The notes under the pieces: generated by a model
Told to the model about the DNA's origin: nothing
Seen by the model: the letters and a program-made list of their open reading frames with translations, nothing else
Database searches by the model: none
Source: a virus
Lineage: Duplodnaviria > Caudoviricetes
Reading direction: 5' to 3' (one strand)
DNA: 41,729 nucleotides
Virus record (IMG/VR): IMGVR_UViG_3300027808_000058
Coordinates: 1-41,729 of that record
Shown: positions 1-41,729 of the stretch, piece by piece
Layout: each line of letters begins with the position of its first letter
Position numbering within the stretch: the first letter of the stretch is position 1
Program-made: the position numbers and the translations under genes

Positions 1-198
1 TCGGATGTGGCAGAAGCACTCCTGCAAGGCATGAGCGTGGTTGCGGTGTACGATGCTATCCCAGCGGGTGTGCCGTCAGCTGATGAAACTGACTTGCGCT
101 TCTTGGACCCAAAAGGCATTATGCTGGGGCTCAAGGCCAAAGGCCGTGCAAAGAAGGACTACAGTGGCTTCGTAATCCGGTTGACTGAGTCAGCTTAA
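1..198 (+). CDS. C-terminal part of a conserved phage protein (GP88/DUF7227-like), truncated by the window start
   Basis: C-terminal motif ADETDLRFLDPKG..LGLKAKGRAKKD.SGFV recalled from this family; frame is open to the window edge. Confidence 0.55.
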   Translation, partial: SDVAEALLQGMSVVAVYDAIPAGVPSADETDLRFLDPKGIMLGLKAKGRAKKDYSGFVIRLTESA

Positions 199-209
199 GA
201 CTGTATAAT
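181..209 (+). promoter_or_regulatory. sigma70-type early promoter
   Basis: TTGACT (181-186), 17 bp, TATAAT (204-209); followed by an AC-rich leader and GGAG at 232. Confidence 0.9.
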
Positions 210-243
210 ATACACTTACACAAACAAATAAGGAGCGAAACTT

Positions 244-525
244 ATGAAGTTCACAACAGAAGCCAATGCAAACGGTACATGCCTTCAAGGTCATATCCAA
301 GCATACTATCATGATTTGGTTGAAGTGTTTGGCCAGCCCGAAGGCGGTGGCGACAAGACTACTGTGGAGTGGTGCTTGGAGTTTGCAGATGGTACAGTGG
401 CTACCATTTACGACTGGAAAGAATACCAAACTCCTATGGGCTTGCATCGCTGGCATATCGGTGGTCACAATAGTGACGCTGTCAATGCCGTCCATGAAAC
501 TTTCTATAACGAGGTGACAGTATGA
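244..525 (+). CDS. small early hypothetical phage protein
   Basis: 93 aa; SD AAGGAG; own promoter; ATGA overlap with the next ORF. Confidence 0.85.
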   Translation: MKFTTEANANGTCLQGHIQAYYHDLVEVFGQPEGGGDKTTVEWCLEFADGTVATIYDWKEYQTPMGLHRWHIGGHNSDAVNAVHETFYNEVTV

Positions 526-788
526 TGTACACTGTGGAAATCTACAAGCGGGATGCTCGTACCAAGTCCGGCGAGCGTCTAGTCAGCAAGACAGACTATG
601 ACGTCACTGAACAGACCATGCTGGAGCATACTGTCAAGCATACTTACAGAGCGAGTCAGGGCTTCCGCTATGAGATCCACGTGACCATGGTCGAGAAGAC
701 CAACATGATGGGTGGTGGCAAGTTCATGGAACGTTATGACACTCCTTACTATTGTTCACCAGCAAGTGAATCCTACTGGAGCATGTAG
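522..788 (+). CDS. small early hypothetical phage protein
   Basis: 88 aa; GAGGTG upstream; coupled to the previous ORF; C-terminal TPYYCSPASESYWSM typical of small phage early proteins. Confidence 0.85.
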   Translation: MMYTVEIYKRDARTKSGERLVSKTDYDVTEQTMLEHTVKHTYRASQGFRYEIHVTMVEKTNMMGGGKFMERYDTPYYCSPASESYWSM

Positions 789-789
789 G

Positions 790-818
790 TTGACTGATTG
801 CCCAAAAGGCAGTATAAT
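790..818 (+). promoter_or_regulatory. sigma70-type early promoter
   Basis: TTGACT (790-795), 17 bp, TATAAT (813-818). Confidence 0.9.
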
Positions 819-846
819 AAACACTTAAACACACACAGGAGCAGAT

Positions 847-1137
847 ATGTTAACCATTCAACAAGTAAACTCAGCAATCATGTTGCAAGTCTGGACGGAT
901 ATAGAACTCCGTAGCATGATTGATGCAGTCAAATGGAACCGTGGCCGATTGGCAGAGCGCACCAAAGCAGGCATCTGCGTGGGCGATAACGTGGAGTTCA
1001 CATCCAGCAAGACAGGACGTTTGACCCGTGGCCATGTGACCAAGAAAGCCATCAAGTACATCACAGTCAACACTGGGCAGGGCTTGTGGCGTGTGCCAGC
1101 CAACATGCTGACCCTGGTTGAAAGAGAGATGGCTTAA
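847..1137 (+). CDS. small early protein with probable SH3-like beta-barrel C-terminus
   Basis: 96 aa; SD AGGAG; pattern VGDNVEF..G.VTK...K.ITV...WRVP..ML. Confidence 0.8.
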   Translation: MLTIQQVNSAIMLQVWTDIELRSMIDAVKWNRGRLAERTKAGICVGDNVEFTSSKTGRLTRGHVTKKAIKYITVNTGQGLWRVPANMLTLVEREMA

Positions 1138-1277
1138 TGACGGAAGCCTTTCTCATCACCATAGAGCTGTGGGTGTTCCTAGGAATCCTGTTGACAGCCT
1201 TGGTGATTGAAGCTATAATTACTACTTACAAACAACACAATGGAGCGAAACATTATGATAACAGCAGAACAGATTAA
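1137..1277 (+). CDS. possible 46-aa membrane peptide (not in ORF track)
   Basis: TAATG stop/start coupling; MTEAFLITIELWVFLGILLTALVIEAIITTY is hydrophobic; it overlaps a promoter, so doubtful. Confidence 0.3.
   Translation: MTEAFLITIELWVFLGILLTALVIEAIITTYKQHNGAKHYDNSRTD
1191..1219 (+). promoter_or_regulatory. sigma70-type early promoter
   Basis: Perfect TTGACA (1191-1196), 17 bp, TATAAT (1214-1219). Confidence 0.92.
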
Positions 1278-1581
1278 AGCAGGCAAGACACTGGCAGAAC
1301 AGGCAAGCATCGCCATGTATGACAGAATGGGTCGCAAGGATGGATACGCCTGTGGCTTTGCTTGGGTAGATGTGTACGTGGATCGAGTCAATTCAAAGCA
1401 GGCCCGAGAGCTGATTGCGGCAGGCTTCAAGAAGGACTACAAACCCAAATGCTTGAGCTTTTGGAATCCCGGCAATCTTCCTGTACAGAACATAGACATC
1501 AAAGAAGCGGGTGCTGATGCCTACGCAGAGTACCTACGTGCCCTGGGCTTGAATGCCTACAGCGGTAGCAGATTGGATTAA
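1255..1581 (+). CDS. early hypothetical phage protein (start moved from 1240 to 1255)
   Basis: GGAG at 1242-1245 precedes the in-frame ATG at 1255; motifs ACGFAWV and KEAGA.AYA..L. Confidence 0.85.
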   Translation: MITAEQIKAGKTLAEQASIAMYDRMGRKDGYACGFAWVDVYVDRVNSKQARELIAAGFKKDYKPKCLSFWNPGNLPVQNIDIKEAGADAYAEYLRALGLNAYSGSRLD

Positions 1582-1591
1582 TCCAAAAGCA

Positions 1592-1620
1592 TAGACAGGC
1601 CCGAAAGGGTCTGTTATAAT
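1592..1620 (+). promoter_or_regulatory. sigma70-type early promoter overlapping a GAAA-tetraloop hairpin
   Basis: TAGACA, 17 bp, TATAAT; stem GACAGGCCC/GGGTCTGTT at 1594-1615. Confidence 0.85.
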
Positions 1621-1651
1621 CTTAAATATTAACAAACGCAAGGAGCGAACA

Positions 1652-2536
1652 ATGGGTAGAGTAGTCACTAGTAAGATGCTGATGGCACTTCAACAAGAAG
1701 TCACAACCAAAAGCCTGGAAACAGAGCCAGTTAAGAAAGACTTGAGCGCAGAGTCAGATGAGTCGATTCTCAATCGTTTGCGTGATCGTTTTGAGATTCT
1801 GGACGACATGACTCGTGCTGTTAAGAAGGGCGATGTACGTGCTATGATTGTGACTGGCCCTCCAGGAGTTGGCAAGAGCTTTGGTGTTGAGAAAGTGTTG
1901 GCCAAACATGATGTGTTCGCCACTGTTGCGGACGACCAGAAGCTGAAGAAGTACGAAGTGGTCAAAGGCGCAATGAGTGCCATTGGACTCTACAGCAAGC
2001 TGTATGAGTATTCAGACAAGAAGTCGATATTGGTGTTTGATGACTGTGACTCGGTGTTACTTGATGACTTGAGTCTTAACATTCTCAAAGCCGCATTGGA
2101 CACCAGCAAGAAGCGCATGATCCATTGGAACACTGACAGCCGCTTGCTACGCTCAGAAGGTGTGCCCAACAGCTTTGAGTTCAAAGGTGGTGCTATCTTC
2201 ATCACCAACATCAAGTTCGATCACGTGAAGAGCAAGAAGCTTCAGGATCACTTGGAAGCATTGGAGTCACGCTGTCACTACTTGGACCTCACCATTGACA
2301 CTGAGCGTGAGAAGTTGTTGCGCATCAAGCAGGTAGTTACTGAGTGTGGCATGCTGGACTCATACGACTTGACGGATGAAGCCAAGCTGGATGTGGTAGA
2401 CTTTGTGGATGCCAACAAGGCTCGTATGCGTGAGCTGAGCTTGCGTACAGTACTAAAGGTAGCGGACTTGCGCTGTAGCTTCCCAGACAAGTGGAAGGCA
2501 GTGGCAGAGGTAACATGTATGCGTGGCTCACGCTAA
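1652..2536 (+). CDS. AAA+ ATPase
   Basis: Walker A GPPGVGKS, Walker B ILVFDDCD, sensor-1 FITN, Arg-finger-like ALESRC. Confidence 0.9.
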   Translation: MGRVVTSKMLMALQQEVTTKSLETEPVKKDLSAESDESILNRLRDRFEILDDMTRAVKKGDVRAMIVTGPPGVGKSFGVEKVLAKHDVFATVADDQKLKKYEVVKGAMSAIGLYSKLYEYSDKKSILVFDDCDSVLLDDLSLNILKAALDTSKKRMIHWNTDSRLLRSEGVPNSFEFKGGAIFITNIKFDHVKSKKLQDHLEALESRCHYLDLTIDTEREKLLRIKQVVTECGMLDSYDLTDEAKLDVVDFVDANKARMRELSLRTVLKVADLRCSFPDKWKAVAEVTCMRGSR

Positions 2537-2540
2537 CGTG

Positions 2541-2710
2541 TACAGCTACAGCATACAGCCGTTAGAAGCTGTAGCTGTAGGCAGTAGGACTGGCCAACGA
2601 TTCGCTCCCGGCAACCAGTCTAAGTAGGAAGAATCAACGCCAAAGCGGCAATGGTTCTTGGATCCCCACCCGTAAATCCGATTCGCTCCCGGTAGGTGGG
2701 GATTTTTTTT
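2541..2710 (+). ncRNA. candidate structured small RNA / 3' UTR element with two anti-RBS loops
   Basis: Four consecutive hairpins; CGATTCGCTCCCGG at 2598-2611 and 2679-2692, each at a hairpin apex; ends in T8. Confidence 0.65.
2660..2710 (+). terminator. intrinsic terminator ending the early transcript
   Basis: ATCCCCACC (2662-2670) pairs with GGTGGGGAT (2695-2703); T8 at 2703-2710. Confidence 0.75.
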
Positions 2711-2861
2711 GGCTGAAGGTTCGGAGGAGGTGGGCACATGAAAAAAGATTCCGGGAGGGGGGTCGGGGTATACAATATAATTGTGTTGTATTTTTGCAAC
2801 AGCGGCAAGCCTTTTTGAGCCCGCAAAAACCAGGGGTGTTGCCAAATCACCACCTCAAAAG

Positions 2862-2917
2862 TTTAAGTACTTGTTTATAATTTTTCTTGCGCTAGAAATT
2901 TGCGGAGCAAAGGACCC
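2862..2917. repeat. copy 1 of a ~55-bp dispersed intergenic repeat
   Basis: TTTAAGTACTT..AATTTTT.TTGCGCT.GAAA.TT..AGGACCC; copy 2 is at 3666-3720. Confidence 0.75.
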
Positions 2918-2929
2918 TCGTGGGGCCTC

Positions 2930-3352
2930 TCAACGTGCGGGTAACTTCCAAGCAGGATCTGGTGGTTCATCTGGTATGGTGAAGCCATTAGCTGTTTTGA
3001 TGTCAGCCGTGGGCTTGTGGCTTCTATGTGCCAGATCCTGCTTACGATCCAGTTGTTGCCGTTGAGCGATTCGATCTTGTACCAATTTTGGCAAGCTGAC
3101 TATGGGCAACTGTTTATTCACAGTCTTTACTATTAGAGCCATATCGGGATTTTCCACCTGCACCAAAGGCTCAACTGCCCGCGCTATACGATCGTATATG
3201 CCTTTGTAATTCTTGTAAGCACTTGCAGGGTTATAAGGACTGTTGTCTCGGATCAGGTCAATCATGTCCGGGCCCATGTAGTGTCTAATCACTTCAGTCA
3301 TACGAGCGTCTGACAGTATGGGATCTGGAGATGTTATTTCGTACAAGCGCAT
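2930..3352 (-). CDS. late hypothetical protein, possible internal head protein
   Basis: Start MRLYEI at 3352 lies 4 nt after a perfect TATAAATA (3357-3364, - strand). Confidence 0.75.
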   Translation of the reverse strand: MRLYEITSPDPILSDARMTEVIRHYMGPDMIDLIRDNSPYNPASAYKNYKGIYDRIARAVEPLVQVENPDMALIVKTVNKQLPIVSLPKLVQDRIAQRQQLDRKQDLAHRSHKPTADIKTANGFTIPDEPPDPAWKLPAR

Positions 3353-3356
3353 GGAA

Positions 3357-3364
3357 TATTTATA
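3357..3364 (-). promoter_or_regulatory. T4-type late promoter
   Basis: Exact TATAAATA on the - strand just upstream of an ATG. Confidence 0.75.
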
Positions 3365-3659
3365 CAGGTGTGCCCCATGCACTGCTGGAATTCTCTCCCA
3401 CACCAATCACACATGCTGTGATGGCAGTGAATTCAATCAAAGTCCACGCACCAGTAGTCAAGTTAACTGTGAGAACTGTGCTGGTACCTTGTTGCGGGTT
3501 TTGACCTTGCCATTGTGGAGTTTCTTTAAAGTCTTCTACTATTGTTTTGAACACCTTTTCAGTTGCATCACACACAACTGGTTTGTTCAAAGTGCGTGAT
3601 TGCGCGGTGGATGTGGCAGTCACAGCCAGCATCATAAGCAGGGCAAAAAAGTTCTTCAT
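3360..3659 (-). CDS. small secreted/periplasmic hypothetical protein
   Basis: Start 3659 (MKNFFALLMMLAVTATSTA) looks like a signal peptide; TAAATA 4 nt upstream; two Cys. Confidence 0.75.
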   Translation of the reverse strand: MKNFFALLMMLAVTATSTAQSRTLNKPVVCDATEKVFKTIVEDFKETPQWQGQNPQQGTSTVLTVNLTTGAWTLIEFTAITACVIGVGENSSSAWGTPV

Positions 3660-3665
3660 ATGGTA

Positions 3666-3720
3666 TTTAAGTACTTCCCCAATTTTTTTTGCGCTGGAAA
3701 ATTCTGCCCCTGCAGGACCC
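3666..3720. repeat. copy 2 of a ~55-bp dispersed intergenic repeat
   Basis: Colinear match to 2862-2917; lies between divergent late promoters. Confidence 0.75.
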
Positions 3721-3739
3721 ATTCGCTAAATAACACACT

Positions 3740-4219
3740 ATGTGGACAGCTTGGCATTCTCCTTCATCCTTGACCCAACTGGAAACCCACCAGATACCTT
3801 ATACCGACAGTGTGGGAGTGTTGGATACTCCACGTGACATCACCACTGTGCGGCCAGTAGTGGGCAACAGCCGCACAGGCGGTGGACTCATCGCCACTGA
3901 AGCCAACAGTGTGTTGTTCACGGGTTTTGGCTTTGTGCTGGGCTCATCCACTGTACAGCAAGTGCAAATACGCTTGACAGTGGGGCGAGTCAGCAGAATA
4001 CAGGACCGACTCATACAGTTGTATTACATCACACCACAGGGCACTAATCTAGCTGACCCAGCCGCTGGTGACGAGCATGTGTACACCCATGACGCAGTGC
4101 TGGGCATTGCTTATGATTCTGCGGATTTTGGCTGTGTGATTGATCTTGCCGCACATCGCCATTATCCCAGTTCCAATAACATTGTGATACGCAGTGTACA
4201 CATGAGACTGATGCTGTGA
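3740..4219 (+). CDS. hypothetical beta-rich protein, possibly virion-associated
   Basis: 159 aa; TAAATA at 3727-3732. Confidence 0.7.
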   Translation: MWTAWHSPSSLTQLETHQIPYTDSVGVLDTPRDITTVRPVVGNSRTGGGLIATEANSVLFTGFGFVLGSSTVQQVQIRLTVGRVSRIQDRLIQLYYITPQGTNLADPAAGDEHVYTHDAVLGIAYDSADFGCVIDLAAHRHYPSSNNIVIRSVHMRLML

Positions 4220-4389
4220 ACCACTTGACCACGGAAACTGTCCAGCGCAACGGCCAAACCTACCATTATGACTCAGAGTCAGACTGTTACCGCTGTGGAT
4301 ACGATTCAGAGGATCTAAGCCATTTTGATCAATTTGGATGGTTATACTTGATTGTGTTACTAACAGCTACAGTATGGATATTAACCTAA
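4216..4389 (+). CDS. 57-aa protein with C-terminal transmembrane helix (not in ORF track)
   Basis: GTGA overlap with the previous stop; ends FGWLYLIVLLTATVWILT. Confidence 0.6.
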   Translation: MNHLTTETVQRNGQTYHYDSESDCYRCGYDSEDLSHFDQFGWLYLIVLLTATVWILT

Positions 4390-4399
4390 TGCGTGAGTA

Positions 4400-4750
4400 C
4401 TATGTGCTTATCCACGCCCACCCAATCAGCAAGCCCAAGTCAAAACTCAGCACCATCAAGCCCGTCATCACTGCCATGTAGTAACCAGTATGCATGATCA
4501 AGTCTCCCCGTTCAAACGGTCGTGGCGGCTCTATCTCACGGCGCGGAGCTTTTTTCTTCACTGTGGCACACTGCCAAGTTTCCTGGTATGCATCTGCTCT
4601 TGTGTGCTCTGCCACACTCACTTGATTGTGCGCCAACACTGTTATCACAACCAGTTCCGATTCCCCAAATTGGCTGTGCCCACTGGGCCTACACTCCAGC
4701 CCTTGTGAGTGTATCACCAAGCCCTGAGCATCTCTTTGTATCAAGTCCAT
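4400..4750 (-). CDS. hypothetical protein with C-terminal transmembrane segment
   Basis: 116 aa; overlaps the upstream ORF; hydrophobic C-terminus. Confidence 0.6.
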   Translation of the reverse strand: MDLIQRDAQGLVIHSQGLECRPSGHSQFGESELVVITVLAHNQVSVAEHTRADAYQETWQCATVKKKAPRREIEPPRPFERGDLIMHTGYYMAVMTGLMVLSFDLGLLIGWAWIST

Positions 4751-4998
4751 TGCAGTAAGAATAAAGTCTTGTATTTGGGTTTACGAAACGCCACGCAGGC
4801 TTGCCAACAGTCTATGGAAGTTCCATTGTGATAGGCCCATTCACTGTAGTGACTGCCTATGTTGCGATTCAGCCATGATTCCATCTCATCCACAGCACTG
4901 ACCCAATCCCATTGATTGTTCACCAATATGATGGGCCAGTGTGCCGTGGCAATGTGCTCAAAGGGATGTATATCAGGAAGGTAATAGCTTCTTGGCAT
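4741..4998 (-). CDS. Trp-rich small hypothetical phage protein
   Basis: 85 aa; TAAATA 5 nt upstream; ends F....KTLFLLQW. Confidence 0.7.
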   Translation of the reverse strand: MPRSYYLPDIHPFEHIATAHWPIILVNNQWDWVSAVDEMESWLNRNIGSHYSEWAYHNGTSIDCWQACVAFRKPKYKTLFLLQWT

Positions 4999-5164
4999 AC
5001 GTTTATTTAGTGTGAGGCAAGCAAGCGTGTAACGGATCTGTAATCTGCGTTTTACCGCTTGCTACTTCGTAGCTTAGGCTTTTCCGGCGCTTCGCGCTTC
5101 GCGCAAAAGGTCCTATATGGGCCCCTGCTAGAATAAATACTCTATAGAGAACAAGGGATTCGGT

Positions 5165-6586
5165 ATGCAGAAAACGCTTAGACAACTCATGGATGACATT
5201 GCTCAAATTGAAGCTGGGTATACCAAGCCACATAGATTAAACAGCTTTAACTTTTATCAGGGTACTTACAATGAAGATTCAAGTTTGGATGAAGTCGCAA
5301 CACAGGGCGGCAAGAAATGGCCCACAGCAGGCGCAGAAATTCGTGCTTTCCAACAGGCCAATCCTCCACTAAAAGTAGACGGACTTATTGGTCAAGCAAC
5401 ACTGGCCAAGCTACAACAATTGGGCTATGTTGCTCCAAAAGGATTTACACCAGTTGCCAGTAAGTCCGCAGTTCCAGGTGCCGCTCCTACTGCTCCACCA
5501 GCCGGATCAGCAGATCCAGCTACCTCACCAAGTGCTAACGGTGCGCAACCAGTTTATAGTATAGATGCTAAAACTATGGCTAATTATAGTCCTGAAGCCA
5601 TACAAGCACGAAACAATGGTAATTTCTTCAGAGTTGCTCGTGATTGGAAAGACGGTACTCCTCCACCAAATCCGGATGGCGACTACGCAAGTACCAGTGG
5701 TAAAGTACAACGTCCAGAGATCATGAAGATAGAAGCTGATCAACAATGGGCGGCCACAGATGGCAATAAAATATTTGTCAACTACGATGGAACCCCCATT
5801 GTTTCGCAGAACAAAAGTACTTGGCCCACTGATCCAAAACATCCGTATTATCACTTTGTGTTCACTGGCACTTCCGGTGAGCATGGCGGCAAAATACGCC
5901 AAGGTCAACGCTATGATCCTTTACGATGGAAATTGAGCAGTTTATTAAAGAAAGATATTCACGGCAAGACACAACTTGATTATAGAACACCAAATAAAGT
6001 ATGTCCTGTTGTAGGAGGCAACGTTCCAGGCTACACCCAAGGTAATGTTCAGAATGTTTGGGGCAAATTAAAATTTAGTGAGTATGGACATGAATTACAA
6101 GCAGGGTGGGTTGGGTCGCAAGGCGGCGCACTTATGTTATCATGGATTCCTATGACATTTACCCGTCCGGACGAAATTGATCAAGCACTGCTGGCCGCAG
6201 TGGAAGAGATAGGCGATGAAGCACAGGGAATATGGGAAAAGTACCACGATATAGGAAAAGTTTCAAAACTAGCTAAGATTAGTTTTCCCAGTCCGTTTGG
6301 TAATGCAATGGGTAATCAATTTGTTGCTACTAAAGGCAAAATTTCTTGGCATTTTGCTTGTGGAAACGTATTTGTCAGAAGTCAATCGGCATCGGGTCCA
6401 CACGTTGATCAAATTACAATATATTACTTTGGGCCAAGTAACGAATGGGCCAGTACAGGTTCATCTGGAATGGCGGCATTATGCGCTGGCTTAAAACTAG
6501 TTAATGGTGTTGAACCGTTGGCCAAAATAACTCCGCCAGTTAACGAAGAACTAGCACAGCTAATAAAACTGGCAAAATTAACCTAA
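5165..6586 (+). CDS. peptidoglycan-binding-domain protein (paralog A), putative internal head protein
   Basis: PG_binding_1-like EIRAFQQANPPLKVDGLIGQATLAKL; TAAATA upstream; C-terminal EELAQLIKLAKL. Confidence 0.8.
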   Translation: MQKTLRQLMDDIAQIEAGYTKPHRLNSFNFYQGTYNEDSSLDEVATQGGKKWPTAGAEIRAFQQANPPLKVDGLIGQATLAKLQQLGYVAPKGFTPVASKSAVPGAAPTAPPAGSADPATSPSANGAQPVYSIDAKTMANYSPEAIQARNNGNFFRVARDWKDGTPPPNPDGDYASTSGKVQRPEIMKIEADQQWAATDGNKIFVNYDGTPIVSQNKSTWPTDPKHPYYHFVFTGTSGEHGGKIRQGQRYDPLRWKLSSLLKKDIHGKTQLDYRTPNKVCPVVGGNVPGYTQGNVQNVWGKLKFSEYGHELQAGWVGSQGGALMLSWIPMTFTRPDEIDQALLAAVEEIGDEAQGIWEKYHDIGKVSKLAKISFPSPFGNAMGNQFVATKGKISWHFACGNVFVRSQSASGPHVDQITIYYFGPSNEWASTGSSGMAALCAGLKLVNGVEPLAKITPPVNEELAQLIKLAKLT

Positions 6587-6615
6587 ATAATTTATAAGAG
6601 AACAAAGGATTCATT

Positions 6616-8199
6616 ATGCAAAAAACGCTTAGACAACTCATGGATGACATTGCGCACATAGATGCGGGCCATATCCGACAACGCACTTTGGAAGGCTACA
6701 ATCGCCATGGTAGAGATCTACATCACAAGGAAACCTGGATCTCAGAAGCGCCAGCAATAGGCGTTAAGCCTGCTCCAGCCAAAACAGCACCGATGCAAGG
6801 TGCTAAAAAGTGGCCACAAACTGATCCAGAAATTCGTGCATTTCAAAGAGCCAATCCGCCATTGGTAGTGGATGGAATTATTGGTAAGAAAACACTGGCT
6901 CGACTGACACAGTTGGGCTACGCACCACCCACAGGATTCAAACCAGTAGCAGACAAAGTAATTCCCGGAGCCGCCCCAAAAAGCACACTGGCACCCACTA
7001 CTGGATCAAGTATTATGCCGCCTGCACCAGCCAGCGCCGCACAACCTGCTGTGAATGGTGAAGCTGATGATGACGAGTCCAAGTACACAGTGGATGATTG
7101 GAGAGCACAGGCCGCAGAGCGTGGTGCTGGTCCTGCGGCCATACCAGCCAAAGGTGACTTTAGTGGTGGTAAAAGTGGCAAAGGTCGTATGCCACCGGGC
7201 GAAATGCCTCCCGGTGCCAAACCATTCAAAAACAATCCCACATTACAATATGTGTACAATGGTCAAGTGTATGACCTACGAGACGGTTATCCTATTTCCG
7301 ATGAAAGCCCTATGTTGGCTCCGGGACAGGCAGAAAGAGAAGAAGACAGCAAGTGGGACTCATACGGCAACAAGCGAGGAAGCTATAAGGTAGTGGATGT
7401 TTGCCCTGTGACAGCTGACACTGGCTTGCCCACAGGCGGCAATCCAAACGAAATGGATCGCATACAAAAAGGCTTTGGACGTGGCATGAAACTGGGTGCC
7501 ACTTGGGATTATAAAGGTGCGGCTGTGAGCATATGGTACAGACCCGAGGGTGGCAAAGATCGCATGTTCTTTGACATCAGTACTTTGGCACAGATCATGG
7601 GTGACTGGGCTGGTGCCTTTAAAAGCGTAGGTTACAACATGACCGAAATGAAAGATCTCGGCAAAATAACCAACAGCTTGGGCAATGGACTGGGAGAAGT
7701 ATTCTCACTTGTGAACAGTCAAGGACAAAAGGTACGTGGTGCTGGCAGTGTTCAACAGATTGCATTTACCACAGCAGAAGGTGTAAAGAGTTACGCCACA
7801 GTTGATGTCAGCTTTTTAGGACCAGAAGCCGCATGGTTAAATGGTGGAGAAGCTGTGTGGAAAAACGCATTCATGGGATTGAAAATGGCCCCGGGAATCA
7901 CTCAAATGACACGTACTGAGCGTAAGAAAACTGTGCCCAACTACCAAGCAGATATTGCGGCCAGTACATTGCCAGAAGGTTGGCAACCAGGCCAAATTCC
8001 AAAATTAGAACTTGTGCCCAATACTGGCAAGGACCGGGTGGTCATGTACAAGGGTCGTAGACTGGTAATTACAGGAGGCCGTGGTATATCAACGCGATAC
8101 CCTGATTTTACCGTGGGCGCACATAATTTCGGTATGGCGAGTCGCGGTCAGTTGTCTTGTTGGGTCACTGGCCCAGGCAGTGCTGTGTGTGGTTTCTAG
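6616..8199 (+). CDS. peptidoglycan-binding-domain protein (paralog B), putative internal head protein
   Basis: Same N-terminus MQKTLRQLMDDIA; EIRAFQRANPPLVVDGIIGKKTLARL. Confidence 0.8.
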   Translation: MQKTLRQLMDDIAHIDAGHIRQRTLEGYNRHGRDLHHKETWISEAPAIGVKPAPAKTAPMQGAKKWPQTDPEIRAFQRANPPLVVDGIIGKKTLARLTQLGYAPPTGFKPVADKVIPGAAPKSTLAPTTGSSIMPPAPASAAQPAVNGEADDDESKYTVDDWRAQAAERGAGPAAIPAKGDFSGGKSGKGRMPPGEMPPGAKPFKNNPTLQYVYNGQVYDLRDGYPISDESPMLAPGQAEREEDSKWDSYGNKRGSYKVVDVCPVTADTGLPTGGNPNEMDRIQKGFGRGMKLGATWDYKGAAVSIWYRPEGGKDRMFFDISTLAQIMGDWAGAFKSVGYNMTEMKDLGKITNSLGNGLGEVFSLVNSQGQKVRGAGSVQQIAFTTAEGVKSYATVDVSFLGPEAAWLNGGEAVWKNAFMGLKMAPGITQMTRTERKKTVPNYQADIAASTLPEGWQPGQIPKLELVPNTGKDRVVMYKGRRLVITGGRGISTRYPDFTVGAHNFGMASRGQLSCWVTGPGSAVCGF

Positions 8200-8309
8200 C
8201 TAACATCACTAGAGTAAATTAATGATATTCACTATAGGTTTTGCTCTAGTTCTGTGTTATTATAGTGATACATACTAATGCAGTATGTATTTTATAAAGG
8301 AGAATTCAT

Positions 8310-8381
8310 ATGTGGACTACACCATCAGCAACAGACATGCGCTTTGGTTTTGAAATCACAATGTACGTAATGAACCGTTAA
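8310..8381 (+). CDS. pqqA: PQQ precursor peptide PqqA (not in ORF track)
   Basis: MWTTPSATDMRFGFEITMYVMNR with the canonical E15-x-x-x-Y19; SD AAGGAG at 8297-8302; followed by a terminator. Confidence 0.93.
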   Translation: MWTTPSATDMRFGFEITMYVMNR

Positions 8382-8386
8382 GCAAT

Positions 8387-8415
8387 AAAAAAGCCCAGTA
8401 ACACCTGGGCTTTTT
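8387..8415. terminator. bidirectional intrinsic terminator
   Basis: AAAAAAGCCCAG-TAACAC-CTGGGCTTTTT between convergent genes. Confidence 0.88.
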
Positions 8416-8427
8416 CACGAGTGCGTT

Positions 8428-8991
8428 TTATGCCAACTGTTGTTTGAACCAATCTAAGAATGGTTTATTTTTGGGATCTTGTAAGGCCGTTGCTTGTGCA
8501 TTAAACCGTGTTTGATATATGGATGAGCCATTCCATACTCGATAAAATGGTATTTTTAATCGCTGAGCCGTTGCAAGTTTCTCATGCAAAAACACAATCC
8601 AATATAGATTTAGGTAGTCGGTCATTCCGGCCTGCATCACTTGATCCATGAACTTTCGTTGTTGAGGACGATTGTCAAGCACTAGGCCGTTGTAGCCAAA
8701 ATCTTCTCTGCCTTCAACCAGCGCCAACTGTGCCCAAGTTTCAGGCGATATTGCAGGTAGTAGTTTTCGATCTCTCGCCCATTTGTACGCACTCAACAGT
8801 TTGGTTAGTTGTCCATTTGGATTAAAAGAAAGAGGCAGAGTTTCTACTGCGCCAGTACGCACATCACCTCTCCACGCTTGCAACCACCCAGCAGGTGCAG
8901 GCTTATTTGGCGTCCATTTGCGGGCATCGGTTGGCCCGGGTTCAGCTTGCCCCACTTGCCCACCTTCAATAATAAATTCTCTTAATCTCAT
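8428..8991 (-). CDS. hypothetical protein, possible lysozyme-like/transglycosylase fold
   Basis: Start MRLREFIIE at 8991; helix ending ALVEG (candidate catalytic Glu) and late WNG resemble the SLT-type pattern. Confidence 0.5.
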   Translation of the reverse strand: MRLREFIIEGGQVGQAEPGPTDARKWTPNKPAPAGWLQAWRGDVRTGAVETLPLSFNPNGQLTKLLSAYKWARDRKLLPAISPETWAQLALVEGREDFGYNGLVLDNRPQQRKFMDQVMQAGMTDYLNLYWIVFLHEKLATAQRLKIPFYRVWNGSSIYQTRFNAQATALQDPKNKPFLDWFKQQLA

Positions 8992-9001
8992 ACAATAGTT
9001 A

Positions 9002-12000
9002 TTATGCTTGTGCTTCACCCCAACGTAGAATAACGTTACAGTTGGTGTTAGTACCTGCTACCTTGTACACGTTGATGGCTAGTACGTCAGGACCATTAGG
9101 GAATGTACCACGTCCACCGATACTTGTACTAGTAAGTTCTTTCAATGTGTCCAAGCTCAATGTACTGGTTTCTCCCGGATTAGCAATAAAGGAGAATACC
9201 TGTTCACCTGGCAAGGCAAACTGCGCACCAAATTTAAAGTCTGCGTTACTGCCTGCACTGATAGTGGCATTGGCGGCCTGTGTGAATGTGATACGAAAAG
9301 AAGTGGCTCCAATCACACTGGCAACAGTAAACGCAGTAGCAGTGCCAGTGCCAGTGCCAGTTACAATCAGTGTACCGGCCACACTTGATGTTACCACAAA
9401 TGTTCCATTGTAAGCACCGCCAACAACACCACTCACAGTTACGCTTGAACCCACTGGATACACTGTGGTGCCTGTTAGTGTGTAAGTTTGTGTAGTGCCG
9501 CTACCACTGCTGGCTGCGGCAGATACCGCACTGGCAGTACCGTTAAATGTGCGTGTGGCCACTTGTGTCACAGCTGAACCTGCTGGGAACGCGGTAAACG
9601 TTGAGTTTAGTTTGGTACCAATAGTTGCACCGCTGGCCAACCAACTTGCACTGGTAAAGAACAAAAAGTTCTTGCTTACATAAGTGGCCGCACTGCCTGA
9701 AGCTGTAGCAGTGACCGCAATGTCATTACCACTACCGCTGGTACTGTTGGCGTTGGCGTTGGCACTCATAACAATTCTAGTATGGCTGGTTCCGCCAATG
9801 CTGATATAACTAGGAGTTACACCATTGATAGTTTGTCCACCAGTAATAAATGTATTAACACTCAATAAATCACCCACAGCAATACCGCTGAATAACCAGT
9901 CGGTATCTGTCACTAAGAAGTCACTACGGGTCGCGCTCAATGCTCTGGCATAGGTTGAACTGGTCGCACTGGTGGCAACAATTGCTATGTTATTACCTGA
10001 GCCCGCTGGGCTGGTAGCATTGGCCAGTCCACTCATGATAACACGGGCATAACTTACACCTGCAACTGTTGTGTAGTTGGCAGTGATGTTTGAAATTGTT
10101 TGACTGCCGGTAATATAAGTGGCCACTGCCAACACGTCAGTAACGGCCGCTGTTGTGGCCGCATATTCTGTTTGAGTTATTAAGAAATCACTACGAGCCA
10201 CGTGTAAAGCTGTGTTATAATTGGCCGCTAGACTACTTGTAAATGTCACCGTGATATTTTGTGCGCCGTTAGTGGCCGCCGCAGGACTTGTGGCTGTACC
10301 TACTGCACTTATGCCGATACGTGTGTAATCTGTTCCATCAATAGTAACATAATTCCGTGTGATAGCGTTGATAGTTTGTGCGCCAGTCAAGTAAGTGGAC
10401 GCACTCACAGTATCACCAATGGCCAGTGGTGTGGCCGCTGTGAACCCATCAAAAGCTGTAGTGGTAATCAAGAAATCATTACGGCTTAAACTGATAGCAC
10501 TGTTGTATGTGAGATTATAAGGACTCACAATTGATAATGTCACGTTGTTGCCTGAACCAGCTGTGCTTGTTGTGCTGGGTGCTGAGTTCAATACAATACG
10601 AGTGTATATACCACCATTAAAACTAGGCGTAATACTGCTGATTGTTCTGCCTCCAGAAACGTTGGCACCTGTGACACTGTCACCTAGTGCTGGTAATGGA
10701 CTTATTGCACTAAATTCTGTATTGGTAATTAAAATGTCGGTACGCACAGTATTGGTGGCATTTTGATATCTGGTATTGGTACTTGTTGTGGCAGTTACGT
10801 TGTTGCCATTTCCACCTGTACTGGTCACAACAGGATTGTTACTCAACACAATACGTGTATAGATGCCGCCGCTGAATGCTCTAGTAATGCTTACAATGGT
10901 TGTGGCCGCATTAAAGAATCCACCTGTCAAACTGTCGCCTGGTTGGATAGTGGTAGTCAATGCATCGTATTGTGCGTTGGTGATCAAAATATCATTACGG
11001 CCAGTATTGGTCGCATTGATATAATTGTTATTGCCGTACGGTTGGCCAACGTTGAATCCTCTTGCTGTTAGTGTTTGAGCAATTGGAGTATATGGGTTGC
11101 CGCTTGTAAATCCCAATGCTGTGATGCCAGCAGTTGAATATCCAAAACTCTGTGCGGCTCCAGTTTGTGTCACAGCACTGAAACTTCTAGCTGTTAATGT
11201 ATTGGTAACTGGTGCAAAACTTCTTGCAGTGATTGGTGTTGTAAATGCACCCTGAACCACAGCACTACTGGTACTGGTGTTGCCACTCCATGTTACAGAT
11301 CCACCTGAGGCAATCTGCGCAAAACTTGGCTGTCCACCTGCCGCACTGGACGACAATGTGGTCCAGGTAATTTTAGTAGGATCAGTTGGGTAGTTGATGG
11401 GATTTAAAATGCCCTGTACAACAATTGCACCGCCGCCTGATACTGAATCACTTGCAATGGTAATACCAGATAGTAACAATTGCGCACGATTTAATAATTC
11501 TCTTTCACCCAAGTCGCCTACAATAGCGTTACTTACGCTGGGTGCCAGACGGATCAAGAAGGAAGTGGCCGGATCAACGCTGGCTGTTACACCAGTGGAT
11601 GCGTAGTTAAAAATGTATCCGCGATCATTGTCAAACTGTCCGTCAATCATAAATGCTGAACCCCAGTGACTGATGATAGGAGTAATTGTATTACTGATCA
11701 ATACCACACCCTGGCCTTTTGCATGACTGGCCGCTGGACCTGCGGTAAATGTTCTGTTAGATCCTGCTACAAATTGTGTCAATGGTGCGCTTCTTACACA
11801 GTTTAATAAATTTACACCGTCATTGTTGGTATAACGAATCATTTCGTTTTCAATCATCACAGTGCCAGCAGTTGGAAAGAAAAATGCATTATCCAATGGA
11901 ATAGTTGTGACACTACTGTTAATGGCACTGGCCAGTGAACTTCTTGCACCTTCATTGATAACTTCATAACGAACTGGTTGGTTACCAGTACGCATATATG

Positions 12001-15000
12001 CTTCAGTGTTCACGTTGCTGTTACGGAAACGATGTGCAAATACATAATCGCCTGTTGGACCACGTAGCATGAAGTCAATAAAACCAGCACCATACCATGT
12101 CCATTGCATACCAATCATTTGCATTTTTGTCACATCTAAACTGTAGCCGCTTGGGCCTGAACCATTTAATGGATCCAAGTTCCAGCTTTCTTGTGGAACT
12201 ATCAAGTCAACAGTTTTACATGCTTTGGCACCAACTACATCGGTTACTCCTCTATAGTCAGGACTCACAGATATGTTGGTATCGCTGATAACGTTTGTAA
12301 CCACATGGCTCATTCCGCGAATAACAATGCGATCGCCGGATATCAATTGTTGTGTAAATCTAGTGTTTGTTCCTGTGACGGTGTTGCCGTTAGCCGGAAT
12401 GTTAATAATGCCTGCAAGTTGGAAAGTACTGGAACGTTTGACCAACGCCATTCGCATGCCGTCATATTGATAAAACATACCGTTCTGGTCGTCAAATGTG
12501 CCTGAACGCACAGTTGCACCATGCCAGTTGCGCACACTCATTACGCAAGGACTACCAATAACAGCAGTAGTGGCTCCTAAAGATGTAATTGCAACTACTT
12601 TTAACACACGCTCATTTACAATGTTAGTTACAGTATAAACTCCGTTATAGCCGGTGGTTGTAACTCCACTAATTTGAATTGCCGCACCAACTTGGCATCC
12701 GTGATCCACATCATCGCTAGTTAATGTAATAACAGATCCCACTGTGGTACCTGTGGATGTTAAACTTTGAATATCATAGCTAGGAGCAAACAATGCACCA
12801 GTGTTGTAGGATACACCTTTACCTGATTGGTAACGAATATATTTCTTACTCATACGAATTGCCACTGCACCGTGAGCTGGGCCGCCAGTTCCTAGTTGTA
12901 CGCCGCCGTCCAATGGTCTATGCACATAATAACTGTCAGGACGACTATAAACAGAACCAAACAAGGTGTTGCTGATTATGCCCGGAGATCTAGCAGTGTA
13001 TCTAATAGTACTGCTAGTTGGAGCTTGCTCTACAAAATACGGTCCAGATGCTAATTGAGCATTTGAACCGGTGCTACTAATTGTAACAGTTATGCTATCT
13101 CCAGGAATAAATCCATGAGGGCTAGTAAACTGAATTTCAATGGTCGCAATACTGGTATAGTTGATAGACGTAGCACTTGTAATGACGCCTGTGGTTACAT
13201 CATTGATTGAAACAGCACTGATAAAATCTTTGTTAGGTGCTATTACTGGACTACCTGCTATAGTAAATGCTGTGATGGCGCCGCCTGCTTGGACAGTTAA
13301 TACACGAATCACAGCACTCGTAGCGCCGCCTCCTATAGTAATAATTTCATTGGCAACGTATCCTTGCCCCGCCTCATTTACAGCAATACTTGTTACAATG
13401 CCACCATTTGCGGTGTCGCATCCAAGAATATCAACAGTTAGTCCAGTACCGCTTGCACTTGCTGTTGTGGCTAATCCAATTTCTGTTCCCGTATATCCAG
13501 TGCCGCCCACCAGTGTAGCTGTATCAAATGTGTCTACGGAATTGATATTGCTGGCAGTTGTTACTGTAATGGTTATGTCATTGCCAGTGGTAACCCCTCC
13601 AACACTTGTTCCCAAAATAGTAATAGTATTTGTGGCAATATACCCGTTGCCGGCTGAAGCACCGATCACTGCTGAATAAGCAAGACCTATTCTGGATACA
13701 TTAAAGATTGCGCCTGTGCCAGTGCCTGAAGTGACACTTTGTGATAATCCGTTGTATGTTTGGTTTGTTCCTAAAATTCCGCTAGTTAGTGGCCCACTTA
13801 GTCCAACGGTATTAGTAACTACAGTTGTGACTTGTACAGCAGATCCGTCCCCCCGATTGAATACCAGGCCTGGAAGTATTCCACTAGTACTAGCAACTAT
13901 CAACTGAGTATCACCAGCTTGGGCAGTTGTTGTTAATTTGGTAGTGGCAACAACTCCGCCAGTGCCTGTGATTGCTGTGATTTGTGTGCCAGTACTGATG
14001 CTGGTTCCGGTTATAGGTGCTCCTAGTACTGGAGCAGTGCCGGTAAATCCAAAAAAGTTACTGCCCGATGGACTGGCCAATGATGTGGTAAATGTTCCAG
14101 ATTGTCCATTTGAATACACGTTGAATGACGGGTTACCAACTGTTGAACCTGTATAAAATCCTGCACTGCGTAGCTGGGTATAGCTAGAACTTAACAATGT
14201 TGGGTTAACTGTGCCAACTTTGCTTTTTGCATAATATGAGAATACGTTACTGGATGTAACAGTAGCAACAATAAATGTTCCCTCAGCACGGCTAAATCCA
14301 CTAACACTGCTGGCCAATGCTTTGATTGTGAACACATCACCGACCGCAAAGGCGTGAGCGGCCAAAGTGGTAACTGTAAGTAAACTTGCTCCAACACCAG
14401 CTGTGCCGTTGGATGCATCTGTAAACACACTCACAACAGCTTTGTCACTGCCTGGTATTTCGTACACGCTTGGATAATTGCGCATCATGGAGATGGTCTG
14501 CCATTTGGTTGGTTGTAATCCGTACTCAAAGTCAGCGTCCAACATGCTTTGTGGAATACCAACTTTGGCACGTTCCATAGCATCTGTGCCAATGCTGTTT
14601 AAACGGACTGTTTGTTCTTTGCCTTCGACAAATATTTGAATATTGTCAGTCACCATCATTCCAGTAGTATCTACATTGAATGTCAGTGTTGTAATTTGTT
14701 CGTTGCCAAATAATGCACCAGCAAAATCACTATCAAAGTTACTGCTGTATGTTACTTGGCCTGCACTGTCAGTGTCTGCAAAGTTGTATAAAATAACATT
14801 GCGACTGGCATTAGTGATCAATAAGAAATCTTTAATTTTATAAAACCCAGGAATTTTAACATATCCTTGATTTGAAATTAATGTAGGTAAATTGCTCAAG
14901 CCGGATGTAATAACGTTGATAACAATATTGGTTAACGCTACAAAATGTGCGCTGGCTCCTAATTCTGGCGTATATGATTGATTAACAACTTGGAACACTG

Positions 15001-15925
15001 TTGTGTTTCGAGCGGTGGCCGCTATGTTAGTTAAAATATAATTAGAGATTAGATCTCTAATAAAAGTGTGTGCTGAAATTTCAGGGCCTCGGTCGCCGTC
15101 AACTTGAGGATAGCCGTTGTCAAAATATTTACTTGCATTGAAATATGTTTGTCTGTTACCACTGTGTTTAAGGTCGCTGATATAACCTTCTAACACATAG
15201 CTGACGTCTCTGCGACATTTTTCTGCATTATAGGTGTAATAAGCGAACGGTGCAATATTATTAGCAACATTGTAGGCAATATAAGCAATAACCTCTTCTT
15301 GTACAAAGCGTTTGTTTGCATCAATAAGTGCCACTGCTTGAGTTAGCAACATACCTCCTTGATTATTTGGACTAACAACAGCGGGCAATGAACTTAATCC
15401 AACATTAATTGAATTGATAATGTAATTCATTAGGGTTGAACTTCGAGTAATACCCAATGCTTCGCCCGGATTATCAGTAGTTGATTGTGTTACTGTTGAA
15501 TTTAATCTGGTATATGTTGTGTTAGTTAAAATAAAATTAGTAATGCGGCCGCGTAACCAAGTTTTAACATCAACCTCGATTGCAGGAGTAAGAACTTGTG
15601 TAACACCAGCAATATAATAATTGGCGCCTGTCTGATAAACTAAGCTGTTTCCGCCGTAAGTTAAATCATAAACTATGGCATCTATATTGTAACCAATATC
15701 AAGTTTTTGTTTGTTAGATTTGGTAGCATCGTATGTGTAGTTGTAATATGGACTGCCGTTGTTAGCCACGTTGGCAATTATTTGCGCAAGAATATATGCG
15801 TTGGTTTCAGCAACAAGGAAAGCTCTGTTAGCAGTTAATAGTGCTACTGTTTGTGGATACTGATTGTAAGCTGGAGGAATTGCTCCTGGTACAAACTTAT
15901 AATTAGATATTTGTTTCTTTGACAT
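9002..15925 (-). CDS. giant (2307 aa) virion structural / tail-fibre-like protein
   Basis: T/S/G/A-rich beta composition; DADFEYGLQPTKW; paired N-terminal helical repeats; ~90-aa C-terminal repeats. Confidence 0.8.
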   Translation of the reverse strand: MSKKQISNYKFVPGAIPPAYNQYPQTVALLTANRAFLVAETNAYILAQIIANVANNGSPYYNYTYDATKSNKQKLDIGYNIDAIVYDLTYGGNSLVYQTGANYYIAGVTQVLTPAIEVDVKTWLRGRITNFILTNTTYTRLNSTVTQSTTDNPGEALGITRSSTLMNYIINSINVGLSSLPAVVSPNNQGGMLLTQAVALIDANKRFVQEEVIAYIAYNVANNIAPFAYYTYNAEKCRRDVSYVLEGYISDLKHSGNRQTYFNASKYFDNGYPQVDGDRGPEISAHTFIRDLISNYILTNIAATARNTTVFQVVNQSYTPELGASAHFVALTNIVINVITSGLSNLPTLISNQGYVKIPGFYKIKDFLLITNASRNVILYNFADTDSAGQVTYSSNFDSDFAGALFGNEQITTLTFNVDTTGMMVTDNIQIFVEGKEQTVRLNSIGTDAMERAKVGIPQSMLDADFEYGLQPTKWQTISMMRNYPSVYEIPGSDKAVVSVFTDASNGTAGVGASLLTVTTLAAHAFAVGDVFTIKALASSVSGFSRAEGTFIVATVTSSNVFSYYAKSKVGTVNPTLLSSSYTQLRSAGFYTGSTVGNPSFNVYSNGQSGTFTTSLASPSGSNFFGFTGTAPVLGAPITGTSISTGTQITAITGTGGVVATTKLTTTAQAGDTQLIVASTSGILPGLVFNRGDGSAVQVTTVVTNTVGLSGPLTSGILGTNQTYNGLSQSVTSGTGTGAIFNVSRIGLAYSAVIGASAGNGYIATNTITILGTSVGGVTTGNDITITVTTASNINSVDTFDTATLVGGTGYTGTEIGLATTASASGTGLTVDILGCDTANGGIVTSIAVNEAGQGYVANEIITIGGGATSAVIRVLTVQAGGAITAFTIAGSPVIAPNKDFISAVSINDVTTGVITSATSINYTSIATIEIQFTSPHGFIPGDSITVTISSTGSNAQLASGPYFVEQAPTSSTIRYTARSPGIISNTLFGSVYSRPDSYYVHRPLDGGVQLGTGGPAHGAVAIRMSKKYIRYQSGKGVSYNTGALFAPSYDIQSLTSTGTTVGSVITLTSDDVDHGCQVGAAIQISGVTTTGYNGVYTVTNIVNERVLKVVAITSLGATTAVIGSPCVMSVRNWHGATVRSGTFDDQNGMFYQYDGMRMALVKRSSTFQLAGIINIPANGNTVTGTNTRFTQQLISGDRIVIRGMSHVVTNVISDTNISVSPDYRGVTDVVGAKACKTVDLIVPQESWNLDPLNGSGPSGYSLDVTKMQMIGMQWTWYGAGFIDFMLRGPTGDYVFAHRFRNSNVNTEAYMRTGNQPVRYEVINEGARSSLASAINSSVTTIPLDNAFFFPTAGTVMIENEMIRYTNNDGVNLLNCVRSAPLTQFVAGSNRTFTAGPAASHAKGQGVVLISNTITPIISHWGSAFMIDGQFDNDRGYIFNYASTGVTASVDPATSFLIRLAPSVSNAIVGDLGERELLNRAQLLLSGITIASDSVSGGGAIVVQGILNPINYPTDPTKITWTTLSSSAAGGQPSFAQIASGGSVTWSGNTSTSSAVVQGAFTTPITARSFAPVTNTLTARSFSAVTQTGAAQSFGYSTAGITALGFTSGNPYTPIAQTLTARGFNVGQPYGNNNYINATNTGRNDILITNAQYDALTTTIQPGDSLTGGFFNAATTIVSITRAFSGGIYTRIVLSNNPVVTSTGGNGNNVTATTSTNTRYQNATNTVRTDILITNTEFSAISPLPALGDSVTGANVSGGRTISSITPSFNGGIYTRIVLNSAPSTTSTAGSGNNVTLSIVSPYNLTYNSAISLSRNDFLITTTAFDGFTAATPLAIGDTVSASTYLTGAQTINAITRNYVTIDGTDYTRIGISAVGTATSPAAATNGAQNITVTFTSSLAANYNTALHVARSDFLITQTEYAATTAAVTDVLAVATYITGSQTISNITANYTTVAGVSYARVIMSGLANATSPAGSGNNIAIVATSATSSTYARALSATRSDFLVTDTDWLFSGIAVGDLLSVNTFITGGQTINGVTPSYISIGGTSHTRIVMSANANANSTSGSGNDIAVTATASGSAATYVSKNFLFFTSASWLASGATIGTKLNSTFTAFPAGSAVTQVATRTFNGTASAVSAAASSGSGTTQTYTLTGTTVYPVGSSVTVSGVVGGAYNGTFVVTSSVAGTLIVTGTGTGTATAFTVASVIGATSFRITFTQAANATISAGSNADFKFGAQFALPGEQVFSFIANPGETSTLSLDTLKELTSTSIGGRGTFPNGPDVLAINVYKVAGTNTNCNVILRWGEAQA

Positions 15926-15941
15926 TTATAATTTTCCTTGT

Positions 15942-16451
15942 TTAGCTCATTGCAATTGCAAGTGCAATGGCTTTTACATCTACATATTTTTTATTTGTTG
16001 CGTGTGTTGCTAGCGTTGGTTTAGTACTTATCACAGCATTGCCGCCCACTGTGACATCATTGGTTGTTGTTACAGTACTGGTTGTTACGGATGTACTTGC
16101 TACAGTATTTGCTGTGACATTACCAGTCACATTACCTACTACAGCACCAGTATGAGTTCCAGTAGTGTTACCAGTCACATTACCTACTACAGCTCCAGTA
16201 TGAGTTCCAGTAGTGTTACCAGTCACGTTGCCTACTACGGCTCCAGTATGAGTTCCAGTAGTGTTACCAGTTAAATTTCCGCTGAATGTACCAGTAGCAA
16301 TGCCTGTAAAGGTTGGGTTAGTAAATATTGAAGCTGTACTTTCGAGGCTTGGTGGTTTTACTTCCCATGCTACGCCATTCCAAAACCACATGTCTGTGCC
16401 TACTATCACAGTGTCATTTATTGCGGGACTATTGGGGAAATTTATTGCCAT
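15942..16451 (-). CDS. short fibre-like virion protein
   Basis: MAINFPNSP..W.WNG.AW head; GNVTGNTTGTHTGAVV repeats; ATNKKYVD motif. Confidence 0.8.
   Translation of the reverse strand: MAINFPNSPAINDTVIVGTDMWFWNGVAWEVKPPSLESTASIFTNPTFTGIATGTFSGNLTGNTTGTHTGAVVGNVTGNTTGTHTGAVVGNVTGNTTGTHTGAVVGNVTGNVTANTVASTSVTTSTVTTTNDVTVGGNAVISTKPTLATHATNKKYVDVKAIALAIAMS
16121..16271. repeat. 48-bp in-frame tandem repeat, ~3 copies
   Basis: CCAGTCAC recurs at 16123, 16171 and 16219. Confidence 0.9.
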
Positions 16452-16479
16452 GGTGTGTCCTGTTTTGTATATTTAATCA

Positions 16480-18573
16480 TTAGATTGCTGATATATCTTT
16501 GATGGTAATTGTGCCAATCATGCCACCGTGACTTTGACAGAGGTAGCCATATGTACCGCTGGTACCAGCTGGAATTTTCCAATACAAAGTACCTGATTGT
16601 TGTGCTTGAGCTGAAGCACCTGTGGTCACTGTGCCACTAGTGGTAACATGCACTAGACCAGTGCTGTAGTTCGAGCCTGAAAAACGTATCAAGAATGGAT
16701 GGCCGCCAGCACCCGCTAAATTAAATGCTATGGTAGTTCCGCTGATAGCATATATAGTTGGATTATTACCACTGTATTGGTCAAACAAGTATGCACTGAT
16801 GCCACTGGCAGTGACATCCAATCTGGTTATTGCTGGCAAATAGATTTTGTCTACAGTTAAACCTGCGACATCTGATAGTCCGCTAAATGCTGTTGCACCA
16901 CCTCCCGAGTACTGCGGTATATTCAAAGTACCACTACTGAATGTGGCCGCACCACTTGACCCAGTAGTGGTCAATGTGATAGGTGCTTGATAGTCAGTTC
17001 CAGCTGTTGCGGCTGTAAGAGCATTTGCTCCATTGCCTTTCACAATACCACTGATAGTGCCAATAGGTGCTTGATAATCAGTTCCGGCAGTTGCGGCTGA
17101 TATGGCAGTGGCATTGCCTTTTAGTAGTCCGGTAATACTTGTTGTTATAGTGATTGCTGGAGTTGAACTGGCAGTGGCCACAGTGCCAGTAAATCCATTT
17201 GCAGAAGTAACACTTACACTAGTAACTGTACCAGCGCCTGCGCCTCCGGCTGTGGCATCTGCATCATTGATCCAAGCTGAACCGTTGTATTTCAATACTT
17301 GTCCAGTGCTGGGTGTAGTGATAGTTACATCAGTTAAACTATCTAAATTGGACGCAGTGGAAATTGAAACAGTGCCACCCAGGCTCACACTAGTACCATT
17401 TATTGTGATACTGCTGTTGGTCAATGCACCATTGCCAATATTGGTAATAGTGTTTGATGTGCCACTTATGGTTTTGTTGGTCAGCGTCTGGGTGCCAGTC
17501 AAAGTGCTGACCACTGCGGTGTCAATGGCCAATGATATAGCGGTACCGGCTGATCCAGCTGATCCGCCTGTGATACCCGATCCAGTTTGTACACTGGCCA
17601 CATAGTTACCTGAAGTTCCGGCACCTAAAGCAACTGTGCCAACTGTAGCTGAGAGGGCGTTGCCTGCGTCATTATAAACAAAAGTGATACCGGTTTGGGT
17701 ACCGTTTGCAAACAGCGAAGCAGTTCCGTCTTGAGCTTCATCTAAAGTGATGCCACCACCACTACCACCACTTGCGGCATTTATGGTATACACGCCATTT
17801 GTGCTTGATACAGTTACATTGGTGCCAGCTTGAATACCAGTGACTGCAACATCTGATAATAGAGCCAATGGTAACCAGTTAGCAGAATGTGCTACATATA
17901 ATCTTCCTGTAGCATGTACGTGCGCCACCATGCCGTGCCACGTGGCCGCAGGTGCTTCGGTGTTAAGATCTGCTAAGGTATCCCAATGAAATCTCACATA
18001 ATTTTTTTGTGCTGAAACTTCCAGTTGACCATTGATATGCAACATGCTCATACCATCATGTGAATGCCAGTACACTTCTGCTAGATCATCCACTGTGGTT
18101 CCATTGCCAGCATAGTAGGCAAGTTTGCCTGCCAAGCCAGTGTTTACTGTGCCGCTTCCACTTCCCCCAACCCCAGTACTGAAGCTAGGAGTCATGGGCT
18201 GAATCCATTGTGTGCTATTACCATCGTTGTAATAGATATAAAGTTTACCTGAGCTAGTGTTGAACCACAATGTGCCAATTTGTGCTGTTGGTGCTACAGG
18301 CGGTGTATCCCCTAAAACAGCACCAATACCAGCACCAATGAATTGACTAGCAGTTACAACACCTGTTCCAAAATTAATACTTTTGTTTAATGCCGTGGTT
18401 TTGATATTGGCCAAGTCACTTCTAAGAATCTGCATTCCGCCAAGATTATCACCGTCCATCAAACGTAAAGTACCATTAGTGGCATCGTAGACTATCTCGC
18501 CCTCTTCAAACGAATTTCGATTTAAAGTTATGGCGGCTTGTCTTTGTAATCTCAGTGCTCTTATTGGTAACAT
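16480..18573 (-). CDS. tail-fibre protein with C-terminal cupredoxin-like domain
   Basis: Fibre motifs GTLWFNTSSGKLYIYY, QTLTNKT, LDSLTDV..GQVLKYNGSAWIN; C-terminal GHPF...YLCQSHGGM. Confidence 0.8.
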   Translation of the reverse strand: MLPIRALRLQRQAAITLNRNSFEEGEIVYDATNGTLRLMDGDNLGGMQILRSDLANIKTTALNKSINFGTGVVTASQFIGAGIGAVLGDTPPVAPTAQIGTLWFNTSSGKLYIYYNDGNSTQWIQPMTPSFSTGVGGSGSGTVNTGLAGKLAYYAGNGTTVDDLAEVYWHSHDGMSMLHINGQLEVSAQKNYVRFHWDTLADLNTEAPAATWHGMVAHVHATGRLYVAHSANWLPLALLSDVAVTGIQAGTNVTVSSTNGVYTINAASGGSGGGITLDEAQDGTASLFANGTQTGITFVYNDAGNALSATVGTVALGAGTSGNYVASVQTGSGITGGSAGSAGTAISLAIDTAVVSTLTGTQTLTNKTISGTSNTITNIGNGALTNSSITINGTSVSLGGTVSISTASNLDSLTDVTITTPSTGQVLKYNGSAWINDADATAGGAGAGTVTSVSVTSANGFTGTVATASSTPAITITTSITGLLKGNATAISAATAGTDYQAPIGTISGIVKGNGANALTAATAGTDYQAPITLTTTGSSGAATFSSGTLNIPQYSGGGATAFSGLSDVAGLTVDKIYLPAITRLDVTASGISAYLFDQYSGNNPTIYAISGTTIAFNLAGAGGHPFLIRFSGSNYSTGLVHVTTSGTVTTGASAQAQQSGTLYWKIPAGTSGTYGYLCQSHGGMIGTITIKDISAI

Positions 18574-18591
18574 TCTTTGTCCTTTTAGTAT

Positions 18592-19599
18592 TTAAGCTAA
18601 ATTAGCAGGAGTACCATAGTAGGTGTTGCCTATAATGTAAGGAAACACTGGTTCCAACAATGAATTTAATGTGATAAAATACGCATAAGTTCCGTTAGGA
18701 TAATCGGGAGTAACGCAATAACGTCCGTTATGCTGATCCAAATCTCCGCTAGCTGTGTAACTATAATCTTCAATAAAAATACCCAGGGGATATAATGTTG
18801 TATTGCTAGCTGTGGTTCCTTCACGGCTGACCGCAGAATTTAAAGTATAACCAGACCCCATTCGTTTTACACCACTGGTATTGTTTGTTGCCACACCATA
18901 ACCATATGGTCCGTACACAGGGTATCCGTCTGCGCTAATACCTAATATTTTACTATGTCCGTCAGCATGAATTAGGCCGCTTGAAAGATATTTGATAACA
19001 CTGGTTTCAGCTAGACCAGTAGCGCCCTGTACTCCCGAACTGTGTCCTATACCAGTTAGCCACGCACTAAAGAACGATCCATCGTGATAGTGATACTGAT
19101 TCGGCGGCGCCGCGTGACCTCCTGCTAAATCTTCACCAAAGGTGTATCCTAAATTTTTACCTGCTGAACTGGCTGCATTGTATTGCCACGTTGGCGCTAA
19201 CAAGTTAGGGCCGCTTGGTCCGCCTCCTTGTGCGCTGGGATTAAACATTGCAACACCGTTGAGCCATACACCAATTAGGCCAGCGCCTGTTGCTGTGGTG
19301 GACCCTTCTGTATTTGTTCCGCCACGATATGGCCACGATAAATTAAAATTTTGCGCGGCTCCTGTATTTACGGCTATCGAATTTCCATAACTATGATAAG
19401 GTAGGCCTGTGGCAATTAATGCCACATTACCACTATTAAACGACCATGTGCTTACATTCTGAACCCTGGTGCCACCGCCCAATTGTGTAGCAGTTGCTAC
19501 ACCGGATATATTTGGCCCGGTAAACAGATAAGAAATGATCGATCTTTTTGTAGCGGTGTTTGCTAAACTTCTACCAGATATAGATGCAATACGTGGCAT
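18592..19599 (-). CDS. YHYH-domain protein
   Basis: QYHYH, DGYPVYGPYG, DLDQHNGR, YPNGTYAYF. Confidence 0.88.
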   Translation of the reverse strand: MPRIASISGRSLANTATKRSIISYLFTGPNISGVATATQLGGGTRVQNVSTWSFNSGNVALIATGLPYHSYGNSIAVNTGAAQNFNLSWPYRGGTNTEGSTTATGAGLIGVWLNGVAMFNPSAQGGGPSGPNLLAPTWQYNAASSAGKNLGYTFGEDLAGGHAAPPNQYHYHDGSFFSAWLTGIGHSSGVQGATGLAETSVIKYLSSGLIHADGHSKILGISADGYPVYGPYGYGVATNNTSGVKRMGSGYTLNSAVSREGTTASNTTLYPLGIFIEDYSYTASGDLDQHNGRYCVTPDYPNGTYAYFITLNSLLEPVFPYIIGNTYYGTPANLA

Positions 19600-19602
19600 A
19601 AG

Positions 19603-20370
19603 TTATCCGTATGTACTCAAACTACCAGTAACAATCCATGTACTGTTAAAACGTAAAATTGTAAATGATACGAAATCGGTTTTTGTTGAATTACCGCTAG
19701 GAGCACTGCCACCTAACCAACTGATTACTTGAGCAGATCCATTGATTTGTATTGCGCTTGGTAAAAATGCTGTTGCGCCCTGTGTAATAATGATAGTCAC
19801 GACCGTTGCTCGATTGTTTGTTGTTGGTATATTTGTAAAGTTTGCAGTAAATCCTGCTACCACACCAGCATGATACCATATTGCGCCGGTTGAAAAATCA
19901 TGAGTAACAATGCCTGTGGCTCCTAATTTAGTATTAAGAACTTCGGTACTTTGTTGTAATATCGTTGTTGCAGACACAGTAAACACGTTGTTGGTACTGT
20001 CCCATGATAGTCCTGCCGCATCATCAACTGCATTGGTATTACCTGGATAAAATGCTAAAGAATTTGCAACCCCAGTGTTGACTGATCCGCTTCCGCCACC
20101 GCCACCTCCAGTAGCACTGATCACGCCTGCATTGATAGTTATAGATGATCCATCCACTTTGACACCACCCAAAATTCCAGTACTTGCAGTTGGCAATGCG
20201 TATGTGCTCACACCGCCGGAATAGGACAAACTGTTCCATGCAGTGCTTCCATTTCCGTATTTTATTTTTAAAGTATCTGTTTCTAATCCGGGTTCGCCCG
20301 AAGCCAGCGTGGGATTAACGCTAGTCCAATTAGCCGCGGTATCTCTGCGTAACTTAATCAATGAAGCCAT
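19603..20370 (-). CDS. tail-fibre protein with Mtd_N (major tropism determinant N-terminal)-like domain
   Basis: IKLRRDTAANWTSVNPTLASGEPGLETDTLKIKYGNGSTAWNSLSY; TAAATA upstream. Confidence 0.85.
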   Translation of the reverse strand: MASLIKLRRDTAANWTSVNPTLASGEPGLETDTLKIKYGNGSTAWNSLSYSGGVSTYALPTASTGILGGVKVDGSSITINAGVISATGGGGGGSGSVNTGVANSLAFYPGNTNAVDDAAGLSWDSTNNVFTVSATTILQQSTEVLNTKLGATGIVTHDFSTGAIWYHAGVVAGFTANFTNIPTTNNRATVVTIIITQGATAFLPSAIQINGSAQVISWLGGSAPSGNSTKTDFVSFTILRFNSTWIVTGSLSTYG

Positions 20371-20425
20371 ATGAATTCCTATTGTCTAGTACTATATTTA
20401 TCTATAGTTAATTTAAGGTACAGCC

Positions 20426-20455
20426 AAAAAAAAAGCCACTAAACAGTGGCTTTTT
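20426..20455 (-). terminator. intrinsic terminator (potentially bidirectional)
   Basis: A9-GCCACT-AAAC-AGTGGC-T5. Confidence 0.85.
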
Positions 20456-20470
20456 ATTATATAATTGTAA

Positions 20471-20983
20471 TTATGAGCCGTGCCAAGCAGTTCCAGCTTC
20501 TTTGAGACCTTCTAGATGTCCGTGTGAATAATGACTGTGATGCGGAGTTCCAACACTATGACTTGTCATATGTTCGTGATTCAATAGGCCATCGCCAAAA
20601 CCGTGATGCAATGCGGCTTTGCATTCTAATCCATGGCATCTGTCAGCAACATGACTGTCTCCCAGGCCTTCTGCAAGATCTGTACTAGCGGCGTCTGCAC
20701 CTTGCTGTTTTCCTGATGCAACACGATCCAAATTCTTTTGACGTCCGCTAGAAATATATGCGGCCATGGTTTCTGGAGTAAACTCACCGGTTACTGGCAA
20801 ATGTAACGATTCCTGGAATTCTTCAATTGCAGTTTTAAGGGCTTTGAAAGCATCCGGATCTATAGTTAATCTGCTCAAGGATTCGTCATCCACTGGCCCA
20901 GCAGTTGGAGCCTCTGGCTTTTTGGTTTCTCCATCTTCATTCAAGATGTCTAAATACTTGCGGAATATATCTCTTTGTGACAT
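20471..20983 (-). CDS. small PG-binding-like protein with His-rich tail, putative internal head protein
   Basis: TAIEEFQESLHLPVTGEFTPET resembles PG_binding_1; N-terminal FRKYLDILNE; TAAATA upstream. Confidence 0.65.
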   Translation of the reverse strand: MSQRDIFRKYLDILNEDGETKKPEAPTAGPVDDESLSRLTIDPDAFKALKTAIEEFQESLHLPVTGEFTPETMAAYISSGRQKNLDRVASGKQQGADAASTDLAEGLGDSHVADRCHGLECKAALHHGFGDGLLNHEHMTSHSVGTPHHSHYSHGHLEGLKEAGTAWHGS

Positions 20984-21044
20984 AGTTAATTTCTCTCTTT
21001 ATGTATTTATTCAAAAATACGACACTGGTTTACAGTGTATTTAG

Positions 21045-22499
21045 TTAATAGTCATCCGAATCACCGGGTATTTTATTTAAAAGTTCCCGTAATTTTGAAC
21101 TTTCAACTTGTGCAGTTACTTTGGCAACTGGCTTGCCCTGCCCAGGATCAGAGGATATTTCTGCACTTGTAACAGTGGTTTTTTGCTTTAAACTGTCAAT
21201 AAAACTACTGCCAGTGCTACGCATAGCTACCTGAGTATCATCTTCTAAACAGTCTGTAATACGCAAAGTATCCACGTTAAAGTCCAAATCAATTTTCATA
21301 CCAACGCCCGAACTACTACGTGTTTTCATTAGTTGGATTTGATAACGTCCACGCTCACGCATGGCCCTGCTGGTAAAGATACCAAACACGTTGTCCGCAG
21401 TTTGGATTTTACTTAGTCCACCCGAGATATGACTGTGGTCAAACTCAACTTCTTCAACAGCACCACGATTCAACTGTGCGGCTGTTACAAACACACAGTT
21501 CTTTTCCACTGCAAGATTTCGCAGTTCTTCCGACACATATTTGTCTTTCACAAACAAGTTTTCAGCACTAATTTTCTTACTTAGTGGCATCAACAAGTCC
21601 ATGTAGTCAACTAATAGTACGTCAACTTTACGGCCCATTTTAATCTCGTACTCTTTCAAATAAGCACGAATGTCATTGGCCGTCTTACCACTAGGCATGT
21701 ACTTGACTTGTAACTGTCCGGATTTCTTACCAATCATTTTGACTTTCATTTCAACATCATCAATGTTCTTGAAAATCTCTCTTGTGGGTATACCAGTCAC
21801 CATAGCATCCACACGCATACTGACCAGTTCTTCACTTAACTCAAGTGTTAAGTAGATTACGTTAAGTCCAGCAAGAGCATAATTGACACCAAGATTAGCC
21901 AAAAATAAGGATTTACCAGCACCGCTACCGCCCGCCCAAATGTTGAGCTCGCCGCGGTTAAAGCCTCCAAACAACTTGTCATCAACGTTTTTCCAACCTG
22001 TAGAAATTTGTCCATTTTTATCCTTGATAGCCATTAGTCTAGCACGGGGATCTTTAAAATAATCTGTGCCCATGTCTCGTTGTAAACCAACTTGTACTGC
22101 TTGTTTAATCTTTTCTTCTACTGGACCGTACTCACCTTTTTCCAGCAAATCCGCACTTTCTAAGATAGCTCGCTCGAGACCTTTGTGTCTAATAAATGTT
22201 TCAAAGTCATTCATTAGCCATTCAAAGTGTTCTTCACGTAAATCAGTTGCGGCCTTTAGTGTACTACCAGTTGCCGCATTAATAATATCCGGTGTGGGCA
22301 ATACATTGTTATCGCTCACATAAGCAGTTAAGAACTCTGCGGCTTCTTGCAAACGTCTGTCAAATAACTTGCTGTCAAAAATACTCTGACATCTTACAAA
22401 CGTACCAGCATCTGCCAACATCATTTCCAAATACACACGCTGAATATCATAACCGTAATCAACGTTTTGTCTTGCTTTATTTTCTTGTTTTTCACTCAT
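21045..22499 (-). CDS. 41: replicative DNA helicase, T4 gp41/DnaB-like
   Basis: GGSGAGKS, LTLELSE, VDYMDL, TAAQLNR, ADNVF, MKTR. Confidence 0.93.
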   Translation of the reverse strand: MSEKQENKARQNVDYGYDIQRVYLEMMLADAGTFVRCQSIFDSKLFDRRLQEAAEFLTAYVSDNNVLPTPDIINAATGSTLKAATDLREEHFEWLMNDFETFIRHKGLERAILESADLLEKGEYGPVEEKIKQAVQVGLQRDMGTDYFKDPRARLMAIKDKNGQISTGWKNVDDKLFGGFNRGELNIWAGGSGAGKSLFLANLGVNYALAGLNVIYLTLELSEELVSMRVDAMVTGIPTREIFKNIDDVEMKVKMIGKKSGQLQVKYMPSGKTANDIRAYLKEYEIKMGRKVDVLLVDYMDLLMPLSKKISAENLFVKDKYVSEELRNLAVEKNCVFVTAAQLNRGAVEEVEFDHSHISGGLSKIQTADNVFGIFTSRAMRERGRYQIQLMKTRSSSGVGMKIDLDFNVDTLRITDCLEDDTQVAMRSTGSSFIDSLKQKTTVTSAEISSDPGQGKPVAKVTAQVESSKLRELLNKIPGDSDDY

Positions 22500-22514
22500 A
22501 CTTTATTATACACT

Positions 22515-23999
22515 CTAGTTAAACACCTTAACACCGTATTGGCGCTCAAAGTTTTTTGCATCTGCATGATTATTCACCATGGGCTTGCCTTTGATATTTA
22601 GACTGGTGTTCAGTAACATAGGGCATCCAGTTTCTGCATACCAAAGTTCTAACAGCTTTCTAAACGGGCTTCCATCGTTTGGTACAGTTTGTACACGGCT
22701 AGTCCCATCCCGATGCACAATGGCAGGATAGTGGTCGGAATGTCTACACCGAGCAACCACTTGCATATACCTACTGCTACTCCAACCAGTAGGCATATCA
22801 AAGTACTGATCCACATGCTCTTCAAGTATTGCTGGGCCAAAAGGTCTAAATTCTTGTCGCTGTTTGATTGCATTTACCCTGTCCTTAATGTCATTACCAC
22901 GAGGATCGGCAAGTAGACTTCTATTGCCAAGAGCCCTAGGGCCAAACTCTGCCTTGCCCCGCGCTAGTCCGCAAATTTGATGTTGTGTAATATATTCTAC
23001 AATTTCTGTGTTAGTGGATCGATAACCCATGTCATAACCTAAAAAGGGTGTAAAGTCTTTGGGACTAATACGCCACTCTGGGTTATGCGCCAGAACTGCT
23101 CCGATGGCACTGCCGGCATCGCCTGGATTAGGCATAATCCATGTATTAGCAAAGTACTTGCCAGTAAGCGGGTTAGCACTACAATTCAAAGCACACCCAC
23201 CCATCAATACTAGATTCTTACTGCCAGTAAGTTTTAATCCCTGCTGTAATATTCTATCAAACGTCATTTCATATACTTGTTGGGTAGCGGCCGCAATATC
23301 AAAATAATCTTTAATAATTAAATCAGGTCTCCATCGCGGGCAACCTTTATGTAAGTTTTGTTTTAATCTAAATGCATGACCATAATCGTCATTGGGTAAT
23401 TCTACCAAGTCTGACAATATATCGTGTGTAAGTCTATTGGGATTACCGTATGCCGCCATACCCATAAGGATATATTCTTCCTCGTTGGGTTTTAAGTGAC
23501 AGCGTTGCGTCATAGCAGAATAAAAAAGACCTATACTGTGTGGATAACTTTGGCTAGCAAGTTTCTTAAGTTTGTTGCCAGTGCCTTGCCAAATAGTCAT
23601 TGTTTCAAATTCGCCAATAGCATCTATAACTAATACACATGCATCATCAAATCCACTGGTGTAATACCCTGCGGCCGCATGACTATGATGATGATTTGTA
23701 TAAACTATAGGGGCACTAATTTCGTACCTTGCCATATAAATTTCTATGTCGTTATCACGACGCTTCCAGCCCTGACCCGCTATTAGTTGTCTTAGGGTTT
23801 TCTTAAAAGGCTTTTCATACCAGTAAACACGTTCAGGATATCCAAATCGCTTGGCGTCAGCTACCAGCTCTTTACATAAGTCTCTATCATTTTTACAACC
23901 GCTATAACGTTCGCTATGACTGGCAAATACTAATTTTTCGTCACTGAATACTGCAAGTGCCGCATCGTGACTATTAGCACTTATTCCCCAGCTAATCAT
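22515..23999 (-). CDS. carbamoyltransferase, NodU/CmcH/TobZ family
   Basis: HDAA, HHHSHAAA, DAIGE, GGCALN, EFGPRALGNRS, FRPF, NTSLN. Confidence 0.93.
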   Translation of the reverse strand: MISWGISANSHDAALAVFSDEKLVFASHSERYSGCKNDRDLCKELVADAKRFGYPERVYWYEKPFKKTLRQLIAGQGWKRRDNDIEIYMARYEISAPIVYTNHHHSHAAAGYYTSGFDDACVLVIDAIGEFETMTIWQGTGNKLKKLASQSYPHSIGLFYSAMTQRCHLKPNEEEYILMGMAAYGNPNRLTHDILSDLVELPNDDYGHAFRLKQNLHKGCPRWRPDLIIKDYFDIAAATQQVYEMTFDRILQQGLKLTGSKNLVLMGGCALNCSANPLTGKYFANTWIMPNPGDAGSAIGAVLAHNPEWRISPKDFTPFLGYDMGYRSTNTEIVEYITQHQICGLARGKAEFGPRALGNRSLLADPRGNDIKDRVNAIKQRQEFRPFGPAILEEHVDQYFDMPTGWSSSRYMQVVARCRHSDHYPAIVHRDGTSRVQTVPNDGSPFRKLLELWYAETGCPMLLNTSLNIKGKPMVNNHADAKNFERQYGVKVFN

Positions 24000-24109
24000 T
24001 TATAGATAAAAGGATCACGTTTCCGTAATTCTTCCAATCGTTTTTTAAATGCTCTATGCGCTTGCCATTTGTGTAGCGGCCATAAAAGAATTTCAATTAG
24101 TTTTTTCAT
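23996..24109 (-). CDS. 37-aa basic peptide coupled to the carbamoyltransferase (not in ORF track)
   Basis: MKKLIEILLWPLHKWQAHRAFKKRLEELRKRDPFIYK; AAGGA upstream; ATGA overlap with the next start. Confidence 0.75.
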   Translation of the reverse strand: MKKLIEILLWPLHKWQAHRAFKKRLEELRKRDPFIYK

Positions 24110-25097
24110 AAGTTTCCTTAAACCATTTTTTAGCTTTCAACTGTATTTTGAGAGGGTTGGCTTCTTTTGCTTGTGTTATTTTATATAGTGTAGCCAATCT
24201 TCCTAACTTTATGATTGCATCGTTTACATCTTTAACATCATCTGGCCAATCTGGCATGCTGACACTCCAGCCGTAATCTAATGCTTGTTCCAATGTTAGT
24301 AACCCAGATTTGTCTCTATCCGGAACTAGCACAACTTCTTTATTCAATTGCTTGAGTAACCAATTTTGGCTATCTTTAATTTCAGCACCAAGCAAGGCAC
24401 ACCCGTTAATACTTATCGCATCAAACGGCCCTTCGCAAACAATTACGAATTGCCTGTTGTTATTTTGTGCATCTAAATTAAACACATAACCTGGTTGTTG
24501 TTCGCTCAGATACTTGGGTTTAGCATCTCCCACAGTACGGGCAGTCCACCCTACTATTTCATTTTTATAAACAAACGGAATAATAATTCTATTACTAAAT
24601 CCAGTCTTAGGAGTCCAATAAAACGGATAACTTGTTGGATCTATATTTCGATCCGCTAGATAGTCTATACATTTTTTAAAGTTTTCGGGCAACGAAAAAT
24701 CTGATTGTGCAATTTGTTCTGCCCATTCAATCATACTAAGAGAATCTATAGGCAGTGCTCTTGTATCAAATGTTGGAACTATGCTACGTACTTCAGCATT
24801 GGAGTCTTCATTTAACTTCAATGCTTCTAATCTCAATTGTCCGATGGTGTCATCGCCCATGCCCAAATCTCGCATGAACTTGTTCATCTTTTGGCTTACG
24901 AGTCTACCGGGTTGCCAGCTGGCTTTGAATCCGCAATTGAAACAGTGATAACTTACAGCATCGCCTGCATTGAATATGAGCCCACCCCGTTGACGTTTAT
25001 CATCACAACATACTGCATTGAAACTTATCCAACCACTAGGAGTTTGCTTCCGTTTTGCAGGAAGATAGCTGTTGATTGTGTCCGTGATTATACTCAT
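24093..25097 (-). CDS. 61: DNA primase, T4 gp61-like
   Basis: N-terminal Zn-binding CC..HCFNC; GWTAR; PKYL; TOPRIM CEGPFDA, DRD, KDVND. Confidence 0.88.
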   Translation of the reverse strand: MSIITDTINSYLPAKRKQTPSGWISFNAVCCDDKRQRGGLIFNAGDAVSYHCFNCGFKASWQPGRLVSQKMNKFMRDLGMGDDTIGQLRLEALKLNEDSNAEVRSIVPTFDTRALPIDSLSMIEWAEQIAQSDFSLPENFKKCIDYLADRNIDPTSYPFYWTPKTGFSNRIIIPFVYKNEIVGWTARTVGDAKPKYLSEQQPGYVFNLDAQNNNRQFVIVCEGPFDAISINGCALLGAEIKDSQNWLLKQLNKEVVLVPDRDKSGLLTLEQALDYGWSVSMPDWPDDVKDVNDAIIKLGRLATLYKITQAKEANPLKIQLKAKKWFKETYEKTN

Positions 25098-25104
25098 ATA
25101 AGTG

Positions 25105-25133
25105 AGTATAACAGACTAATTACAGCAGGTCAA
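25105..25133 (-). promoter_or_regulatory. sigma70 promoter giving a leaderless primase mRNA
   Basis: TTGACC, 17 bp, TATACT, then 7 nt to ATG; no SD. Confidence 0.8.
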
Positions 25134-25136
25134 CCT

Positions 25137-25958
25137 TTATGATACAGTTACTTTGGTAATTGTGCCAGTTGTTGCCTGTGCATCTGTTCGATTGAAAGTT
25201 ATACGCATGTAGGTATAATCTTCCATGTTTTGATATTGTTTGAGCATGTAAGCAGTTGTAGAATTGACAGTAAATGTATCCAACACAGTGCCACGAAGTG
25301 TAAAAGTTTCTGAACTGATACTGGCATCCTTGGTAACTTCAACTTTTACAGTTCCAATCAATTGACTGAATCTAAATTCCACATCTGATACTGTACTAGG
25401 AACTGCTTCGTAAAATCTCAAAGGTATTGCACTGCTATGGAAATATTCAATCATATCAGTACCGAACTGCAAATTTTTATAAAAACTAGTTACTACTTGT
25501 TCGTCTTTGATAGTGGGCATTGCATCACCAACAAGTTCCATTTTGCCAACTGCACCAAATCTAGTATCGCCATACAGCATAACTTCTTTGCCAGCTTGGC
25601 TGGCCGATACGCTGAATGATAAAAACTGATGATCCAATTGATCTAGATCATCTTGTGGAAGAGTAACTGATGCTAGACCTTTGTATGTGGTCTGAGGCAA
25701 CATGGGAGTCACAGTGTATGGACTATTTGGCAATGCTTGCCCGCTGACATCCATAATGTTTAATTCAATATTAGTTAATGTAGACAAGTTGATACGCTTC
25801 TGGTCAGCGTTCTTAATGTCAAACTCTAGGGTATTATCTATACCAGCATAAATTTTTATGTTTCTTTGATACACGGTTGTATACTCCACAGTGAAACCTG
25901 CCAAATCAGCCAATAGTTCGATTCTATTTGGATATAAATACGTTGAGATTTTTTGCAT
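25137..25958 (-). CDS. hypothetical beta-rich protein, possibly virion/baseplate
   Basis: 273 aa; TAAATA upstream at 25979-25984. Confidence 0.65.
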   Translation of the reverse strand: MQKISTYLYPNRIELLADLAGFTVEYTTVYQRNIKIYAGIDNTLEFDIKNADQKRINLSTLTNIELNIMDVSGQALPNSPYTVTPMLPQTTYKGLASVTLPQDDLDQLDHQFLSFSVSASQAGKEVMLYGDTRFGAVGKMELVGDAMPTIKDEQVVTSFYKNLQFGTDMIEYFHSSAIPLRFYEAVPSTVSDVEFRFSQLIGTVKVEVTKDASISSETFTLRGTVLDTFTVNSTTAYMLKQYQNMEDYTYMRITFNRTDAQATTGTITKVTVS

Positions 25959-25984
25959 TAGCGCAGGACCTTTATACTATATTT

Positions 25985-26359
25985 ATGGCAAAACTAAGAG
26001 ATAACATAGAACAAAAACTACCCTTTATCAGTGTGTTAAACTACGGTGAATTGGAATACATTGGTATTATCATAAATCAAGATCAATATGTAACCAGCTT
26101 TTACGACCTTAATGCCATTAAAACATTAGAAGAACGTGCTGTATTTTTAGATATAGGAGAAACTTGGTGGTGGGAATCAAACCGCCAATTTCCTATCAAT
26201 ATATTTTGCAGAGAACAAATACAACCGTTTCACTATGCCATTAAAACATTCAACAGCAAAGATGCCCGTGTTGTGTTAGGGCCTGTTGTTAATCTAATGA
26301 ACTTGACTATGAAACGTGTTAAACGTAAAAGTGTACAGTTGGTCCGCAAGGTACGTTAA
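25985..26359 (+). CDS. conserved hypothetical phage protein
   Basis: Likely start MAKLRD at 25985, 6 nt after TATACT; GETWWWESNRQFPI motif. Confidence 0.75.
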   Translation: MAKLRDNIEQKLPFISVLNYGELEYIGIIINQDQYVTSFYDLNAIKTLEERAVFLDIGETWWWESNRQFPINIFCREQIQPFHYAIKTFNSKDARVVLGPVVNLMNLTMKRVKRKSVQLVRKVR

Positions 26360-26934
26360 GCATACCCGTAACTGATACCTTCACATATCAAATTCATCTG
26401 CACCACAATAGCCATAGCATAGGCCACAGCATGAGCTTTCTTGAAATAATATTCCTCAGTCGTTGGTTTCGTCCATACTGACTGCGTTACTTCTGTCCAC
26501 GGTTTGCCTAACAAATGTTTCTTGGCGGGGCGTATGATTGCTAGACACGCCGCGAGCTCTTCTATATTTTTCGGTTTCATTTTCCTCAATACGTGCCCGT
26601 GCCCATTCACGTGAAAGAGCAGATTCGTGAAGTCGTCCTGTTCCAATAGATCCCATAGTGGTTCAATCTCCATAAGTTGTTTAAGGTGTGCCTCATCCCT
26701 TACACCTTTGTAAATGCTAACATTCAAAAAATCTATCTTAAAATATCCACGTTCTTCTGCTTGCTTATAATCTATTGTGCTAAGTCCAGTAAGTGGATTG
26801 TACGGAATACTAGTACAATATACACCGGTATTGTGCTTTTTAAAAGTTCCATTATCTCCAATGGCGGCTGGAATATGCTTTAAAATATCCAACGCATCTG
26901 TGCGATCTAAAAAGTCTATATCAATATCAGGCAT
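26356..26934 (-). CDS. miniature DNA polymerase III alpha (DnaE, family C)-like protein
   Basis: PDIDIDF, KHNTGVY, FKIDFL, AIIRP, YYFKKAHAVAYA in DnaE order within 192 aa. Confidence 0.85.
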   Translation of the reverse strand: MPDIDIDFLDRTDALDILKHIPAAIGDNGTFKKHNTGVYCTSIPYNPLTGLSTIDYKQAEERGYFKIDFLNVSIYKGVRDEAHLKQLMEIEPLWDLLEQDDFTNLLFHVNGHGHVLRKMKPKNIEELAACLAIIRPAKKHLLGKPWTEVTQSVWTKPTTEEYYFKKAHAVAYAMAIVVQMNLICEGISYGYA

Positions 26935-27703
26935 CTTTATTGTTCCTTGTTAACAGATAGTTTAATTTGTCAAATAACTTTTTATGGGCATGTTTTCCGG
27001 GATGCGCATTATCTGGAAATTCAGACGAAGCGCAATCTAGTTTTAATATAGTATCAATATTATCTAACATTTTAGATTTTTCTTCTATGGAGTCTGTACA
27101 ATTTGCAGAGTCAAACAGATCTAAATTACAAACACCGTGAGAAAAAGGTAATTTAATTCCAAGTATTTCTGAATGCCAATCTTCTATCAACAATTCTATT
27201 TGGCCAACAATATTATCAAAGTCGTCTACATCTATTGGAGCTTGGCCTCCAATAACAATAGTTTTACATTTGAGCGTTGATATCAAATCAGTAAATTCTT
27301 GATATGCTAAAATTGCTAAATCTTTAGTTAATTTAGGTATGCTAAATTTTATTTGCGGGGATGTTAGTATCTCGTTTCTATCTCTAAGACTTTCTGTGTG
27401 AAACCAAATTAGCCAATCAACTTCAGTAAGATTTACTAAAAAATATTGTTTAGCTTCTCTAATAGTTTCTAAGTTAGTGCCACCATTCTTTGCAAAATTA
27501 ATTACATTGTACCCTTCATTTTCTAATAACAATTCTAAATGTGTATCTGATGGATCGCCTAAATGAGTAACATTTATTTCTACATCGTCAGAATATAGTG
27601 TTTTTATTTTTTCAATAGTATTATTAATATAGTTAATAGGAGCATAATTAGGAACACCCCAACTATCTCCTATAATTACTAAAGTTTGTTTAATCTTGGA
27701 CAT
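26927..27703 (-). CDS. SGNH/GDSL hydrolase-like protein
   Basis: Block I IIGDSW, block II NFAKNGGTN, block V DNAHP; likely start MSKIKQ at 27703. Confidence 0.75.
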   Translation of the reverse strand: MSKIKQTLVIIGDSWGVPNYAPINYINNTIEKIKTLYSDDVEINVTHLGDPSDTHLELLLENEGYNVINFAKNGGTNLETIREAKQYFLVNLTEVDWLIWFHTESLRDRNEILTSPQIKFSIPKLTKDLAILAYQEFTDLISTLKCKTIVIGGQAPIDVDDFDNIVGQIELLIEDWHSEILGIKLPFSHGVCNLDLFDSANCTDSIEEKSKMLDNIDTILKLDCASSEFPDNAHPGKHAHKKLFDKLNYLLTRNNKDA

Positions 27704-27887
27704 CTTTTCCATCCCACACCGCAATTTTTTTCCATTGTAAATTACCTGGAGTAGTATAAGGAATATACACTTCTCCAGTTTCTTTATCAACCAACACCCA
27801 CTTGTCTGGACACTTTGATGTTATTGAAAGAGTGATTGCCGTGTCGTATTCTTCCGCTTCTGTACCATCTAATAATTTTCTTTTCAT
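27690..27887 (-). CDS. small hypothetical protein
   Basis: 65 aa; GGAG upstream; overlaps both neighbours. Confidence 0.75.
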   Translation of the reverse strand: MKRKLLDGTEAEEYDTAITLSITSKCPDKWVLVDKETGEVYIPYTTPGNLQWKKIAVWDGKDVQD

Positions 27888-28573
27888 ATGTTAGACTCCT
27901 TAACTACTTGTCTAACCAGTTCTACATCAGCAGGTAATTTTTTAAATTTGTTCATCCAAAATCGTGGATCGATAGTAGTACCAACTGCGGCTAGCTGTTC
28001 GTCACTAAATTTTGATAACATTGCTTTTCCGTTTTTACTGTTCAATATCACCCAAGGGCTTATCTTACCATCACGTATGTCAAAGGTTGCTCTGTTTAAA
28101 CTAACGTATAAAAAATAATGATTCCACTGACTTTGATGTGCATCTGCCCATGTCATCATATGTCCGATACTACGCTGTAGTGCTGTTTCCACAGTTTCTG
28201 TGCGAATTAAATTTGCAACATATTTTTCATACAATTCATCTCTGCACCAGTGATCTAATTTGATACCACTTGTAATGACATAGTCGATAAATCTGTCAGG
28301 ATACAACGGATTAACATTGCTAACAAAACTACCAAATTTAACAAATGCATTATAATAAGGACTTTTTGCAAACTCGTCATACGTTTTATTACCCTTTAAA
28401 TTTTGACTCATTTTAAAAAATCGATTAAAAGCATCATACCCCATAATGACATGTTTTTCAGTTTTAGCCAATGCTCTACGTTTTTGCTCGCAAAGATGTA
28501 CCATCAACGTTTTTTCTTTAGTAAACGTATTTGAACAGTACTGACAAACGTATTGTGCTATCTCTAATGTCAT
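27884..28573 (-). CDS. hypothetical protein with N-terminal zinc finger
   Basis: YVCQYC...F.....L..HLC. Confidence 0.75.
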   Translation of the reverse strand: MTLEIAQYVCQYCSNTFTKEKTLMVHLCEQKRRALAKTEKHVIMGYDAFNRFFKMSQNLKGNKTYDEFAKSPYYNAFVKFGSFVSNVNPLYPDRFIDYVITSGIKLDHWCRDELYEKYVANLIRTETVETALQRSIGHMMTWADAHQSQWNHYFLYVSLNRATFDIRDGKISPWVILNSKNGKAMLSKFSDEQLAAVGTTIDPRFWMNKFKKLPADVELVRQVVKESNI

Positions 28574-29052
28574 TTTAATAATTTTTTAACCTCTACGTCA
28601 TCCATGCCGCGCATCATTGCAAGTTCTTTAAACTCCGCATCGCTCATAAGTTCTGCAAGCAACTCGCAATCTACTTGTTTTTTTGCAGGATACAAATCTA
28701 ATAAAAATTTCACCTTCTTATCCGAACTAGTTCCTGGTTTCTTTTTAAAACCAATCCATTCGTGATAATGTATCTTTTTACTTTCGTGTCCGCACATGGC
28801 TAACAACATCCACATGAGTTTAGGATGCTTTTGTAACAGATTCCAGTGTTTATTAAAGTATTCGTTAACAGTCAGCAGATAATGCTGTTGTAATTCTGTA
28901 CTGTTGGTCTTTACATTGCTGATGTAACGATTCATGATAAAGAATTCGCTTTTCAACGATTTGCGTTGCTCGTCATCGAGCTCGTCCCAAAGACCAATAT
29001 AGCCGCTATCTACCGCCGCCATTACTTCTTTAATTGCTAGTTTCTGTGCCAT
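28570..29052 (-). CDS. 62: clamp-loader small subunit, T4 gp62-like
   Basis: FIMNRYIS...VNEY.N...WIGFKK..LL..YP pattern, size and replication context. Confidence 0.55.
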   Translation of the reverse strand: MAQKLAIKEVMAAVDSGYIGLWDELDDEQRKSLKSEFFIMNRYISNVKTNSTELQQHYLLTVNEYFNKHWNLLQKHPKLMWMLLAMCGHESKKIHYHEWIGFKKKPGTSSDKKVKFLLDLYPAKKQVDCELLAELMSDAEFKELAMMRGMDDVEVKKLLK

Positions 29053-29671
29053 CTAACGCCTTTGGAATTAATACTGCATCGAATGCCATAACAGTTCTAT
29101 TACCAGTTCCCTTCCAGGGATACACCAAATGTGAAACATAGCTTGGAAACATCAGAATATTCTTGGCTTCTGGTCTATAGCACCAGCCGTCTTGTAAAAT
29201 AAACTTGGTTACATCTTTTTCTACCGGAAACTTAAACAAAATATTGCCATCAATATTTGTACTGTTTTCATCCAATATGGGTGTTTCTATGTACATATTA
29301 CCCGACAAGTGACCTGCCGGATGGTTGTGCATGGCTTGATATTCGCCGGAGTTTTGCTTGATAGTCCATATACTAGTGACTTTAACTGATACATAATCCA
29401 TATCGGATACCATGCTTTGTGTTTTGATCTGTTGTATGTACTGGGTCAATTGTTCTTCTAAGAATTCAGTCAACCAATCTACATTGATGCTAGCATCGTT
29501 AGGTAGCACTTGTATTTGTTGTCCTCCGCGCACACTTAATCCATTATTGCCAGCATCGTTAAGATCTGTTCGTTCGTGAAGTTTTTCGGCTAGCTTTTTA
29601 ATTCTTTCAAACATATCATCGGGTATTGAGTCAATACCCATAATCAATGGATTAAAAAATGCATATTTCAT
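29030..29671 (-). CDS. putative 2OG-Fe(II) oxygenase (TIGR02466-like)
   Basis: W....GEYQ..HNH, LSG.MY, MFPSY.SH.V.P, R..MAF. Confidence 0.8.
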   Translation of the reverse strand: MKYAFFNPLIMGIDSIPDDMFERIKKLAEKLHERTDLNDAGNNGLSVRGGQQIQVLPNDASINVDWLTEFLEEQLTQYIQQIKTQSMVSDMDYVSVKVTSIWTIKQNSGEYQAMHNHPAGHLSGNMYIETPILDENSTNIDGNILFKFPVEKDVTKFILQDGWCYRPEAKNILMFPSYVSHLVYPWKGTGNRTVMAFDAVLIPKALDGTETSN

Positions 29672-29952
29672 TGTATTTTATCCTTACTCAACTTGTATAT
29701 CATTATAGCACGATCCAGGGCCTTTTGTAAAGTGATATTGGTTTTCGCTTCTCTATGAATTTCGCCCCACATCTTACTTTCTCGTATCTGCTCAATTAAC
29801 GGCCTGCCATCGCTGGTACGAGGATCGGGTCTATCTTCCATTTCGTATTTGTATCCAATCAATTTACGATCAGTTTCCCCAAACTCACGAGCATATACTT
29901 CATCGCCATTGCGTTCATAAATGTAAGTTGCTCCAGGTTTAAGACTGCCCAT
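29668..29952 (-). CDS. hypothetical phage protein
   Basis: 94 aa, tightly packed in the operon. Confidence 0.75.
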   Translation of the reverse strand: MGSLKPGATYIYERNGDEVYAREFGETDRKLIGYKYEMEDRPDPRTSDGRPLIEQIRESKMWGEIHREAKTNITLQKALDRAIMIYKLSKDKIQ

Positions 29953-29953
29953 T

Positions 29954-30460
29954 TTATAATATCTTACTCAAATCTATAATTTCACTTTGACGGCTAATTT
30001 CTTTGCAAAAATAGGCACAGTCTGGTTTGTGATCGTTACTCAGCGGAGTTGCAAGTAATTGATTATTTTTCATCTTGGGGAAATACCATTTGACATCATT
30101 GTAAAAATTTACAATTTCAATTTTCTTAAATTCTACTCTAAAACTACTGAGTGGATTAAAAATTAATGCTTCAAATCCTCTATCATTCAAGCTGGTCAAA
30201 GGTAAAATTTCAATGTCACAACCACTTGAACTATCACCTACCGCTATGTGCCAATCTATAGGCATTGTGACTTGTTTCCCGCCAATGTTAAGTACCATTG
30301 CTGGTGCATTAAAAGATTCTAAGAATATTAATGGCATAAAGAAAAAATCTGGTTCTTTAGGATCACTGTTGTCTAGCACGGCAAATCTACACTCCTCGTC
30401 TACTTCCTCTGGAAGATTATCCAGTAAAAATGTTTTATTTTCTAATGTTAATATTTGCAT
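29954..30460 (-). CDS. conserved hypothetical phage protein
   Basis: 168 aa; SD AAGGA; directly downstream of uvsW. Confidence 0.8.
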   Translation of the reverse strand: MQILTLENKTFLLDNLPEEVDEECRFAVLDNSDPKEPDFFFMPLIFLESFNAPAMVLNIGGKQVTMPIDWHIAVGDSSSGCDIEILPLTSLNDRGFEALIFNPLSSFRVEFKKIEIVNFYNDVKWYFPKMKNNQLLATPLSNDHKPDCAYFCKEISRQSEIIDLSKIL

Positions 30461-30466
30461 AATTCC

Positions 30467-31930
30467 TTATCGTTGCCAATCCGTTTTTTCAATAGTAAAC
30501 GGATATTTGGCGTCCTTGTAAAATTTCTTACGCTCAGTAAGATGCCTTTTTGCATACTTACAGGTACTGGTTATGTCCCAGATTTGTACGAAGTCTTTGT
30601 CTTCTGCTTTTCGAATACCTCGGCCAATTGATTGTATAACGCGGACAAAGCTCTTTCCGGGCTCAAGAAGAACCATATTAAAAATCCTAGGGATATTAAT
30701 ACCAACAGCGGCCACACCAAAAGTCGCCACAATAATCTTGTTATCATTCGTTTTAATTTCGTCATATTCTTCTTTTCTATCTTTGGTTTTGACCTCGCCC
30801 GAGATAAACACTGCTTCTGGAATTTCATTGATAATAAATTTGCCTGAATCAATTCTATTAACTAACACTAGTGTATTGCCTGATTGAGATATTGTTTTAA
30901 TTAGTTTACTTAGGTATATCATCCTGTCTTCATCTGTAACAAGATATTTTAATTCTTCTGGATAACTGCTGAATTCTTTTAAATCCATCAACTGCACCAC
31001 GTTGACATGACAGTCACTTAGTACACCTTTGGTTTGTAACTCGTGTGCTTGTATGCTGTGAATTACTGGACCAAGACTTGCAAAGATAGCTTCGAATTCA
31101 TGTGCTTCTTTGGGAACCGTTCCTGTTAGTCCCCAACGTATGGGTGCATTACATAGGTTTTGCGTAAGTAAATTTTTCAACACTTCTGCCTTGGCCATGT
31201 GTACTTCGTCAACAATAACAGTTTTAACTCCGTCGAGAAATTCTGCCAGTGTTACAATGTCATGTTCTTGATTCTTTGATTTCTTATCCAATATATTAAG
31301 ACTCTGCCAAGTACAAATTGTGTGTGTTTTATTGAGATCTTTGCGGTCACCGTAGTACACACCCACGTCCAATCCGCAGTTGATAAAGTCTTCTTCAGTT
31401 TGCTCAACAAGACTTTTATTCGGTACAATAGTAATAGTGCGACCAAAGTTTTCACACAGTTTACTCAAGGTCGCAGTGATAATTGTCTTGCCTGCACCAG
31501 TAGCTACTTCTTGTAATGCTTGAGGATTTTTAAGAAAATTATTGATCACATCAAGTTGATAGTCACGCAATCGAATGGGTTGCCCTGCTTGTTGGTGTCC
31601 CATTGGCCAACACCGTTCTCCCCAGAAATCTTCAGTAACTTCTGGAAATGCCAGCTTGATCGGGTCACGCAGGTCTTCCACTTCTTCCAGCGAAATACCC
31701 AGGCCATGTAGTATTTGCATGACCTTTTCTAGTTGGTTCAAATAGCCGTTGCCGCCAAGGCCAAACAGGCTTACAGTGCCATCCCATCGACCCAGTTTAT
31801 ATGCAGGATGATATCTAGCATAAGGCGCAAAAAACTTAAATGCATTGGCTAATTTCTTTCGTGCGTCTAACTCAAGACCTTCGATCTTGATGTTAACTTC
31901 GTCTTTTATAATTAATTTTACAATGCCCAT
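30467..31930 (-). CDS. uvsW: UvsW-like superfamily 2 DNA helicase
   Basis: LRDYQ, ATGAGKT, DEVH, GLTGT, GINIP, QSIGRGIR; N-terminal GRWDG. Confidence 0.9.
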   Translation of the reverse strand: MGIVKLIIKDEVNIKIEGLELDARKKLANAFKFFAPYARYHPAYKLGRWDGTVSLFGLGGNGYLNQLEKVMQILHGLGISLEEVEDLRDPIKLAFPEVTEDFWGERCWPMGHQQAGQPIRLRDYQLDVINNFLKNPQALQEVATGAGKTIITATLSKLCENFGRTITIVPNKSLVEQTEEDFINCGLDVGVYYGDRKDLNKTHTICTWQSLNILDKKSKNQEHDIVTLAEFLDGVKTVIVDEVHMAKAEVLKNLLTQNLCNAPIRWGLTGTVPKEAHEFEAIFASLGPVIHSIQAHELQTKGVLSDCHVNVVQLMDLKEFSSYPEELKYLVTDEDRMIYLSKLIKTISQSGNTLVLVNRIDSGKFIINEIPEAVFISGEVKTKDRKEEYDEIKTNDNKIIVATFGVAAVGINIPRIFNMVLLEPGKSFVRVIQSIGRGIRKAEDKDFVQIWDITSTCKYAKRHLTERKKFYKDAKYPFTIEKTDWQR

Positions 31931-33129
31931 GTACTGGTAGCCCATCCTGTGTTGTTGTCGAATATGCTTGGCTTATCTGAATACGAAATAATTAAATCGC
32001 ATCGATTGCTGTATATTGCAGTCTTGCCATGTCTTAAGTTGTTACCAAACACTATAACACTTTTTGGTGCCCAATTGCAATCTTTTAGGAAGAATTTGGG
32101 TAATTTTCCTGTTTGTATTCCCGCCACTATGGTTGCGCTGTCCAACGGAGCATTGTAATGATTTTCTTGTATTACACCGTTGAATACCTTACCAGCGGTG
32201 TCGTTTTGCAGTCTAAAGTATATGCCTACATGATTGAAAATTTCGTTATTTTCCAAGGATTTTTGAAGGTTTTTTAGAGTTTTAGTACAAACATCTGCGC
32301 TGTGACTGTCAAAGATAACTAGCAATGGAAATCGTTTGAGATCTTTTAAATTACCAATAACATCGGATAATTCATAAGCATTTGAGTCAATCCATATTTT
32401 TTGTTGTGTTCTGTGAGCAATGAGATCTTGCAATTTTACCTCATTTTTCTCGACTTTTTTGGTCAAAAAGTGATAACGTGTTTTGCGATCAGCTATGATT
32501 AACAAATTGGTCACGGACTCAACACCAATGTCCTTTTCCAAGGAAGATTTTATTGGTTCGTATAAATTTTCACCAAAAAAGAATTTATTACACTCATCAG
32601 CGAATTTCCATTTTTTGATAATTTCGTAAAAATCGGTGATTTTTTGGTCAAATTCGAATTTACTTGGTCTTAATAAATCTATGATTGCAACAATATTTTT
32701 TTCAGTTAGTTCAATACTGATAAGTCTGGTACTGTGTACTGTGATGTTGTTTTCAATAAGTTTTCCAATGCCTTGTAATGTTTTTCTTACAGCACTGTTG
32801 GGGGAATATTCAACAAAGATGGCAGGTTCTTTATCTTTTAGTGTTTTTATGTAGACTTTTTTAGTGTTGTCTACTGCACGGAATCTTCTTGACCAAGCGG
32901 GTACTAACAACACATCTGTCAAGGTGTTGTCGATGATTAAAAAATGACTGCTGTATTGTTCCAGTAATTTTAACAATAAACGACTTTGATTTTCAGTGAT
33001 AAAAACCGGACTTGACACCGCAGACGCAAGACTACGTAAAACTTTTGAATCTCGGGTGGGTAAATATTCTTCTATTTTTGGAGTAGTACAAGAAGTAATT
33101 TTTAAAAGTAAGTTATCTACAGTTATCAT
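31918..33129 (-). CDS. hypothetical protein (403 aa)
   Basis: Long AT-rich ORF with its own promoter; overlaps the uvsW start. Confidence 0.75.
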   Translation of the reverse strand: MITVDNLLLKITSCTTPKIEEYLPTRDSKVLRSLASAVSSPVFITENQSRLLLKLLEQYSSHFLIIDNTLTDVLLVPAWSRRFRAVDNTKKVYIKTLKDKEPAIFVEYSPNSAVRKTLQGIGKLIENNITVHSTRLISIELTEKNIVAIIDLLRPSKFEFDQKITDFYEIIKKWKFADECNKFFFGENLYEPIKSSLEKDIGVESVTNLLIIADRKTRYHFLTKKVEKNEVKLQDLIAHRTQQKIWIDSNAYELSDVIGNLKDLKRFPLLVIFDSHSADVCTKTLKNLQKSLENNEIFNHVGIYFRLQNDTAGKVFNGVIQENHYNAPLDSATIVAGIQTGKLPKFFLKDCNWAPKSVIVFGNNLRHGKTAIYSNRCDLIISYSDKPSIFDNNTGWATSTWAL

Positions 33130-33136
33130 ACTTTAT

Positions 33137-33165
33137 ATTATACAGAGTGCAATTACAAAAGTCAA
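33137..33165 (-). promoter_or_regulatory. sigma70 promoter giving a leaderless mRNA
   Basis: TTGACT, 17 bp, TATAAT, then 7 nt to ATG at 33129. Confidence 0.85.
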
Positions 33166-33186
33166 CACTTTTGTATAATATATTTT

Positions 33187-33639
33187 TTAAAGTGTTGCGT
33201 CTTCCATACCAGCGGTACGAAGCTTAATCACATTTGAAAGTTGCCATTGTTTGACATCAAGCCCTTTGGTAATGCCTAACCATTTGTTGCGTAACAGGGC
33301 AAACTCGTTGATAATCTTTTCAAAGTCCACAACGTCAGCTTCACCTTCAACGAACTTTTCACAGTCCCTTGAAGATAAAGCTCGTTGATAATTTTCTAAA
33401 TATTTGCGAAAATGTTGACTTTTCAAGCGTCTAAGTTCAATATGTAGGTACTCAAGGATAGCTTCAATTTCTTGTAACTGACTGAATCGTTGTTCAACAA
33501 TACCCGGCATTGCCGCGGCCGCCCTTTCAATATTGCCTTTAATATTCGTGTCCTGACGTGCGCCAATTAACTCATCGTTAAAATATGACACAGCATCTGG
33601 AATATAAGAAATGTCTTTGCTAACCTTACTGTACCACAT
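33187..33639 (-). CDS. uvsY: UvsY-like recombination mediator
   Basis: 150-aa helical protein between uvsX and uvsW; terminal K.LD.KQWQLSNVIKLR.AG pattern. Confidence 0.7.
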   Translation of the reverse strand: MWYSKVSKDISYIPDAVSYFNDELIGARQDTNIKGNIERAAAAMPGIVEQRFSQLQEIEAILEYLHIELRRLKSQHFRKYLENYQRALSSRDCEKFVEGEADVVDFEKIINEFALLRNKWLGITKGLDVKQWQLSNVIKLRTAGMEDATL

Positions 33640-33640
33640 A

Positions 33641-33871
33641 TTATTCTAGCTCTTTATAGTCATCATCATCGTCGGACTCTTCATCCAAATAGTATTCAAT
33701 TGCTTGATCCAGCACAGCATCGACACCTGTTGCACCTTCTAGTACTCGGTCACTTGTACCAAAATCTGCTAGTAGGTCAACATATCGTTCGGCCGCCACA
33801 TCAATAATTTTCTTGTCAATATACTCACTAAACAAGATCCATACATCTGCTATTTGTGTTTCAGTCAACAT
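33641..33871 (-). CDS. small very acidic hypothetical protein
   Basis: 76 aa, D/E-rich, overlaps the uvsX stop. Confidence 0.75.
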   Translation of the reverse strand: MLTETQIADVWILFSEYIDKKIIDVAAERYVDLLADFGTSDRVLEGATGVDAVLDQAIEYYLDEESDDDDDYKELE

Positions 33872-34919
33872 TTTCGTCCGTCTCCTCAGGAATGGTTGTT
33901 GTTGTTAAAGACTTGATATGAAATTTTGCCATTAACATATCTAATTTATCATCTTTCCATTCTTTTCGGTAGAATTTGAATTCCTCGCCTGTGTCTGGAT
34001 CAATCCATGCAAGTCTGTTGCCAGATTGTTTTAACAAGCCAGCTTTTTCGCACATGTCAACCATTCCTGAATACGGATTCATTCCTGTTTCATATGGAAT
34101 TTTAATTTGCACAGTTTCAAAAGGCTTGCTGTAACGAGTCTTCATGATCTTGCAACTTGCACGAATACCCATTACGTCTGACACTTTGTTGCCGTCCTCA
34201 TCCTCTTTGAGTTTGAGTTTTTTCATAGCAACAACAATACTAGAAGCATAAACAAAACCTTGTCCGCCACTGATCTTGTCGTCTGGATCAAACATGTCCT
34301 GTGACGCATAAGTGTGATTTGTACAAACCATACCCACATTATAACTGCCGAACATATTGACACAGTTACGAACTAATGAGGTTAATGCTTTTGGCTTACG
34401 GCCCATATCCCCCTTCATGTCACCAGCTTGGAACTGATTAATGTCGGTAGGGGTAAGCAACATACCCAATGAGTCTATGACAAATAGGACTTTAGGACGC
34501 TCTGCCATTTCTTTGTACTCTTTCATGAATTCATGAATGGTTTTTGCCACGTCATCAATCATCGCCATGTTGAGTTTAAGAAGTTTTTCTTCGCTGGTGT
34601 CCACACCTAAATCGTGCAACCATTTTTCATCCAGTGCATTTTCAGTATCAATCAAGATAACATAGATGCCCTGTGCTTGTGCGTTACGCACTAGATTACC
34701 TGAACAGATAAAACTTTTACCAGCACCACTTTCGCCGGCAAACACAGTGACTTTGCCAAGTGGAATACCTTTGTGGAAATCTCCACTGATCAGATAGTTC
34801 AGCGTGTAATTGCCAGTGCTGATCCAATCTGTAGGATCGTTAAATCCCACACCAAGACCGTCAATGCTTTTGGTCAAGGTCTTTCTAAATTTTGATAAAT
34901 CGAAGGCTTTTGTAGCCAT
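33861..34919 (-). CDS. uvsX: RecA-like recombinase UvsX
   Basis: GESGAGKS, IDTENA, VIDSLG, TNHTY, SGGQG..YASS; SD AGGAG. Confidence 0.93.
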   Translation of the reverse strand: MATKAFDLSKFRKTLTKSIDGLGVGFNDPTDWISTGNYTLNYLISGDFHKGIPLGKVTVFAGESGAGKSFICSGNLVRNAQAQGIYVILIDTENALDEKWLHDLGVDTSEEKLLKLNMAMIDDVAKTIHEFMKEYKEMAERPKVLFVIDSLGMLLTPTDINQFQAGDMKGDMGRKPKALTSLVRNCVNMFGSYNVGMVCTNHTYASQDMFDPDDKISGGQGFVYASSIVVAMKKLKLKEDEDGNKVSDVMGIRASCKIMKTRYSKPFETVQIKIPYETGMNPYSGMVDMCEKAGLLKQSGNRLAWIDPDTGEEFKFYRKEWKDDKLDMLMAKFHIKSLTTTTIPEETDENVD

Positions 34920-34942
34920 AAGTTGTTTCTCCTATGATGATG

Positions 34943-34964
34943 TAAGGGGACCGAAGTCCCCTTA
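34943..34964 (-). terminator. cUUCGg hairpin (terminator or processing/stabilising stem)
   Basis: TAAGGGGAC-TTCG-GTCCCCTTA on the - strand between gp32 and uvsX; no U-tract on that strand. Confidence 0.6.
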
Positions 34965-34967
34965 TTT

Positions 34968-35942
34968 TTACTTCTGACGATTACGAATCATTGCCAAGAT
35001 GTCTTGGGCACGTGAGTCGCCGCCTGCTGAATCAGATGCTGTTGGCGCTGGTGCGGCCTTGGCTACTGGAGCAGGTGTGTCATCTTCATCATGTGATGCC
35101 GCTGGTGCAGGTGCGGCTTTTGGAGTTGCTTTGGGATCGCCAGTGTTTTGGCTCATCCCAGCTGGTTTGAAATACTGTCCCCAACGTTCCATGTCATATG
35201 GTTCGCCGTCGACTGAAGCTTCAAACATTTCTTTCATAACTTTCAATTCAACTTCGCCTGGCTTCTTAGGCAAGAAGTCACTCAAGTTAAACAAGCCATG
35301 TTGCTTGATAGCCGCATGTTCATCGTCACTTAGTGGACGTTCACGACGGGCCCAACTTGATGTTGAGTAGTCAGCATATCCGCCTTTGCTACCTTTCTTC
35401 ATACGATAGTCTAAGCCATGTACCAAGTCAGTTGGCAAATCTTCCAATTCTGGATCAACCAAAGCCGCACGGATGCTGGTAAAGATCTGTGGACCAATGA
35501 TGAAACGACGAATTGGATTTTCTGGCTTCTCGCTGGATTGTTCGCCAAGTCCGTCTTCTGCAACGAAACCTTGGAAAATATAACTGCGCTTTTTCCAGTA
35601 TTTACGACCCATGTCTTCCAGTGCTGGATCTTTGAACCATGCACGTACTTCTGCCAAGATTGGGCAAGTGTCGCCATACATTTCCACGCATGGTACTTGT
35701 ACTGTGATTGGTTTGCTTTCTGATTCACCTTTGATTCCAGCGAATGGCAATTTGATCATTGCACGTTCTACCCAGAAAAAAGTGTTGTCGGTGTTACCGT
35801 CTGGTAAAAATCTAAGTGTAGATTCGCCACCTTCTTTGAGGTTCCAGAATGGATAAATTGACTTATCACCACCTGTACGTTCTCCTGAACCTTTTTGTTC
35901 AGATGCTTTTAGTTTTGCTCGGATTTCTGCTAAAGATGCCAT
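34968..35942 (-). CDS. 32: single-stranded DNA-binding protein, T4 gp32-like
   Basis: LRFLP, C....CP, GYADYS.S.W, flexible acidic/AP tail; SD AGGAG. Confidence 0.88.
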   Translation of the reverse strand: MASLAEIRAKLKASEQKGSGERTGGDKSIYPFWNLKEGGESTLRFLPDGNTDNTFFWVERAMIKLPFAGIKGESESKPITVQVPCVEMYGDTCPILAEVRAWFKDPALEDMGRKYWKKRSYIFQGFVAEDGLGEQSSEKPENPIRRFIIGPQIFTSIRAALVDPELEDLPTDLVHGLDYRMKKGSKGGYADYSTSSWARRERPLSDDEHAAIKQHGLFNLSDFLPKKPGEVELKVMKEMFEASVDGEPYDMERWGQYFKPAGMSQNTGDPKATPKAAPAPAASHDEDDTPAPVAKAAPAPTASDSAGGDSRAQDILAMIRNRQK

Positions 35943-36028
35943 AATTGTTCTCCTATTAATAGCCTTAGTTTGCTTTTTGTGCCTATTATTATTTTATCAC
36001 CTTGATAAAATAAAAAGTGCATATACAT

Positions 36029-36057
36029 AGTATACGCACTTTTATTTAGTAAAGCAA
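36029..36057 (-). promoter_or_regulatory. composite gp32 promoter (sigma70 plus nested late TAAATA)
   Basis: TTGCTT, 17 bp, TATACT with TAAATA in the spacer; inverted repeat 36013-36043 covers the -10. Confidence 0.7.
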
Positions 36058-36093
36058 GAGAAATCTCGCCTGAAATATGAGTATTTTACTCAA

Positions 36094-38343
36094 TTATCTG
36101 TGATGTACCAAACTAATCAGTCTGTTCAATTCATCATTGGTGTAGCCTGTGGATTCTTTCATTGCTGATTGTTTTTTGACAATGTCCATGTACACTGCTG
36201 GAACTTGATCCATTTTTTGTCTGCCGTCTTTCACTGCTTTGATCCAGCTTTGGATACTTTTAATATCGTTTGCATTCACAACTCGCGGAGCACCATTTAC
36301 CACAATAGTGGTTTTGGGATCAACTATCAAACGGCCAAATTCTTTTTCAGCGGCGATGGTGTCGTTGCCGTTGACGCCGTCTAGTCCCAACGGAGTCACA
36401 CCGTCTTTCATTTTGGCACCCAATGCGGCCAATTGCTTTTGACGATCATATACTTCTGGCTTGCCTTTCTTTGGATCCAATCCTGGACGATCTGAGTTAG
36501 CTGTATTACCAGTAGCGGTGGCTGATGGATTGACCAATTGTGCTTTTTCTGCTTGTAAGATTTCAATATACTGTTGATTGAGTTTCAACTTCATATCATA
36601 CTTTGAACTGAATCGAGCAATTTCTTTATCAAACTTTTCTACAGTATCATAACGTGGCTTACGAGCTTCTTTGGCCGCATCTCCGGAGGTGGTTGCTGGA
36701 ACTACTATTGTAAATCCTTTTGATGGAACATTTGGATTATTGTAATAACCTAAATTACCATCTTTATCTTTGACAAGTGGGTTTCCTCTAGGATCAAGTT
36801 GTTGAGCTGTAGTAGCCTTGGCCGCACTGTCCGTACCCAAAGTTTTAGCTGATCCATCAGGGTTCCAACCGCTAGCATACTTGCTGTCCCAAACTTGTTG
36901 TGCCATCACATTGTCAGTAGGACGAGGATTAACGGGTGCCTTTGCATCCGTTGGATATGTGGCTGTTGGGGCAACTTTGGCCGCACTGTCTGTGCCCAAT
37001 TTCTTGGTTGGATCAACACCTTTGAATTTGCCGGCCGCAATGTCAGCCAGTGTGTCGCCTTTAACAATAGTGTACTTGGTGCCGTCGGGCAATGTAATTA
37101 CCTGGCCAACTGAAATTTTGTCGGCGTTGTCAATTTTGTTAGTGGCCGCCAAATCCTGTACTGCTTGCGGAAGTACTGCGGCTGGTTTCTTTTCAGCGGC
37201 CGGAGCGGCTTGGTTGGCGGCGGCAATGCTGCCTGGAACCGTAGCGTTTGCTACAGTGTCAACGCCTGATGTTGGTGATACTGCCGCCGCTGGTGCTGGT
37301 GATACTGCCGCCGCTGGTGCTGGTGATACTGCCGCCGCTGGTGCTGGTGATACTGCCGCTGGTGCTGTTATCTGTTTGACAACGTCGGCCTTTGTTTGTG
37401 CTAGTGTTGTCTGACTACCCCGGGTATCTGCGGCAACCATTGCACTTGAAGCATTATTAGCGGTGCCGGCATTACCGGATGATGCGCCGGCTACCGTAGC
37501 AGTTTGTGCGGCTGGGTCTGAACTGTATACTGGAGCCACTTTATCGTAAGCCATAAGTAATGGTACCAATTGCGCATCATCTGGGTATTCTACTTTCAAT
37601 TCGCCGTATAGTTTTGAAAGTAAACTGTATTCTGCTTTGGTTAGTGCGGATGCTTCTGTAAGGCTTTTCAATGTATTTGATACTGTAAGGCCTTGTAATG
37701 CACCTGAATCTACAAGTAACTGACCAATCCTAGATTTAAAAACAATTCCTTCTTGAACACCGCTCTTTATAGCTGGTAACTTAATTCCATTGACAGCGCC
37801 GGTACCTGGTTGCGATAAACTGTAGGTGCCAATTGACGGTCCTGAAGATGCTGTAGATGCCGCAGGTGCTGTGTACACTCCTGCTTTGACTAACAAATCT
37901 GTAAACTGTTTTACTTTAGCGGCTTTTGCGGCAGTGTTGGCATCAGCTGTTGCTTTTGCTTGTTGCGCTTGTTGCGCTTGTTGCGCATCAGCTGTTGCTT
38001 TATTCGTTATTGCTAAATCTGTTTTCCAAGTAACGCCTTCTGGAAATTCTGGGCCAGGTTTGCCGTTTACCATTTTACCGTCAACGCTGGCTGGATTTAT
38101 TGCACTGCGATTTTCAGTATTACCATACCATTGTTGAATGGTTTTGCCACCGCCGCGCACTGTGCCGCCGTCATCGTTAGTGGCTTGACTCATGTGCCAG
38201 AACACTCCTGGATCTGTCATCATCAACGGAGTTGTGGTACCAAAATTACTTTTATGATAATAGTTTGGTCTAAATGTTGTAGGAGCGGTCGCGGCCTCTT
38301 CCAATTTTTTAAGTTTGTCTAATAGGTCATGTAATCCGTTCAT
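36094..38343 (-). CDS. Ala-rich protein with LysM and PG-binding-like domains, putative internal head protein
   Basis: LA..NKI.NADKISVGQVITLP followed by YTIVKGDTLADIA; LGLDGVNGNDTIAA; N-terminal LLDKLKKLEE; C-terminal DELNRLISL. Confidence 0.75.
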   Translation of the reverse strand: MNGLHDLLDKLKKLEEAATAPTTFRPNYYHKSNFGTTTPLMMTDPGVFWHMSQATNDDGGTVRGGGKTIQQWYGNTENRSAINPASVDGKMVNGKPGPEFPEGVTWKTDLAITNKATADAQQAQQAQQAKATADANTAAKAAKVKQFTDLLVKAGVYTAPAASTASSGPSIGTYSLSQPGTGAVNGIKLPAIKSGVQEGIVFKSRIGQLLVDSGALQGLTVSNTLKSLTEASALTKAEYSLLSKLYGELKVEYPDDAQLVPLLMAYDKVAPVYSSDPAAQTATVAGASSGNAGTANNASSAMVAADTRGSQTTLAQTKADVVKQITAPAAVSPAPAAAVSPAPAAAVSPAPAAAVSPTSGVDTVANATVPGSIAAANQAAPAAEKKPAAVLPQAVQDLAATNKIDNADKISVGQVITLPDGTKYTIVKGDTLADIAAGKFKGVDPTKKLGTDSAAKVAPTATYPTDAKAPVNPRPTDNVMAQQVWDSKYASGWNPDGSAKTLGTDSAAKATTAQQLDPRGNPLVKDKDGNLGYYNNPNVPSKGFTIVVPATTSGDAAKEARKPRYDTVEKFDKEIARFSSKYDMKLKLNQQYIEILQAEKAQLVNPSATATGNTANSDRPGLDPKKGKPEVYDRQKQLAALGAKMKDGVTPLGLDGVNGNDTIAAEKEFGRLIVDPKTTIVVNGAPRVVNANDIKSIQSWIKAVKDGRQKMDQVPAVYMDIVKKQSAMKESTGYTNDELNRLISLVHHR
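37273..37367. repeat. 24-bp in-frame tandem repeat (AAAVSPAP), ~4 copies
   Basis: TGGTGATACTGCCGCCGCTGGTGC at 37273, 37297 and 37321, plus a shortened fourth copy. Confidence 0.9.
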
Positions 38344-38352
38344 AATGTATCC

Positions 38353-40626
38353 TTAGTTTAATCCTGATAATTTTCTAATAATAGATAAACTTTCGTTTAT
38401 GCTTTCGTGCTCTTGATTGCTTACTTTGCTTGGAGGATCAGCACGATCTATATTGGCAAAAATTCTTTCTAAATCTTTTTGATCTGCACCCGGGAACTGT
38501 TTTTCTATCTTGGTTTTAACACCTCTGTTGCCAATGGTAAAGTTGTGTTCTTCTCTATTCCACCATCCGTCAGCAAATGCCTTCATATCTTTATAGCTTT
38601 TGCCACGTGGTTCGACCGGTGGTGCAATTTCTTTTGCGGCTGGATCATGTGGGTCCATTCCAAGTTCCATCATGATATCATGAAGCGTCTTAGATCCAAC
38701 TTTGGTATCAGGTTTAGCACCTTTACGTATGGCATTTAACACAGATGTTTTAGCACGTTCTGCGCCTTCCATTGCTGGTGCAGTGCCCGGCATCTCTGGT
38801 GGTGGTTCGCCTGCGGCTGGTGCGGCTGACGCATCACCTTCTCCTGCTGGTGCTTCTCCCGCGGCTGGTTCTTCGCCTGCTGGTTCTTCGCCTGCTGGTT
38901 CTTCGCCTGCTTCTTCTTCGCTGTACTCTGAACCTGCAAAAATCTCTTTGGATAGTTCTGGATTTTCTTTATCCATCCATGCTTTGACACTTGGCCATGA
39001 ATCATCGTTTGGACTTGTTAGGTCGAACAGTTGTTGTAATTCTGGATAACGATTAACATCTAAACCGTTGGCTGTTAAGCCATCAACTCTGTTTGGATCA
39101 CCAACTAACTCACCTTGAGATATCAGGGTCTTTAGTGCTTGGATAGATTCAGGATTGCCGTCCAGTGCATCCGCTTCATCTTCGTTAATAATACTATTTA
39201 AGAAACGTTCAAATTGATCTGTTGGAGATTCAAGAACAGGACGTGTTGGCTCTTTGGCTCGATCGCATCCCGCAAGTACATCGTCGTACGGATCCGCAGA
39301 CATTGATGACGGAACGCCGGAGCCTTTGCCGCCACCGGTAACTTTGATACCCATTTTCTGAGCAACTTGCTGAGGTGTTAGACCTTGCTTACATAACTCA
39401 TACGCTGTAATTCGTCGTTGCATTTTTTCTGGTGTAACACGTTCACTTAGAGTTTCTTCTTTTTCTTTCTTAGGAATACCTTTTTGTGCAAGAGCTCTTG
39501 CGGCATCACGACCTGTGCGATTAGGATTATGTTTTTTCTTAAAAGAAGATTTACGCTTATCAGCATCCTGTTCAGCTTTATCTTTATACCAAGGAGCAAC
39601 ATCGTCTTTATCTTCTTCTGCTAACAAATCATCAGGATCTAATTCTCTAGTAGGGATTTCACTTTCATCTACTAATTTGTAAATGTATGGGAATACATCT
39701 TTTAATTCTTCTTTGAAGCTACGCACTGTCAATCGGTCAACCCAGTCCAACATAATTTCTTCTGGAATGTCCTTAGATTTGCTTGGTGCAAAACTTTCTG
39801 CAAATTCTTCGTAATGCTTGGATTGCTGTAGCTGATGGATTTGTTTTTTAACTTGTTCTATGCGTTCAATCACTTTGTTGTTGACTGCGCTCATGGATTC
39901 TGAAACAACTGGAGTACGGCTAACATATCCTTTGAACATGCGAAGTTTGCTTAGTTCTTCACTCAAACTAACAACATGTTGGCCGATCTCATCATACGGA
40001 TTGCCACCGTGTCCAATGTGTTGTGCCATTGCACGGGCGCCATTTAGATGACGTACCGGATAGCGAAAACGTTCGCCTTGAGCATTTTCAATGTAAATGC
40101 TTTCAATGTGCATTGTGCGGCCTGCGGCTAGGTCATAATTAACAGGCTTGCTGTGTTTAACAACTAACCTTGTTTCTCCAAGGTCTTGATAGCTCACTCT
40201 TGGTGTGCCCCACATTTTACTTTCCGTCATTGGTTCTTCTCCGCTTTTTGCATGGAATTCATAATCTCGTTTATCCAAGTTACTCTTGCCCATACGGTCA
40301 ACTTCGTAACTTAATAAGTGTTGTCTAGCAAATTTTCTAAAACTTCTAATAAATTTAAATGCGCCGTGATGGGTAGTTTCGTCATCGTCGTCTGTTAGGT
40401 CGCCGCTGATTTGAATCACTATGCCTTCTTCTTGATCTAAATTAATTGCAATTGTACCTAACGCTTCGCCATGCTCTGTGTACTCAAACTCAAAGAAACG
40501 AGCTTTGGGAATATCTTCTTTTTTACTCAAAACTTCAGCTTTTTCGTCCGCGATTTTGATGCCGGGGAACCTAGTTTGAATTTTACCGTAAATTTCTTTT
40601 GCTACTTGATTTAAATTTGTTTCCAT
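38353..40626 (-). CDS. large acidic late protein, putative prohead-core/internal head protein
   Basis: Start METNLN at 40626 is 4 nt after TAAATA; many L/I-x-E sites; EEPAG repeats; C-terminal INESLSIIRKLSGL. Confidence 0.65.
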   Translation of the reverse strand: METNLNQVAKEIYGKIQTRFPGIKIADEKAEVLSKKEDIPKARFFEFEYTEHGEALGTIAINLDQEEGIVIQISGDLTDDDDETTHHGAFKFIRSFRKFARQHLLSYEVDRMGKSNLDKRDYEFHAKSGEEPMTESKMWGTPRVSYQDLGETRLVVKHSKPVNYDLAAGRTMHIESIYIENAQGERFRYPVRHLNGARAMAQHIGHGGNPYDEIGQHVVSLSEELSKLRMFKGYVSRTPVVSESMSAVNNKVIERIEQVKKQIHQLQQSKHYEEFAESFAPSKSKDIPEEIMLDWVDRLTVRSFKEELKDVFPYIYKLVDESEIPTRELDPDDLLAEEDKDDVAPWYKDKAEQDADKRKSSFKKKHNPNRTGRDAARALAQKGIPKKEKEETLSERVTPEKMQRRITAYELCKQGLTPQQVAQKMGIKVTGGGKGSGVPSSMSADPYDDVLAGCDRAKEPTRPVLESPTDQFERFLNSIINEDEADALDGNPESIQALKTLISQGELVGDPNRVDGLTANGLDVNRYPELQQLFDLTSPNDDSWPSVKAWMDKENPELSKEIFAGSEYSEEEAGEEPAGEEPAGEEPAAGEAPAGEGDASAAPAAGEPPPEMPGTAPAMEGAERAKTSVLNAIRKGAKPDTKVGSKTLHDIMMELGMDPHDPAAKEIAPPVEPRGKSYKDMKAFADGWWNREEHNFTIGNRGVKTKIEKQFPGADQKDLERIFANIDRADPPSKVSNQEHESINESLSIIRKLSGLN

Positions 40627-40636
40627 ATGATATTTA

Positions 40637-41729
<1,093 letters not shown>

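Follow-up and report, generated by a model that had tools for sequence, protein, structure and literature searches.

The stretch of DNA analysed here, which is referred to as the window, is 41,729 nucleotides long and comes from a large phage, as a fragment with a completeness of 12%. The element of interest lies directly downstream from a gene encoding an AAA-type ATPase, whose closest relatives in isolates are those of the PA5oct group, with 45% identity. Four hairpins had been claimed at this site in the original prediction, and the RNA fold of positions 2535-2720 returned exactly these four, with a z score of -2.52 and folds of similar stability in only 4 of 200 shuffles. The features of the locus are:

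1652..2536, + strand: AAA-type ATPase gene (phrog_1250, a relative of the T4-like nrdC.10), whose transcript is the host of the element
2541..2579, + strand: hairpin 1 (RNA fold), a stem of 12 perfect pairs that relatives lack or have in varied form
2587..2621, + strand: hairpin 2 (RNA fold), carrying the anti-tag 14-mer at 2598-2611
2629..2659, + strand: hairpin 3 (RNA fold), a spacer, variable among relatives
2660..2705, + strand: hairpin 4 (RNA fold), carrying the anti-tag 14-mer at 2679-2692, and also the predicted terminator stem
2703..2710, + strand: U8 tract (T8 in the DNA), predicted intrinsic terminator
2526..2710, + strand: proposed RNA of ~185 nt, the 5' end placed weakly, solely from contig starts, and the 3' end from the U-tract

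Hairpins 2 and 4 do indeed have unrelated stems and a common 14-mer, CGATTCGCTCCCGG, which begins at positions 2598 and 2679, and in both cases the 9-nt loop is AUUCGCUCC. The core of this anti-tag is predicted to be unpaired, with opening costs of only 0.16 and 0.05 kcal/mol in the two hairpins, and is thus exposed in the loops rather than buried in the stems, which would have been damaging to the original prediction.

Other features of the surrounding DNA were also recorded. At the 3' end of the ATPase gene (2489-2521), synonymous sites appear to be constrained, with the TGT codon for Cys in 57 of 59 loci, in comparison with 52% elsewhere, and with a preference for GTA (Val) and GCA (Ala), which may mark an RNA processing site or a promoter. 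A candidate internal -10 element in this region was rejected, as the TAACAT of the window is not conserved. Beyond the terminator, positions 2720-2770 contain the G-rich GGGAGGGGGGTCGGGG, followed by TATA-rich and inverted-repeat DNA, which is kept in many relatives and is possibly a replication origin or some other DNA element. Further downstream, two adjacent + strand genes (5165-6586 and 6616-8199) encode proteins with no Pfam match that share a duplicated N-terminal module starting with MQKTLRQLMDDIA, in which the repeat, in our view, resembles a peptidoglycan-binding motif.

Tagged ribosome-binding sites of the early genes

Genes preceded by sigma-70-type promoters are referred to here as early, and those preceded by TAAATA promoters as late, a nomenclature that we assume by analogy with T4. 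The early genes of the window are arranged upstream from the element as follows:

181..209, + strand: sigma-70-type promoter (11 of 12 consensus matches) of the first tagged gene
232..239, + strand: tagged ribosome-binding site (RBS) GGAGCGAA of ORF 244-525, predicted target
790..818, + strand: sigma-70-type promoter
838..842, + strand: GGAGC, a partial tag, at ORF 847-1137, which is predicted to be a weak target (5 bp)
1191..1219, + strand: sigma-70-type promoter (12 of 12 consensus matches)
1242..1249, + strand: tagged RBS GGAGCGAA of ORF 1255-1581, predicted target
1592..1620, + strand: sigma-70-type promoter of the ATPase gene
1642..1649, + strand: tagged RBS GGAGCGAA of the ATPase gene, predicted target of autoregulation

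The presence of the tag at the RBS of three early genes (232, 1242, and 1642, on the + strand), and of GGAGC at a fourth, agrees with the original prediction. The tag occurs five times in the 41,729 bases, that is, at these three starts and, on the - strand, at the two loops (2601 and 2682), in comparison with a chance mean of 0.64 and no case of five in 100 shuffles. All four of the sigma-70-type promoters can run to the one terminator. The pqqA gene, the RecA-like gene (originally named uvsX), and the gene at 34968-35942 carry GGAGAA, as had been stated, and these leaders pair with the loop over only 4 bp, at -6.0 kcal/mol, versus -13.9 to -14.1 kcal/mol for the tagged leaders. The name gp32 given to the last of these genes is a label of the earlier note, and a Pfam search of its product returned no match. 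The presence on a phage of the pqqA gene, which encodes a PQQ precursor peptide (8310-8381, + strand; Pfam PqqA, 1.4e-10), hints at a PQQ-using host.

The tag is also characteristic of the early genes of related phages. Among 537 unique early-type leaders, chosen by their promoter alone, 457 contain GGAG, and the bases that follow are predominantly C (418), G (335), A (318), and A (300). These leaders are otherwise poor in G, and some of those that lack GGAG still keep GAGCGA. A comparison of early with other genes, proposed originally as a check, revealed a marked enrichment in three near-complete genomes, where GGAGCG is found in 26 of the 61 GGAG genes with a sigma-70-type promoter versus 14 of the 211 others (odds ratio 10.5). 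Given that a C following GGAG cannot pair with the usual tail of the 16S rRNA, the tag is not a matter of ordinary Shine-Dalgarno strength. The tagged genes are downstream from both hairpins in one genome (G004) and on the opposite strand in two others (G002 and G003), which argues for an action in trans, beyond pairing in cis.

Conservation of the loop and its co-variation with the tag

Conservation was evaluated in the best 80 relatives of the ATPase in IMG/VR, with 76-100% identity, one of which is near-identical to the window. The pattern GA(T/A)TCGCTCCC was found within 260 nt of the ATPase stop in all 80 loci, with two copies in 75, one in four, and three in one, and the full 14-mer was recovered in 79 loci, on unrelated stems. 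In 99 of 126 unique contexts, the core sits in a loop closed by seven or more pairs, in comparison with 32.4 ± 4.1 when the flanks were shuffled and 50.7 ± 3.5 when the arms were swapped. Outwards from the core, starting 2 nt away on its 5' side and 4 nt away on its 3' side, the columns of the stem hold no more than 0.5 bit, and the apical closing pairs are exchanged jointly (CCG/CGG, GTG/CAC, GCG/CGC). The identical loop is found not only at these ATPases, but also at those with 64-72% identity, and a pattern scan recovered it behind other early genes with a separate terminator, such as a winged-helix gene and a 100-aa protein of unknown function, with two such copies in G004. The conserved unit is thus a loop hairpin that ends an early transcript, rather than a single fixed RNA.

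Outside this group, a blastn search of positions 2520-2720 against 50,697 GenBank phages returned no match. In the PA5oct group, no loop-exposed complement was found 3' of the ATPase, but only an 8-nt match inside a stem, as in PA5oct (L081, 8860-8882), where the 3' arm of the hairpin behind the ATPase is a paired 8-nt complement of the ATPase leader; if this link is real, it would provide a culturable phage. An origin in a host chromosome was considered and rejected, since the search for the loop plus T6 produced 10 scattered GTDB matches, one of them a phage contig in a bin and the other nine with no hairpin context. A contig (L265) in a GTDB bin labelled Ignavibacteria belongs to the phage clade, with 74% ATPase identity, two loops, and six tagged RBS, and is probably either mis-binned or a hint of the host.

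The + strand, favoured by the U-tract in the original prediction, is supported by the presence of this tract on the + strand in 79 of the 80 loci. Single mismatches in the stems, in Watson-Crick-only folds, are G-T in 25 cases versus A-C in seven (p = 0.002, a generous value given that the contexts are related and non-independent). A fixed-window test had leaned toward the - strand, with 219 G-U pairs on the + strand versus 314 on the - strand, and a more stable + strand in 49 of 116 cases, but was set aside in favour of the stem-mismatch test because it is confounded by flanks and U-tracts.

The region is present in 20 RNA runs from lakes, eight of which were examined as unstranded contigs that show neither strand, ends, nor level. 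Contigs cover the element in the runs examined, one of them matching 2513-2707 exactly. In two studies, RNA contigs start at 2526-2527, one of them with eight loose letters, which we take to be an adapter; these starts are at most a weak hint of a discrete RNA. The summed depth falls after 2700, and cover is zero at 2734-2764, in four of four runs, although neither pattern was used as evidence, given that contig depth and gaps cannot show the end of a transcript.

More distant ATPases provide a view of how the loop and the tag change together, which had been proposed as a further check. After the exclusion of 46 duplicates and 26 cut or startless loci, 243 of 315 loci were kept, forming 38 clusters. 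By eye, the lineage with the tag GGAGGAGCAA has the loop TTGCTCCTCC, while GAGGGCA is accompanied by TGCCCTC (in 7 of 10 leaders), ATCCACGCAAA, which lies upstream of the Shine-Dalgarno, by TTTGCGTGGAT, GGAGCCAAC by GTTGGCTCC, and GGAGCTA by TAGCTCC. Other pairs recognized by eye are GGAGAGAGT/ACTCTCTCC, AGGAGTAACTA/TAGTTACTCCT alongside AAGGAGCAA/TTGCTCCTT, and GTGGGAGG/CCTCCCAC. In the automated test, with one locus per cluster, the own ATPase leader was matched in 10 of the 38 clusters versus 74 of 1406 swapped combinations (odds ratio 6.4), and a permutation over the 38 clusters gave 6.75 versus 1.48 ± 0.72, with none of 10,000 as high, while a paired Wilcoxon test over the same clusters was not significant (p = 0.13).

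A cognate match with the ATPase leader was absent from 24 of the 38 clusters in the automated test. In some of these the hairpin is several kb upstream (L344, L346, and L436), and others may have no hairpin. A 6-mer matrix over 13 genomes was noisy, with swapped scores often equal to or above the cognate ones, and in two genomes (G012 and G015), the complementary stretch was not predicted to be a hairpin loop. The motifs, labelled by hand, belong to several clades that have support in the ATPase tree (34 rows). The leader that matches most consistently from one lineage to another is that of the ATPase. The loops found 3' of the ATPase in L266-L275 and L287-L290 contain expanding CTC/CTCC repeats of 17-24 nt, with several anti-Shine-Dalgarno registers per loop. 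Overall, the hairpin set is conserved, with exposed loops that are complementary to a lineage-specific RBS tag and co-vary with it.

Late-promoter leaders and the proposed mechanism

The complement of the loop is not restricted to the early genes. A search for the reverse 14-mer followed by ATG, a pattern built from the loop, in which the length of the match is circular but its position is not, returned 66 matches, 48 of them with TAAATA no more than 40 nt upstream. These 48 matches, which include redundant contigs, open genes encoding CsgF-like proteins (22), a 93-aa hydrophobic/membrane protein (14), DUF4337 proteins (4), autotransporter-domain proteins (3), and a few others, so that the same leader is found on the first gene after the TAAATA promoter across at least five gene families. 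In every case, the complement covers the Shine-Dalgarno, at the usual distance from the start. When the leaders of the 93-aa gene were chosen by protein (69 unique), 30 contained GGAGCG and 13 matched at least 12 of 14 nt. A comparison of this leader with the 3' region of its own genome, in 11 genomes that represent only about four motif classes, gave 102 versus 72.5 ± 7.9 in permutations, with none of 20,000 as high. The ATPase RBS, the loop, and the late RBS agree three ways in G013, G014, and G017. Genes encoding GTA_holin_3TM have the full tag in four of the eight genomes with a known loop (G001, G002, G003, and G014), a partial tag in two, and none in two. The ATPase is present in 7 of 57 late-gene contig records, one of them cut at the contig end, most of the records being fragments. 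For the window's own phage, the late cluster, which would lie outside the window, is inferred.

Two further patterns were observed among the late leaders. In L516, L545, L538, L553, and L559, TCGCTC(C) is located immediately 5' of the late promoter, as though the RBS were to be hidden in cis on read-through transcripts, in the style of T4 gene e. In addition, in some small phages of unrelated gene content, the loop 14-mer has its full complement in the RBS of an endonuclease VII gene or of the gene of a 50-aa basic protein (L090:3000-3015 in G068; also L178, L182, L183, and L128). One of these, G068, is a complete 29 kb genome without the ATPase. These phages may be subject to the RNA of the large phage, or exploit it, or they may point to a host factor.

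Taken together, the sequence evidence indicates that a + strand RNA derived from the 3' end of the transcript probably blocks the tagged ribosome-binding sites in trans. The main rivals differ in where the pairing would occur and in which partner would be the regulator. If the hairpins simply remained on the long early mRNAs, each of which folded back so that they paired with its own RBS, with no free RNA, this would be consistent with the shared terminator of the four promoters of the window, with the cross-lineage consistency of the ATPase leader, and with an RNA-library contig that spans both the coding sequence and the element. However, tagged genes located downstream from the hairpins, on the other strand, or behind distant late promoters are out of reach of this arrangement, and the contig starts shared by two studies weigh, albeit weakly, in the same direction, so that pairing confined to cis appears unlikely. 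The late leaders might themselves be the regulators, with a late transcript, through its 14-15 nt complement, acting as a sponge that takes the RNA away late in infection, or the pair setting a late threshold, and early silencing being a side effect. The recurrence of one leader after the TAAATA promoter, regardless of which gene family (of five or more) follows, and a late duplex twice as strong as the early one are compatible with this explanation, to which we attribute only a small probability, given that the complement is positioned like a target, the early tag is under strong selection of its own, and most leaders of the 93-aa gene have just the short tag.

Exclusion is another possible function, in which RNA made by a phage already infecting the cell would shut off the tagged early genes of a second phage arriving with that tag. 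The tag and the loop do diverge between lineages, like immunity determinants (available text of PMC5320573), but the persistence of the same loop at both 76-100% and 64-72% ATPase identity is slow for an arms race, and the chemistry would be identical to that of blocking in trans; exclusion is thus considered highly improbable. A similarly poor prospect is a reading at the level of protein or DNA, in which a CsrA-, RegA-, or RegB-like protein recognizes GGAGCGAA and the - strand hairpins serve as decoys, or in which the tag is nothing but a promoter-leader cassette that was copied, with the loop being an inversion at the DNA level. The small unrelated phages with the same leader could signify a host factor, and the crude window test leaned toward the - strand. 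Even so, the U-tract is found on the + strand alone, the G-T bias is 25 to 7, many motifs show the reverse-complement co-variation, including one located outside the Shine-Dalgarno, no host-chromosome family was recovered from the GTDB genomes, and none of 10 records has a Pfam match to RegA or RegB, although the control genomes likewise had none. The - strand CsrA decoy, offered originally as an alternative, is therefore disfavoured.

In the preferred reading, of blocking in trans, the host polymerase would start at the nested sigma-70 promoters and stop at the U-tract, and a stable fragment of ~185 nt would be freed near the ATPase stop, by processing or from an unrecognised promoter. Each 9-nt loop would seed on the tag, covering the Shine-Dalgarno and the spacer, in a predicted early duplex of 8 bp (-12.4 kcal/mol), whereas pairing with the late leaders, which are short (CCGGGAGCGAAUCG), would open the apical stem and give a predicted duplex of 14-15 bp (-27.7 kcal/mol). 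The predicted opening cost of the targets is 2.5-3.1 kcal/mol, while the loops open at almost none. As the pairing covers both the Shine-Dalgarno and the spacer, blocking is far likelier than activation. All the nested early transcripts would end at the element, so the level of the RNA would report summed early transcription. By negative feedback, it could restrain the ATPase and the early array, while a few late membrane genes, among them a holin-like one in certain genomes, would be subject to a threshold. The need for a later release, if an early RNA were to repress the late genes strongly, counts against this reading; the late transcripts may simply out-titrate the RNA.

The silencing of a barcoded set of early mRNAs, as originally proposed, is thus sustained in part, by the exposed and conserved loop, the enrichment of the tag, and the co-variation, but the set is not exclusively early, given that the late leaders also match. 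The RNA's own transcript is a predicted target, with 8 bp at the ATPase RBS and the co-variation of the ATPase leader with the loop. The idea of an early shut-off timer is too narrow, as the 14-mer fits the leaders of late-promoter membrane genes over 14-15 bp versus 8 bp in the early genes, and the match to the ATPase and late leaders persists in lineages where early-promoter genes are scarce, which makes early shut-off at most one output. It is likely, then, that in these giant freshwater phages a small RNA turns down the tagged early genes and a few late membrane or holin-like genes as a set. A broader scheme can be offered only tentatively, in which giant lytic phages of a broad group carry, at chosen genes, a private RBS barcode that is read by one RNA. 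This RNA would count early transcription, damp the early array, and gate the late membrane and holin-like genes, coupling the early-late switch to the timing of lysis, with barcode and reader rewritten jointly in each lineage and small phages perhaps plugging in. If the trans reading is true, the lineages would provide natural sets of mutually orthogonal RNA-RBS pairs.

Comparison with known systems

A search of Rfam 15, which had been suggested as a check of novelty, returned no match in the window at the gathering score, and the best hits of a relaxed search had E-values of 3-10 and 12-13 bits, far below the cut-offs, including those of the cuckoo and C4 models. No description of the element was found in the literature searched, although the catalogue of 10,000 candidate viral RNAs in PMC10690425 may list a hairpin of this family unnamed. 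The exact complementarity of the 14-mer to the late-promoter leaders, and the co-variation of the late leader with the loop, are new here.

The closest functional parallels are OppZ and CarZ of Vibrio cholerae, autoregulatory sRNAs derived from the 3'UTR, for which the available part of PMC7398697 describes processing by RNase E and a single operon. There, as proposed here, the terminal part of a transcript yields an RNA that pairs with its own message, inhibits translation, and provides negative feedback, and the element shares the location directly 3' of a stop codon, with the U-tract in 79 of 80 loci, and the complementarity to the translation start of its own transcript (8 bp at 1642-1649). 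The differences are that OppZ and CarZ are bacterial and serve one operon, whereas here a phage displays a seed in a loop, and the shared tag is found on at least 10 separately promoted genes, in addition to the late genes. No phage Hfq was found in 10 records, in a search in which the control worked.

The architecture recalls the cuckoo RNAs of the alphaproteobacteria (RSs0680/CcsR, alpha-r14), as described in the accessible text of PMC4615179, with two to four adjacent hairpins, an invariant anti-Shine-Dalgarno-like loop on variable stems, co-transcription with the upstream gene, and a terminator behind; here, two motif loops occupy unrelated stems in 75 of the 80 loci. The cuckoo loop, CCUCCUCCC, is a generic anti-Shine-Dalgarno, however, whereas AUUCGCUCC reads past the Shine-Dalgarno and changes with the phage's own tag, and only one distant lineage has CUCCUCCUCC-rich loops. 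The c4 antisense RNA of P1 and P7, which underlies their heteroimmunity (PMC5320573), is likewise a phage RNA from a longer transcript, with loops that pair with the RBS of its own mRNA and a specificity that varies between phages. In the portions available of PMC5320573 and PMC12197685, c4 is a cloverleaf cut by RNase P, with two different loops, one operon, and a role in temperate immunity, whereas the element has four separate hairpins, two identical loops, many predicted targets, and no match to the C4 model.

The Cluster K mycobacteriophages have a phage-private extended RBS motif, SAS, on non-structural genes, with conserved positions that are unable to pair with the 16S rRNA. It differs in its sequence and phage group, and, in the part of PMC3203893 available, no reader is identified, the authors leaving RNA or protein open and noting single copies in reverse orientation. 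If the trans reading is true, it would provide a testable reader for unexplained start motifs of this type.

Temporal control in the T4-like phages is achieved by proteins (RegB, RegA, and sigma factors) and cis hairpins. According to the available text of PMC9409239 and PMC3014915, the RegB nuclease of T4 inactivates early mRNAs at GGAG in the Shine-Dalgarno, and hairpins of e, soc, 49, and I-TevI sequester the RBS. The jobs would be the same here, that is, the inactivation of early mRNAs and the holding off of lysis-related late genes early in infection, but a single trans RNA would do both, and an RNA reading a phage-private tag over a set of genes would, if confirmed, be the RNA counterpart of T4-type control. 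On this sequence-based comparison, the element would work like OppZ and CarZ, is built like the cuckoo RNAs without their defining sequence, and would target its own phage like c4, without the defining fold of the latter.
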